Shown: piece by piece, positions 1 to 64,000 of the stretch
How positions within the stretch are numbered: the stretch's first letter is position 1
Layout of the letters: each line of letters starts with the position of its first letter
Assembly (NCBI GenBank): GCA_002633005.1
Contig: NMRA01000073.1
Coordinates: forward strand, 1-64,000
DNA: 64,000 nt
From: Phoronis australis
Taxonomy: Eukaryota > Animalia > Phoronida
Direction of reading: 5' to 3'
The notes under the pieces: model-generated
Seen by the model: the letters and a program-made list of their open reading frames with translations, nothing else
Database searches by the model: none
What the model was told of the DNA's origin: nothing
Position numbers and translations under genes: made by a program

Positions 1-799
1 AGTAATATTAGCTCATAATACAGTTTAAAGAGCACAATAAAACAAACAAAAGCATGATCACAACCCGCAAAGTATATACTAGGCCATACGTGCGCAAGGC
101 TCAGTACTGACCGGCGACTGAATTGAAGTAAATCTAATTATAATTCATTTACCAATGTCAAACATAACAATGGCAATTGACTAAAATCGTTACATTATCA
201 CACACGTAGTGAATTTTTATTTTTAGGCTTATTTTATAGCTGTGCTTTGCCGTCTTCATTTGGGAAGAAATTTCACGGGGGAAGAAACTTCATGCCTTAG
301 ACGTGAAATAACTTCCCCTCAATACCGCGCATGCGCAAAAGGGTCAGAGTGGGAAGAAATTTCACGGGGAAGAAATTTCACGCGACACCGGTCGTTCAGT
401 TTCTATCAACAAATGTATTAAAATCGGACAACAAATCAAGCGGATTACGTGTCTTTTTACTTGAGAAATGTTGTGTCGGAACACCTTGTCTGTTGGCCGT
501 GATTGGTGGCATACCAAGAATAGTTTACAAATTCGTCTGTGACTGAAGTGTAGACAGGGCATAAAACTGAATGGCTTGAGAAGTGGTAACATCATCTCCA
601 TTGAAAAGATCCAGGATCCTATCTCGCAGTCAGTTAGGAAAGATCGTAGTACGTAGGCTAGTCGCCTCACACACGTGACCCAAAGAAACAATGGAAGCTC
701 TAAGTCGCAGGTTAAATGTAAAAAGTGTTGAGGTCAATGGTTATACCAAATTTGATGATGTTGGAATTGTCGATACTTTTGATGCTGTTTTGGACACGT

Positions 800-1030
800 T
801 TGTACCTTTTCACTTTGGGGTGGATTCGGCGTGTTCTGCGTCACCAGGTGGCCATTTTTACTATTTGCTATTCCGTTTTTGTCATGTACTCGCCAAACCA
901 CTCAGATCATTTTGAAAATTTGCAGGTGCATTTTGACGGGCAAGAGCACGGCTAACGGTGATTTTCGGACACCCCTCGAAGTACACCGTTTGCGGTGCAA
1001 TGGCGTTGACGCTTAGTATTGCTCTTTTTA
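800..1030 (+). repeat. Degenerate fragment of the HINE-like satellite family seen at 20.4-22.4 kb
   Basis: ggattcggcgtgttctgcgtcaccaggtggccatttttac...ccaaaccactc aligns by eye to monomer 2; ends with a gcggtgcaat..ttgctcttttt-like 3' terminus. Confidence 0.55.
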
Positions 1031-1134
1031 TTTTGCTTATGATTGTTGTGTGTTCCCTGTGTGGGGAATGGGGATGTACAGTAGTATGATTGGGCTACCT
1101 ATTTTCAACAAAACTTAAATAAAATAAATATATA

Positions 1135-1320
1135 TTAAAGCTGTCCAGTTTAGCTGCCTCAAAACGAAAATCGAATCAGGCCTTTTTCTCCCATGAAATC
1201 GATCTCATAATACTCCTTACCGTGATAGGATTCCATTTCCGTTACTAAAAGGGCATCAACTCTATCAGTGAGTTTAGTGAGGTTGACCAACCCTGAAATT
1301 GCAAATTCGAAAATGGCGCG
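1135..1320 (+). repeat. Dispersed repeat shared with about 5685-5860 (probable non-autonomous DNA transposon end)
   Basis: Colinear blocks ttagctg..aaaacgaaaat, tcctta..gataggattc..tttc.gtt and aattcgaaaatgg occur in both places. Confidence 0.5.
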
Positions 1321-1686
1321 GGTAAGAATTCCCTGTGGGTAGCGGAAATGGAGGCCCATCACAGAATGAAATATTACGAGACTGTTTTATGAGTTTAGAA
1401 GACTGAATTCGCTTTTCGTTTTTTGCCAGCTCAACAGGGTGAAATGCAGCTTTGCACGTGTGACAAATCGTGATAAGTGTGAATAAAGACACGCACAGTT
1501 ACTCAGCTGAGTTGGCAGTATGGGCTTTCTAGTTAATAAATAGTACCTAAATTGAGGTGCATGTTATTGTGAAGCGATGTCCCGAAAATTAGTAGCCATG
1601 GTTACTACTATACAAAGATATTAATTAACATAATGTCGATGACTACTTAACTAGTGTGACATTGATAATTTCGCAATGTATTTCAG

Positions 1687-1737
1687 GATGGATATACGAC
1701 CTCACGAATCACTACAAATACGGATTTTATGTGTCAG
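1687..1737 (+). CDS. Penultimate exon of an SLC16/monocarboxylate-transporter-like MFS gene (gene starts upstream of the window)
   Basis: tttcag|...TCAG|gtattc, phase 1-1. Encodes GWIYDLTNHYKYGFYVSG, matching the MCT TM11-loop-TM12 pattern GxxxDxTxxYxxxFY. Confidence 0.8.
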
Positions 1738-1929
1738 GTATTCTTTCTCATATTACCGCAACAATGGGCGTAATCATTTGCCTGAATGAACTCGAATGAA
1801 TTCCACGGATTGTTCTTAATACTGCGTCATTGTACTTTACAAGTTACAAATAAACTAGCAAGTTAATGGACACATGTTCATCACGAAAAACATAATTAAA
1901 AAGTTACAATGTAGTTTATCGTTTTACAG

Positions 1930-2165
1930 GATCGTTGTATCTGGCCAGTTCCATAATCTTGTTTTTGGCACCCTTAGTGCCAACTACAAAATCCAGAGAC
2001 GACGATGTGGTCGTATTTGATGATAAAGAAGCAGTTGCTGTTGACGATGTATCACAAAGTCTTTGCGGATTTGCTGAGATTCAAAATTCCACAGTGGAAG
2101 TTTCCGTGTTTGAAGATAGATTCAACGGCTCTTCACGAGCAATGAACATCAGTTCAACTACGTGA
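1930..2165 (+). CDS. Last coding exon of the SLC16/MCT-like transporter (TM12 plus acidic tail)
   Basis: ttttacag| acceptor in phase with the previous exon. Encodes SLYLASSIILFLAPLV (TM-like) then an acidic tail to TGA at 2163-2165. Confidence 0.8.
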
Positions 2166-2344
2166 ATCTTTAATGCAGCTAGAATTAAAAAATAACAGAA
2201 GTAAAATATGATAAGCTGTGCTCAAATGACAACAAAAAGACACGCTAATTTACTATTTTTGCTATTATGTATAATTTATTCATATATCAGATAGATAGTA
2301 CAAATAATGCAATCGCAATGTAATTTTTATTTGTAATCATGCCG

Positions 2345-3900
2345 GTTCTATTTTCTTTTTGGCGACTTTAAAAAAAGCGTTCGACTGGGTCTGGCGAGAG
2401 AGTCTTAAATACAAAATGCCAAATTTTGTAATATATGAGAAAATGCATAAAATTCTAAACAGTATATATGAAAATGTGAAGTGTTGCTTCTTGCTGAATG
2501 GGGATGGTTGCGTATCCGATTTCTTCCAATGTACGATGGGTGTAAGGCAAGGGTGTCAATTGTCTCCGTTTCTCTTCTCGCTGCTTATAAATGATTTAGA
2601 AAGTGATTTACAAAATGTACAGGGCTCGTGTGTGAATTTCTGGAATATTGAATTTATATTTGTTGTTGTTTGTCTACGATTTGGTTCTCGTCGCTGAAAC
2701 CGCTATTGCTATTCAAAGATTTTAATTAAAATTACCAAACTAGAAGAATATCATAGTCTTCCGAAAAGGGGGATACTTGAGAAATTATGAAAAGTGGAAA
2801 TTATTTGACGAAATTGTACAAACGACTTCAGAGTAGAATAATTTGGGTATTAAGTTTACTCCTAAAGGTGTATTTACGAAGGCACAGAAAACGTTAGCTG
2901 ACAAAGCGGCAAAGGCTATTTTGTACTAAAAAAGCACATGTTTAAATACAATGACATTCCTGTGCAGATGTGGTTTAATGTGTTTGACACAAAATTATTA
3001 CCGATCTTTTTGTATGGTTCTGAGATTTGGGGATTTCATCCCGGACAAGACATTGAAATCGTGCAAAATAAACTTTGTAAATTTTTGTTGGGACTTGGAC
3101 AGCATGTCTCAAACGCTGCAGTGAGGGGAGAGCTTCGTAGAGTGACAATGAAGGTACATCTGTCATTGGGAATTGTTAAGCACTGGTTAAAGATTATCAA
3201 ATTGCCAAGCCATCGTTATCTTAGTGTATGCTATAATGTGCAATATGAAATGACTGAGCAAAATAAGTGGTGCTGGGCTTCAAATGTTAAACGATTGTTA
3301 TTTGCTTATGGTTTTGGAGTTGTTTGGATACAAGGTGTGGGCGATACAGCCTCATTTATAAGTGAATTTCAACAACGGTGCTTTGATATTGACATCTAGG
3401 ATGGGAGAGACATTATATGTTCTCAATTGTCAGTGTAATTTTGTAGTAGAAAAACACGTAACATGTCTAGAAAATAGTTTTCACAGAGTAGCCCTCGCAA
3501 GATTCAGGTGCTCGGCGCATTCTTTACTGATTTTTCAGGGAAGGTTTAGTGGACTTATAGAGAGGAGAGCATATGTCCCTGCAGTGACAGTGAGAAAGTG
3601 GAAACAGAATTACACTTTCTTCTCGAATGTAATTTATACTCTGATCTACTTGTACTGTTCTTACCAAGATACGATAAGGTGGACGAGATGGTGTTCAGAA
3701 GTTTTTTGCAGACTCATGATTTAACTGTCCTCAGAAAAGTTGCTAGGTATTTAATTAATACGGAGAAACGTCGAAATGGGTTCCTTGATATGAATTAATT
3801 TAGATTTGAAAAAAAATCTTGTATTCTCTATGTATTATATATTTGTAATGTGGGCCGGAGGCCTGTTACATGAAATAAGCCATATCATAATCATATTATT
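2345..3900 (+). mobile_element. 5'-truncated degenerate non-LTR retrotransposon (LINE; CR1/L2/RTE-X-like) RT and C-terminal region
   Basis: Frameshifted motifs KKAFDWV, GVRQGCQLSPFLF, LLFVYDLVL (decayed YADD), LYGSEIWG, ARFRCSAHSL, ETELHFLLEC. 3' stem-loop tgtaa..ggcc/ggcc..ttaca and a (cat/aat)-like tail at about 3845-3900. Confidence 0.9.
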
Positions 3901-6829
3901 CGAAAATTTTTTTTTGTTTTATTATTCGACACAAGGTTTATGTTTCGTTAATTTCCGGTGATATAAGCCGTATTTCCATGAATTAATATTAAATTTAGTG
4001 ATATTGGTTCTGAACCTCTATCTAAGATAACATCCTGACATGAGAAAGTTATGAATAAATCCCATATTTCATTTAACCATTGAAACAACGAAGACTAAAA
4101 AGGACGTAAAGTTCTTTGTATACGTCACGAGTTTTATTGGTATCATTTGTACTGTGTGTACGCTTCTATAAAGTAACAGTACATGTGTGTATTAAAAGGC
4201 AACAGCAGGGATAAGTTCTCTCCTCAAGCATGGATTGTAACACTGTCTGAACTGGAACGACAGTCCAGAATGAGAGTTTTTATATTGGACAGTCATAGTA
4301 CAAACAGAAGCAGTGATGTTACTCAGTGGGTTAAACGCTGAAGAAAGAATAATGGAACTGTTTGTATGTTATGCAACGCACATGTTTGTAGCAGTGTTTG
4401 ATATGTAGATATTTGTGATACGCAAAAAGTATTTGAACGAGTGCAAAGCCAGGTTTGTGGACTGTATCTCCGTGTCTTCAATGAATACGCAAAATGTCAG
4501 TCCACACGGATTAAGTTTGCACGTGTGTAAACCTGTTACAGCAATTAGCTGGTGTCAAAATAACAAATAAATGTTGTCTATGGCATGTTTTGATTATCTC
4601 TTCAAATTACAACTGGGCTGTACCGAAATCAGGTTTGAAGCAGACTGGTTACTTCAAATGGAGTCAACCAACTATTGTCTACACACTCCGAATTTTTGTA
4701 ATATACGACTATCTTTTACCGACTTATCGTAGTGTGTACCTCGGAGTCAATAGTGTTTATTGGGTCCTAGTGTTCACACAGGTGTTCCGACAGAGACTTT
4801 CATGCTAAAAAGTCGCATACGAAATTTTACACGACAATCGGAGCCGTGTTCCAGAAACTGTATACAAAAATCAAAGTGTGTTTGACAGGACGTCAGACAT
4901 ACAGTAAAGCTGCAATAAACCTGCGCCGCTTCCATGAAAGATTCTTGATTAAGACTACTTACCACGATTAAATTGGTCTCAACTTGTTAACTCAGTTAAC
5001 ATGTGTTTTGTGGGCACGGTAATAACTAGTAATTACATTTTGCTGTGCGTGGCGCGTAAAATAAGTCGTTCACGGGTCAACCTGTCGAGTAGTCATGTGT
5101 TGAACCTACTCTCAACCCAGCTCGAGTTCTCTTCTTGACTAGCCATGAAGTCACAAGCAAGGGATAAGTTGAGATCAAGTCTGCAGTCTAAATAAAAACT
5201 TTTTTCGATGGAGGAAGGCTTTATAATTGGGCGTATTACGTCATGGATCGTCACAGGAAAACAGATTACACTCGACAAATTACCGAATTTCTATCAATTC
5301 TGTTGAGTTGCACTCCACGCCAACAACCTTGGTTTGATAGGTTATTGCCTTTCTGATAAGATGGTTAGTTTTTGTGAAGCGAACATGAGATATTCTCAAC
5401 ATTTCTGATACGCGCATTTGGGCGGACTGCACGAATCCACCTCAGACCATCTGCAATGAAGACTTTCAACGATCGTAGCGCGGATTCAGGACTAACACTA
5501 TAAATAGGGTTACGAAAATGATAACAAAAAATCAGCACAGGTAATAGTTCATTGTCACGTAGGCAGATGGAAGTACCGTCTTCCTAACTCCTGGCCGACC
5601 ACAGCGTGAAAACAGAAGTTGACCTGTAATGCGATCTGACATAAATGATGGTGAGATTTCAATGTTTTTTAAACTTGCATTTCGCCCTGCTTAGCTGGCT
5701 AAAAACGAAAATGAAATTGAGGGTTTTACTCTCACAAACATTTCCTGTAACATTCCTTAGCTGGATAGGATTCTGTTTCTGTTGCAAAAAAGAATTTTGA
5801 TACGCTTCAGAATTTAATGGGGATATCATTAACCTTAAAATCGGGAATTCGAAAATGGTACATGTTCACATTGCTTTGACATGTGAGGCCGCCTCATTTG
5901 GCAATAATTCAAGATCAGATGAGCGCTGTCAAACATTATAAATTCAACGTCGACAGATAAACATGGGTAAAATCAGCTTTAACTGTGATACACATGGGGA
6001 AAAAACTTCCATTCCTGTGATGCTTCATCGACTACACTTGATTTGGAACTACACGAAAGTCGCAAACTTAAAGCAATGGCTGAAACATCGGCATTACGCT
6101 TCAGCAGTAAATTAGTATTTTAAGAAAAAAATAAAATAGTTTGCAAAAAAATGCGCACGGGCCAAGGTTTCAAAGTTCATTGGTTGTGCTCGAGTCTCTC
6201 CGCCATTTCAGCCACTTTAACCGGACAAGACATTTGGTTCCGGAGTGGTTTTTATGCCGAAAGTCATCAACGACAATTAGTCAGATGCCAATTATAAGCA
6301 TGCTTTTCGAAAGCAATCGGGAACGTATGAACTTCAAGTTGCGAAAAACGTTGATAAACAATCACAGTAAGTAAGTACATGAAAGACGTCTCGAACGATC
6401 CACGCTCTTAGCGACGAAAATAAACCTGCAGTTTGTGACAACACGCATTTCGTCCAGTCACTGAGAATCGGGCAGGATCTCGTTCATTGTTGTAACTGAC
6501 CAATCATAGCCACACTCGGCTACTATGGCGTCATGCAAAGTATAAACGAAAGGTGAATTTTCAACGACTTCCGATTGTACCAGAATCTAATAGGTTTCCG
6601 CGGCCTTTATTCTTTTCTGCATTCTAAACGTTTGGTAGAGTTTCGTGACAGCCCATTTTCGAAAGAAACGGCATCGTAGATTGCACCGATGAAACAGACA
6701 TCCAACAAATAAATTGCTGATTCTGGAAAAAACAAATAGCGGAGCGCCATCTCTCAGAGCTACTGACGTGATAATGAAATTGTGAAGGAAGGAATTTGAC
6801 ATAACTGAATACGTTTTATCAAAGAATGA

Positions 6830-7095
6830 AGACATTACGGAAGAAGAAATTGTGGTAGCAATTAATAATATGCAATATGGAAATACCCTGGGGAGGACAG
6901 AATTCCGGTTGAATTTCTTAAGTTTTCAATTGATAAAATTAAGAAATTGCTTTGTGATTTATTTAATGAAATTTTGCATACCGGGAAATTCCCAGAAAAG
7001 TGGGCTACCGGCATAATACTACCATTATTCAAAAAAGTGATGATCTGATCCAACCAACAGCAGGGACATTGCGTTATTGAACGTTGTCAGTAAAT
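6830..7095 (+). mobile_element. LINE RT N-terminal fragment
   Basis: Translates with frameshifts as ITEEEIVVAINNM..PGEDRIPVEFLK..LFNEILHTGKFPEKWATGIILPLFKK..IALLNVVSK. Confidence 0.85.
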
Positions 7096-7316
7096 CGGCC
7101 GGCACTCCACAAAAGCTTCCTTGAGAGCCCAATTCTGGCTATAATTCCTCACTCTGAAATCTTGCACCCCTTTCCCGAGTTGGCTTGAGTGAGAGCCCCG
7201 ATGTGAAAGGAACAGTCCAGACATATAGATGCCCTTTCAATCATTAATTTTCTTTTGGCTATTGGGCGTTTGCTTTATTGTGGCGCTGTGAACGACCTTC
7301 AAACCGGTCTGAGGGG

Positions 7317-7686
7317 AACGTCGACGTAAACAGCGCAGTTAACTAGACCGTTCATACTGGCTTCGGTAGTTAATGAACATCGAAGTAAGTGGTTGGGTGC
7401 CGCTGTCGTCATCGAAGTTATCGCAAGGTAGCGTTGCACGCTAAGATTGTTTTCAGTGTTTCAATTTGGAAATATTTACATGTGCTAAGTGACATTAAAC
7501 TTATTTTTAAATCGATTGGTTATTATTAGAACAAAATATAAGCAGCTATTAGTGACGGCACTACCTTGTAACTGTTGACGATAACAGTGGCACCTGGCGA
7601 TAACTTCGATTGGACAGGAGTTAAGCGTTCACACTGACCGCAACTCCCCAAACCATCGACGCGTCGACGTTAGTATGAAAGGCCCT
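7317..7686. mobile_element. MITE-like element with nested inverted repeats
   Basis: aacgtcgacg (7317) pairs with cgtcgacgtt (~7662); atcgaagttatcgc (~7411) pairs with gcgataacttcgat (~7597). 3' end gtatgaaaggccct resembles PIF/Harbinger-type termini. Confidence 0.45.
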
Positions 7687-9203
7687 TTTACAGAGACTTC
7701 GATCGAATATCATTGAAAATTATGAACTCGAGAGGCTGCTTCCACATTTTAATAACTTATATAACAATAATGTAAAGGGACAATAAACTATGTCCTCGTG
7801 CCAAAACTTTTTTCCTAAGCATATACGCTTTCAAGATGGCATTATTTAACTTCTTGTCATTTCACACAAGTGAAATTGATTACAATAATTCAACGTCACG
7901 GAATAAGATGAAACAATTTTACATCGTTGTATCGGTTCCTGGCCTAAATCAAAAGTTTTGTTTTTTATATAAAGCAGAGGTTAAATGCCGCCTTAACATG
8001 TACTGTTTAGTAATTCAAAACATTTTTTAAAACCTTCTGACTCATTTGCTTATTGCAAGTTATTAAATATTCTGCCGCGTAATGCCGTAGTTTGTTTGGG
8101 AAGGTAGTCAACGTAAGATAATGGAAAGCAGTGCCGACAGAAGGCTTTTTGAGAAGGTTTGTCTAATGTCGGCGACTGAGTAGTAATTGGATTTTCCAAA
8201 GAACCAGAGAAGGCCACTATTAATGGCACTACCAAAACTTCCCAACTAGAATTCTGACTGTAAGTGGAACTTCAAGGAATGGAATTGGAAATCAGCCGTG
8301 CATGTCACTGTCGAGAGAAAAATGTCAGCAGCTTTGCTAAAAAGGTGCGGAGGCTATTTTATTTCAGTAGTGAAGCACAGCTTTTGAAAAAAGTGTTGCA
8401 GTCGCCGACCAGAATCAAACGTTTCTTTATCCTAATTGTTAGATATCAAGATGGTGACTGCCCAATCACGTGCACTTTGTAAAAGCTATTAGCTCCAGTA
8501 GTTGAAATCCATGTTTTATTGTGCAGTGCGCGGTCATTAGTTCGCAAGTATATGTTCCACGCGACTATAATAGAAACCGGTGTTTTGAATATAAACCCTA
8601 TCATAATGGTTGATTGATGAATTTAAAACGACCACGGCTTAACACTGTCCAATGGATGAAAGCGAACCTTTTCATCCTCGCAAGCTTAAGTTAAGCCACT
8701 ACAGTGTTTCATTTGTACTCTTTTAGAGGATATTGCGTAATTACACTTCGATTTTCACTGCTTGCGTTGTGAATTGATAGCACTTAAACACCATAAAAAT
8801 ATAGCGCGCTCAACTGGTAGTAATGTCTAGCCGACACCAGCTTTGACAGATGAAATCGGTGACTTACTTTCCGTCTCGAAATGATGCGGTACAAACAGAC
8901 ACTCCGCTAAGGTAAGAAATTTTAGAATTCAGTTTCGTTTAGAGGTAAAGGATGTGACGCGTAACCTGGTGTGGAAAGCATAAGGAGACATTTTTCTGAA
9001 GCGAAAGCGTTGAGCATGAAATCGATCCCGTTGTCGGATAGAAATTCATTGAAACATGTTTGTAGATTATATAAGCGAGATAGGGCATTCTGTTCAAAGT
9101 ATGTATAAGGATTTCTTGAATTTTTTGCTGATAGTCAGACACGTTCTCGTCTGTAAATAAGAATATTAACAGATTGTAAGTGAATTTTGTAAGCTGTCTA
9201 CGT

Positions 9204-9308
9204 TCGTGCGACACTCGGGGGGTACTATCATAGAAGAGTCGTGCGACACTCGGGGGGTGCTATCTTAGAAGAGTCGTGTGACACTCGGGGGGTACTATCA
9301 TAGAAGAG
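9204..9308. repeat. Minisatellite, 3 x 35 bp
   Basis: Unit tcgtgcgacactcggggggtactatcatagaagag, contiguous, no spacers. Confidence 0.95.
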
Positions 9309-11629
9309 GAATGCGAGACAGGCTGCTCTGTTGATGAGATACGTTTTCGTGACCAGTTTTCTTCGGTCCACTGAATTCCACACGAAAGGGTGGTGTCTTT
9401 TATAGCAAAATTCCTTACAAAAATCCACTTTGTGAGTCCAAAATCAAAAATAATTCGTCTTTTCCAACCAAAAAAAAATATTATCTATATTTTCAAAACA
9501 TTAGTTACAAAAGATATACTCGGACAAAGTGGCATGCTGTTTCAGGCTCAGTGAGTTAAAGATACCTACGAAAAATAATTAGGTTTATACAACCCCCCCC
9601 CCCACCCCCCAACAAGCGTGTAGTGTTCATGAACAAAACTCGGGTGAGTGTTTCATAAAAGCTTCCTACAAATTGATCTAGTCTCTAAATTGGTGAGTAT
9701 CCTCATTTTCTAGTCGCGCCTCCGTCAGCAGTCGATTATCCTTTGGGTTATGACGCCGCCAGTAAAAAACGAAAAGGCCTCACCATACCGTTATCATGGG
9801 TCATTAAAACCATGCTACGGCGGCGGAAATGACCCCAAGGTCGCATGTGGAAACGCCATACATCGTGCTGCGGTTTGTAGGATAGCCAATAATCGCCGAG
9901 TCCGCACAAAACTAATGCACGGAACGCAGTAAGAATGCGATGGGGTCGCGAAGGTCGTGAGACGACCGCCGTCGTGACACTCGTCTCGATCCTTGAACGC
10001 ATAGTCCTCAAGCAGTACACGCGTGGCAAAGACACTATGAAAAGTGTAACATTTGCAATGGCCCCAAATGAACCATTACTCTTGTACGATGACTGATGTT
10101 TTCACTATATTTATATATTACGCTGGACCTTGGCGTGATTTGAGACTGGCAGATCAGGAAGGCCACACCTCGGTGTGACGGGTTTGGGACGCACCGTTTT
10201 CACATTTTTACTTTTTTTCTGGCCTTACGATCGCAGCTGCGCTGTAAGGACACCGACCCAGTCTAACGGAATTGTGAAACGGCGGGTGTCAAATATTCGG
10301 TTGTTGTCGATGGGCCTGTACATTTTAATTAACTGTACTTGATCTTTTTGTGGTGTATACATTTTACAGTAATATTTTCTCAAAACTTTTCATGTGGCAG
10401 AGCGACTAATCAATCAAACCAACATCACTCTCAGTAGATTATCGCAATCAGGAAAAAACGAATGGGAAAATGGTCGTGAAATTGTTACCCATCTGAGCGG
10501 CACGTCGCGTGTACCTATTCTATGGGAGAACACCCGGGCTGTCCTCACTCGGTTTCATCAAGATGTAAGACAGTCACCGACGCTCTAAGAACAAGAATGT
10601 AGTATGAAAGGATCATTAACGTTAATTTGTACTTGCATAATAGCTAACAGTGTATTTATCAACTGTGTTTCTCCAATAAACCGTTTGGTTTTGCTTCCAG
10701 TTGTATTTTTATGGCTACTACGTGACAAAATTAATTTCTGAATAGCCAACTTTTTCAGACTGCATTCAACAAGTAGAAAGTAATACTGGAATTCTCTGTT
10801 TGAGATGTATCTTCGAACCGCCGTGCACAGCAGTCTTGCAAACCAGCAAAGCCTAACTGTGAGTACAATTTGATCACTGTTACCGATCATGAGAAATAAA
10901 AAATAATCAGCAGTTTAAATTCGTGCTATACCTTTTATTTATGAACGAGAGCAGCCCCACTAAGAATTGTAAATAGGTAATATGGTTTTCTTTACCAGAC
11001 GCTAAATTTGTTACTGCCTCAGGTATACGATTTCCGTCTACACGACTACATGGTTAACTTCTTGGAAGGGCATTCCTCGGTGTTCTGAGACCACGCCCCA
11101 AATTATGAAGGCGACATGTCAATAAGCGGCTTATGTAAACTTCAAGATATCCAAAACACATGCCAGTGTATGATTTACGTCGAGATTTGAACGGTAATAA
11201 AATATGAGATAATGATAATAGAGGGTACCTAAATCTGGGATATCTTTAAAACAATGTATAACTTCCACAACTACGGCAAAAAAAGTTTCCGCAGCTGGGA
11301 AAAGTTCTTCAAACTTGAGAAATAAAAATATTTTTTTTAAAATTCAGAGTGAGAGGACGCTTACGCAAAAACGTATTAGTTTCTGAGAAACGGGCACTTG
11401 GAGGTATTTTACAAGAACAAAAATAACTTATTAGATAGTTCACGCGTACCTGTATCGTTCTTTAGGAAAACCGGGAGCCACTTTGGGCCCCGGCGCGAAA
11501 CATGACAAGAAGTCCTTGACAACTCTTCAGAGTAACGGTAATGGCATGTCAACAACTTTAAATATTTGAGAGCGCAAAGCTGTATGGTGTCAAACTTGTG
11601 TTATTTAGTTTACATTTGTTAAATAACAT

Positions 11630-12390
11630 TTCACTGTAGTCGTACAGTTTGAACAACCTAAACGCACGAAATTAGGAGTTCAGTAAAACAAGCAGACTTG
11701 ACTGTTATAGGTGAAATGTTTACTAATCTAATTAAAAATCACGTGTTATGTAGGTTTTTGAAGGTGCTAAACCAAACTGCGAAACTGTGCCCACTGGACT
11801 CTTATTCGTAATTTCCACTTGCTGTTCAATGTGTTCGTATTAAACAACTTCTTCTGGCTTTAGGAAAATAAGTGATTTTGTGACCGTCGACAAAACAAGT
11901 GAAACGGCCAAGGCCATTTCTTCATGTTCAGTTTTCAAACCGCTGGAAACTTCATGGAAATTATGCACAATGGCCTGAGTCATGATAACTAGTAATGAGA
12001 CCTTTGGAACTAGTCAGTCTACACCCCCACAGAAATGACTGACCGAAACGTCAAGTAAATGTAGGTGTAGGTCATCTAGTACCCTAGAAAAATGTCCAAA
12101 TGTATCTAATTTCAGAACGTCGTGTCTCACAAATAACTGATCAGATTTATATGAAACTTTCAATTACTATGTTTAATGAACTGTTCTCCAACACGCAACT
12201 GGGAAATGTTTTTGAAATGTTCAACTTTTTCGTGAGGGGCTGTCAAAAAGTGGGACTTTTATGAATTTCATAAAAATACTCTAAAGTTGCATCAAAGGCA
12301 AACGAAATGACATTTTAGGAAAGTGTTACAGCATTTTTAAGATCTCACCTTGAACGTTTATATTTAATAAATTTTGATTATGTAATTAAT
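11630..12390 (-). repeat. Dispersed non-autonomous DNA-transposon-like family (other copies ~19290-19900 +, ~55445-55600 -, ~58360-58950 +)
   Basis: Shared core gagata(c/t)gatgttccg..gtta..ttt(g/a)gacatt..ct(a)gg in all copies, in both orientations. Confidence 0.55.
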
Positions 12391-14945
12391 GCGATGTTTT
12401 GCTATCAATGTACCTTTTGTTTTGTTTTTTCTTGATTTTTAATAAAAAGACAAATCCTACAGACTGTCTGCTTTCAAAAATATATACTTTTACTTGAAAT
12501 TTATATTTTTGGAAATAAATATTTGACAAAATTCGCTGACTTGACAATAAGGACCTACGCAATCGTAAACAGACCGATAGAAACTCCTCCCCAAAACAGT
12601 TTAGGAAGACTTCAGTCAAATGATCCTACTTGACAGCTACTTGTCAACTATCGTACTGGTTTGTCTGGTCTAGTGCTTTGATTAGTTTTTAGTTGTTAAA
12701 AGTACTCCAGAAATACCACGACGTATTAACTCCATGGAAACTCAGTCTTTACTAAAAGACCAGCATTCAAATACACAAAAGGGACCGAATGAAATTCTCA
12801 AGAGATACAAAACACTGTCATACATATAGAGTACAAGATCGCACCACTATAAAGGTCAGGACCTCTTAAATAACATCGCACTTGAATATCGCGTAAACAC
12901 ATGTATACATGCCGTACATTTAACCCCACGAGTTTTGAGACTCCCCTTTTTCATTCAAACCATGTTTCAACAAAGGGGATAAAGCCTCTAATTCGCGTAA
13001 AGTTCATACCGGACTTAACACGAGTGGACACAATCCGTTGACTACCGATCGGGGGGGGGGGGGTAAATTAAACGCTTAAAAATGTCAAGTTATTTCGGAG
13101 GCCAAATTTGTTGTGATGGCGTTGGGCACCACCATACAAAACTAAATAAAACAATCCGTTGCCCTGACGTGCGTACACAGATGTCAGTTTTGCAGGCGCT
13201 TATCTAAAACTAGGTGCTTTGTACTTATTCAGCGGTTGTGCAATAGACAAATCAGACGATACAGCCCTATAGACCTGTCTACAAAAATGCACCAAGTCGG
13301 TTTCGAAATAGTCAATGGACCCTGAGTTGTAAGAGGAAATTTCGTGGGTACTTTCACCTGGCAATTTTACTCAGTTACTGAAAAGTATTTCTAATTCGTT
13401 ACTTAAAAGTTTCCGCGTAAAAACGAAGAGCTGTTTCGGCGCTTGTGTTACATTGTTTTTGGAATAAAATCAGAATGGCAAAGCACCGGGTGAACGAATA
13501 CAATTCCGCATTTGTACTTCTTATGTTTCCGGAACAATTCCAAGCAATTCAGCACACATACTTTGTAATTCATATCAGCACGTGCACAACGTTATAAATT
13601 TGGTTGTTTGATATGACTTCTCCAGCGGGTACGATAGGCACGACACCAACGGTATTGAACGGAACTGCATCTGACTTCTCCAAACCACAATCTGAGGCTG
13701 GTAAACGTTTTATCCGGAGACTTTTATGAAACACACTTTGTTACTAAAACAAAATATCACTGAAAATTCATTGTGCTATGAACAACATCACTTGTATGAA
13801 TAAACTAAAGGCGCCAATCCCCTCATTCACTCTTCCGCCTCATGACACCTGCGCTTACCAACTAAAAAGGAAGAAAAATGCCTGCCCGATTAACGTTAGT
13901 CAAAGCATAACTTGAGCTCTTTTTGAAAAACTGCACAAAGGTAATCAAGGTTTGGAATGCTATGATTTGCCAAGAGACGAGTAAAAAATTAATCCCGCAT
14001 CATTTTGCTCGTTATAGTTGGATTTTCTTTTTTGAAAAAGGGAGTGACTAAAAAAGATCACACCACCGACTCGATTTTCAAAAAAAAGCGACCAATCATG
14101 ATTTTGGCCTAAAGTCTTACGTGTTGATAAGTTTGTGATTTTAAAATTGATATGTAATAAGTACATAATTCCAGAGTTCTAAAGATGTCCCATCATCGGG
14201 ATCACCTTTGTCTGTGAAGGCGAGAGCGGTGACGGCATGGGGACGGAAACCTGCCTCATTCTCTTCTATCAGTGCTTTGTCGAGAGTTAAGGTGTCCACC
14301 GATAGGCTCGTTCAGAGAAGGAAAAAGAAGGGTAAGTTGCTTTGAAACTATGGTAGCCAGTTTTCCTCCCTCGTGGCAATACTATACCCATAATTGTCTT
14401 ACGCGCTGTTTTTCATTTCTCATCCACCACAGTCCTTTTCCTACTATCATATTCTCTCTTTAACAACAACTCTATATAGAAATCTCTAACGCAAAGCCTA
14501 ACACTTCTAAAAACCGCTTGTATGCTGTTATGGCTGCAACTATGAATCATTAGGCTAACACATTTGTTTGAAAGAAAATAAACGAGCTGCATTAGAAAAT
14601 AATTAATGCATTAGCAATAAAAACACTCCCGTCTCGACTATTTATCGTTGGTCTTTCTTCTAAACATGATACAATGCCCTGCTCCATACGCCTATTGTAA
14701 CCTTGCACATCGTTAATTGGGAAATATAATAGGTGAAAGATCAATTTTGGACCGCATCCAAACTTGTATACATGAACATGTTCCGATTATCATTCCTGTG
14801 GTGATTTCCGTTTTGATTATCTGTTGTAGTTCAGCTAATGCGAAGCGAGCCTTACTCTTTAAAATGTTCATTTGAACTGAGCTATTTTCGTGGACGTATG
14901 CTTTCAATTCGATTAAACAGAAAACCATTACATTCATCATTGCAG

Positions 14946-15065
14946 TAGAGGTTGATGCCTCACAAGACGATGACTCTGACAAGAAGTCAAACTACACCGG
15001 AACAAACCACGAAGACACTTACAGTAGTATTGATTATTTTGATGAAGATTTCAACTTTGACTCGG
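14946..15065 (+). CDS. LRRC74-like exon (acidic N-terminal region)
   Basis: tgcag|..TCGG|gtaag, phase 1-1, VEVDASQDDDSD..FDEDFNFDS. Confidence 0.75.
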
Positions 15066-18000
15066 GTAAGAAGAAAGTAGTGCTTTTCACTCAATTTTTG
15101 ATGTCTTCCTCGAAGGATGATTAAAAATTGGTACCGCTTCAATTCTGCTAATGGTCAAGGCTGCCATGTTCATTGCTGGGTCATACGCGAGGGTGAATGA
15201 CAAGCAACTACACTACATACTAAATGCATAAGCTGCGCATGCGATATCCACCAGCTTGTTGGTACAAACACCAAAGATATCTCGTCCCACGTAGCAGTCT
15301 ATGCCTGCATTGTTACATCTACTGCGTGTGTTAATGGCTTGCCTTCAACAATGCAGTTAAAATTAACTAAATCTTAGGAGTACTTGAGGAACAACTGGGG
15401 CGCTGTTGAGTTTACCAGAGTAGCGGTGGAGCTGTCGATTTCCCTCTCAAACAACAATTCGAACTTTTTCATGTGGTCCCAATGAGCGCCTTCCCGTACC
15501 AATTATATCTGGAAATATGATCGAATCACACGTTCCAATTTAGATACAAACTTAATAAAACGTATTTGAAAGCCAACCAGCTTAGTCGAAATGTAAGCTC
15601 AAAAATGCTCGCCTTTCAACCTCACATATATTTTTTAAAAATAAACTAAATCTAATATGTTTTTAGCTTTCACATATACATAAGTGGATGCGTATTGCAT
15701 TCATCTCTGTCTGGGCGTTGCAGGTCCAGCGTCCGCTGCTGTATCTCCTAAACTCCTTGAAGGATCTTAATGCGATTTGGGAGATATCTTCCTATATGAA
15801 GCCGGTGACGGATTATCTTCTGACACAGCGCCACCTATACTGAAAGTGGCCCTGTGGAAACGTGATGAACGACACACAGAATTCCTTGTGTGGGCATCAA
15901 TGCGCATGCCTTGGTCGGAAGCACACCGATCACATAGCCACCACTTGCACACGCTTTTATGCACTGTACTTGTCACTGGATCGGGGTTCCGTTGATTTTG
16001 TTTATTTCGATCACTGCCTGTTTTAACAAAATGGTTCTACTCAAATCAAACGTGGTCGACACTGTAAACTGAAAGGTGTTTCCCATTTTTCAACCAATGG
16101 GAATGACTGAATGTTATGACGTCGGTTTCATTACTTTAACCAATGAGAAGACATGATAAACAACATTCGACAGTGCTACCTTTCGTAGCACTGTGAAAGA
16201 GTGTTAGTGACAGATGACAACGAGTTCCCGCTCGACTCGACTACCGCTCTGTTCCGTAGTGGCATTGTTATTTTTTCTTTTGCCTCTGTATTTTCGAAGT
16301 TCCTTGTCAGATTTTTGACAAATCTAAAATGAAATGTATATCCACATTGTGTGATAAAAATCCGGATCATAGCATAATTTGACTACTTGTACTCGACATA
16401 TATCTCGCCGTAAAACAAAACGCGTTTTCTATGTATTGTGTAACTTTTAAAATGTTTCAGACGAAGACGATCACTACGAGGCTAGTGATGCAAGGGGTTT
16501 CAAAACCGACGACGTCTCAACACAGGCTTATTTGGCTGCTTGCAAAGCATTGAAAGTAGTTCCCGCCATGTTTATTGCCAGAAATTTAACGGGTGAAGAA
16601 ATTGTCATGCAAAATCATCCTATAGGACCAGTTGGCGTGAAAGCCTGCGCTATTGCCCTTGTTGTAAGTTTCGCGTTTTTTGACATTTTGTGACGAATGG
16701 ATTGATTTTCGAATTGGCATTTGTCTTAACAGCGATGAAATAGTAACGGTAAAATCACTGAATTCCAAGTATGACGAATTATAATCATTTCAACCGGACG
16801 TAGTTAGTTAAATCACCGCTGTCCCCCTTCTACGGAAGATAATCCCCAAGCATGTTAAAATTAAGTAGGTACGTCCAGCAGAAATAATTAGTCATATACA
16901 TGTACCTGGATGAAATATAATCTACATTAGATGAATTTCAAGTATTTGTTCAGCAACAAATACCTGTAAAAGTGTCCGGCCTTCTTTCAGCTGAACATGT
17001 ATATCATGAACAAGTGCTTAATAAATTAATCAATTATTTATTTAATCAATTGACGTGTTACCAGGTTTCTGACCTTTTTGGTTTTAGAAAAATGCTTCAG
17101 TTAAGAAACTGGATATCAAAGGTGCTGAGATGGGCCCAAAGGGTGCGGTGTATATAGCTGACATGTTGCAAGAGAATATTTTCTTGACGGAACTTGTAAG
17201 TATAAATGTATTGTTTTCAGTACTTTGTCTTAACCAAACATTGGTTTTTAACTGGAGCATTCAAACAGGATTTGATGTCTAAACATCGAATCCGTGTCGG
17301 AAAATTTCTTTGGAGTAATAATCTGGCTAAGATAAATGTAAAAGATATTCATAGAATGGGTAGATAAAGATTGTTGAGCAATAAACTTGATTTTAAGAAA
17401 GTATGTTCTAAAATCCCATAACTTCGCTTACTCTTGAAATGAGCACCTATACTAATTTAATGCCAGCTTTGGGGCTCTTTTTTGTCAGATGCTAGACAAT
17501 ACTGATGGTTTTGATCAAAGTTTAAATGTTGTTTATGGGACCCCAAACATCACCAAGACCATTGACGTTGCCACGGGTGGCACATTCCTGTTCATTGACG
17601 TTGCCACGGGTGGCACATTCCTGCTCATTGCAAAATAATGACCTCCCGGTCGATACTCAGTTGTCCCCTCCAACCTCCCCCGACCCAATAGCCAACATTT
17701 TTGCATTTGTGTGGCTTTCTTAAATTCCTCTAACTGGGATAATCTTGCAACATTCAGATGGAAAAATCTCAAATCGCCGACTACACAAATTAAGCAACGT
17801 GTATTACTGACTGCTGGTTGGTTTGAAACTCACCAACTTTCACCAATCTTACGATATTCGTGAATAATCCACTTTCATGTACGTGCTTGTTCAATGTCTC
17901 TCGTCGTCAGTTACGTCATGTTAACGTATTGGGTTTTTAGATGTTAGCCGAGAATCATTTGGGCTCGGAAGGTCTTGAAGCCTTAACTGACGTTCTGGAG

Positions 18001-21000
18001 AAGCATACCAGTGTGAGGAAATTAGATCTTTCAGGGAACAACTTCGGAGAAGGAGATGCGGTGTACTTTGTAAGAATATTGGAGGTACGTAAGTCTTAAG
18101 CTAGAATAACCACGCACAATTGTATGCGTATACAATGTTTGTTACCGTTAACAGTTGCCAGTTTAGCAATGAGAATTTTGCTTGAATGATTTTCTTCTAA
18201 TGTTAAACTTAGGTTAAAAATTTGCTAAACATTGGACTTACCGAAACGAAATGACATCGTTGCTCACTTACGGACCTTGAAAATTCTCCACCATCTGGTT
18301 TCTTTGGTTTCTTTCAGAACATTCATATCCGTCAGCTGATCCTCAACCATAACAATTTCAGAGAGAAAGGTGGAATCACGTTATCCACAGCAATTGGTAA
18401 GTTATACATTCGTCATTCCGTCTTTCAGACGGTCAGTTTCATTTTACGGCTGCATTTTTTAGAAATATTGTGGGTGGATGGAAATGATGAAATTACCGAA
18501 ACAGCCTTTGCCTTGTGTGAGATTCTCAAAAAATCGTTTGCGATTTTCATATTCTGAAAATTGTTTGTAGCACCAAACAGACAATTTTGAAAAGAGGGCT
18601 AATGTCACAGTGAAATTACTTTAAAGATCATTAGGATGGTGTTACCATTCCGCGTCTTAAGCTGGCCGTAGCCTAGCCTTTATAGTCATAATCACAAAAA
18701 CCTGGATCTTAGCTGTGCAAATGAAAATCCCCAGTTGGGAATAAACGGCTGGCGTCGATTTTGGATTAAAAAAAATTGCCTGAATCGTGCGTGGGCTGTG
18801 CGAATTCCCAACTCCATAAGCTCACAACGGTTTGCCTTAGAAGGTGCACGGACCCGGACCAGGAGGCTTAAAAGTATAGTGTACGATTCATTCTATAGTT
18901 AATGCCGATTTTTTATTTTCCTACACGACTTCCGTGATACCAAATTGATCAGGAACCAAATGACTTTCGAAAAGACATTTCTCAATGCATTCTTCAACCT
19001 TTCCATGTAGCCAGTAACGACACTTTAGAAGAGTTGGACTTAAGCTGGAACCATCTCAGATGGAAAGGTGCTCAAGCGATCTGTCAAGGGTTAAAGGTAA
19101 GACAACGAGAAACTATATAACTCAAAGCAACTAAACTATGATTTCAAACAAATTCATTTGGAAGCCACAGCGTTTTCGCCTTCACTGACCGTAAGCAGTG
19201 TGCTACGGAGCTGAGTTGAGGATAAGAGCGACTGCGTTAGTGATCGTGAAGTCGTTGTTGATGGAGTGTCCTATCCGTAACTGTAGTTAATTAAAGGTAT
19301 TTTTGGCTCTGCTCAGGTAATATGGATATTATCTTGGGACATCCTGTTCCACATAACGTCGAGTGTCGACTGTTTTGATTTTGTGACGGTCACAAACATT
19401 GAGTAGTGAAATAAGTAAGACCTTATCGATACGCCTGTGTAGGTAGATACAAATTATAGCTCAGTAAAACTTTGTGTTTTCTGAAAGTAGAAAGCCTTTA
19501 GAATTTGATTCCGACTTTGTACCAATCTGTTATTAAATAGATCACGTAATCATATATTTATTGGAATTTAGCAAAACATAAATGTCATTTTCAATAGCCT
19601 CTCATGCAAAAGTAGAACATTTTAAAAACAATTCTTATAAGCCTTTTGGAGAACATTGCTTAAAGCATTGTGTATGAAAGTTTGATATGAATCCGATCAG
19701 TTTTTTCGGAGATACGATGTTCCGAAGTTAATCAAATTTGGACATTTTTCAAGGATCCTATAACCTATGCTTTCTATGGCCATCGTATGATCAGAATGGA
19801 ACTCAAGTTATATTTTAGACTTGATAAATAGCTTCATTCTTTTAGTTTGAATTTGGCCATTTTTGAAACACTTATGGCCTTTGAAATGGACATTTTTGAT
19901 TTGTTTTACTGTTGGTCAGTGTGTTCTACAACACACTGACCACTTAACCCTGCATGAAAATACAATTCCTAAATATTTATAGTAACACATACACTTTTAA
20001 CCCAGTTCCTTCATAAAACCACTTTTCAGATTTCTTTAACTTCCCACCTTCTTAAATACAACCCAAGGATTACTATGATACAACCATATTAGACTTTCTA
20101 TGAGTACACACATATTCTATTTAAGACAAAAAATTTCAAGGGCACTTAGCCGTCGTTGCAATTCCACTACAGAGTCACCAATTAACGTGACTTCATCTGC
20201 AAAAAGCAATAGGAATATCTATTCAATACCTTGGTCACTTGGATAACTGACCTCGCTTCACTTTCTATTTCAACAGCTTAACTGATGGTGTATATACAAT
20301 GAAAACAAAAGAGGACGCATACAACCCTGTCTCACCCCAGTCCTACACTCAAATGTATTTCCTGTTATTCCAAGGTGACTTTTGCTTTTCGCATTAACAT
20401 CTGCACACACACTTTTTATGCGCCCACATATTTATATGTGGACGCATTATGCCGTCATCTCTGTCCGTCCGTCCGTCCGTCCGTCCGTCCGTCCGGGCGG
20501 CGTCCGTCCGGCGTCTGGCGTCCGGCGTCCGCTGCTCTGTCTCCAAAACCCTTTGACATACGTTCATGAAATTCGGCACATATGTTCCATTCATGAATGG
20601 GACGGCATGTGCGAACTTTCGGACGGATCCGACTACCGGTGTGCCCCCTAGTGGCAATTTTAGTTTTTTACGCTTACCTTTGTATCTTCAAAAGTCCTGA
20701 ACGGATTTTCATGAAATTTGGTATGTAGGCACCTATTAGTGAGATGACGCTATCCTCCCGTTTTCAGATGGATTCGACATAGTTTGCGCCACCTAGTGGC
20801 CATTTTTAGTGTTTTCGAGTCTGTTTTTGTGCGTCCACCCCTCTATCAACCAAACCGCTCAAAGGATGATTGTGAAAATTGGCATGTATATGCTTACTAT
20901 GTAGAGGACGGTTGACGATGATTTTCCGACGATTTCGACTACTGTGGCGCCTCCTAGTGGCAGTTTTGTTTTTTTGCGCCTATGGCTGTATCTCCTAAAC

Positions 21001-24000
21001 CGTTCGCAGGATCTTTACGAAATTGTGTAAGTATATTTATATGATGTTAACAACGGAAGATGACGACTTTTGGACGGATCCGACTACCGGTGTGCCCCCT
21101 AGTGGCAATTTTAATTTTTTTACGCTTACCTTTGTATCTTCACAAGTCCTTATTGGATTTTCATGAAATTTGGTATGTAGGCACCTATTAGTGAGATGAC
21201 GCTATCCTCCCGTTTTCAGATGGATTCGACATAGTTTGCGCCACCTAGTGGCCATTTTTAGTGTTTTCGAGTCTGTTTTTGTGCGTCCACCCCTCTATCA
21301 ACCAAACCGCTCAAAGGATGATTGTGAAAATTGGCATGTATATGCTTACTATGTAGAGGACGGTTGACGATGATTTTCCGACGATTTCGACTACTGTGGC
21401 GCCTCCTAGTGGCAGTTTTGTTTTTTTGCGCCTATGGCTGTATCTCCTAAACCGTTCGCAGGATCTTTACAAATTGTGTAAGTATATTTATATGATGTTA
21501 ACAACGGAAGATGACGACTTTTGGTCGGATCCGACTACCGGTGTGCCCCCTAGTGGCAATTTTAGTTTTTTACGCTTACCTTTGTATCTTCAAAAGTCCT
21601 GAACGGATTTTCATGAAATTTGGTATGTAGGCACCTATTAGTGAGATGACGCTATCCTCCTGTTTTCAGATGGATTCGACGTAGTTTGCGCCACCTAGTG
21701 GCCATTTTTACTGTTTTCGAGTCTGTATTTTTGCGTCCACCCCTCTATCAACCAAACCGCTCAAAGGATGATTGTGAAAATTGGCGTGTATGTGCTTACT
21801 ATAAGGAAGACAGCTGACAATGATTTTCAGACGATTTGGACTACTGTGGCGCCTCCTAGTGGCAGTTTTGTTTTTTTGCGCCCATGGCTGTATCTCCCAA
21901 ACCGTTTGCAGGATCTTTACTAAATTTAGCAAGTGTATTTATGTGATGTTGACAACGGACGATGACGACTTTAGGATGATTCTGATTACCGGTATGCCTC
22001 TAGTGGCAATTTTAGTATTTGCCTCTAGTGGCAATTTTAGTATTTTACATTGACCTCTGTATTTTCATAGGTCTTCAGGTGTATACTTTGTGTTACTTCG
22101 TGACTGTGAAGGAAAAGTTCCAAGTAGAAATTTGTTTCTGGCATTCTAATGCTGTGCTAATCTCGTATGTTGGTAAATTTGTTTTTAATTCTATGTTTCT
22201 GTGGTGCTTTAAGCAACTGGTGTATAGGATGTGCTTGTATTATGAAGATTACTCACATTTTGCCCCTAGCCTATTGAGGAGACAATGACCATGCCTTTCC
22301 ATTTTGCAAAGTATGCCCTCTACTGGCCACTTTATGGTACCAACAAACAACCCTAGAAGGATACCGTATGCGGTGCAATTGTGGGCGCATTTCAACGCTC
22401 CGCGTTGCTCTTGTTGGGTATTGAAGTAGCGACCATGAGACACCTTTTGAAATTAAAATATAAAAAAGTTTCGATCTACCTATCGAGCTGAACTCGCTAA
22501 GTCGATAAAGGCACAATAAAATGGTTTCAGTTTTTTTCTTAACCAGTATTCCTCAACCGGGCAATTAAGTGTAAAAATGTTATCCACTGCAGAATATTTT
22601 TCCTAAAACCAGCCTGGTTTTCTATAACTAATTTGTTTGCCTTTACCCATGCTACCAGTCTTCTGTTTAAGACTAAAGCAAAAGTTTTACAAATAACATT
22701 GAGTAACGTGATTCTTCTAAAGTTACCAGAGTTTGATCGATCACCCCTTTTGGTTTAAAGGTAAATAAATATGAATTCCGTTGTCCACTTCTTGGAATTT
22801 TCCACTGGAGAGAATTTTATTAAAAAGCTTGATCAACAAATGCTTAATATTTTATTAAAAATTTGAAAAACTCAATCGGTATCCCATCTACGCCTGGATT
22901 CTTCCCTTTTTCTTATTTACTACTTCCGCAATCTCTTTCTTCGTCATGTCCCTATGTACAGTAGCTCTTTCATCTACACAAACATTTGACATAGCAAAAT
23001 CCTCTAACAAATATACCACCTGACTTAGGTGAGCTGCCCAACTCTTACGTATTTACCGTTTCGTGTATCTTTCCCGGCATGAGGGGTTCTGTAAAGGAGG
23101 TACTTTCTACAGCCGAAGTACGGGGGCCCTTCAAAATTTCATTTCCACCACATTGTGGTAAACATTCATGTAACTTCACGTTGTTTTTCATTTCCACAAA
23201 GAGATTCTATGTTTTCGGATAAAACTAGCGAACATTAATCAACTTTTTGTTTTTTATATCAGGCGTTTCCAAGCTATTTTTCCGCGACAAGTTTCCCGTT
23301 ATCGCTCAGTCGTCAATAAAATGTAAACCTAGAGTATATGCGACCATAATCTTTTTGCAAATAATGATTCCCACTAGTTTTTTTACTAAAGATGCGATAA
23401 CCCCCGAGCTCCTAGCAACTGCGTCGCCATCAAATTTCAATCACAATTAGTTTAGTTCTCTCAGTGCGAGAAAAAAGTACCGCCAGAAAAAATCATTTAA
23501 CTTTTCCCTTTTGTGGTATCAGCACAGCTCTCGGTTGTAACAGAGTGCTTTTGGCAAAATTAAAACAGGCGATTGATTCATGGAGTTGTCATTATTTTTC
23601 TTTATTAAGGAAAACACTAGCCTCAAGTCAGTCAACCTGTCTTGGAACGGGTTCCACATCCAAGGATGCACGGCCATGGCAGAGACTCTGAAACAGAACG
23701 AAACGTTGCTTGAGCTAGACCTAAGCTGTAACAGAATAGACCGCACCTGCCTGCAGAAACTATTGGAAGGCGTCAAGTTGAACGTGACGTTGGAGAAGCT
23801 AAAAGTTTGTCATTTTTAGAAACATTTTCCGCAAAAGTTTATCAACAAAATCGTGCGCTCTATTTGAAGAGAGATCCTCCTGCGTGTAGCCGTCAGCCTT
23901 TCTAGTTCTATAGTCTTACTAGACCTCCGACAGAGACGCCTTCTTCTTAACCAGTACAACAAAAATGGCTATCATTCACTTCAATTACCAGTTATTACGA

Positions 24001-27000
24001 TATATAGAATTATGTTTGTTGTACCTTTTTAATGACAATACCAGTGCAACACTGTACTACGAAAAAATTGGTCTGTTACACCCAGCCGTCGACCTAGAGT
24101 CATTAGTATTAACGGAGGGTCTGGTAAGAAGGCACATTTGCCGTCCGAAAAATTACACACCCGACGACTTGCCGTTGAACTGGACCCAAAACAATTCCCT
24201 ATTATATTATAATGAGACAGACCTTTTGTCAGATCATCTGCTGGTGAAAAGCAACAACAACAAGGTTTTAATAACGTTTTCAACGCTATGAGTATGTATA
24301 TTTTTAGATTGAGAACAGTTTTGAATAATCCACATAGTTGCACTAAATCTGCAACAGTGTCGTTGCAGTACACGGTAAATAGTAAACTGTAAATAACGCA
24401 AACCGATTGAAAACGGCAATTTTTAACAGGTAAGCCAATTCGGACAGAAGTGCCCATGAAACCAGTGTTTGTGTAAGTAGTCATGCAGTACACCCTGACC
24501 AACCTGAAATTGTCCAGCAGCAAAAATATGTGTAGCACAACATGTAGATTTGACAGAAAAGAGATACCTAGTTTGACGTATCTGAATAACTTGGGTCGAT
24601 TGAACGAGTTTCACTTTTTTGCGATGTGACGTATGTGTGACGTGGAGTTAGGTCGATAATCCCGTCACCCATTTATTACCGAGTCACTGTCGGCATAGTC
24701 TGTGCTAAGTAACAATTAAATTTATTAATTAAATTTCAGTTGTGTTTCAACCCAGTTTCCTCCGATGGTGCTATGGACATTTTGAATGTTTTGGAAGGAG
24801 GCAAAGATCATAATCTCAAAGAAATATCGTTTTCGGTAAGTCGACAGTTTGTTATCTGAACCGTACTTGGGCTATTTCAACGAGCCCGCACCGGTCACTT
24901 CAACAGGCACCAGGTACAGCTTATCAAGTGATTGAATAAAAATTTAACACCATCCAACCTAGTGCTTTAGGCAAACAACCGATTCATATGGGCAAGCCTT
25001 GGGTTCATCGTAATTTTCCAGAGCGCACATGAATAATTGCGCAAAGGGTATAGCTACCCCCAAGTACAGTTGTATGTGGTCCACACGCATTCGTTTCATA
25101 AAACATTCATGGACTGAATAAAATTATTGTTGAAGGTGACACTTTTAGCCATGTTTATTTATGGTGCTCTCCTCACTTGGTTCCCAGAAACGTGGATAAT
25201 GAAAAAATGTTTTTCAATGCCTGGAAAATAAAAATGAAAAAAGGAAATACTCATAAAAAGATTCATGAAACGAATCAAAAACTCATATTGGGAGTCATTT
25301 CCCAAATTCAGTTATGCTTGGCAGCAATCACTAAGAAACTACATGGATACTGTTTTGGAAAATGCAACTAATGGAAAATGAAAAATTTGGCAGCAATCAC
25401 TAAGAAACTACATGGATACTGTTTTGGAAAATGCAACTAATGGAAAATGAAAAATAAAATATATCATGAAAAATGATGATACAATATGTGTAGAAAACCA
25501 TGTCTCAAACTGGAAGGTCAACACCAATAAAATAGAGAGGATTTGTCTTTCAGACGCAAGCAGTCCGGGAGGACTTCATAGACAAACTCGAGAAAATTCT
25601 CAAGGCGCGTCCATCGCTAGTAGTGAAACACGGAGTAATCCTTCACAACTACTTAGACACGTCATTCGACGAAATGAGGTTCATCATGGGTGACCCGATG
25701 ATCATTTTAATGGAATGTATGAGGTTGAGGAACCTTCGGCTGGTCGACCTTTTCCAGAGTTTGGACGAGGACGGCAGTGGTACACTGACTAGGCAAGAGT
25801 TCAGCAAAGGCCTTGAGGTGATGTTAGACTTAACTTATGTGCTTTTCAGCACAAAAATTGTCACTTATTTAGTTTATAATATACCTTATTTCTTTACCAG
25901 TTTAGGAAACAGAACGGTTTCTCTGATGGAAAGACTGCTGAAACAGGAAGCATTCGTATCGTAACTAGTCATTCACCTTCGCCTGTCATTTAGTGGTGCA
26001 CCAACAAAATTTCAATCTATGTTAAATCAATGACCTAAATTTAGCTCATCAGTTAAATTCTGCGTAAACATAGGGGCAGGTAGCGGGGGTAGGGGTAGGA
26101 GCGGCGATAGGTTTTCGCCCCTCCAATAATTTGGGTGCTAATAAGTATCAATTAATTGGCAATTAACTGTTGAAAATCTCCCCACTCCCCAACCATCAAA
26201 TGTTTCCTACGTCTTCTTTAATGACTATCAATGGCTTCAATCTACATACTTTTTGAGTCTTTTAGTCACCCGACATATTTGGTTCTAGTTTTATCATTTT
26301 CGTTTCCGGATAACTAGACGTAATTATTTCAATTATGAGCACAAAGAAAAGGTCCGTTATCAGTACTATAGAACTGACCAATCACTGGCACACCGAGTAT
26401 GATAAGTTTGAGAAACAAACACTGGAAAATTGATCCAAACCTCAACAACACTTGCTGGCTTATTGTTTCGGATTCTGCGGTGTCACACTATTCTAGACAA
26501 CAACAGAAGTTTAATTTCTCTGATTTGTAATATGCACATGAAAAAATCTAGACACGTTATTTTTAAAAATACGTCAATGTGAAAATAAAACTTGATTACA
26601 ACTGCTAACGTTGCAGGCTGTCAACCTGCCTTTAAGTCGAGAAATGATAGAGGATCTCATCGACCGCCTTGACACTGATGGTGACGGAGAAGTTGATTTC
26701 GCGTAAGTGGATGAATTTTGCCATTTTGAAGAAACAGTCAGTACTGTTGACGAAAGTCAGTAATACTCCTTGCTTCAAGTCATTGGAAACGACGCCGTGG
26801 TGTTAGAAGCATCAACTGTATATACAGGTGTATTTCTTCCAACAAAGACGTTCTTATCCTTTATTTGAATGGAAAGTGGTTCCAATAAGTCACCTGGACT
26901 TCCCCCTGGCGATTATAATGCTGAGATGACTGAGATTAACCTAACGTGACCAGCAACTGTATTGAGCCCGCGCACCGAAGCAATGCAGAATAGTCAGTTT

Positions 27001-28470
27001 GAGCCTGCGCACTGGAGAAATGTAGAATAGTTTGAGCTTGTACTCAAGCAGTGTAGAACAGCCAGTTTCAGCCTGCTCACTGAAGCAATGTAGAATAGTC
27101 AGTTTCTCTGAAACCTAGAAATCATTTCTAATCTAAGTATGGGACAAGACTCCGCAAACTTTTAATTGTATCACTGAAATTGTTTAAGTTTTCGTATTTT
27201 ATATTTTCTTGCCTACTACAAATCTGCAAAAAATGTGGTGGTCACCTAATTAGGTTTTCCGTTACAGCTGCCTTAACAATGAATGCATGTCTGGCAAATA
27301 GTCGGATACTCTGGCAAAATAAGTGCATCGAGTTTTAGCATTTTGGGTTCCATTTTCCTTTTATGTTTTATTTTGTTTTCTATCAGTGAAATAAGAAAAT
27401 TAGGGGACACCAATTTCGTTTTTCAGGTATTTTAACTCAAACGGAGAATGGGCAATTTGACCTCAAAAGCGCGGCAATTACAAGTTTACGATTACCCCGC
27501 TGCATTTCACTAAATGGCAATTCTGCTAGGTTGTTGAAATTACGAAATAAGTTACAGGGCTGCACTTTAGAGTTGTTATTATTTTCAACTTCCCGTTTCT
27601 AATTTGGGCAAAACTTAAATTTAAAAATTTCGTTTGAATTAAGTCCCAATCATATCTACGCTTGGATTTGCCTATTGCTTAAGTATGATTTCATTAGGAA
27701 ACTTGATGTCGTGTGCTATTATTAACCGCTAACATAACCAAAACTGAGCGCAAAATGAACATTTTTCAAATAGACTAATGTGTTATTTGAAATATATAAA
27801 TAAATCATATTCAAATGTTTAATACGTTACCCAGTCGTAAAACGATTACTTTAAGGCTTTTTGGAAAACTCTGTGGAACCCCTTAAGTGGCCTAATCAAG
27901 TTGTTTTGACAACAGGTGACGCTTTGTTGTCTCTTTCAGTATTGTAACTGTTGTGTCCTTAATAAACCCACGCGTCAGTCATGGAATCGTAGAACTCTAA
28001 GCAGTTCTGTGGTGGATAGGAAACAAACCCTGCGCGGATTGGCTCATGTGGTTACGATAAAATGTGAATTCTTTTACAGCGAACTGGTTTACGGACAGAA
28101 AGAACACAAGAAGAAAATGTATCGAATCATGCAAAAGAACAAAAACGTGCCACCGGAGGAAAATTCCATTCTATTATTGAGCAAACGGTTGGAAGAAATG
28201 ATGAATGAACGATTCCTGACATGGGAGAGGAAAAAGAAATTTTCAAGAGCAGTCAGGAGAGCCTCAATTCTAAATTTAGCCAATGAAGAACAAAACTTAA
28301 ACGAGGCTCCTATTGCCAGTCTGCCTCTACTTAATAGGCTAAACAACGTAGACACAAACGGTGACTCTGACATTCTAGAAGAGGATGACGATGATATGCA
28401 AAAAAGCAAAAAATTCAAGATTTTATTGAGAGGAACTTCTAAATCATCTACAAAACTTGAAATTGAATGA
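14946..28470 (+). CDS. LRRC74A: LRRC74-like leucine-rich-repeat (RI-like) protein with two EF-hands; exons 14946-15065, 16461-16663, 17088-17195, 17941-18084, 18318-18396, 19011-19096, 23610-23804, 24740-24835, 25554-25817, 26617-26702, 28080-28470
   Basis: All junctions are GT-AG and phase-compatible. YLAACKALKVVP..HPIGPVGVKACAIALV matches the LRRC74 N-cap; repeated LxxLDLSxN LRRs; EF loops DEDGSGTLTRQE and DTDGDGEVDFAE. A versus B orthology is not resolvable. Confidence 0.85.
15672..15790 (+). repeat. 5' fragment of the HINE-like family
   Basis: cacatatacataagtggatgcgtatt..catctctgtc..gcgtccgctgctgtatctcctaaac matches 20425-20550. Confidence 0.7.
16461..16663 (+). CDS. LRRC74-like exon (N-cap)
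   Basis: tttcag|..GTT|gtaagt; QAYLAACKALKVVPAMF..GPVGVKACAIALV. Confidence 0.9.
17088..17195 (+). CDS. LRRC74-like exon (LRR)
   Basis: ttttag|..CTT|gtaagt; KNASVKKLDIKGAEMGPKGAVYIADMLQENIFLTEL. Confidence 0.9.
17560..17628. repeat. Tandem duplication, 2 x 33 bp
   Basis: cattgacgttgccacgggtggcacattcctg(t/c)t twice. Confidence 0.9.
17941..18084 (+). CDS. LRRC74-like exon (LRR)
   Basis: ttttag|..GAG|gtacgt; MLAENHLGSEG..VRKLDLSGNNFGEGDA. Confidence 0.9.
18318..18396 (+). CDS. LRRC74-like exon (LRR)
   Basis: tttcag|..TTG|gtaagt; NIHIRQLILNHNNFREKGG. Confidence 0.9.
19011..19096 (+). CDS. LRRC74-like exon (LRR)
   Basis: atgtag|..AAG|gtaaga; NDTLEELDLSWNHLRWKGA. Confidence 0.9.
19290..19900 (+). 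repeat. Copy of the same dispersed DNA-transposon-like family
   Basis: Inverted homology to 12060-12200 and direct homology to 58760-58900. Confidence 0.5.
20412..22415 (+). mobile_element. Non-autonomous Helentron/HINE (DINE-1/pearl-like) element with an internal 451-bp higher-order satellite (3 x ~150 bp)
   Basis: 5' subTIR atgcgcccac within hairpin atgcgcccacatat..atatgtggacgcat; (GTCC)n microsatellite 20463-20495; about 3 copies of a 451-bp unit (20642, 21093, 21544); 3' subTIR gtgggcgcat (22381) followed by hairpin caacgc..gcgttg; T-rich flanks. Confidence 0.8.
22450..22960 (-). mobile_element. LINE RT fragment (minus strand)
   Basis: Reverse strand: KNPGVDGIPIEFF..LFNKILSSGKF..NFRRITLLNV..ENQAGFRK..SAVDNIFTL..FYCAFID. 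Confidence 0.85.
23610..23804 (+). CDS. LRRC74-like exon (LRRs)
   Basis: ENTSLKSVNLSWNGF..NETLLELDLSCNRI..NVTLEKLK, phase 0-0. Confidence 0.9.
24740..24835 (+). CDS. LRRC74-like exon
   Basis: tttcag|..TCG|gtaagt; LCFNPVSSDGAMDIL. Confidence 0.85.
25318..25455. repeat. Perfect tandem duplication, 2 x 69 bp
   Basis: ttggcagcaatcactaagaaact...gaaaatgaaaaat twice. Confidence 0.95.
25554..25817 (+). CDS. LRRC74-like exon (EF-hand 1)
   Basis: DPMIILMECMRLRNLRLVDLFQSLDEDGSGTLTRQEF. Confidence 0.9.
26617..26702 (+). CDS. LRRC74-like exon (EF-hand 2)
   Basis: ttgcag|..GC|gtaagt; IEDLIDRLDTDGDGEVDF. Confidence 0.9.
26962..27105. repeat. Degenerate ~36-bp minisatellite (about 4 units)
   Basis: Variants of tgagcctgcgcactgaagcaatgtagaatagtcagtt. 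Confidence 0.75.
28080..28470 (+). CDS. LRRC74-like terminal exon
   Basis: tttacag| phase 2; (A)ELVYGQKEHKKK... to TGA at 28468-28470. Confidence 0.85.
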
Positions 28471-31425
28471 ATTGTTCAAGAGACTATACAGTTTCTGATA
28501 ACCTTCGTTGTCATGGATATGCAGTTACTTAATGCACGTCAATGTTCTTACCAAGCAGCAAACTCTTGAATTGTTGTTGATGCCTTAATCTGGAGAACTC
28601 AACTATCAAAGATCAAAATTGTCAATCTTTTCGAGTTTATATGTTGTACTTTCACTTTTATCAGCCAAGTTCTCCCAACGAAAGACCTTACCCAAAATCA
28701 GACAAAAACTCAATCCCAGAGCCACATTTATACTTAATAGAAATTGGATGTATCCTGCAAATGTGTCACGTCTGGAAACTACGACGATCTCCGTGATTTG
28801 TTTTACAAAAAAGCATAAATGCTATCAAGTGAATAAAAATGTCTGAGTAATATCGTCGTGTACATATCATATTCCCCCCTCAATCCGCCACTGAGCACAA
28901 TTGAAAAGTGATGAAAATGCGTCAGATCCGCCGTTTTGAAAATAACTTCCGGTTAAGCAGCACTTGATAACAGGTACTCGTATGAAACTAACACATGAAA
29001 ATTTTCGAACCAATTGGTTCTACAATGCGCCCTCTGCAGGACAAAACGTTTACATCCTGAAATCGAGGTGCCAATACACGGGCCGATATTTCCGCCAACT
29101 TTGACCGGAAGTTAATTATTTACGGCACATGTGTAGTGCGCGCCTACTATAATGATCATACAGATTTTCAGGTGTACGTCAAAAATTGCGCGCGGCCCCT
29201 ATCAGTGGCGGATTTGGGGGGGGGCAAGGGGGCCATGGCCCCCTAAAATTCTCCCAGATACCATTTGGCAGTTCGTGGTTCGAATTGCTGACTATATAGG
29301 CTATGCGCGCACCCGCCGGGGGGGCGAATACAATGACAATGCACAGGCCTTGAAGAAACCCTGTTTACCGTTTCTTTTTTAGTAATAAGGTCCACAAATT
29401 ATCCAAAGATTCAAGATCCCTGCATCCCTACATGTTAGGTTGGGCGCGCGCATGTTGCGGAATTCTGGTTACTCCTATGCCCTGGCCTCCCCTCCAACTG
29501 AAAATCCTGGACCCCCTGCCTATGAGCATTTGAATCTGAATTTGAAAACAAAATGGCCGCCACTTTGGCATCTTGAAACCGATCATGACGAATTCAAGCA
29601 AGTCCGGAGCTAGATGTTGTGTGAGAATTTCGTGCAAATCGGCGGGCGAAAAATGCGACCAGTAGACTGATAATTAACAAACAAAGAAAACTTGATGTCA
29701 GGGCAATCAACATGAGCCGAAAGAATTTCGCCAGGTAAAAATATCTATGAAGTGCGAACCTATATAAGGAAGGTTGTCAGTTACATTAGTCAGCTAATAG
29801 AATTAAGTTGTGTAAATGCAGTTGTAAATTCTTGGGGAAGCGCAAATTGTGTACATGGGTGTCATTAGAGCAACATGCTCTTGTGGGTGCTGAGCCCCAC
29901 CTCAAAAAGACACAAGTATGGGTTGGCTGGGTAACACTTCATTTATTTTACAAATCTTATGTCTTCTAGTTTTTGATGGCAGTCCGCTGTTTAAACTGGA
30001 ATATAAAGTTCAAAGCACTAAGTGGTTCAGGTGCTTTGAGATGACCGGTCCTTTACGACACACACCCAGTAACACGCCTCTTTATTTAACAGCTTTGCAT
30101 GGATTTTCAAACGTGTTTCATACTTTTCAAGACCTGCAAAGGGTTGCAAGAGTATTGCTTTGTTGCTAGGAACCAATATGGTTCCTAAGATTTAATGGAC
30201 CAGTGGCAGTTAATGTGTCAGAAGGACTGCTTATATAGACAAAATTTGCATACACGAGATTTCTTATGAGTAAATTTTCTCAGGTGTGTTAAAAGCATGT
30301 TTCCAGGTGTTCACAGGATTTTTAATGAAACCTCCCTTTGGTCTAGCTGCTTTTCAAAAGGGCGGTCTTCACGAGTCGAGATTTTTTCCACATTGCTTAC
30401 ACAACATCGTATAAAATGTTAAAAAAATTCCCTCGCAATACCAAACGCAAAATGTACTTGACTCAAAACCTAACTGAGCGCACTCCCACAGTGAAAAAAT
30501 AAAGTACTTTAAACGTGGCTGGTTATTGATCTCAGAGGAGTAAGGAGTGAAGGTAAGGCTACGGGAGTAAACAATACTTCAGTAGGCAGCCTTATAGATT
30601 GGGTTAATGTTTGCATTTTCACCCGAGAAAAACTGGTGGAAAGGATGCGATCACAAGACTGGTGGAAGCATGTTATGAAAGAAACATTTGAACTTGGGTC
30701 GTACATTTCATGTTATTCTAAGAACTTAAGAGGTTATTTGGTGAATCTCAAGTCCCTGTACCAGACCCTTCACGCTGATCACAAGCAAGCAATCATCATT
30801 TACTGGCTTTCGCATAAGTAGTTTATTGCCCTGTGCAGAACTTGTTTGGAGTGGCCAGGTATGAACGCGCAAATTCTGCACTGCATAGCTGTTTTGTCAT
30901 GTTCAGTCTGGCACATAAACCTAGTCAGTTCATTGTAAAGGGAGATGATGTATATTTTTGGATATTTCAAATTTCTTCCAACTATATTTTTTCCTTTCCA
31001 AAGTGAGAGCAAACCTCTCGTCTCCTCAGACTTGTCAGGAATTTTGAAATGTGAGGGTTACCTTACTTCTTACAACTACTGGACAGACCACAGGTATGTT
31101 TCATGAAAGTGACGTCCATTGATTATTACACACAAAATCATGTTTTTGTACAAGATATGTCATCAGACAGTGTTCAAATACTGATCAGCAAAGAAATCAA
31201 TTGAACCAAGAACATAATGCATTGTAAATAGAAACACATTATTCCTAAGTTCATACCTCAATACTATGATTTCTCTAAATCCCAAAATTAAAAAAATTCA
31301 ACATATTAACCTCAGGATACAATCCTCTAAATAATTTTTTAAACTGTAGTGCAGTTTCGTACCTTACAAATATTTCTTAATGTCAACAAAAAACTACTGA
31401 CAGAATAAATACTTTATAACAAGTA

Positions 31426-31626
31426 CAGTGTTCTCAACAAGATTAACATTGAGCGCATCGGGAATGGCAGAATGCTGTCAACAGCAAAGCTCAGCTAACT
31501 GATTGAGAACCTTATCGTCATAATTGTTAATAATCAGTCAACAATTAAGTATGGGGGTTCAAAATTTGAGCATGATGGTCCCACCTGAGCATGAGAGCTC
31601 AACATTTGAGCATGGTGAGAACACTG
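31426..31626. mobile_element. ~200-bp MITE (TIR cagtgttctca, TA flanks) just downstream of the TRAPPC2 stop
   Basis: ta-cagtgttctca ... tgagaacactg-ta perfect inverted termini. Confidence 0.75.
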
Positions 31627-31875
31627 TAAGTGCTAGCAGACACTATATACACATATAGAACTCAGTGGTTTGAATCATGTGTTGGCTGGCAGACAACAAA
31701 CATTGCACTCATTGTTTCCAATGTGCCCATTCTTAACTTGAATGTATGCATAGGAGAGAATGTGGTGTTCTAAGCCAAAAGTTCTCTTATCTGAAGAGAA
31801 AGACATCCAATCACAAAAGAATTCAACAGTCCAGCGATCACAGAAATTTATTATCTTCAGTCCACAGTCACGTTG

Positions 31876-31974
31876 TCAACCTGTCAAATACTTGCGACCA
31901 AAAAATTGTGCTTTTCTTTCAAAAGCTGGTGACAATACCGGTGTGTTTGGTTCATAGAATGGGTTCATGGCATG
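31876..31974 (-). CDS. TRAPPC2: TRAPPC2 coding exon 3
   Basis: ttgcag|[32 protein letters not shown]. Confidence 0.95.
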
Positions 31975-34640
31975 CTGCAAATAGAATAACAATGGGTTCA
32001 TGGCATGCAGCATATAAAATAACAATGAATAGTGAGACCTACTAACACAGTAGGGAAGGACAGATAACAGTAGAAATAGCAGACATTGCCCAGACATGTA
32101 ACTGAAATTATCTACATGATTACCAAAATGCAGGTTTTTAATATGCAATACTTGTGAGTCACAAATTCCAGGCACAGGTAAAAGACCTTAAAATATGACA
32201 TTGTGGTGAAATGAAATAATTGATTAAAATGTTTTGGCAAAATTTAATAAATTAAATTAATAATTACTCTGCGCTTACCAGCGTAATATCATGTCATTCT
32301 TGGGTTTTTATATTTTTCTTCTTATTCTTTTCAACCTTTTCTAGAGCTTAATAACTCTCAAATGACTCAACTTTCAAACTTTCCAAGTGCGTTTGAGCCA
32401 TTCATAAATTTTATAAAACATATGTTGGACTCATAATGCACCGGAAGAGGTCAATAGGTGCAAAGGTCATCTAATGTTCAAAATGTTATTTCTCCTACAT
32501 TTTTCAAGGAATTCTTTCCAATTTCACTGTACAGGTGTAAGTCTACATGCCAATCAAATGCATTATTTTTCTAAGCAATCTGTACATTATGCACAGTGAA
32601 CACACCTTAACATAAGTCTCATACATATCAGTGAAGAACATCTTTATCCCGTCTTCGTTCTTGACATCATGAAGCATTATGAGGCGCATGCGTCCTGCTG
32701 TGACAAACGCCGAGACAAACCACTCATTGAACTTGTCTACGATCTTCAGGTACATGTTATTGGATAACCACATCTGTTCGTCCACCAGGTCAAGGGAAGC
32801 ATGTGCGATGAATTGGTTTAAGTGACGATGGTCCTCACGCTGGATAATTTTAAGACATTCATTTCAGTTATAATGCTCAATTCAAACACCTCATGTATAC
32901 AAGGAGTTTCAAAACTTATTAGTGGGTAAAACAGAATGGCTCACCTCTCCTTTATAGTAACCAGATAATTACCTTAATGCAGTGTTATTCATCCACAAAC
33001 ATATAACAAGACGGGCATCGACACAAAAATTATTAAAAACAAAAGCACACGAGCGATCATGCTTTTATCAGGTCCTGAAGTCTGTTATCATCTTATAATT
33101 AATTTACAAACATACAGGTTGTTCATTTGTCAGATTATATATTAACAATTTATGGCTCTAAATCAGTCTCTTTGAAATTTGTTCATTGAAGCCAATTTTA
33201 ATGACTATAATGGTCTCCTCAAAAGGAACACCAGCTATCATAATTCTTCAAGCAGTTTGATGGATAGGGAGGCAGATGACAGAAACAGGCAAAAACAATA
33301 AAAATGGCCACAGGGGACACAGAATATGTTTAATCCATCTGAAACAAGGCAGGTGACATGGTCTCCTTTACAGAAACTTATCCATGAAGATCCAGTGCTT
33401 GATTTGGGGACCTGCAGGGGACCAATGCCACCTAGTAAAAATCCCTTGTTGCCACAAAGTTGCCATGCCACATCCAAATATGCACTCAAACTAATACAAG
33501 CACTAAACACATGGGAAGTAGGAATCATTTGACAAAAACTGGAAGGGCCTGATCCTGTTCCTCTGCCCCAGGAAATAGGATATTGGGCCCAAAAGAGTTA
33601 CAATAGGCTCAACATCAACTGGCCAAATGCAACTGGAAGTGAATAAAGGCCATGGTTAGTCATGCAACTGCAAGTAAACTCAAGACATTAGCATTATAGT
33701 AGATCTCAGCCACCACACTGTTCCAGTACATTTGTTGGTGTTCACATGCTTCTGGAATTTTTTTGGATTTTCAGTCATCCTGTGTATATTATTTACTGCC
33801 TGCCAATGGGATCAAAACAGGACACTTTTCATATTGGTGCTCTCTAAAGTAAACAGAGCACGGAAGTGACTTCTGATTGATCCTGACTCAAATTTGGTAG
33901 ACAGAAATTCAATTATTACACAGTGATTCATAAATATAAAAGCAGAGTAATACATTTCACTGTCAGCTCTTCCTGTTGTATGAATAGTTAAACTTCACTA
34001 ATTTATTTTAGATTTTTGACACCTGCTAGGATCAGCAGTAGCCACTGGCTTTGTTGGAGATACATCTTCACAGTGGGAATTGTATGGAACAGGACATAAT
34101 TGCTCCTCAATTGATATTTCAAAAGGTTTGACTTTATTATAAGGCAGCATCCCACCACACAGCAGTGGCAATTTGCTGTCACTATAATAGCAGGTGTTAA
34201 AACGCTGCTTATACCAGTAGGTTGAAGCCTCCCATTCGCATTACATGGGATCTGAAGTTGGCGCTGAACGTCTACCGAAGACCTGATCACCGTCTTGACG
34301 GGTTACTGAATTTCAATATGGCGCAGCTATTTTGAAAGTCACCTATTAATGTCACAGTCTGAATCACGGTCATAGAGCTCTAGGTTTTAGCAAAAATAAT
34401 GAAATATTCTATAATTATGACACAAGTTTGAAGAAAACAGGGTCAACATTCAAACGAATGACCGTCTAATATTTGGCAATATTACTAATTGACCGTAAAA
34501 CATACAGAGCCCAAGAAAATTACGCATGCAAGTACACACTTTACCTTGGGATCGGCAGGCTTGTTGGGTGGAGAAAATTCCATCTCAAACACTGGGTTGT
34601 CATGATGACCAACCATTGCAAAGTAATAATTCCCTGCCAT
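31876..34640 (-). CDS. TRAPPC2: Trafficking protein particle complex subunit 2 (sedlin), 142 aa; exons 34640-34545, 32839-32606, 31974-31876
   Basis: Spliced protein [84 protein letters not shown], close to recalled sedlin throughout; GT-AG junctions, all phase 0. Confidence 0.97.
32606..32839 (-). CDS. TRAPPC2: TRAPPC2 coding exon 2
   Basis: atccag|[23 protein letters not shown]|gtgtgt. Confidence 0.95.
33230..33390 (-). repeat. Degenerate HINE-family monomer (minus strand) in a TRAPPC2 intron
   Basis: Reverse complement of ttttcagatggatt..gtggccattttta..gtttt. Confidence 0.55.
34545..34640 (-). CDS. TRAPPC2: TRAPPC2 coding exon 1
   Basis: [32 protein letters not shown]|gtaaag; acceptor 11 nt upstream of the ATG (exon starts at 34651). 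Confidence 0.95.
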
Positions 34641-36535
34641 CTCTCACAAATCTGAAAGCAGAAAAATAACAGGCATGTTTCTTGAACACGTTTGTGGGCT
34701 ATGCCCAAAAGTCAGAAATACGAGATCATTCACCAGGCAAAGACAATATTTCAAGCAACAGATCAAGTGTAAACATTAGAAGGCATTTCAAAAAGCAGAC
34801 CTTTGGCAAAGGTAATGAAATACAATAAACTCAAATAAGTTGGCCATGATACGTCGGATTTTCACTAACTCAGACAAATTTTAACTGTTCTAATCCATGC
34901 ACAAGGGCCTTCAGATAAGTTGGGATTTGGTCATACTCAAATGAAATCTGTCAGTCCAGTTCGGTCCAACTAACTATGCAAATTTTGTACTACCTGAACT
35001 GGCACTGTGCATGCAACCTAACTGTGGAATATGAGGTATATTGCCTACATCAGATGGATTCACTTGTCTAACTTAAAGGTTGTGCCTTCACTAAACGAAA
35101 AATACAATAATTATGCACCAATACGAAGTCTGAAAATGAGTGGGGGTGCTTATAGGGGCATGGGGGCTTATTAGGACAAATGTTACGATTTATAAAATAA
35201 TTTTGGCTAAAATGACATCGTACATTACAATAAGAAATCAGTTCCAAGAAATATGGTATTTCTCCTGTTGTGAGCACATGGACCGGTCTTCTGCGGCCTT
35301 TCCCCCCTTTTCTTTGTTTCGGACTAGTCCACAAACTTCCTTTGTGCACGACCACACACTGTGATCTTTTGTCTCGACGAATTGCGTAACGGGTGACATC
35401 TATAGAATCAGAATCGGTAGGATCGCACTGCGCCGATGTTTTTTACTGCCGGAGCATTGACACACTGACTAAATTGAACCTTAAATTCATGAAAAACAGT
35501 ACGAGGAGAAAATTTATTCATGTTTATCTGGGAACAATACAGTGCTTTTGCACTCTGCAAATTCGATCGCCAACTGGGCGACGTCTTCCCGCCCAGCACC
35601 ATTTTTACTCGCATTGGCGACTGGGCAAGTGGCTAAGTATATCCCTGCTTACACTGTACCTTTTTAACTAGCCGGAACAATTTTGTTTTTAAATGCCCTG
35701 CTTAGGCTGGAACAAGATCCTTTCTACTGGAGTCTGAAAATTTTACAACGCGGTCCTGGGAACAAAAAAGTTAGGGGGGATGGGGGGGGGGGGTTATGAA
35801 GAGAGGAATAAAGTTCGCTAACCACAATTTTGCATCTACCTGATAGTTGCAATAACTGGCTATGGGCATAGAACATCGCGTCTAGGGAACATCTATCCGG
35901 GGAAACATTGGAACAGGAAAATATCAGTTCTGGGTTACATCGGTCCTGGGGAATATCGTAAAGCATCAGAGATTTTATTAAGTTCATTGTCAAATAAACC
36001 ATAGGCACCCGAGTGTTTAACAGAGCCAAGTCAATACATTCTTTCATTTAGAACTGTTACTGCGCACATTCGTGTCATATTAAGAAGGCAAAGTGATACT
36101 TAAATTGAAGTGAGATTGTACACGTGATTTGATTGTCTGCACTGATTCACCAAAACAATGCAGTGTTGTTATCAGGTTACATTTTCATGGATGATTTTAT
36201 TGCAAATAGAGGCTGGCAGAGCTGTGTTCTAGCAGCAAATATATCAAAACACACAAGCTACAATGTAGCAACAAGGTGCCCGTGGCCATTACATGGTATA
36301 GTCAGTTTACCGTGGAGCGTGGTGTGGCGAATGCAGAAACACGATGTCCCGAAATTTAGGTTCTCCGAGGATTTACAAATTGAGTTTTTCTAAAATTTTA
36401 TGAGTCAGAACATGAATATGTCTTCTTGTAGTGATTACAAGATATAGTTATGTAACAGAACAATTTCGTAAAGGTAACTCTTTATTTTTTCTAGTAAAAA
36501 AAGTTACAAATTCCAATAAAATATAGTCCGGATAC

Positions 36536-36600
36536 CTATCGTCGTCAGGCTCCAAAGGTCGTCCGCCATCTTGTTTCGCGTGCAGCGCAGCCACCCGGGA
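36536..36600 (-). promoter_or_regulatory. TRAPPC2: Putative TRAPPC2 first (5'UTR/uORF) exon with YY1-type AAGATGGCG motif
   Basis: CpG-enriched patch; minus strand aacAAGATGGCGgac... ending at donor atag|gtatcc (36536). Confidence 0.6.
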
Positions 36601-37847
36601 CTTAGCGTTCCAATTTGGAGTGCTCATCTGCACATTAGGTACTAACCTCTCGGGAGAAACAAGCATGGAAGAACTGAGACTAAAATTAATGCATTTACCG
36701 ACTTTTTTTGAGACCACTTAAAAACTTGTTGATTTTACTAATGCACTTTTTTGTTCATTTTCAGAAGATATTTTCGAAATTAAATTTTCTTCACACGGAA
36801 CAAAAAGCAATTCAGGGATATTCTACGCAATGTATCTATTTGACCCAGGCACTAACCGACACCTGTTAGGCCAAAGGAAAAACGCAGCAGACAAATGGAA
36901 CACGCTGGGTGCTTAACAGTTTCGACCCACGCCTTGGTCATCAAAATATTGTCCAACTTGTTTTTTTATTGCAAAACACAGTACTAAGCTCAACATTTAT
37001 GTTGAAATTTTTGATTAAAGCATTTTGAATTGATCTGAAGAAAATTAAAATACTTGAATTGATAGAGAATGGCCACCAATAAAGTAAAACATTGACTTTA
37101 CTTCACTATATTGCATTGTTGCATACAACACAGCATGACATAACCAAAAATAAAAGAAGAGATTGAGCAATAAAATTCAAATGCGACTTGGGTATTTATT
37201 TATTTATTTATGATTGCAGAAGCCTGTTAAAGATGAGAAAAAATCAAACAATACGATTATGGGTAATTTATTAGAACAATTGTATTGAGGTTCAGTGATC
37301 AACTTGCGCCGACAAAGTCTCAAAGGGTTATAGTTCTGTTCTGGCTGACAAGGTGTTAACAGAGAATGAAGAGAAACTGAAAAGAAAAGGTAAGACAGCA
37401 GAGATAAGTGGTGTTAAGTACAACAAGAGCAAAAAGTCAAATAAAGAGGTCACAAACAGAAAATAACTAAGGTCTATCTGGAATAAAACAATCCAGGGCT
37501 CAGCCGCGATTTATTTTCCAGAACTGAAATTCTAAATCAATTTTAATCGATTTAAAAATCGATATCATACTAGTAAAGCAGTTNNNNNNNNNNNNNNNNN
37601 NNNNNNNNNNNNNNNNNNNNNNNNNNNNNNNNNNNNNNNNNNNNNNNNNNNNNNNNNNNNNNNNNNNNNNNNNNNNNNNNNNNNNNNNNNNNNNNNNNNN
37701 NNNNNNNNNNNNNNNNNNNNNNNNNNNNNNNNNNNNNNNNNNNNNNNNNNNNNNNNNNNNNNNNNNNNNNNNNNNNNNNNNNNNNNNNNNNNNNNNNNNN
37801 NNNNNNNNNNNNNNNNNNNNNNNNNNNNNNNNNNNNNNNNNNNNNNN

Positions 37848-38730
37848 CTTGGCACGCCCCACCGTAGGTGGTTTCCCGCGGCGTGGCCTGCTCTTGCACC
37901 ACGTGCGTTTTACCCGCGTGTCCGGAATAGCCATGTCCATGGGAAGAGCAAACTGACTTGTAATGATTTGGTTTACCGTATTTGAAGCAAGTAATGCCCC
38001 TAGCGGGACATTTCCGTCTGTCCTTACAAAATTTTCCACAGCCCCAGCACGATCCTGGGCCTGCAGGCTTAGCCGAACGAGATTTTGTAAATCTACTTGC
38101 CTGTGGATGTGGTCCTGTCTGTGGGCATTGCCCCCGTTTGTCTTTTATTTTGTTAGTGTCCACCGGAAGCGTCCCCATGGCCTGGGCTTGCAAGGTCACG
38201 GATTCCTGTGTACGTCCGTATGTAAGCAGTCCCTGCAAGGTAATGTTCGGTTCCGTGAGTCCTTTGTTGCGCACCTTGTCCAAACGCGACTTTTGAATCA
38301 GCTGGGATTTGATTTCCCGATCCATGTCTGCAAACTCACAGTATTTAGCAAGGGTACGCAGCCGTGCATAAAACATATCCAACGTTTCCGATGCATCCTG
38401 CGTCGCTTGTCGGAACTGAAACACCTCATGTTCCGTGTTGCGCTTCGGTGCGAAATAATCCGACAGCTTAGTCTGCAAGTCCTGATATGTTTCGTCTGCT
38501 ACCGTAGGTAGCGAATCGTTTATCGCAAACACATCGTCGCCCGCATAATGGAGAAGCGTAGCTTTCTTACGCGGTTCCTGCGTGATGTTTTTCGCCACCA
38601 GAAAATTGTCCAGCCGTTTCAGCCAAAGTTCCCAACGTGTGCTGGCTGATTCACTGGGTTGAACAGCAAACGGTCTCAACGTTAATTCATCCACCGTAAT
38701 CGTGATGTGAAAACCTCCTGAAACTCGCAC
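37848..38730 (-). CDS. Retrotransposon gag-like ORF with degenerate double zinc knuckle
   Basis: RWELWLKRLDNFLVA..KKATLLHYAG..LSDYFAPKRN..FRQATQ..ETLDMFYARLRTLAKYCEF; CWGCG..CPARGITCFKYGKPNHYKSVC (C to Y change in knuckle 2). Confidence 0.85.
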
Positions 38731-38733
38731 TTA

Positions 38734-38746
38734 ATCCTCGTCGCCA
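38734..38746 (-). promoter_or_regulatory. Primer-binding site complementary to the tRNA-Ser(GCU) 3' end
   Basis: Plus-strand atcctcgtcgcca equals the recalled 3' end of metazoan tRNA-Ser(GCT), ..ATCCTCGTCG-CCA; it lies 3 nt from the LTR end. Confidence 0.8.
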
Positions 38747-38768
38747 AAATGTTGTGTATGTAATACAA

Positions 38769-38837
38769 TAGGCAATGACCATCGCCTCTGTTGGCCCGAA
38801 CCAGGTTCGGGCCAACAGAGGCGATGGTCATTGCCTA
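38769..38837. mobile_element. 69-bp perfect palindromic mini-element with 9-bp TSD inserted in the LTR
   Basis: 34-bp arms (38769-38802 and 38804-38837) with a 1-nt spacer; flanked by gtaatacaa at 38760-38768 and 38838-38846. Confidence 0.9.
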
Positions 38838-39629
38838 GTAATACAAGAGATCATTCGTAGAACATATGTTTATTGTCTCGCTAACACCAAACTACTGCCA
38901 AACACGTGTACAGGCTAACAATATATAAACTGTCAGAGAGTCGCCAGGTGGCGTTGTCACTGCTCTACTGTAAACATAACATAACAGGGGGGCTATAGCC
39001 CCCATGTTTTTCACAGCTCCACCGCCAACGGTCACATGGGTGGCGCATAGGCCATAGAGGGCTGGGGACTATAGGCCCCCACTTTTTCAGTGCCCACTGC
39101 GCCGCCCATGAAAACGCCTGGTCTGGTACATTTAATGATTTAGGTTTCATCCACTTAATAACGAGCTCGCTACCCAGCGATTGCCTGGTTCTCTAAGTCG
39201 TGGACACCCATATCTGCCCACTGTCAAACAAGCTCCTAATAACCCTTTAAAATGAATCGAAACGCCATAAAAATAGTTTTTACCCAATTTTTAGTGGTGA
39301 TAGTCTGCTACCCCTCGCCCTCGGAGTCCATCTTTTTCTGGTGAAGGTCAAGGTAAATTCCAGCCAATCATGAAGAAGTATCTTCTGCGCGGGACTTTTT
39401 CAGCCAAATTACTAGTTATTGGATAAACATCCGCAAACGTATCGGGTATTTGAAAAAAATCATGTTGGGAATAGTCTTTTGTTAGGCGTTGCAGGTACTT
39501 GAAGAAGTAAGATATCACTGTTGACAGTTTTTGGTTTTACTTGACAATGTTGCATTCAAAAGGAATCACATTTGTAAAACTACTACAAAGAACTACATTT
39601 CAGTGGTTATAATACATTCCTGCGCACTT

Positions 39630-39719
39630 TCTAAGATGGCCGACGCAGTCTGATGGATGGTTATCAAATCTTTTACAATAACCAAGGAATTTGAAATCAT
39701 CTTTCTCAAAGATGCCGAG
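39630..39719 (+). promoter_or_regulatory. PCM1: Putative PCM1 first exon (5'UTR plus ATG CCG AG) with YY1-like AAGATGGCCG
   Basis: aagatggccg at ~39633; ATG at 39712 and donor gag|gtatgt, in phase with exon 40426. Confidence 0.6.
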
Positions 39720-42700
39720 GTATGTGAATTAGCAATGTTCTTAAGTAGCGTACGCTTTTATTAATTGCAATGTTATTTTCATTTGATTCTGTACTGCCAT
39801 CGCTTTTGCTGCAAAACTAAAGTTGACAGCCGCCATTGCAAATCTAGCTTGGTAATTTCTAGGCAACGAAGACCCCACCGTCGGACCAATTTTGAATTTT
39901 GGAAATACATCTTATGTCGCTTTTCTCGTTTATGCGTTAATAAATCTGACACTGCTAACGTAGACTACTGTTTCAGGTCGCAATGCCAAATAAATATGCA
40001 TTGCCATTATTATCAGATGCATTTGCATGTGGATGGTAGGGTTGATTTGCCAACTGATGTGGAAATGGTTAGTTAACATTGTTCCACCCTGACCGGGAGG
40101 TCCCTACGGAGCTTGGTTGGCAGTCCTCATGGGTATCTAAGCAGTGGATAGTTATTGCCATGAGCTGACAATAACTTTGAGTAAAAAGCCCTACAAGTTA
40201 GATTCACAATAAATTGTGTCCTTTCTGATATTCTTTGATGCTTTACTCTTAAATTGAATTAATTATGAGTGCAATTTACTTGGCCACATGTTCAAAATCG
40301 TCCATCGACAGCCACATTTTCTTAAAGCCAAGTGCAGAACTTTTTTGGTCAGGTGACCTATAAGTTGCAAATAAGTAACTTAGATCTTTTTCTGTGGCAT
40401 AACTCATCCTTGTCTGTTGTTCCAGAATAACATCTACAGGTGGTGCTGGTGCAGCCCGTGCAGCAATGACTGAACCAAGACGAAGATTGGCTAAAACTAA
40501 GAACACTGTGGATAGTGAAGATGCTGCAAGTATTGGAAGTGGCGTGCGTGATGGACGGCCAAATAACTGGGTAATTAGTTTATAATCATGTATTTCCGAT
40601 TGCTTGTAAAGTCTGATATATTGTTAGGTTGTAAGTGAACCAAGTATCCAGTCATACCATCTACACATACTTTGGCACGGAAATCAAGGTCAAGGTGGGT
40701 GAATTGAAATGTATCCCTTTTGAAAATAATCATAAAAATTAGTGCTTATTTGACATTTTTATGTTTTCCACACAGTCGTTTGTAGCTGTAGCATCTCTCA
40801 CTGTTTGTCTGACAGGGCGGAAGTTGTTGCCTAGGCTATAGTATGCTGTATGTGCCATTATACGTGACCTGATTAGAAATATTCTACATGGGAGATCTTT
40901 TGCATTGTGAAAGCACAAAAGTGACTTGTTTGACCCAATTACTGGTGGTCAAAGTGGGCAGAGTTAACAAAGACGAAAGGGCATTGGTCATCATTTTAAC
41001 ACCCCAACATTTTTTAGGGTAATAATGTTTTTCAACAAAATGATAGAAATTAACAACTAAAGTAAGGAAAGAATCTTCACATTCACTCTTCCCAGCTCTG
41101 TTTGACTTACATTTACACTGAATGACTTATATTTACACTGAAAGACTTGTATTTACATTGGATGTGTGTCGCTCTCAAAAAACGTCATGTCGGTGTGATT
41201 CTCTTGCTTATGTGTTTTTTCCATATATTGACAATATCACGTACATTCCAACATAAAACAATGGGGATTTGATGGCATGGTGCTATGAAATTAAAAAAAA
41301 GCTTTGAAATTCCACCAAGTTTCATGTAGATTATAAGGGACGTTGCATGTTTGGGAACAAAATACTGTTGAACATCTCACAACCATATCAGAAAATAGCT
41401 ATTACAATCTGTTTTTGTCAGTTGAGATGTACCGAAGGCAAGTGCACGATACTGTAAACTAGGGAAATGAGACAGGAATATTAACAATCAAGTTGTGCAA
41501 GAATAATTCTGTACTTTTTGAGTTGGAATGAAGATTGGTTACAGTGATTAGGTCCTTGTTAAGATTAAATATTACTCTGTCTACTGTTTAGTTTGCTTCC
41601 CTGAGTGTGACATAAGGTTGTAGTATTGAGTATCAATGTTTGCTCATTAATTATTGATGAATGCTCTTGAATAGGTTCAAAGGGCTTCTGCAAAACTTGT
41701 TGTTACCTTTGTTAACTAATTCATTCACAAGCTGAGTGACTGGGTCAGGGGTGAGTAAAAATCTGTCTGTACAAATAAATTAGATATTATCATGGTGTGT
41801 TTGAGTAAAGTTCAGCTTGATTGCTTGTAAATTTTAATATTGCATTTTAAGGACTTCTCCGACTGGAAACCCAGCTCTGTGTTTGATGAGCGGGTGAAGA
41901 AAGGAAACCAGGAACGCGAGAAAGAACAGTCGTTGTCGCTGGAGTCGACGCCAACACAGGAAAATAAACACAGGACGCCACACACGTTCCCACGGACAAA
42001 GTTCACGGCGAATACCCCCACATCACAGAGGATAGCCTTAGAGAATCTTCGGCAACAGCTGTTGTTCAGCGGGGATGAGGTAAGCATTTAACCTTGCTGC
42101 TAGAATCTAATAAACTACTTGCAGGTTTCCAAAGTTAGTGAAAAAGTGGGACAGAATTGCCATCTTGTTGCATAACTTCGCATAAGGTCTCCAGCTCTGC
42201 ACGTGGGAAATAATCATGGTGTCTAGCAAACCTCTGGCAAATTCTCACCCTGCAATAACAGGATAGCACCATGACACCTAGGGAAGTGGGACAAAAATCC
42301 TCCATGTTTCTTACAGTGAAAAAACCTATAAGAAAGAATGTTGTTTGTGCAAATTGCGATGGTATTGGCGATTCAGTGTGCACAAATAATGAGCCAGTTG
42401 GCGTAGGTGGTTACTGCTGTTGACATTAATGATTAGTCTATGCAAGTTATTGGTGTGACGGTTATGATGTCCATAACATTTGTGTCCTGTTTTCAGGCGA
42501 CAAGCACGGATGGTGAGCTAACTAATGGCATCAACATCCCCGTCATTCGCGAGGGTGAACCCAATAATGAGCGTAATGTGCCTGTGGTGCGTGGCATGCC
42601 TGCTAATTATCAACGACAGGACACCAGCAGTGGGGGCGAGGATGGCCAACAGGTGGCAGAGGATGGGGTAACTGTTAGGTCACATTTTTATCCCAAAAGT

Positions 42701-45700
42701 AGACTTTTGTGTCTGTAGCAACTACTATTGTGTTACCCAATACTGTACTTGGTATCAGTCGTCTCGTTTTTCATAGTTCAGATAGGTTGGTTTTTTGTTG
42801 AGTGCGAACACATTTATGGCTGATAAAACCATATAAATGACTGTAACATTTAAGAAATGTCAGCTAACTGTCAAAATAGTGAAATGAACAAAAGTATATA
42901 AAGTATTCTGCAAGTCGGTATTCAATAGTCAACTTTAGTGTTGACTGAAGCTCTATCAATAAACAGTGTTGGTTGGACATCTATGGGTTTCGCTCTCATT
43001 TCAGCCGGATAGTAACCAGATTGTGGGCCGCCTGATGCAGATTCGCGACTACCTGAAGCAGGCTACAGTCATGTTAGACAACCTGAGTATGTCGCCAGAG
43101 TCGGTAAGTAACAGTGTTAGAACTATAGAACTGTGTTGTATAAAACATGAAAAACTGTTGTTCTCTTCGTATTATTGCTGGATACTTGTATTCCTGATTG
43201 GCTGAAACACCGTATGATGAATTCTGATATTCCATAATATTGACCAACCTGGATGTGGAATATCACTTTTCGTTACTGCTGACCAGACGTCAAATATTGT
43301 TATTCGTGATCTGACCTATGACATGCTGTAGAACCATAAATAACCTGACCATGTAGTGAGCGCGGACAATGGCAGTACATCACAGCAGGTACAAACTAAG
43401 AAGCTAATCTCATGAGATTAAAAACTTGAGGAAAGAAGTACCAGTGGTTGTATAATAAGAAATATAGACTGATTCCTTGGTCAGTGATCAACCTAATATC
43501 ACCCTCGGATCAGTCCATATTTCTATTCTGTTGCGCCTCCATGTCATCTTCATTATTACTGATTCTTCAGTCATTTCCAACTACAGTTATCATTAACATG
43601 TGACTCAGTGTACAACTGTCATTGGTGTAGCTATAAGGTTACTTGTTTATGTTTGTATCATAGCTGATGAAGTGTATCAACCATTTTAGCTTCAAGGCAG
43701 CTCCCACTTGTGGCTCATCCTTCTCAACACAATTGCCACAGCTGTGTGTTGATTTTTTGTGTTACTGTGAAACTCAAAATTGCCAGCTATGATTCCCATC
43801 CCCTGAATAAACAGAGCAACTGGTGTTATCTTAATATTCATTTTAGGATGGCAATCAGAGGCTCAGAGATCTGATGAAAGTCATTTCTAATCTGCGCACA
43901 CAGGAGCACTACTATCTGAACTTGCTTTCTCGCATTGCGGTCAGTTTTGTTGTTTTGGTTTTGTTTATTGCTGATTGCATTCTGTTTTGTTGTTGTGTTT
44001 GTGTTCATGTTGTGTTCTGTAACATTTACAGCCTGAGAGTCGTGAACAAATGAACAAGCTGACGAGGCTGATCGAACACCTGCGTGATCAAGAGAAGGGC
44101 TACATGGAACTTTTGCAGAAGATGCTGGTGGGTGTAAGCTGTCTCACAGCTCCTGCTTATGAGAACGTATTCAAAAGTTTTCATTTTATGTGTGGCATGG
44201 GCTAATCATAACATTGATGACTAAGTCAAGATGGGCTTAAATATCGCAATGATGTGAATTTGTTTGTAGCATCACAGTGGCCCCTAACAACGCCCCAACA
44301 AACTGTATTCCTCATTTCAAATCAACTACCACATCCGCTCTGTTATAAGTCCATGGGCCATTGGGAGCCCTAAACATTGGGTCGGGGTTATATTTGGGTT
44401 TTCTTATGTCGCACATTAGTGTTAAATCTCACTGGCTTGTGCATTTGTGTAAAAGACGGTGGTCTTTAATTGTACACTTGTTTGTAAGCCCATTGGCTAG
44501 TACTGCACATTGGGTGCATAAGCTGATGGACATACATTGGCCCATGGACGTGCTGCACGCTAATATGGTGAATGTGCCCTGTTGGGATGTGCTTTTTCTA
44601 GGCAGCTTTGTGCTAACCTGCTTATCAACAAGGCACACGTGAGAGAATTCCATTTAACATGGACTTGAAGGTGAAAGAGGGTGACCTTGTTCCCGAGCAA
44701 TTGGTTTTGTGAGAATGATCCAAAAGGCTAATATCAGTGGGTGGCTTTGTACCAGAGGGGATACAGCACGTAGACCTTCCAAAACTTGACTGTGCAGTAA
44801 GAGTGCATGTTGTTGAACATTTTTCTGAGTCTTTTGTCATCTTGTAGGCTATGAGAGATGAAACACTGCTAGTGATGGAGAACTCTGGCGAATCCAGCAA
44901 CTCCAAGTCTGTAGCTGAGAGTGTGTCTATTGACATTGACGGACGGTCGGACATTTCTGAGGCCACCACTGTAAGTAGAGTAAATTTAAACTTCATTTGT
45001 ACTGGGTATGTGAATAGAAAATTTGCCCAAACAGTTTGTAATGAAGGGATATCTGTTTAAAGTTCTTTGCAGTTAAAATGTCAGGGTAAGCTGAAACTGT
45101 TGAGGTAGCAGTTTTTCATGTCTGGTGTTATACTTTGAGTGAAGTCATAGAAATTAATTCAGTTTGGGCAATTGTTTCTCTGCAGTAAACCTTTTTGATT
45201 CAGCTTAGATAATAGTTTGAGAGTGACTGCTGTAGTTGCATGGTTGGTGATATCTGTTTACAAATATCAGTTGTTCTGCTTTGGCTACGATAGGCATGGT
45301 TTTTGTTCTTGTTCTTCACTGAAGGGGGGGGGTAAATACTAAAGAGTGTATTCCTGTGTCAGCTATGGCAGGAACGAGATAGAAGATTCACTAGTTAGGG
45401 ACAAACTCACAATGGTCAACATCTTTTTGTACACACAAAGTTTTGTTTTTTCCAAAGGATCGCTCAATAAATATCCGCACGCGGCCAAAAATCGAGAGCC
45501 ACATGGGTTTCTATAGTGACACAGACGGCGAGGTGCCCACTAGCGCGCGCTCCAACCTCTCTCAAATATCCGAGACCAGTAATAACTCATTTTCGGAGAC
45601 ACTGAGGTTCGAGTCGCCCACTCAGCTGAGCCGAGATCTTGTCAAGGGAACCTCTACCTCAACTGCTACCAACAGTGTTGCTACTACAAACGAGGTTAGA

Positions 45701-48700
45701 TCACACTTCACGCGTGATCATGAGTAGCGGGGTGATTTTTACTGACATCGTCCGATGACCAGTTTTGAGTCAAGATAGTGGGCCACTGCAGGGCAGGAGC
45801 ACATTTTCCCAATTTAACCTGCAATTGTATAACATTTAATCTTGTGTAGCTTGCTTGATTGATATAATATTCCACATTGACCTTGTCTTTGCCGTGACGA
45901 AGGAGGATTTAAAAAATTACTACTGATTGTCGATATTTTCGTCCTGCGTCAAATCCGCTATATTGTGGCTTCTTCGTCCATTAAGATAAGGCACGCGTTG
46001 GGTTTTCTATTTGGCATAACTTTCTCCCCATTTTTGTGTGCATGTAGCCTTCTCGTCACTCCCAACTCATGCCTGCTTCTCACGTACTTTGACATTATTG
46101 TGGAGTCTAGTCTGCGATTGCAGTAAAAGTCACCCCGAATACACGGCACACGTGGGTTGTTTTATTATCCATTCTTAAGTCTCCGATCACTCTCTTTTAT
46201 CTCTCTCTGTGTTTTGACCCGCACTCAAGCCAGACTGTGTGGCCTGCCGGTTTGTACTGTTTACATGACCATACTGTGTCTACTGTTGTTGGGTGACTCT
46301 TGCTGCAGCCATGTTCGTACGTTGTGTGTTGCTCTGTGTTTCTCTAACCTGCTTGTTCTCATTGACTGTTGGACGGATCTTTGGAATATGACCAGCTACT
46401 GTTACACTACACAAGCCTAGGCTTGTTGTGCATCAATACACTCTCCCAGGATCAGCAGTTAAACATTCTAGACTAGGTCACAGTTGTTCAGATTTTTTGT
46501 ATTAGTGTTTAAGTTTCTTAATTGTAAAAAGTAGACTGGTTTGCGACTTACTCTTTGTGGGTTGTGGAGCTGAGTTTCGTTGTGACATGTTACTCTTGAG
46601 CCTTAGTGCTTTTTCGACAGTATAGTAAAGGTTGTTTCTGTGTGTTGACTTTCATCTGTGCTTTCGTTTAGTATTAACCTGTTATGTATCTTGTGCGTGT
46701 GGCTTTGAAATAACTCTTTTGTCTTGTGCCGTGTGGTGAACCTGTTCTTGCTTTCAGGTAGACATTTTGTATTCTGCTCGCTTATTTAGTTGTTAAAATA
46801 GACTCATTAAAAGAATTTCTCATTTTCAGTCTGAGAAGAATGAACTGCAGGGCTTGCGCACTCAGCATGAACTACTGACGAAGATGTTGGCACAGCAGAA
46901 ACAGGTTAGTCTTGCTGTGAAAGGAGTGGCTTCACTTAATCGAGTCGAGGTCAAAATTAACATCATCGAGCTAGGATTTCTTAAAGTTTGTATTGGCTGA
47001 TTTGGCCACAGAAGTAATTGGTGAGTTCCACCTGATTCATGGTGGATTAGTGTGAAATTAAGAAGCTGACATCTACATTGCTTTACGTGTTTTTTAATGG
47101 TTTGTAAATATGACTCTGCATTTGCTGGTTAAGGTTTTAGTAACTTTGTGTACTGATCTATTTAAGCCTTTGTGCAGTAACTTATATTTCACAAATTAAT
47201 ATCAATAATGCAATTTCAGAAAATTTACTTCGCTATAAATTTAAAAGTTTTGTGAATAAACCTTTTACTTTCTTGATCAGAAATTTTCAATATTTGCAGC
47301 ACAGCAAATTCTGTGCTTGGTGTACAGATAGAGACAGTCTGACTGTGTCTCGTTGATTACTGCTTATCTTGAGGGCCCTCTTGGAAAGCAGTGCTATCAC
47401 TGAAGAGGCCACCCTCATTTTAAATATCACAATAATAAATAAATAAATATGGTCGAGTTGTAATCCCCTGACTCGAGTCCCTTTGTTTGTAGCTGAAGGC
47501 TCTTCAGGAGAGACAGGCTGAACTTCTTCAACTTCAAAGGAATGCTGAGCAGAGATTGGTGGACAGAACAGCAGAGTTGAATGAGGGTGAGTTAGCGGCG
47601 ACACATTTTCGAACTGCTTTGACAAAGTAAATTAGGCTTTAGGAAAGTTAGGAGTATTAATAGTGATTTTATTATTGTTACTTTGTCTACTGCTGTTTTT
47701 AAGTGGTTGCTGTTTAATCACTATTTCTTGTCAATCTTTGCATCATACTTTTAATTACCATACCAAGATTTGACATTTTAAAATGTGCATGAAATTGCCC
47801 ATAGCTTTTGAACGTTTTTCCAATGTCATCACTACTAAGACTGCTGCACCCCAATTGTATTTATTCAGGACTTTTAACTCTTCCTCTTAATGCATAATTT
47901 TTTCGTGCTTATTTGACACTGGCTATCATTAAGCAACTATTGTATGTAATTTATGTTGTTCAAAGCAAGATGGAGAAATTGACTCTTTATACGTCAAATT
48001 GTTCTTACCAGAATTGCATTTCTTGTGTTTTTAGCATGTCTTGAAAAGTAACTCAAATGAAAACTATTTATCATGTTATGAAGTAGCATTTGTACCACTT
48101 TAATTTGTGACTAGAGCACTTTATTAGTCCAGTTTTTTTGAAACATAACCATGTGTTGTGTTGTTTAGCTCGGGAAGCTGCAGAAAGCTACAAGGAGGTT
48201 GCTGACCACTATAGAGAGGCATCAGAGATGTCACAGACTGCGCAGTCAGACACAGAGGGTACACTTACTGATAATGAGGTAGTGCCGCAGGAGTTGAAAG
48301 ACTTGAGGAAACGACTCGCTTTCCTCAGAAATATCTATGCTGCTGACACACAGGTGAGCCTATTGCCTGTGCATCACTGGTGGATGTTAAGAGTTAGGTG
48401 ACTACTTTCAGTAAGATAGAATGCTTTTTTGTGAATTCAGTTGCAAGCTAAGCTGTAGCAATTAACTAGTGCTTGATTTTTACATTTTGTTCTGTTTTTT
48501 TTTATTTGCTGGATTATGTGGCCACTGCAGATGCTGGTGTATTTGGTCATGGCCATCAATAGTCTTTCTGTAGAAGTGATTGTTTCAGGCATGGAAGACC
48601 GTACTCTTAGTGGCTTTAGTGGTAGGTGTAAAGTGTTTTGAAATGAAAGCAAGTTGAACGTTTTTGTCAAGTCTCCTCGTGGGGGGGGGATCAACAAATG

Positions 48701-51700
48701 GTCCCCGACTTTACAACCACTTGCCCGGACTTCAAAACTAGTCGGCTAGACTGCAAATCAAATGGCCGGTGATCAAACGTGTTGACCGGACTTCCTCAGA
48801 GACTCGCTTTGAATGTCTCAATGGATGCAAGTGACATCTAGTGTTTATTGTTCGTACCCATTTGTTTTGTTCATCATTGACGATTTGTTTGGCCATTGTG
48901 TTTGAGCACTGGCCAACCAATTTTTTTCTGGTTTTGAGGTACCGGCCAACCTGTTTTGAGGTCCGACCACCAAGTTAGAACACCGGCCATGGGGTTTTGT
49001 AGTCTAGCCAGCTGGTTTTGAAGTCTGGGCAAGTGGTTAAGGACTTGGAATTTTCCTCTTTTAAGAATATAAATCGGTAAATAAAACAACAAGAATGGAT
49101 CAACTGAAATTTGAAATTTTCGGAGGTAACAACTTCCTTTATCAACAAAAACAGAAATAAAGTAAAATCAAACACGAAATGACAATTGACATATAAGATA
49201 TGGTGTAATGAAAATGATACATTTTTGCGTAAAAAATTCAATGACATATTTTAAGTTTTTATGTTCAATCCATGAGGTTCTATTGTATTCAGTTTGTCTA
49301 TCCAATATTGTTCTCTTTTAAGTCTGTGAGGGGTACTGGGGTGTTGGAGTTTTTCTATTATTTGTACAGAAAGATCTTGAATATTATGGTTTTTGGAATT
49401 GAAATGATTACCTACAGTATCAGAAATGTTTTTATGTATTATGTTAAATCTATGATTACGAAACCGAGTTTGTAGATTATGTTGAGTTTGTCCTACGTAT
49501 TGGATAGAACATTTTTTACAAGTTATAANAGGTGACTACTTTCAGTGAGATAGAATGCTTTTTTGTGAATTCAGTTGCAAGCTAAGCTGTAGGAATTTAC
49601 ATTTTGTTCTGTTTTTTTTATTTGCTGGATTATGTGGCCACTGCAGATGCTGGTGTATTTGGTTAGAGTCACGGCCATCAATAGTCTTTCTGTAGAAGTG
49701 ATTGTTTCAGACATGGAATACCGTACTCTTAGTGGCTTTAGTGGTAGGTGTAAAGTGTTTTGAAGTGAAAGCAAGTTGAACGTTTTTGTCAAGTCTCCNC
49801 TTCAAAACCAGTCGGCTGGACTGCAAATCAAATGGCCGGTGATCAATTGTGTTGGCCAGACTTCCTCAGAGACTCACTTTGAATGTCTCAATGGATGCAA
49901 GTGACATCTAGTGTTTATTGTTCGTACCCATTTGTTTTGTTCAACATTGACGATTTGTTTGGCCATTGTGTTTGAGCACTGGCCAACCAATTTTTTTCTG
50001 GAATTTTCTTCTTTTAAGAGGATGTCCTCCTTTTGTGGTTTTGATTTCCTCTTATTTTATTTCCAGTTTACTCTTTTTTTGTCTCTTTTTTATCATTATT
50101 GTGACTTTATTCATGCGAAAACAAATTTTTTCAATTAAATTATACAACACAAAAAATATTTGTATCACAGAACCCTATTAATTTGTGGAACGATATATCA
50201 CCTGGAAAATTTTCCTCTTTTTTGTCATTGGTCATTCCAAGCCCTGGTGGTTTTGAACGACCAATTGTTGATTCCCCCTTGCTCATAGTCCATTCGTTTT
50301 TCTTGTAGTCGGAGTCTATGAATCAGTCAGTGGATGAAGGTAACACCAGTACCATGGAGTCTGAGCAGTCATTCGCGGCGGCGGAGCGTGCTGAGTTGAA
50401 GGACAAATTGAGAGACCTTCAAACCAAGAAGGCGCGCATGGATGACCTGCTGCAGGAACTACAGAGTCTGCGCACACAGCGGTATCAGCAGCTTCATAAT
50501 GGTAGGTGCATCTGACTTTTGTGGCAATTCCTTTCATCAGAGTTTGTCACTTAAAAGTGTAATAATGCAATGGGGTGAACTGTCACTTTCGTGTGCAATG
50601 GTTTGTAAATCTGTGCATTGTCCAAATGATCCAATATTACAAGTTGCAGTAAATGTCAATTATTTGGAGAACTGAAATACTCATGGCCTAGTTCCGTGTA
50701 ATACATACTCTTTGAAATGGCAATTATCATAGTTTGTACTTTGGCTGATCCATTCATCATTTTTTGTGTTTTCTCTGTAGACCTTGATGGTGACAAAGAC
50801 AGTACAACGTCATCTCAGCGGCGAATCAGTGAGTCGATTGCGGCCACGGCTTCGGCCAATCAGACGGCAGACACAGCCAATGAGGTTTTGGAAGTTCTGG
50901 ATGCCAAGTCAAAGATGAAGTAAGCTTGTAATGTGATACTCATTCAGTAGCATTGGAGCTGGGATTTTACTTGAAGCCACTATAAACCTGGCTGCGTGTC
51001 TTTGATACTAAAACAGTGCTTTGGAACTGGTTTTCTACAGAGTCGTTCTCACTAAATTTGTCTTTATTTTTTGTGACATATCCGATATCACCATCTACAC
51101 TAGTCTTGTGGTTGTACTGTTAGTTATCAATGCACCCACATATTGTGCTGTCATCCCTGTTTGTCCGTCTGGCGTCCGCTGCTCTATCTCCTAAACCCTT
51201 CTATTTATATGAAATTTTGCACACCTGTTCCTGGAGGGGATGGCATGAGCGAACTTTCAGACAGATCCCACTACCGGTGTGCCCCCTAGTGGCAATTTTA
51301 GTGTTTACATCTGTATCTTAAAAGGTCCTCTACAGATTCCAATAAAATTTGGTAGATAGGCATTTGTCAGTGAGATCATGCTATTCCTCCGTTTTTGGTT
51401 GGATTTGAAGTATTTTGCGCCACATAGTAGCCATTTTTACTGTTTTCCATTTTTTTGGCATCCGCCCACTATCAACCAAACCATTCTAAGGATAATTGTG
51501 AAAATTAGACTTTATGTTGCTACTGTTAATAGGACAGCTGGTGATGATTTTCTTATTGTGGTGCCTGTTAGTGCAGTGTGTTTTTCTGCTAAACCCTCTG
51601 CAGGATCTTTATTATATTTAGCAAGTGTATTTATAACAAGTTGCATTGCTCTTGTTTTTGTTGTTACAAAAACACAAGATTTTGTTTCATTGGACTATTC

Positions 51701-54700
51701 CTACGTTGGATTTTACAATTGTATGAAGGGAGATAATTTCTGGTGTGGGAAGTGAAACAAAATTGCAGATGGGCTGTTAATTTGTGAACAGGTCAAACAG
51801 TTTTTTAAGTCATCTTCACAGCTTCAATGTGACATTAAAACATAAATTTTTGGAAGCGTCTTATAGATATTGATGAGCTTTCATGATTATTTATTAAGAT
51901 CAACACTGCTGTTTATGTAAAGATTGTTTTGTATGTTAATCAAATTGTGTCAATGCCAATTCCTCACTTTGTTTACAGGAAACTACAGGAAGTGCGCAAC
52001 CGTCTAAGTCAGTTACGTGACCTGGTGCAGTACTACCAGAGTGGCACAGAGTTCATCCATGCTGACGGTGAAGAACAGTCATCCTTGCCGGCTTACAGTG
52101 ACTATGAGGACCCAGATCTCATGAGGAACCTGAGGTGGGCTAGCACCTTCAAGTTAAATTATCTTATGTGGACTTTTCTGTCTTTCTTGAAACGGGTGCT
52201 GTTTGTGTAGTGTTTCTGTCTCCACTGTCACGGTTATGTAGAACCCCAGAAAATTGTCCAAAGTTGTTGAACTCAAGAACATCACATCTCAGNNNNNNNN
52301 NNNNNNNNNNNNNNNNNNNNNNNNNNNNNNNNNNNNNNNNNNNNNNNNNNNNNNNNNNNNNNNNNNNNNNNNNNNNNNNNNNNNNNNNNNNNNNNNNNNN
52401 NNNNNNNNNNNNNNNNNNNNNNNNNNNNNNNNNNNNNNNNNNNNNNNNNNNNNNNNNNNNNNNNNNNNNNNNNNNNNNNNNNNNNNNNNNNNNNNNNNNN
52501 NNNNNNNNNNNNNNNNNNNNNNNNNNNNNNNNNNNNCCCTTCTATTTATATGAAATTTTGCACACCTTTTCCTTTCATGGAGGGGATGGCATGAGCGAAC
52601 TTTCAGACAGATCCCACTACCGGTGTGCCCCTAGTGGCAATTTTAGTGTTTACATCTGTATCTTAAAAGCTCCTCAACAGATTCCAATAAAATTTGGTAG
52701 ATATGCATTTGTCAGTGAGATCATGCTATCCCTACATTTTCAGTTGGATTTGAAGTATTTTGCGCCACCTAGTGGCCATTTTTACTGTTTTCCATTTTTT
52801 TGGCATCCGCCCACTTTCAACCAAACCATTCTAAGGATAATTGTGAAAATTAGACTTTGTGTTGCTACTGTTAATAGGACGGCTGGTGATCATTTTCTTA
52901 TTGTGCAGTGTGTTTTTCTGCTAAACCCTCTGCAGGATCTTCATTATATTTAGCAAGTGTACTTATATCAAGTTGACAACGGACGATGATGAATTTCGGA
53001 CAGATCCGATGATTGATGTGCCCCCTAGTAGATATTCAACTTTTTCTTTTGCTCTGCAGGATCTTTGTTAAACTTGGCAAGTGTATTTTCATGAAGGTGA
53101 CAACAAGTGACGATGACTTTCGGACAGATCCAACAACTGGTGTGGCCCCTAATTGCAATTTCATTTTTTTCTGGTTTCCTCTGTATCTTTGGACTTTCTA
53201 GGCGGATTTTTATGAAATTTGGAAAATAGAGGTGATGACATCTTTCTGTTTTCAGATGGATTTGACTTTGCACACGCTTTCTAGTAGCTGTTTTTATTAT
53301 TTTTGAGCTTGTTTTTGGTGTCCGCCTCTCTGTCAGCCAAACCACTCTTAGGATCATTAGGAACATTGATATATATCTTCTTGTTGGGAAGAGGACATGT
53401 GACGATGATTTTTGGACAGCGCCGACTACTGTGGCGCCTCCTTGTGGCAGTTTTCTTTTTGTTGCGTCCATGGCTGTATCTCTTAAATCTTTTGTCATAG
53501 ATTTTTGCTAAATTTGGCAATTGTATTTATGTGAAAGTGACAACAGGTGACTGTATTTATATGAAAGTGACTACAGGTGACGACGACTTTTGGATGGATC
53601 CAGTAACTGCTGTGCCCCCTAGTGATAATTCTATATTTCCCGTCTTCTATATCTTTGGTGCTTGGACGGATTTTTATGAAATTTGGTAAATAGATTTCTA
53701 TTAAAGAAGCTATTGCATCTTTCCATTTTCAGATGGATTTGATGTAGTGCACGTCGCCTAGTTTTTAATGTTTTTTAGTCTGTTTTTAGCGTCTGCCTGT
53801 GTGTTGGCCAAACCACTCTTGCGATCATTACGAAAATTGACATAAATCTTCTTACTGTGAATAGGACGTGTCACGGTGATTTTTTGACAGCGCTGACTAT
53901 TGTGACGTCTCCCAGTGGCAGTTCTGTTTTCATTGTGCCCATGACTGTCTCTTATAAACCCTCTACAGGTTCGTTAAATTTGGCAAATGTATTTGTATGA
54001 GGGTGACAAGGGATGACAACGACGTTTGGATGGATCCGACTCCTGCTGTACCCCCTTGTGGCAATTTTACTCTGTTTTCCTCTGTATCTCTGGAGTTCCT
54101 TGTTAAGTTTTTATGAAATTTGGCAAGTAGGTTTCCATTAATGAGGCGGTGACACCTTTTTGTTTTGAGATGACTTTGACATAGTGTATGCCTCCTAGTG
54201 GCTGTGTTTTTATCATCTTAGTCTGATTTTGTCGTCTATCTCTCCATCGATCAAAGCATTAAGAATTAGTGTTCCTAGTGGGAAAAGTATCGTTGACAAT
54301 TTTTGGACAATTTGACTTCTGTGGTGTTTCCTATTGACCTATCGCCAGGATTTTGAGTGACGGCTTAACTGACCATTAAGAACGCAGCATTAATGACACA
54401 CCTTGGTTTCCAGGATGCCATTTTACCTGACCAACAACACGTTGCCGGGTAAAACTTTTTGTTTGTTAGTCGACTTTACGCAAGGGGGCTGAGCTTGCGA
54501 TAGGTCAATGGGCAGATTGCTTTCTTTGTGTCTGCAGCTGTTTCTCCCTGCTGGATCTTTGTGAAATTGACAATGGTATTTCTATGAACATGACAACAGA
54601 TGACGACGTGTGGACATATTTCACTTCCATTGTGCCCCCAGTGCCAATTTTAATTTTTTACACTCTTGGCAGGTGCGTTCATATTGAGGAGAGCATTGGT

Positions 54701-57700
54701 GACTTGCTCTGTGCCCCTAGAGGCTATTTTAAGTTTACTAGCTCCATCTAGTGGGAATGTTTAAAATAGTATTCATCACTTGTATCTGCGCTATGAGGTG
54801 CACACGGTGAGTGCATAGCAACGCTCTGCATTGCTCTTGTTTTTGTTGTACAAAAACACAAGATTTTGTTTCATTGGACTATTCCTACGTTGGATTTTAC
54901 AATTGTATGAAGGGAGATAATTTCTGGTGTGGGAAGTGAAACAAAATTGCAGATGGGCTGTTAATTTGTGAACAGGTCAAACAGAAATGAAAGTTGCCAA
55001 AATATTGTCAAAGCAGTAACAATTTTTTTACTTTCTTTTTTTAAGTCATCTTCACAGCTTCAATGTGACAATTTTTGGAAGCGTCTTATAGATATTGATC
55101 AGCTTTCATGATTATTTATTAAGATCAACACTGCTGTTTATGTGAAGATTGTTTGTATGTGAATCAAATTGTGTCAATGCCAATTCCTCACTTTGTTTAC
55201 AGGAAACTACAGGAAGTGCGCAACCGTCTAAGTCAGTTACGTGACCTGGTGCAGTACTACCAGAGTGGCACAGAGTTCATCCATGCTGACGGTGAAGAAC
55301 AGTCATCCTTGCCGGCTTACAGTGACTATGAGGACCCAGATCTCATGAGGAACCTGAGGTGGGCTAGCACCTTCAAGTTAAATTATCTTATGTGGACTTT
55401 TCTGTCTTTCTTGAAATGGGTGCTGTTTGTGTAGTGTTTCTGTCTCCACTGTCACGGTTATGTAGAACCCTAGAAAATTGTCCAAAGTTGTTGAACTCAA
55501 GAACATCACATCTCAGAAGTGTCCAATTGGATACATGTGCATACTATGTTTGAGGCACTGTTTTTCAAAACACTATGATTATCAATTGTTTTTGAATGTT
55601 CCACTTTTGGCTGATGGACTATCACAAGAGAAAACTCAATGAACTTTAATAAAAGACTCAAAAGTTCCATACAAGTATAATAACAAAATGATGATTTAGA
55701 TTGAAATGAGTTTTTTGAGATTTCATCTTGAACAACTATATGAAACGAAATTTATGTCAAATGAAATTTAATATTAATACATCAAACGAAATCTATGTCA
55801 AATGAAATTTATGTCAAACAAAATTTAGCCATGTAATTAACTCCGTTGTTTTTGCAATGTATATACCTTTATTTTTTGACTATAGTAAATTTTACTAGAA
55901 AAACATGGGTCATATGACCCAATTAATGGTTGGTAAAAAGTCTATTTCTACAGGTGCTCTACTTGCAGAAAATATGTACTTTTACCGAGTTAATATCTAC
56001 AATTTTGTAAGTATTCAGTTAAAGACACTCAAAATTGTGTATAAGGTGCTACAGAACATTCATAGCCTTGATTTAAAAAAAGAAAATGGAGATGTGGTCG
56101 CAGTGCCTTTAGAATATTCTAAGGTATTACTTATGATGGATGGAGACTCAAAGCACATGGTGGTGGTGTACATTACTGAACATTGATGTGTGCCAAAGTG
56201 AGCTCAAAGTATTGTTTTGTGAAGGTTAGTCACGACTTTAGTATTTATCCTGTGTTTGTTTTATTTATTTGTTCAGAGAGATGCAGGGTAAAGGAAGCGT
56301 GGCTGCCAAACTGCAGGAGTACGCCCAGCGCCAGGGACCGTTGACCCAGGAGGAAGAACAGAGTATGGTGTCTGAGCAGAGTGAGGCGGATACCGAGGGT
56401 GACACGACGGAAACGGAGTCTCATCTCAGCAGTAACCTGGGCGCCCTCGGTGACGACCCCGAGATACAGGAGAAAGTCAGGTGAGTGTCTGTGTGTTTGG
56501 TGACTGGGTCTGACTGCGTGTGTCTGAGTGTGAGTACAAAGTCTAGCGTGGTGTGTCAGTCGAGTGTTTGTAGACGTGGTCTGACTAGCTGAGTGAGTGG
56601 AGTGTGTGGACTGGGTGTGTCAGATGAGTGTCTGATTAGGCAATAGTCATATATAATGGGCCCACACTTTGAGAACCAGTTTGATGCCTGTTATCCAATA
56701 GAGAAAAACTTGTTCTCAAAATATGGACACTTTATATCTGACTGTTACCTTCTGAGTGTGAGTACGGAGTCTGACTGGGTGTGAAGAAATAACAATTATC
56801 TGTAAGTTCCTGTTACAAATAGGGCGGCCATTTTTATCCTTAGAGTGATCATCTCATTCTTCATGCTTCCATCAAACCAAGGGTCTCTTTCTCGACTTAT
56901 GTCATTTTGATTTTAGGCATAAGTAAAAATGTAACTATGAATTGCCAAATATGCTTTCTTGTCTTTTGTGTTTATTGAAATGTTTTTTCTTCGGTCTAGT
57001 GGATCTGACTATGGATTTCTGATTTCGAAGTTGTAGATAGTTTTTCTGACTTTCACAAAAACAGGCTAAGCTATCTGTAGCTGAAAGTCAAAATGCAAAA
57101 GCTAATAGGTTCTTGGAGGAACAGGCCCGTGGAGGCGTCGTTTACCAAAGCTGTAGTTGTCTGTCAGGTGTTGATTTGCTGCTTTTGTATGGGTGCCTTA
57201 AAAATAACAGTGAAGGTATCAAAACTGCTGATGTCAAACTTAGTTTGTGCGCCAGTAGAAAAGTAAAAGTTACCACATAACAAGAATTTCAATTGTGAGA
57301 CCCGTTTGTTCACCAGGAAACTGCGTGCGGCCAAAGAAAAACTCAAACGTCTGCAGGAGCTGGTAGCTATGGTACAGCAGTCACCGGACGCTGCCAGAGT
57401 CCTGCCAGATGATCTGGCTGAGCTAGCTGCCAGTATGGACGATGGTGACACCACGTCACAGGCTACAGCCACATCTGACAAGGTACCAGGCTTTAATGTA
57501 CCTTCGGGAGATTCCATAACAGACAGGTGAGTTTGAAGGTTAGGTGTTGTTTTATCGATTTCTGTGACTTTAGTGGTGAAGACATAAGAATTGATACGGT
57601 GACTAAAATTAGCGTGTTGCCATTTCTAAGCTCTCCATAGTTAAATACTTCTTTTGTGTACATATCACTAATGCCATGCACAAGACATAAGTTTCTATTT

Positions 57701-60700
57701 AACGTTTGGGTTGTAATACATTTCTGTCTCACCGTGTACTTCGCAGGTTGTGTTGTTATGAAAACATGACGATTCTTGCTTTAAATTCATGCTCATCGTA
57801 ATCAGGGGCTAGTAAATGTTATTGTATCTCATAGAATGCTGTGCATGTACTTGTGTATATGGTGTCTCATACTACTAATAAACATGTACATTGGTGTATT
57901 GGTGTCTCATACTACTAATAAACATGTACATTGCTTGATGTGTGGCAGTAAACCTTGTTGCAACGTGAGCAATTTATGCACAGGACCAGACAACCTTTGA
58001 CCTTTGGCTTAATTGGCTTTGGTCATGTGGCTAACATGGATTATAGTTGTGTAAAATGTTATTGGTGACCTTATCACAGGAATATTTACTACGAGATGCG
58101 CATGTCACAGCAGCAGTCAGAGTTGGAGGATCTGATGGTAGAGAGGACCAAGTTATTGGCTATACAGGATCAACTGCAGAAACTACAGGAACAGTTCCCA
58201 GTGGTAAGGCAGCTTGAGATGGAGTGGTCACATATGCGGTCTCTGGTGGCAATGACAACTTGTGCTTTCATGTCTTGGCTATGTCAGGCCTGTTGGTCAC
58301 TGAGGCTGAATCCAGTCTATGACTGCCCTGTATTTAAGTTTGAATAAGTAACTAGCAGGTCACTTTGAAATGAGTGCGGTTTTGAGAAAGTCTTGAGTGT
58401 TGTGGTTTAATTCTGTGTACTCTGAAACAAACTGCCATATGACAATTGCGGCTATAACAAGCTCTTCAAAGAACAAAACTAAAAACTAGCTGTAGCATAG
58501 ACTGAAGAGTTGAAGCTGCTGTAAACTAACGTTCCGTCAAAGAAATGACTCCTATTACTGATTTGCACCACTTTCTGCTAAAACCGGTCCAGAATTGTTC
58601 CTCACTCAACTGCGAAGTGGTTTCTATGGTCATAAAGAAGTGACAATATGTTAAATGCTTTAGACCATCCTTCTTACTTTAAAGTGACTTGCCAGGTTCC
58701 GTTTTATGTGACTTTTCAAAGAATTGTAGAAGTCCCTTTTCATAGCATCCCCTGCAAAAGGGTTTTAGAGACCAGTGTATAAAGCGTAGTATCTGACTGT
58801 TTCATGTGAATCTGATTGGCCATTTCTGAGATATGATGTTCCGGAGTTAGCCAGATTTAGACATTCTTCTAGGGTTCTACATAATCTTAAATGATCTAGC
58901 CAAAACTTGTGCTTTTTCACGAAGGGCTGTATTTTGGCAGCTATACTGTGTGATGTCCAGTGAATTGTGTGTGGCCATATAGTGCCCTGGTGTTGGTATT
59001 CTGTATGAGTTACGTAGTTGTGTAGAGTTGCTTTGCCTTGCAGTTGAGAACTCCTCGTCAAGACGGCAGTGAGCCAGTTGGGATCCAAAAGGAAGTGAAA
59101 AACACTGAGACCAACTCTGTCACGTTTGACATTCCTGATGATGGTGAGTAGTTTTTAATATATTTATTTTGCGCCACGTATTTATATGAAACTTAGCAGT
59201 TGTGTTCTTGATGAGATGACTATGGCTAACATTGTTTTTATAACAGGTCTGACAACTATGGCGTCCCCTAGTGGTGGTTTTATATTTTTGCGATCATAGC
59301 TGCAGCTCGCGATTCCTTTGTGAACTTATGCAGGTGTTTTCCTGTACATATGACCATGACTGCATACGACTTTTTGGTCGGCTCTGACTACCCCTCTGTC
59401 CCCTAGTGCATTTATATCTTTGGAGTTCCTTTGTGGATTTTCACGAAATTTGGCAAATAGTTTTGCAATAGGCAAGGATGTCTTTTCAATTTTGGACAGC
59501 TAAGACATATTCTGTGCCATCTGGTGGCCATTTTTATGATCATACTAAAAACACCCCCAGAAGCACAATGTTTGCTGTTTAGTCATGTGTGCATTTTAAC
59601 AAGTCGCATTAATCTTCTTTCTCTCCAAGTTTGTTTTCAAGATATAATTATAATACCTAAAAGCAGCATAACAAATAAAATATAGTGGGGTATTACAAAA
59701 AATTTCTGGATGAAAATTATGATCAGTATGAGACATGGAAATATTTCACTGTAACTTGTTTGCTTTGATACTCTCCTACCTGCTCTGCATCCCATTCACT
59801 TTTGTCAAACATATGTCTAAAGAACTATTTTTTCTGAATACCTGTAGAGTGAACTGGCTAACCAGGGTTCATTTTGGTATAAGCTCCATGTCATTGGCAT
59901 GATGCCATTGCAGCAGGTGTTGTGGGCAAATGGACGTATAGCGGCATTTAGTTACCAAGTGCTGATGATTGTATGATTGCATATAAAAAACGTCCTCATA
60001 GACCTCCACTGACTGGTTTTTAAATGGTGCTAAAACCTAAAACATCGCCGCCAATTTTTCATAATTTCTAAATGGGTGTGTTCTGACCTGTCCTTATTGA
60101 ATGGTCATGAAGATCATTAAGTTAAAATAATTCTGTTTTGCAAGAATTGGCTGTCAAACAAAAATACCAGGATTTCATCTAATCATATCATTGGTTGTCA
60201 TCTTGCCCTTGAACTGTCATGAGGCTGTGTACCCTTGCTGTGAACAGGGTCGCAAAGCGTAGTAACGCTCTGCAGTAAACAAAGGTTGCTATTTTTGGTT
60301 TAAGCGCATTATTATAAAATATGTAGTGACATAAACGTCACAAACTATTGCCACTATTTCTTCCAACCCAGTTCCATCAAATGATGAACTATGGGACAAA
60401 ATGCGCAGTCAGCGTATGCTGAGGGAAGAGCTGCGTCAGAAGAAGAGGGAGCTGGAGGCCATGATGAAGAAGGACCGTAACAAGAAGTCGTACTTTAGGA
60501 ACCAACCTCAGGACAATCAGAGTGACACTGTGTCATTCTCAGATCAGTTGGGGTGAGGAGTTAGAGGCTCATTTTGTCATAGAGACTTGGGACTTGAATC
60601 AAACCTGAAGCGAAAACTTCCTGCAGTAACAGCCAATTGGGAGCATTAGACAATGTTTGACATGAGTCCCAAGTCTCATTTCATGAAACAGACACTTGGA

Positions 60701-63700
60701 CAAATATTGCAAATTAACTGGCTGAGTGTCTTTTTTTCTTGCATTGCCATGTTTGCCAGTTGTGAGTTTAGATTCAATTTGACATTGACTCTTCTTGGTA
60801 ATAGTTTGCACAAGCTCTACGTCGGCATTTAGACTGTTAACTGTTAGATTTTGGATTTACAAATAACAGGGAAGATAGTGTCAGTCTTATAATTTTCAAA
60901 ATTAGCCCAACCACCCTAAATTATGTGTTTGAGTATTCCTAGGTACTTTTTCATGAACACGTCTTGCTGTGTGGGTTGTACTTGTGTCTGCTAGTGATTG
61001 ACTTGTTACATTATGTTCCAGAACCAGTATGGTGAGTGGTGACGTCACTACTATGGCAACATGGGGAGGCTCAACGACGGACAATCTAGCGGAAATCTAC
61101 GAAGATGATGGAGCCAGTGAAGACCAGGCTGAGATTGAAGATGATGGTAAATAGTGTTACATGCGGAGAGTGGTTTAAATACTCCATTAATGATTGGATT
61201 TCAGTGAATATAACCAGATCAGTATGGTTTTCATGAACTAAGTATTGCTAGGATTTGATAAAAAATCTTGCGTGTCGCCACTTTCCTCTTTACTCTGTCT
61301 ATTGTTGGTACATTTGTATATATTATCATTATTGTCACTCTTTGTCTTTTATGGGTCTGACATCTGTTAAGTTATGTTGCTGTTTTATGGAAGGTCAACT
61401 TTACATAACGTTTTTGAGCTATGGCTCAAGAAGCCACAGTGATCTTGTGGTTGAGCCTGGTCTCCAGTGTACTGTTACTATTTTCTTACCTACTTTTCAG
61501 GTTACCCTGACGACGGCATCGTTCAGGTGGAGGAGGAGGAAGAAGAGCAGGACTCTGACAAGGAGACATACACCATCGAGGATGACTACCGTGCCCGTCA
61601 ACGAGACCGACCCATCAGCCTGCCAGTGGTGGACACTAGTCCCTCTGGTGCCCGCGGTGTCCGACCCAAGGTGTTTAGACACACCTATGATCCTCAAGGT
61701 GAGATGATCACAAATAGTGTAGCTTACTGTGCCCTTTGTAGTATTTGATATCATGTGCTCGTCATTATTCTCATGTCTTAATTGTTTGCCTGAAGTATAC
61801 TAAAAGCACATAACTCATGAGCCATTTTTGTTCTGTTATATTGCAGACCCACGAAGCAGTCCACTACGGTCTCACTGGATGTCCCCCAACCACATTTACT
61901 CTGCTGGCTGGCCAAGGTTTAGTCCTAGACGGCAAGAGGTGAGCTTGGTTACAAGAAAGACTACTGTTTCTTTGTATTTCATTTGGTGCTCCCTGTTGAC
62001 AGCTCTTCTCAAGGCCGTGACAAGGTTAAGATGGGCTTTGTTCTTCAATTAGCATTACGGAACACAAATTTCTCAGGTTTTTATACCCGTTGTCTGTGTA
62101 ACTAATCTCAATGGACATTCACATGTTGTTCGTTATAATGCCTTCAGAATTACCGCTCGGCCCCGGACATAGTGAACGAGGAGGGTGATGGTGACGAGCG
62201 TGTGTCCAGCCTACGTGACCAACTGGAGCGCACCACCAGCCTGTGTCAGTCACTACTTCAGGACCAGCAGGCACTCTCTGATGCACTTCAGGGGGCCACC
62301 ATCTCAGGTAAGACCAGGTCCAGATAGCAGGGGCCTGACGACAGGTGTTGCCAATTCTTCAACTGATACTGTTGGTTCGACTTTTGGTCGTCTAACTTCT
62401 GTAAAGTTGTCATGGCTAAGAATCCAAAAGAAAGTTAGTGTTGATTTAATAAATAACTTCCAATTTTTACTGGAAATTAAACAGGTTTTCATTAGAAGAA
62501 AATTCACCGATTTTTTGGTATTACCATTTTTTTTTTATCTTCTTTCTTACTGACAGCTTGGTTCTGTGTTTTTATTAGTGAATATGTGAACAAGATTGGT
62601 TTGCATTGTTTCCCTGATGTCTGTAGTTAATGCATTGTATGTTCAGGTCCATCTGACTATCACAAATTAGCTGATAATGATTGTTGTAGGTGACAGCCCT
62701 TACCGGTCCAGTATGTTACACAACCTGATGTCTCAACACCAGGCACAGCTGCAGCAACAGCAGCTCATGTTCTCTCTCAACCAGTGTTACAGCCAGCTGT
62801 ATGCCCAACAGGGGGAGATACGGCGTCAGCAGGAACAAATCCAGCATTTGATCCAGCAGACGGAGACCGACATCGACAATCTCAATATGGACGACTCGGA
62901 TGCAAACCCCTATGCCTCTGGCGCCTATCAGCGTCCGATGAGTGCCCAGAGCCCGTGGAACCCTTATGTGTCTGCTCCCTACCCGAGTCCATTCATGTCA
63001 CCCTATGCATCCCCAGGCATGCCAATGTATCCACCAATGGCAGGGTTCTACAACCAGCCGTTTAACTTCAGCCCTCAGTTCCCGTCCAATTTCAACAGTC
63101 CGTTTCGCTCGGCCAGCGCTGACCAAGATGTGGGGAGACAATATTCTACAACTGGACAGCAGACTGAGAGCCCGCAAGGTGCCACAGCAAGGCAACCGAT
63201 GTTTGTGGACCGGGCTGCTGGTGGCACCCCCACAAGGGGCTACATGGCGTCGAGCCACCCCACTAAGCCAGCCAAACTACCAGTGCAGGCCCAGCCTGTA
63301 GAGGTTCCCAAGCTTAACCTGGAGGAGATTCTGCGCCGGAGATATCGCAGCCGAAGGTGGGATTTAGGATTAAATTATTGATCACAAGTTGTAAAATCTT
63401 TGACAACAGTCTGAGACTGAAAATTTTGATTTGTGTGTGAAAACATTGATAGTGCTTTCTGAAGTGTTTGTATAGCAACATCATTTTGTGACTGCACTAT
63501 GTAATGTAATCAGTGCATGGTTTGTATTGGCAACTATATTTTTCCATCATAATTACATTATCGTGCACTACTGGTTAAACCTGTACCAGCCAGGGGGTTG
63601 TTTTTGCATAACATTGAAAGTTGCTTTTGAAATGTGTTTATAAAGCTTAAATGCCAATTACTGTGTGACTGCTTTAAGTAATGTCGAGTTCTGTTTAATA

Positions 63701-63938
63701 TCCGTCGTAGAGCTAATGCAAGGGACAGCTCAGCACGTTCCCAACAGTCGATGGTGTCTGAGACATCCAGCCAGCAGGTTTCCAATCGAGCGTACCCTCC
63801 GTTCAACCCATTTGACCAACCAGGTCATCTCAGTGGTGGTATCAGTGGCACTGCATTCATGGACAATGCCAGCATGTCAAGTGTCATGTCTAGCATAAGA
63901 GACAAGCAAGAGGCTATAGCAAGGGCCACTAGTGAAAG
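39712..63938 (+). CDS. PCM1: Pericentriolar material 1 (centriolar satellite scaffold), 5' portion; continues beyond the window
   Basis: Phase-consistent GT-AG exon chain with recalled PCM1 motifs RTPHTFP, QIVGRLMQIRDY, LIEHLRDQEKGY, QHELLTKML..QLKALQERQA, KLQEVRNRLSQLRDLVQYY, AAKEKLKRLQELVAMVQ, ELWDKMR..LREELRQKK, TMATWGGST, CQSLLQDQQ, LNQCYSQL. Confidence 0.96.
40426..40570 (+). CDS. PCM1: PCM1 exon
   Basis: ttccag|..TGG|gtaatt; ITSTGGAG..DGRPNNW. Confidence 0.8.
41852..42079 (+). CDS. PCM1: PCM1 exon
   Basis: DFSDWKP..RTPHTFPRTKF..LENLRQQLLFSGDE|gtaagc. Confidence 0.9.
42497..42667 (+). CDS. PCM1: PCM1 exon
   Basis: tttcag|ATSTDG..VAEDG|gtaact. Confidence 0.85.
43005..43103 (+). CDS. 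PCM1: PCM1 exon
   Basis: PDSNQIVGRLMQIRDYLKQA..SPES|gtaagt. Confidence 0.92.
43847..43939 (+). CDS. PCM1: PCM1 alternative exon 6a (paralogue of 6b)
   Basis: ttttag|DGNQRLRDLMKVISNLRTQEHYYLNLLSRIA|gtcagt, phase 0-0, 93 nt. Confidence 0.7.
44032..44127 (+). CDS. PCM1: PCM1 exon 6b
   Basis: ttacag|PESREQMNKLTRLIEHLRDQEKGYMELLQKML|gtgggt, 96 nt. Confidence 0.9.
44349..44549. mobile_element. ~200-bp MITE-like element in a PCM1 intron
   Basis: TIR gtccatgggcca ... tggcccatggac. Confidence 0.6.
44848..44970 (+). CDS. PCM1: PCM1 exon
   Basis: ttgtag|AMRDE..SEATT|gtaagt. Confidence 0.88.
45458..45694 (+). CDS. PCM1: PCM1 exon
   Basis: ccaaag|DRSINIRTRPKIE..ATTNE|gttaga. Confidence 0.82.
46830..46904 (+). 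CDS. PCM1: PCM1 exon
   Basis: SEKNELQGLRTQHELLTKMLAQQKQ|gttagt. Confidence 0.9.
47493..47586 (+). CDS. PCM1: PCM1 exon
   Basis: LKALQERQAELLQLQRNAEQRL..|gtgagt. Confidence 0.9.
48169..48353 (+). CDS. PCM1: PCM1 exon
   Basis: AREAAESY..ELKDLRKRL..ADTQ|gtgagc. Confidence 0.88.
48716..49038. mobile_element. MITE-like element with ~55-bp imperfect TIRs
   Basis: aaccacttgcccggacttcaaaac..tggccggtg pairs with caccggcca..gttttgaagtctgggcaagtggtt. Confidence 0.7.
50309..50501 (+). CDS. PCM1: PCM1 exon
   Basis: ELKDKLRDLQTKKARMDDLLQELQSLR|gtaggt. Confidence 0.9.
50781..50919 (+). CDS. PCM1: PCM1 exon
   Basis: ctgtag|DLDGDKD..AKSKM|gtaagc. Confidence 0.88.
51129..51655 (+). mobile_element. HINE-family copy, short allele
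   Basis: atgcacccacatat 5' end, satellite monomers, ..gcattgctcttgtt 3' end. Confidence 0.75.
51979..52134 (+). CDS. PCM1: PCM1 exon (copy A)
   Basis: KLQEVRNRLSQLRDLVQYYQ.., 156 nt, phase 2-2. Confidence 0.85.
52537..54842 (+). mobile_element. HINE-family copy, long allele with an older diverged ~150-bp satellite array
   Basis: Repeated ..gccccctagtgg..aatttt and gaaatttgg monomers; 3' gtgagtgcat-agcaacgctctgcattgctcttgtt. Confidence 0.8.
54333..54509. mobile_element. 177-bp MITE nested in the HINE satellite
   Basis: TIR attgacctatcgc ... gcgataggtcaat. Confidence 0.7.
55203..55358 (+). CDS. PCM1: PCM1 exon (copy B, identical to A; probable haplotypic duplicate)
   Basis: Appears nucleotide-identical to 51979-52134. 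Confidence 0.75.
56277..56480 (+). CDS. PCM1: PCM1 exon
   Basis: EMQGKGS..DDPEIQEKV|gtgagt. Confidence 0.9.
56637..56751. repeat. Imperfect ~115-bp foldback element
   Basis: aggcaatagtcatatataa..tttgagaac pairs with gttctcaaa..ttatatctgactgttacct. Confidence 0.55.
57317..57526 (+). CDS. PCM1: PCM1 exon
   Basis: KLRAAKEKLKRLQELVAMVQ..|gtgagt. Confidence 0.92.
57856..57933. repeat. Tandem duplication, 2 x 40 bp
   Basis: ggtgtctcatactactaataaacatgtacattg at 57861 and 57901. Confidence 0.9.
58080..58203 (+). CDS. PCM1: PCM1 exon
   Basis: NIYYEMRMSQQQSELEDLMVERTKLLAIQ..FPV|gtaagg. Confidence 0.9.
59044..59143 (+). CDS. PCM1: PCM1 exon
   Basis: ttgcag|LRTPRQD..VTFDIPDD|gtgagt. Confidence 0.85.
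59168..59540 (+). repeat. Degenerate HINE-family copy
   Basis: ggcgtcccctagtggtgg, tgtcccctagtg, gaaatttggc, gtgccatctggtggccattttt. Confidence 0.65.
60372..60552 (+). CDS. PCM1: PCM1 exon
   Basis: NDELWDKMRSQRMLREELRQKKRELEAMM. Confidence 0.92.
61022..61146 (+). CDS. PCM1: PCM1 exon
   Basis: TTMATWGGSTTDNL..|gtaaat. Confidence 0.92.
61501..61698 (+). CDS. PCM1: PCM1 exon
   Basis: GYPDDGIVQVEEEEEEQDS..|gtgaga. Confidence 0.9.
61847..61938 (+). CDS. PCM1: PCM1 exon
   Basis: DPRSSP..SPRRQE|gtgagc. Confidence 0.85.
62148..62307 (+). CDS. PCM1: PCM1 exon
   Basis: NYRSAP..LRDQLERTTSLCQSLLQDQQAL..|gtaaga. Confidence 0.9.
62690..63356 (+). CDS. PCM1: PCM1 exon
   Basis: QLMFSLNQCYSQLYAQQ.. then a P/Q/M/Y-rich low-complexity region ..|gtggga. 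Confidence 0.9.
63711..63938 (+). CDS. PCM1: PCM1 exon (last in window)
   Basis: tcgtag|ANARDSS..MDNASMSSVMSS..|gtgagt. Confidence 0.85.
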
Positions 63939-64000
63939 GTGAGTAAGAACGCTTGTGTGTGGTCAGTGAGTGTGCCTGATATGGGCTTGTGTGTGGTCAG

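Follow-up and report, generated by a model that had tools for sequence, protein, structure and literature searches.

Diverged Tandem Exons in the PCM1 Gene of Phoronis australis, Apparently Used One at a Time, May Exchange a Helix of a Predicted N-Terminal Hairpin

RESULTS AND DISCUSSION

A tandem exon pair in PCM1

The DNA analyzed here, referred to below as the window, is the first 64,000 nucleotides of contig NMRA01000073.1 of the phoronid Phoronis australis. Protein similarity identifies the gene that hosts the exon pair as a lophotrochozoan PCM1, which encodes the scaffold of granules that assist cilium assembly. Similarity to named PCM1 proteins is colinear, as is expected of an orthologue, and Lingula PCM1 is 85% identical over 54 amino acids to one exon of the window gene. 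A 23-exon model that includes exon 6b is open over 1,361 codons with no stops. In a protein tree this model falls among the lophotrochozoans, with the shortest path to Lingula and Owenia and with no starred clade. The window ends before the 3′ end of the gene; relatives carry a C-terminal PF15717 domain. When the window exon at 41855 to 42079 was used as a homologue query, it had no match among 40 candidates, and a search of the ESM Atlas with 6b returned unnamed matches only, at 0.77.

The exon numbers 5, 6, and 7 are those of an earlier, sequence-only reading of the window, which had proposed that two neighboring exons are mutually exclusive alternatives. All features are on the forward strand. 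Exon 5 (43005 to 43103; 99 nt, phase 0-0) has junction reads on both sides, is kept in relatives, and is predicted to form helix 1 of an N-terminal hairpin (helix 3-30 in models of relatives). The upstream duplicate, exon 6a (43847 to 43939; 93 nt, 31 amino acids, phase 0-0), was the minor form in these samples, and the downstream duplicate, exon 6b (44032 to 44127; 96 nt, 32 amino acids, phase 0-0), was the major form. They are separated by a U/UG-rich spacer intron of 92 nt (43940 to 44031), and both are joined to a common downstream exon 7 (44848 to 44970; 123 nt). The coordinates, AG and GT splice sites, lengths, spacing, phases, and open frames given for the pair in the sequence-only reading were all confirmed. 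As in known mutually exclusive pairs, the two exons are neighbors of similar length, in the same frame, and alike in sequence.

Other features of the locus were recorded alongside the pair. A 237-nt in-frame PCM1 cassette exon at 45458 to 45694 was skipped, with exon 7 joined to 46830, in 13 + 4 reads, and its inclusion is seen in 1 + 3 reads for the 5′ joint and 5 + 3 reads for the 3′ joint; models from Lingula (X7/X8) and some from shark, mussel, and lizard also differ just after exon 7. The exon at 51979 to 52134 occurs again, together with its flanks, on the other side of an N gap (51196 to 52292 versus 52537 to 55516, in pieces 92 to 99% identical), a duplication that is probably an uncollapsed haplotype rather than a second exon pair, and 48396 to 48931 is likewise repeated at 49530 to 50001. 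On the minus strand, an open frame of ∼190 codons (38151 to 38720) that resembles an LTR-retrotransposon gag adjoins an N gap.

Exons 6a and 6b are diverged paralogues

When the two peptides were anchored at their right ends, 9 of 31 residues were identical. Their local BLOSUM62 score of 51 was reached by none of 20,000 shuffles (mean, 19; maximum, 49). When 2,848 segments from the six-frame translation of the window were compared, 6a and 6b were each other's best non-self matches, and the next-best segments scored 36 for 6b and 43 for 6a. DNA identity at the three codon positions was 12, 20, and 8 of 31, highest at second positions, which indicates that the protein pattern was held while third positions drifted, as under protein-level constraint. 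BLASTP gave no alignment of 6a with 6b, so in absolute terms they resemble each other only weakly. By these sequence comparisons the two exons are real paralogues. The core L, L, QE, Y, and L residues are intact in the 6a exon of the window.

Junction reads in P. australis

The RNA data consisted of three raw runs of one study (X1 to X3), of each of which ∼18 to 19% was covered, and one contig set (X4). A joint was reported only if it had at least three reads in one run, a threshold beneath which up to four reads joining 6a to 6b could remain hidden. The main form was exon 5 to 6b to exon 7. Exon 5 was joined to 6b (43103-44032) in 19 reads that bridge 6a (9 in X1 and 10 in X2), and 6b was joined to exon 7 in 29 reads (13 in X1, 14 in X2, and 2 in X3). 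Splicing of 6a to exon 7 (43939-44848) also exists, with five reads that bridge 6b (one in X1 and four in X2). At this threshold and coverage, no joint was reported in X1 to X3 from exon 5 to 6a (43103-43847), from 6a to 6b (43939-44032), or from exon 5 to exon 7, each having fewer than three reads per run. X3 had three reads in the region and none on 6a.

Published junction rules for mutually exclusive exons are three in number, as described in PMC5740500. The reads that bridge 6a from exon 5 to 6b and those that bridge 6b from 6a to exon 7 satisfy two of them outright; on the third, that no joint connects the two copies, the runs listed no 6a-to-6b joint above the reporting threshold. The junction reads, at low 6a counts, support the either-or use that had been proposed; its exon 5-to-6a joint is absent from the listed joints. 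Read depth bears on that step. In 35-nt bins, depth rose at the 6a acceptor from 2.06 to 4.54 in X1 and from 2.09 to 4.63 in X2; roughly half of the 6a reads therefore start at the acceptor, and the other half or so enter unspliced from intron 5. The step suggests that exon 5 is spliced to 6a in this species, as it is in a spliced contig from a relative. Within the spacer, depth was 0 at 43952 to 43986 in all runs.

An alternative is that 6a and 6b are tandem cassettes, included singly or together to yield three proteins (a, b, and a plus b), with exclusion being a bias. The hidden reads that the threshold allows would accommodate such a form. However, in this species splicing from 6a passes over the neighboring 6b acceptor, which is heavily used. 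Were 6b included independently at 0.8 to 0.9, the 6a donor should mostly join 6b, and five 6a-to-7 reads beside four or fewer hidden 6a-to-6b reads would have P ≤ 0.02 (P ≤ 0.0003 beside zero). This alternative is taken up again below with the protein models of relatives.

Transcription from intron 5 into exon 6a

The unspliced reads on 6a come from a defined part of intron 5. Sense-strand coverage, ∼10 reads per run, begins at ∼43235 to 43250, beside a piece of dispersed repeat (43190 to 43271, limits approximate, forward strand) that is marked by opposite-strand reads and by diverged loose ends at 43226 to 43271. The repeat contains a reversed CCAAT at 43197 to 43201, and the sense reads begin just downstream. 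By read depth, sense reads run from there unspliced into 6a (43235 to 43846, forward strand), with a depth from ∼43250 on of 1 to 4 in X1 and 0 to 6 in X2. The X4 contig spans 43776 to 43940. Upstream of the in-frame ATG at 43874, the stretch from 43240 contains twelve other ATGs. Retention of the whole of intron 5 was rejected, since depth was 0 at 43112 to 43181 in all runs and no read ran over the end. The RNA resembles less a retained intron than the product of an internal start or a long 5′ extension, and a repeat-derived internal promoter (43190 to 43846) is possible.

These observations bear on a second alternative, which we consider very unlikely: that 6a is decaying or sidelined here and is found mainly in RNA that starts in intron 5 by the repeat and passes through 6a to exon 7, such RNA being poorly translated or giving a PCM1 without helix 1. 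The sense reads that extend from ∼43235 to the 6a acceptor, with none at 43112 to 43181, fit this explanation, as does the start of the X4 contig 71 nt upstream of that acceptor. So do the lack of an exon 5-to-6a joint at threshold, two amino-acid-changing read variants in 6a (43851 G>A and one in the last codon), the long branch of 6a in the exon tree, and the fact that the nearest relatives (L008 to L011) are without 6a. Against it, both runs show a twofold increase in depth in the bin beginning at the acceptor; the length, phase, splice sites, and core residues of 6a are intact; and relatives splice exon 5 to 6a to exon 7, both in contig L001 and in isoform models.

The exon pair in genomic contigs of relatives

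Metagenome contigs were scanned, and 12 host loci (L001 to L012) were examined. Exon 5, a 93-nt phase-0 6a, and 6b occur in order in 4 of the 12 (L002, L005, L007, and L012), so that the conserved position and phase sought for 6a are found in four contigs. L001 is a spliced contig that reads exon 5 to 6a to exon 7. Four loci (L008 to L011) have 6b only, with no a-like exon in the intron; their best a-like scores were −11 or lower, or there was no candidate, compared with 26 to 50 where 6a is present. L003, L004, and L006 had no exon 6 match, and L003 and L004 end within 300 nt.

L001, L002, and L012 group with the annelid Paralvinella (100/99), L005 groups with the venerid clam Mercenaria (99/95), and L008 and L011 group weakly with the window (82/86). 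The tree gave no placement for L007. The a copy of L007 (1817 to 1909) has the lowest score (26) and is missing several core residues while keeping the 93-nt length, the frame, and a GTCAGT donor; it may be decaying.

Both exons of the window pair are intact, and the pair is kept in relatives in the same order and phase. The proposal of mutually exclusive use had been staked on 6a being either spliced into RNA or conserved and on 6a and 6b not always being included together. The reads include 6a, relatives conserve it, and the exons are not always joined.

Exon 6 types in protein models of relatives

Protein isoforms were typed by the segment between exons 5 and 7. They are annotation models, taken without view of their read support, and the absence of a type refers to models and not to genomes. 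Among 195 proteins of at least 1,000 amino acids, 145 were of type b, 23 were of type a, 15 had both segments, 1 had neither, and 11 lacked exon 5 (among them 2 that are not PCM1).

Some lineages have the two types only as alternatives. The 11 full-length models of Haliotis (abalone) comprise 3 a-only and 8 b-only models, the 7 of Lineus (ribbon worm) comprise 1 a and 6 b, and among those listed for Mytilus edulis (mussel), 1 of 7 is a; none of these models has both. Type a occurs alone in single representatives (Gigantopelta, Mercenaria, and one ENA protein pair). Type b alone was found in Lingula (8/8), Aplysia (6/6), Liolophura (7/7), Owenia (one model), and a Magallana cluster (15/15 among the matches listed, of 44). 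Deuterostomes also had b only (hemichordates, 35/35, and shark, 11/11, among those listed; amphioxus, 7/7; lizard, 2/2), and the shark and lizard proteins bear out the earlier suggestion that 6b matches the single vertebrate segment. In cephalopods, all proteins with exon 5 are a-type (4/4 in an Octopus cluster, Argonauta, and other clusters), which suggests, at the level of these proteins, that cephalopods lost or silenced the copy most used by other animals. The cephalopod or cephalopod-like proteins with a only are P0165, P0167 to P0170, P0198 to P0203, and P0207.

The two exons are joined in 15 models from three species. These are 8 of 10 models in Tubulanus (plus 1 a-only and 1 b-only), 5 of 10 in Dreissena (plus 1 a-only, 1 b-only, 2 with a shortened a, and 1 without exon 5), and 2 of 3 in Sinanodonta. 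In the shortened Dreissena models, P0213 and P0218, a second acceptor inside the a exon leaves just its last 6 residues. Exclusion is therefore not universal among relatives. The both-exon models speak for the tandem-cassette explanation introduced above, as does the a-plus-b product being in frame. They are annotation models, however, and the lack of any such model in Haliotis, M. edulis, and Lineus weighs against it, as does the behavior of the 6a donor in the window species. We consider it unlikely that tandem cassettes account for the pair, and we prefer one-at-a-time use. Across lineages, the same exon pair appears to range from exclusive use through joint inclusion to fixation of one copy or the other.

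Origin of the duplication

An exon tree was built from 37 segments and 31 columns, drawn from lophotrochozoans and deuterostomes. The 14 a-type segments lie on one side, and the 23 b-type segments, all deuterostome rows included, lie on the other (89/90, not starred). The upstream position of the a copy is established for the window, Tubulanus, Dreissena, Sinanodonta, and the four contigs; the other a labels were assigned by likeness. At column 12, 12 of 14 a segments have V and 22 of 23 b segments have L; at column 11, 13 of 14 a segments have Q, a residue missing from those listed for b. A further a-type mark is K/R at column 5. The 6a exon of the window has the V and R marks without the Q. 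It has the longest branch in the tree (1.82), its nearest segment is the Tubulanus a copy (39%), and its score against the b set (40.2) exceeds that against the a set (31.8), which also holds for the a copies of Tubulanus and Lineus.

The earlier suggestion that the duplication is old gained support from relatives in three more phyla. A matching pair is present in molluscs and ribbon worms and likely in annelids as well. The simplest reading of these sequences is one early lophotrochozoan duplication, followed by faster change in a and scattered losses; an older origin of the pair, with subsequent loss in deuterostomes, is possible. Several independent duplications, with a copies that resemble each other by convergence or long-branch attraction, seem improbable to us. 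The alignment has only 31 columns, AU tests do not reject separate duplications under species- or phylum-specific constraints (p = 0.106, 0.107, and 0.099), and b-only lineages (Lingula, Magallana, Aplysia, Liolophura, and Owenia, and L008 to L011 at the DNA level) would fit such a history. On the other side, order, 93-nt length, and phase are identical in 5 of 5 genomic pairs (the window and four contigs), the donor hexamer GTCAGT is common to 4 of the 5, the Q-V and K/R columns are shared, and all a copies are joined in the best tree. This alternative is about origin, and either-or splicing could hold under it as well.

How exclusion may work

The 92-nt spacer is the shortest of 24 inter-exon gaps examined (the next is 148 nt). 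The early CTGAT motif and U-rich spacer pointed out in the sequence-only reading are both present: 57% of the spacer is U, 85 nt before the acceptor are without AG, and the motif places a candidate early branch-point A at 43974, +35 from the 6a donor. A TTCAT motif offers a candidate A in the normal position (44007, +68, 25 nt from the acceptor), which counts toward joint inclusion of the two exons. A limit of ∼50 nt between branch point and donor is given in PMC5740500 and PMC7969005. We give about even odds to a steric block by the putative branch point at +35 in this species; candidate protein regulators on the UG-rich tract are an alternative.

A conserved steric mechanism was rejected as the general or ancestral rule. 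Three of the relatives have spacers of 286, 447, and 412 to 424 nt, and the fourth has an 89-nt spacer with a 14-nt AG-free zone. A long AG-free pyrimidine tract is not conserved (85 nt in the window; 46, 14, 68, and 49 nt in L002, L005, L007, and L012, respectively). With longer spacers or short AG-free zones in the relatives, the steric layout is not conserved.

Two other means of enforcement were also rejected. The exon lengths, 93 and 96 nt, are both multiples of three, so the a-plus-b product stays in frame and a frameshift with nonsense-mediated decay would not arise. Incompatibility of U2 and U12 sites does not apply to the donors GTAAGT, GTCAGT, and GTGGGT, none of which, we presume, resembles the U12 donor consensus.

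A predicted hairpin whose second helix is probably exchanged

AlphaFold2 models of exon 5 plus exon 6 were built from sequences of relatives. The b form (Haliotis; pLDDT, 92.7; 13 rows) and the a form (Gigantopelta; pLDDT, 89.4; 6 mixed rows) were each modeled as two helices, with exon 6 predicted to be helix 2 of an antiparallel N-terminal hairpin with exon 5. The sequence-only reading had described two alternative N-terminal coiled coils; the helical character holds in both models, and the models replace the free-standing coil with the second helix of a hairpin. A Foldseek search with the b-form model found no match at E ≤ 0.001, and the weak matches were generic antiparallel hairpins (Rop and HR1b). 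Prediction of a two-copy complex of the hairpin gave a score of 0.12 and a mark of 0.32. Core L, L, QE, and L positions are kept in both copies and other positions differ by type, a pattern that suggests the same fold with an altered surface.

Exon 5 begins at residue 201 or 202 in shark and lizard PCM1, numbering from which its start appears to match the start of the human self-association region (residues 201 to 494; bioRxiv 10.1101/2025.07.27.666075). A second self-association region, rather than 201 to 494, is described there as the main driver of granules. Mouse PCM1 lacking residues 1 to 600 loses Mib1 and Cep72 binding and rescue of ciliation, according to PMC4858382.

Proposed function and significance

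Taken together, we assign a probability of roughly 0.7 to the reading that 6a and 6b are diverged copies, each joined to exon 7, that arose in one early lophotrochozoan duplication and are used one at a time, swapping helix 2 of the predicted hairpin. Either exon, used singly, would exchange the predicted second helix, and one gene would then likely yield two scaffolds that differ in one predicted helix. In this species, exclusion may be helped by the candidate branch point near the 6a donor. The choice between 6a and 6b could be regulated by tissue or stage, and the exchange could change self-association of the hairpin or the binding of partners such as Mib1 or Cep72. A broader scenario is doubtful: that a regulated splice switch, in the hairpin opening the first PCM1 region for self-association and Mib1/Cep72 binding, predates the split of molluscs, annelids, and nemerteans, has been retained in lophotrochozoans, and makes two kinds of satellite by cell type, with coleoids having fixed a and vertebrates having b only.

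PCM1 has been described as the one protein essential for centriolar satellites, and the regulation of its self-association and choice of clients as open (both in bioRxiv 10.1101/2025.07.27.666075). Survival of the exchanged helix in four phyla likely marks a small folded module in the mostly disordered PCM1 as a control point, and the natural b, a, and a-plus-b variants are ready-made test material for PCM1-null cells. The splicing principle of duplicated mutually exclusive exons is itself well known, and public isoform models already contain the PCM1 case implicitly. No description of the PCM1 exon pair was found among titles and opening lines of abstracts on PCM1 splicing or lophotrochozoan exclusive exons. 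The main text of PMC5740500 does not contain "PCM1," and the tables of mutually exclusive exons that it offers cover human genes only; no PCM1 isoform was found in passages of PMC11853192.

Comparison with known systems

The closest mechanistic parallel is OGDH exons 4a and 4b, as presented in PMC7969005, which are likewise tandem duplicated in-frame exons with a short spacer. The OGDH branch point lies 25 to 41 nt from the upstream donor, compared with the candidate 35 nt in PCM1, both below 50 nt, and a U-rich AG-free tract after the branch point is common to the two. In contrast to OGDH, the PCM1 branch point is a motif only, with a rival motif in the normal position within the 92-nt spacer, and relatives do not share the layout, with both-exon models in some of them. 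Alpha-tropomyosin is another mutually exclusive pair of the steric type, cited in PMC4165533.

Vertebrate PCM1 (see also PMC12094185) is the same gene, with the exon 5 region apparently inside residues 1 to 600; unlike the window gene, it has the b-type segment only in shark and lizard models. Like known ancient duplicated exons, the PCM1 pair has been kept across protostome phyla with lineage-specific losses. It differs from them in belonging to the gene of a centriolar-satellite scaffold, in being one pair only, and in that coleoid cephalopods appear to use only the other copy.
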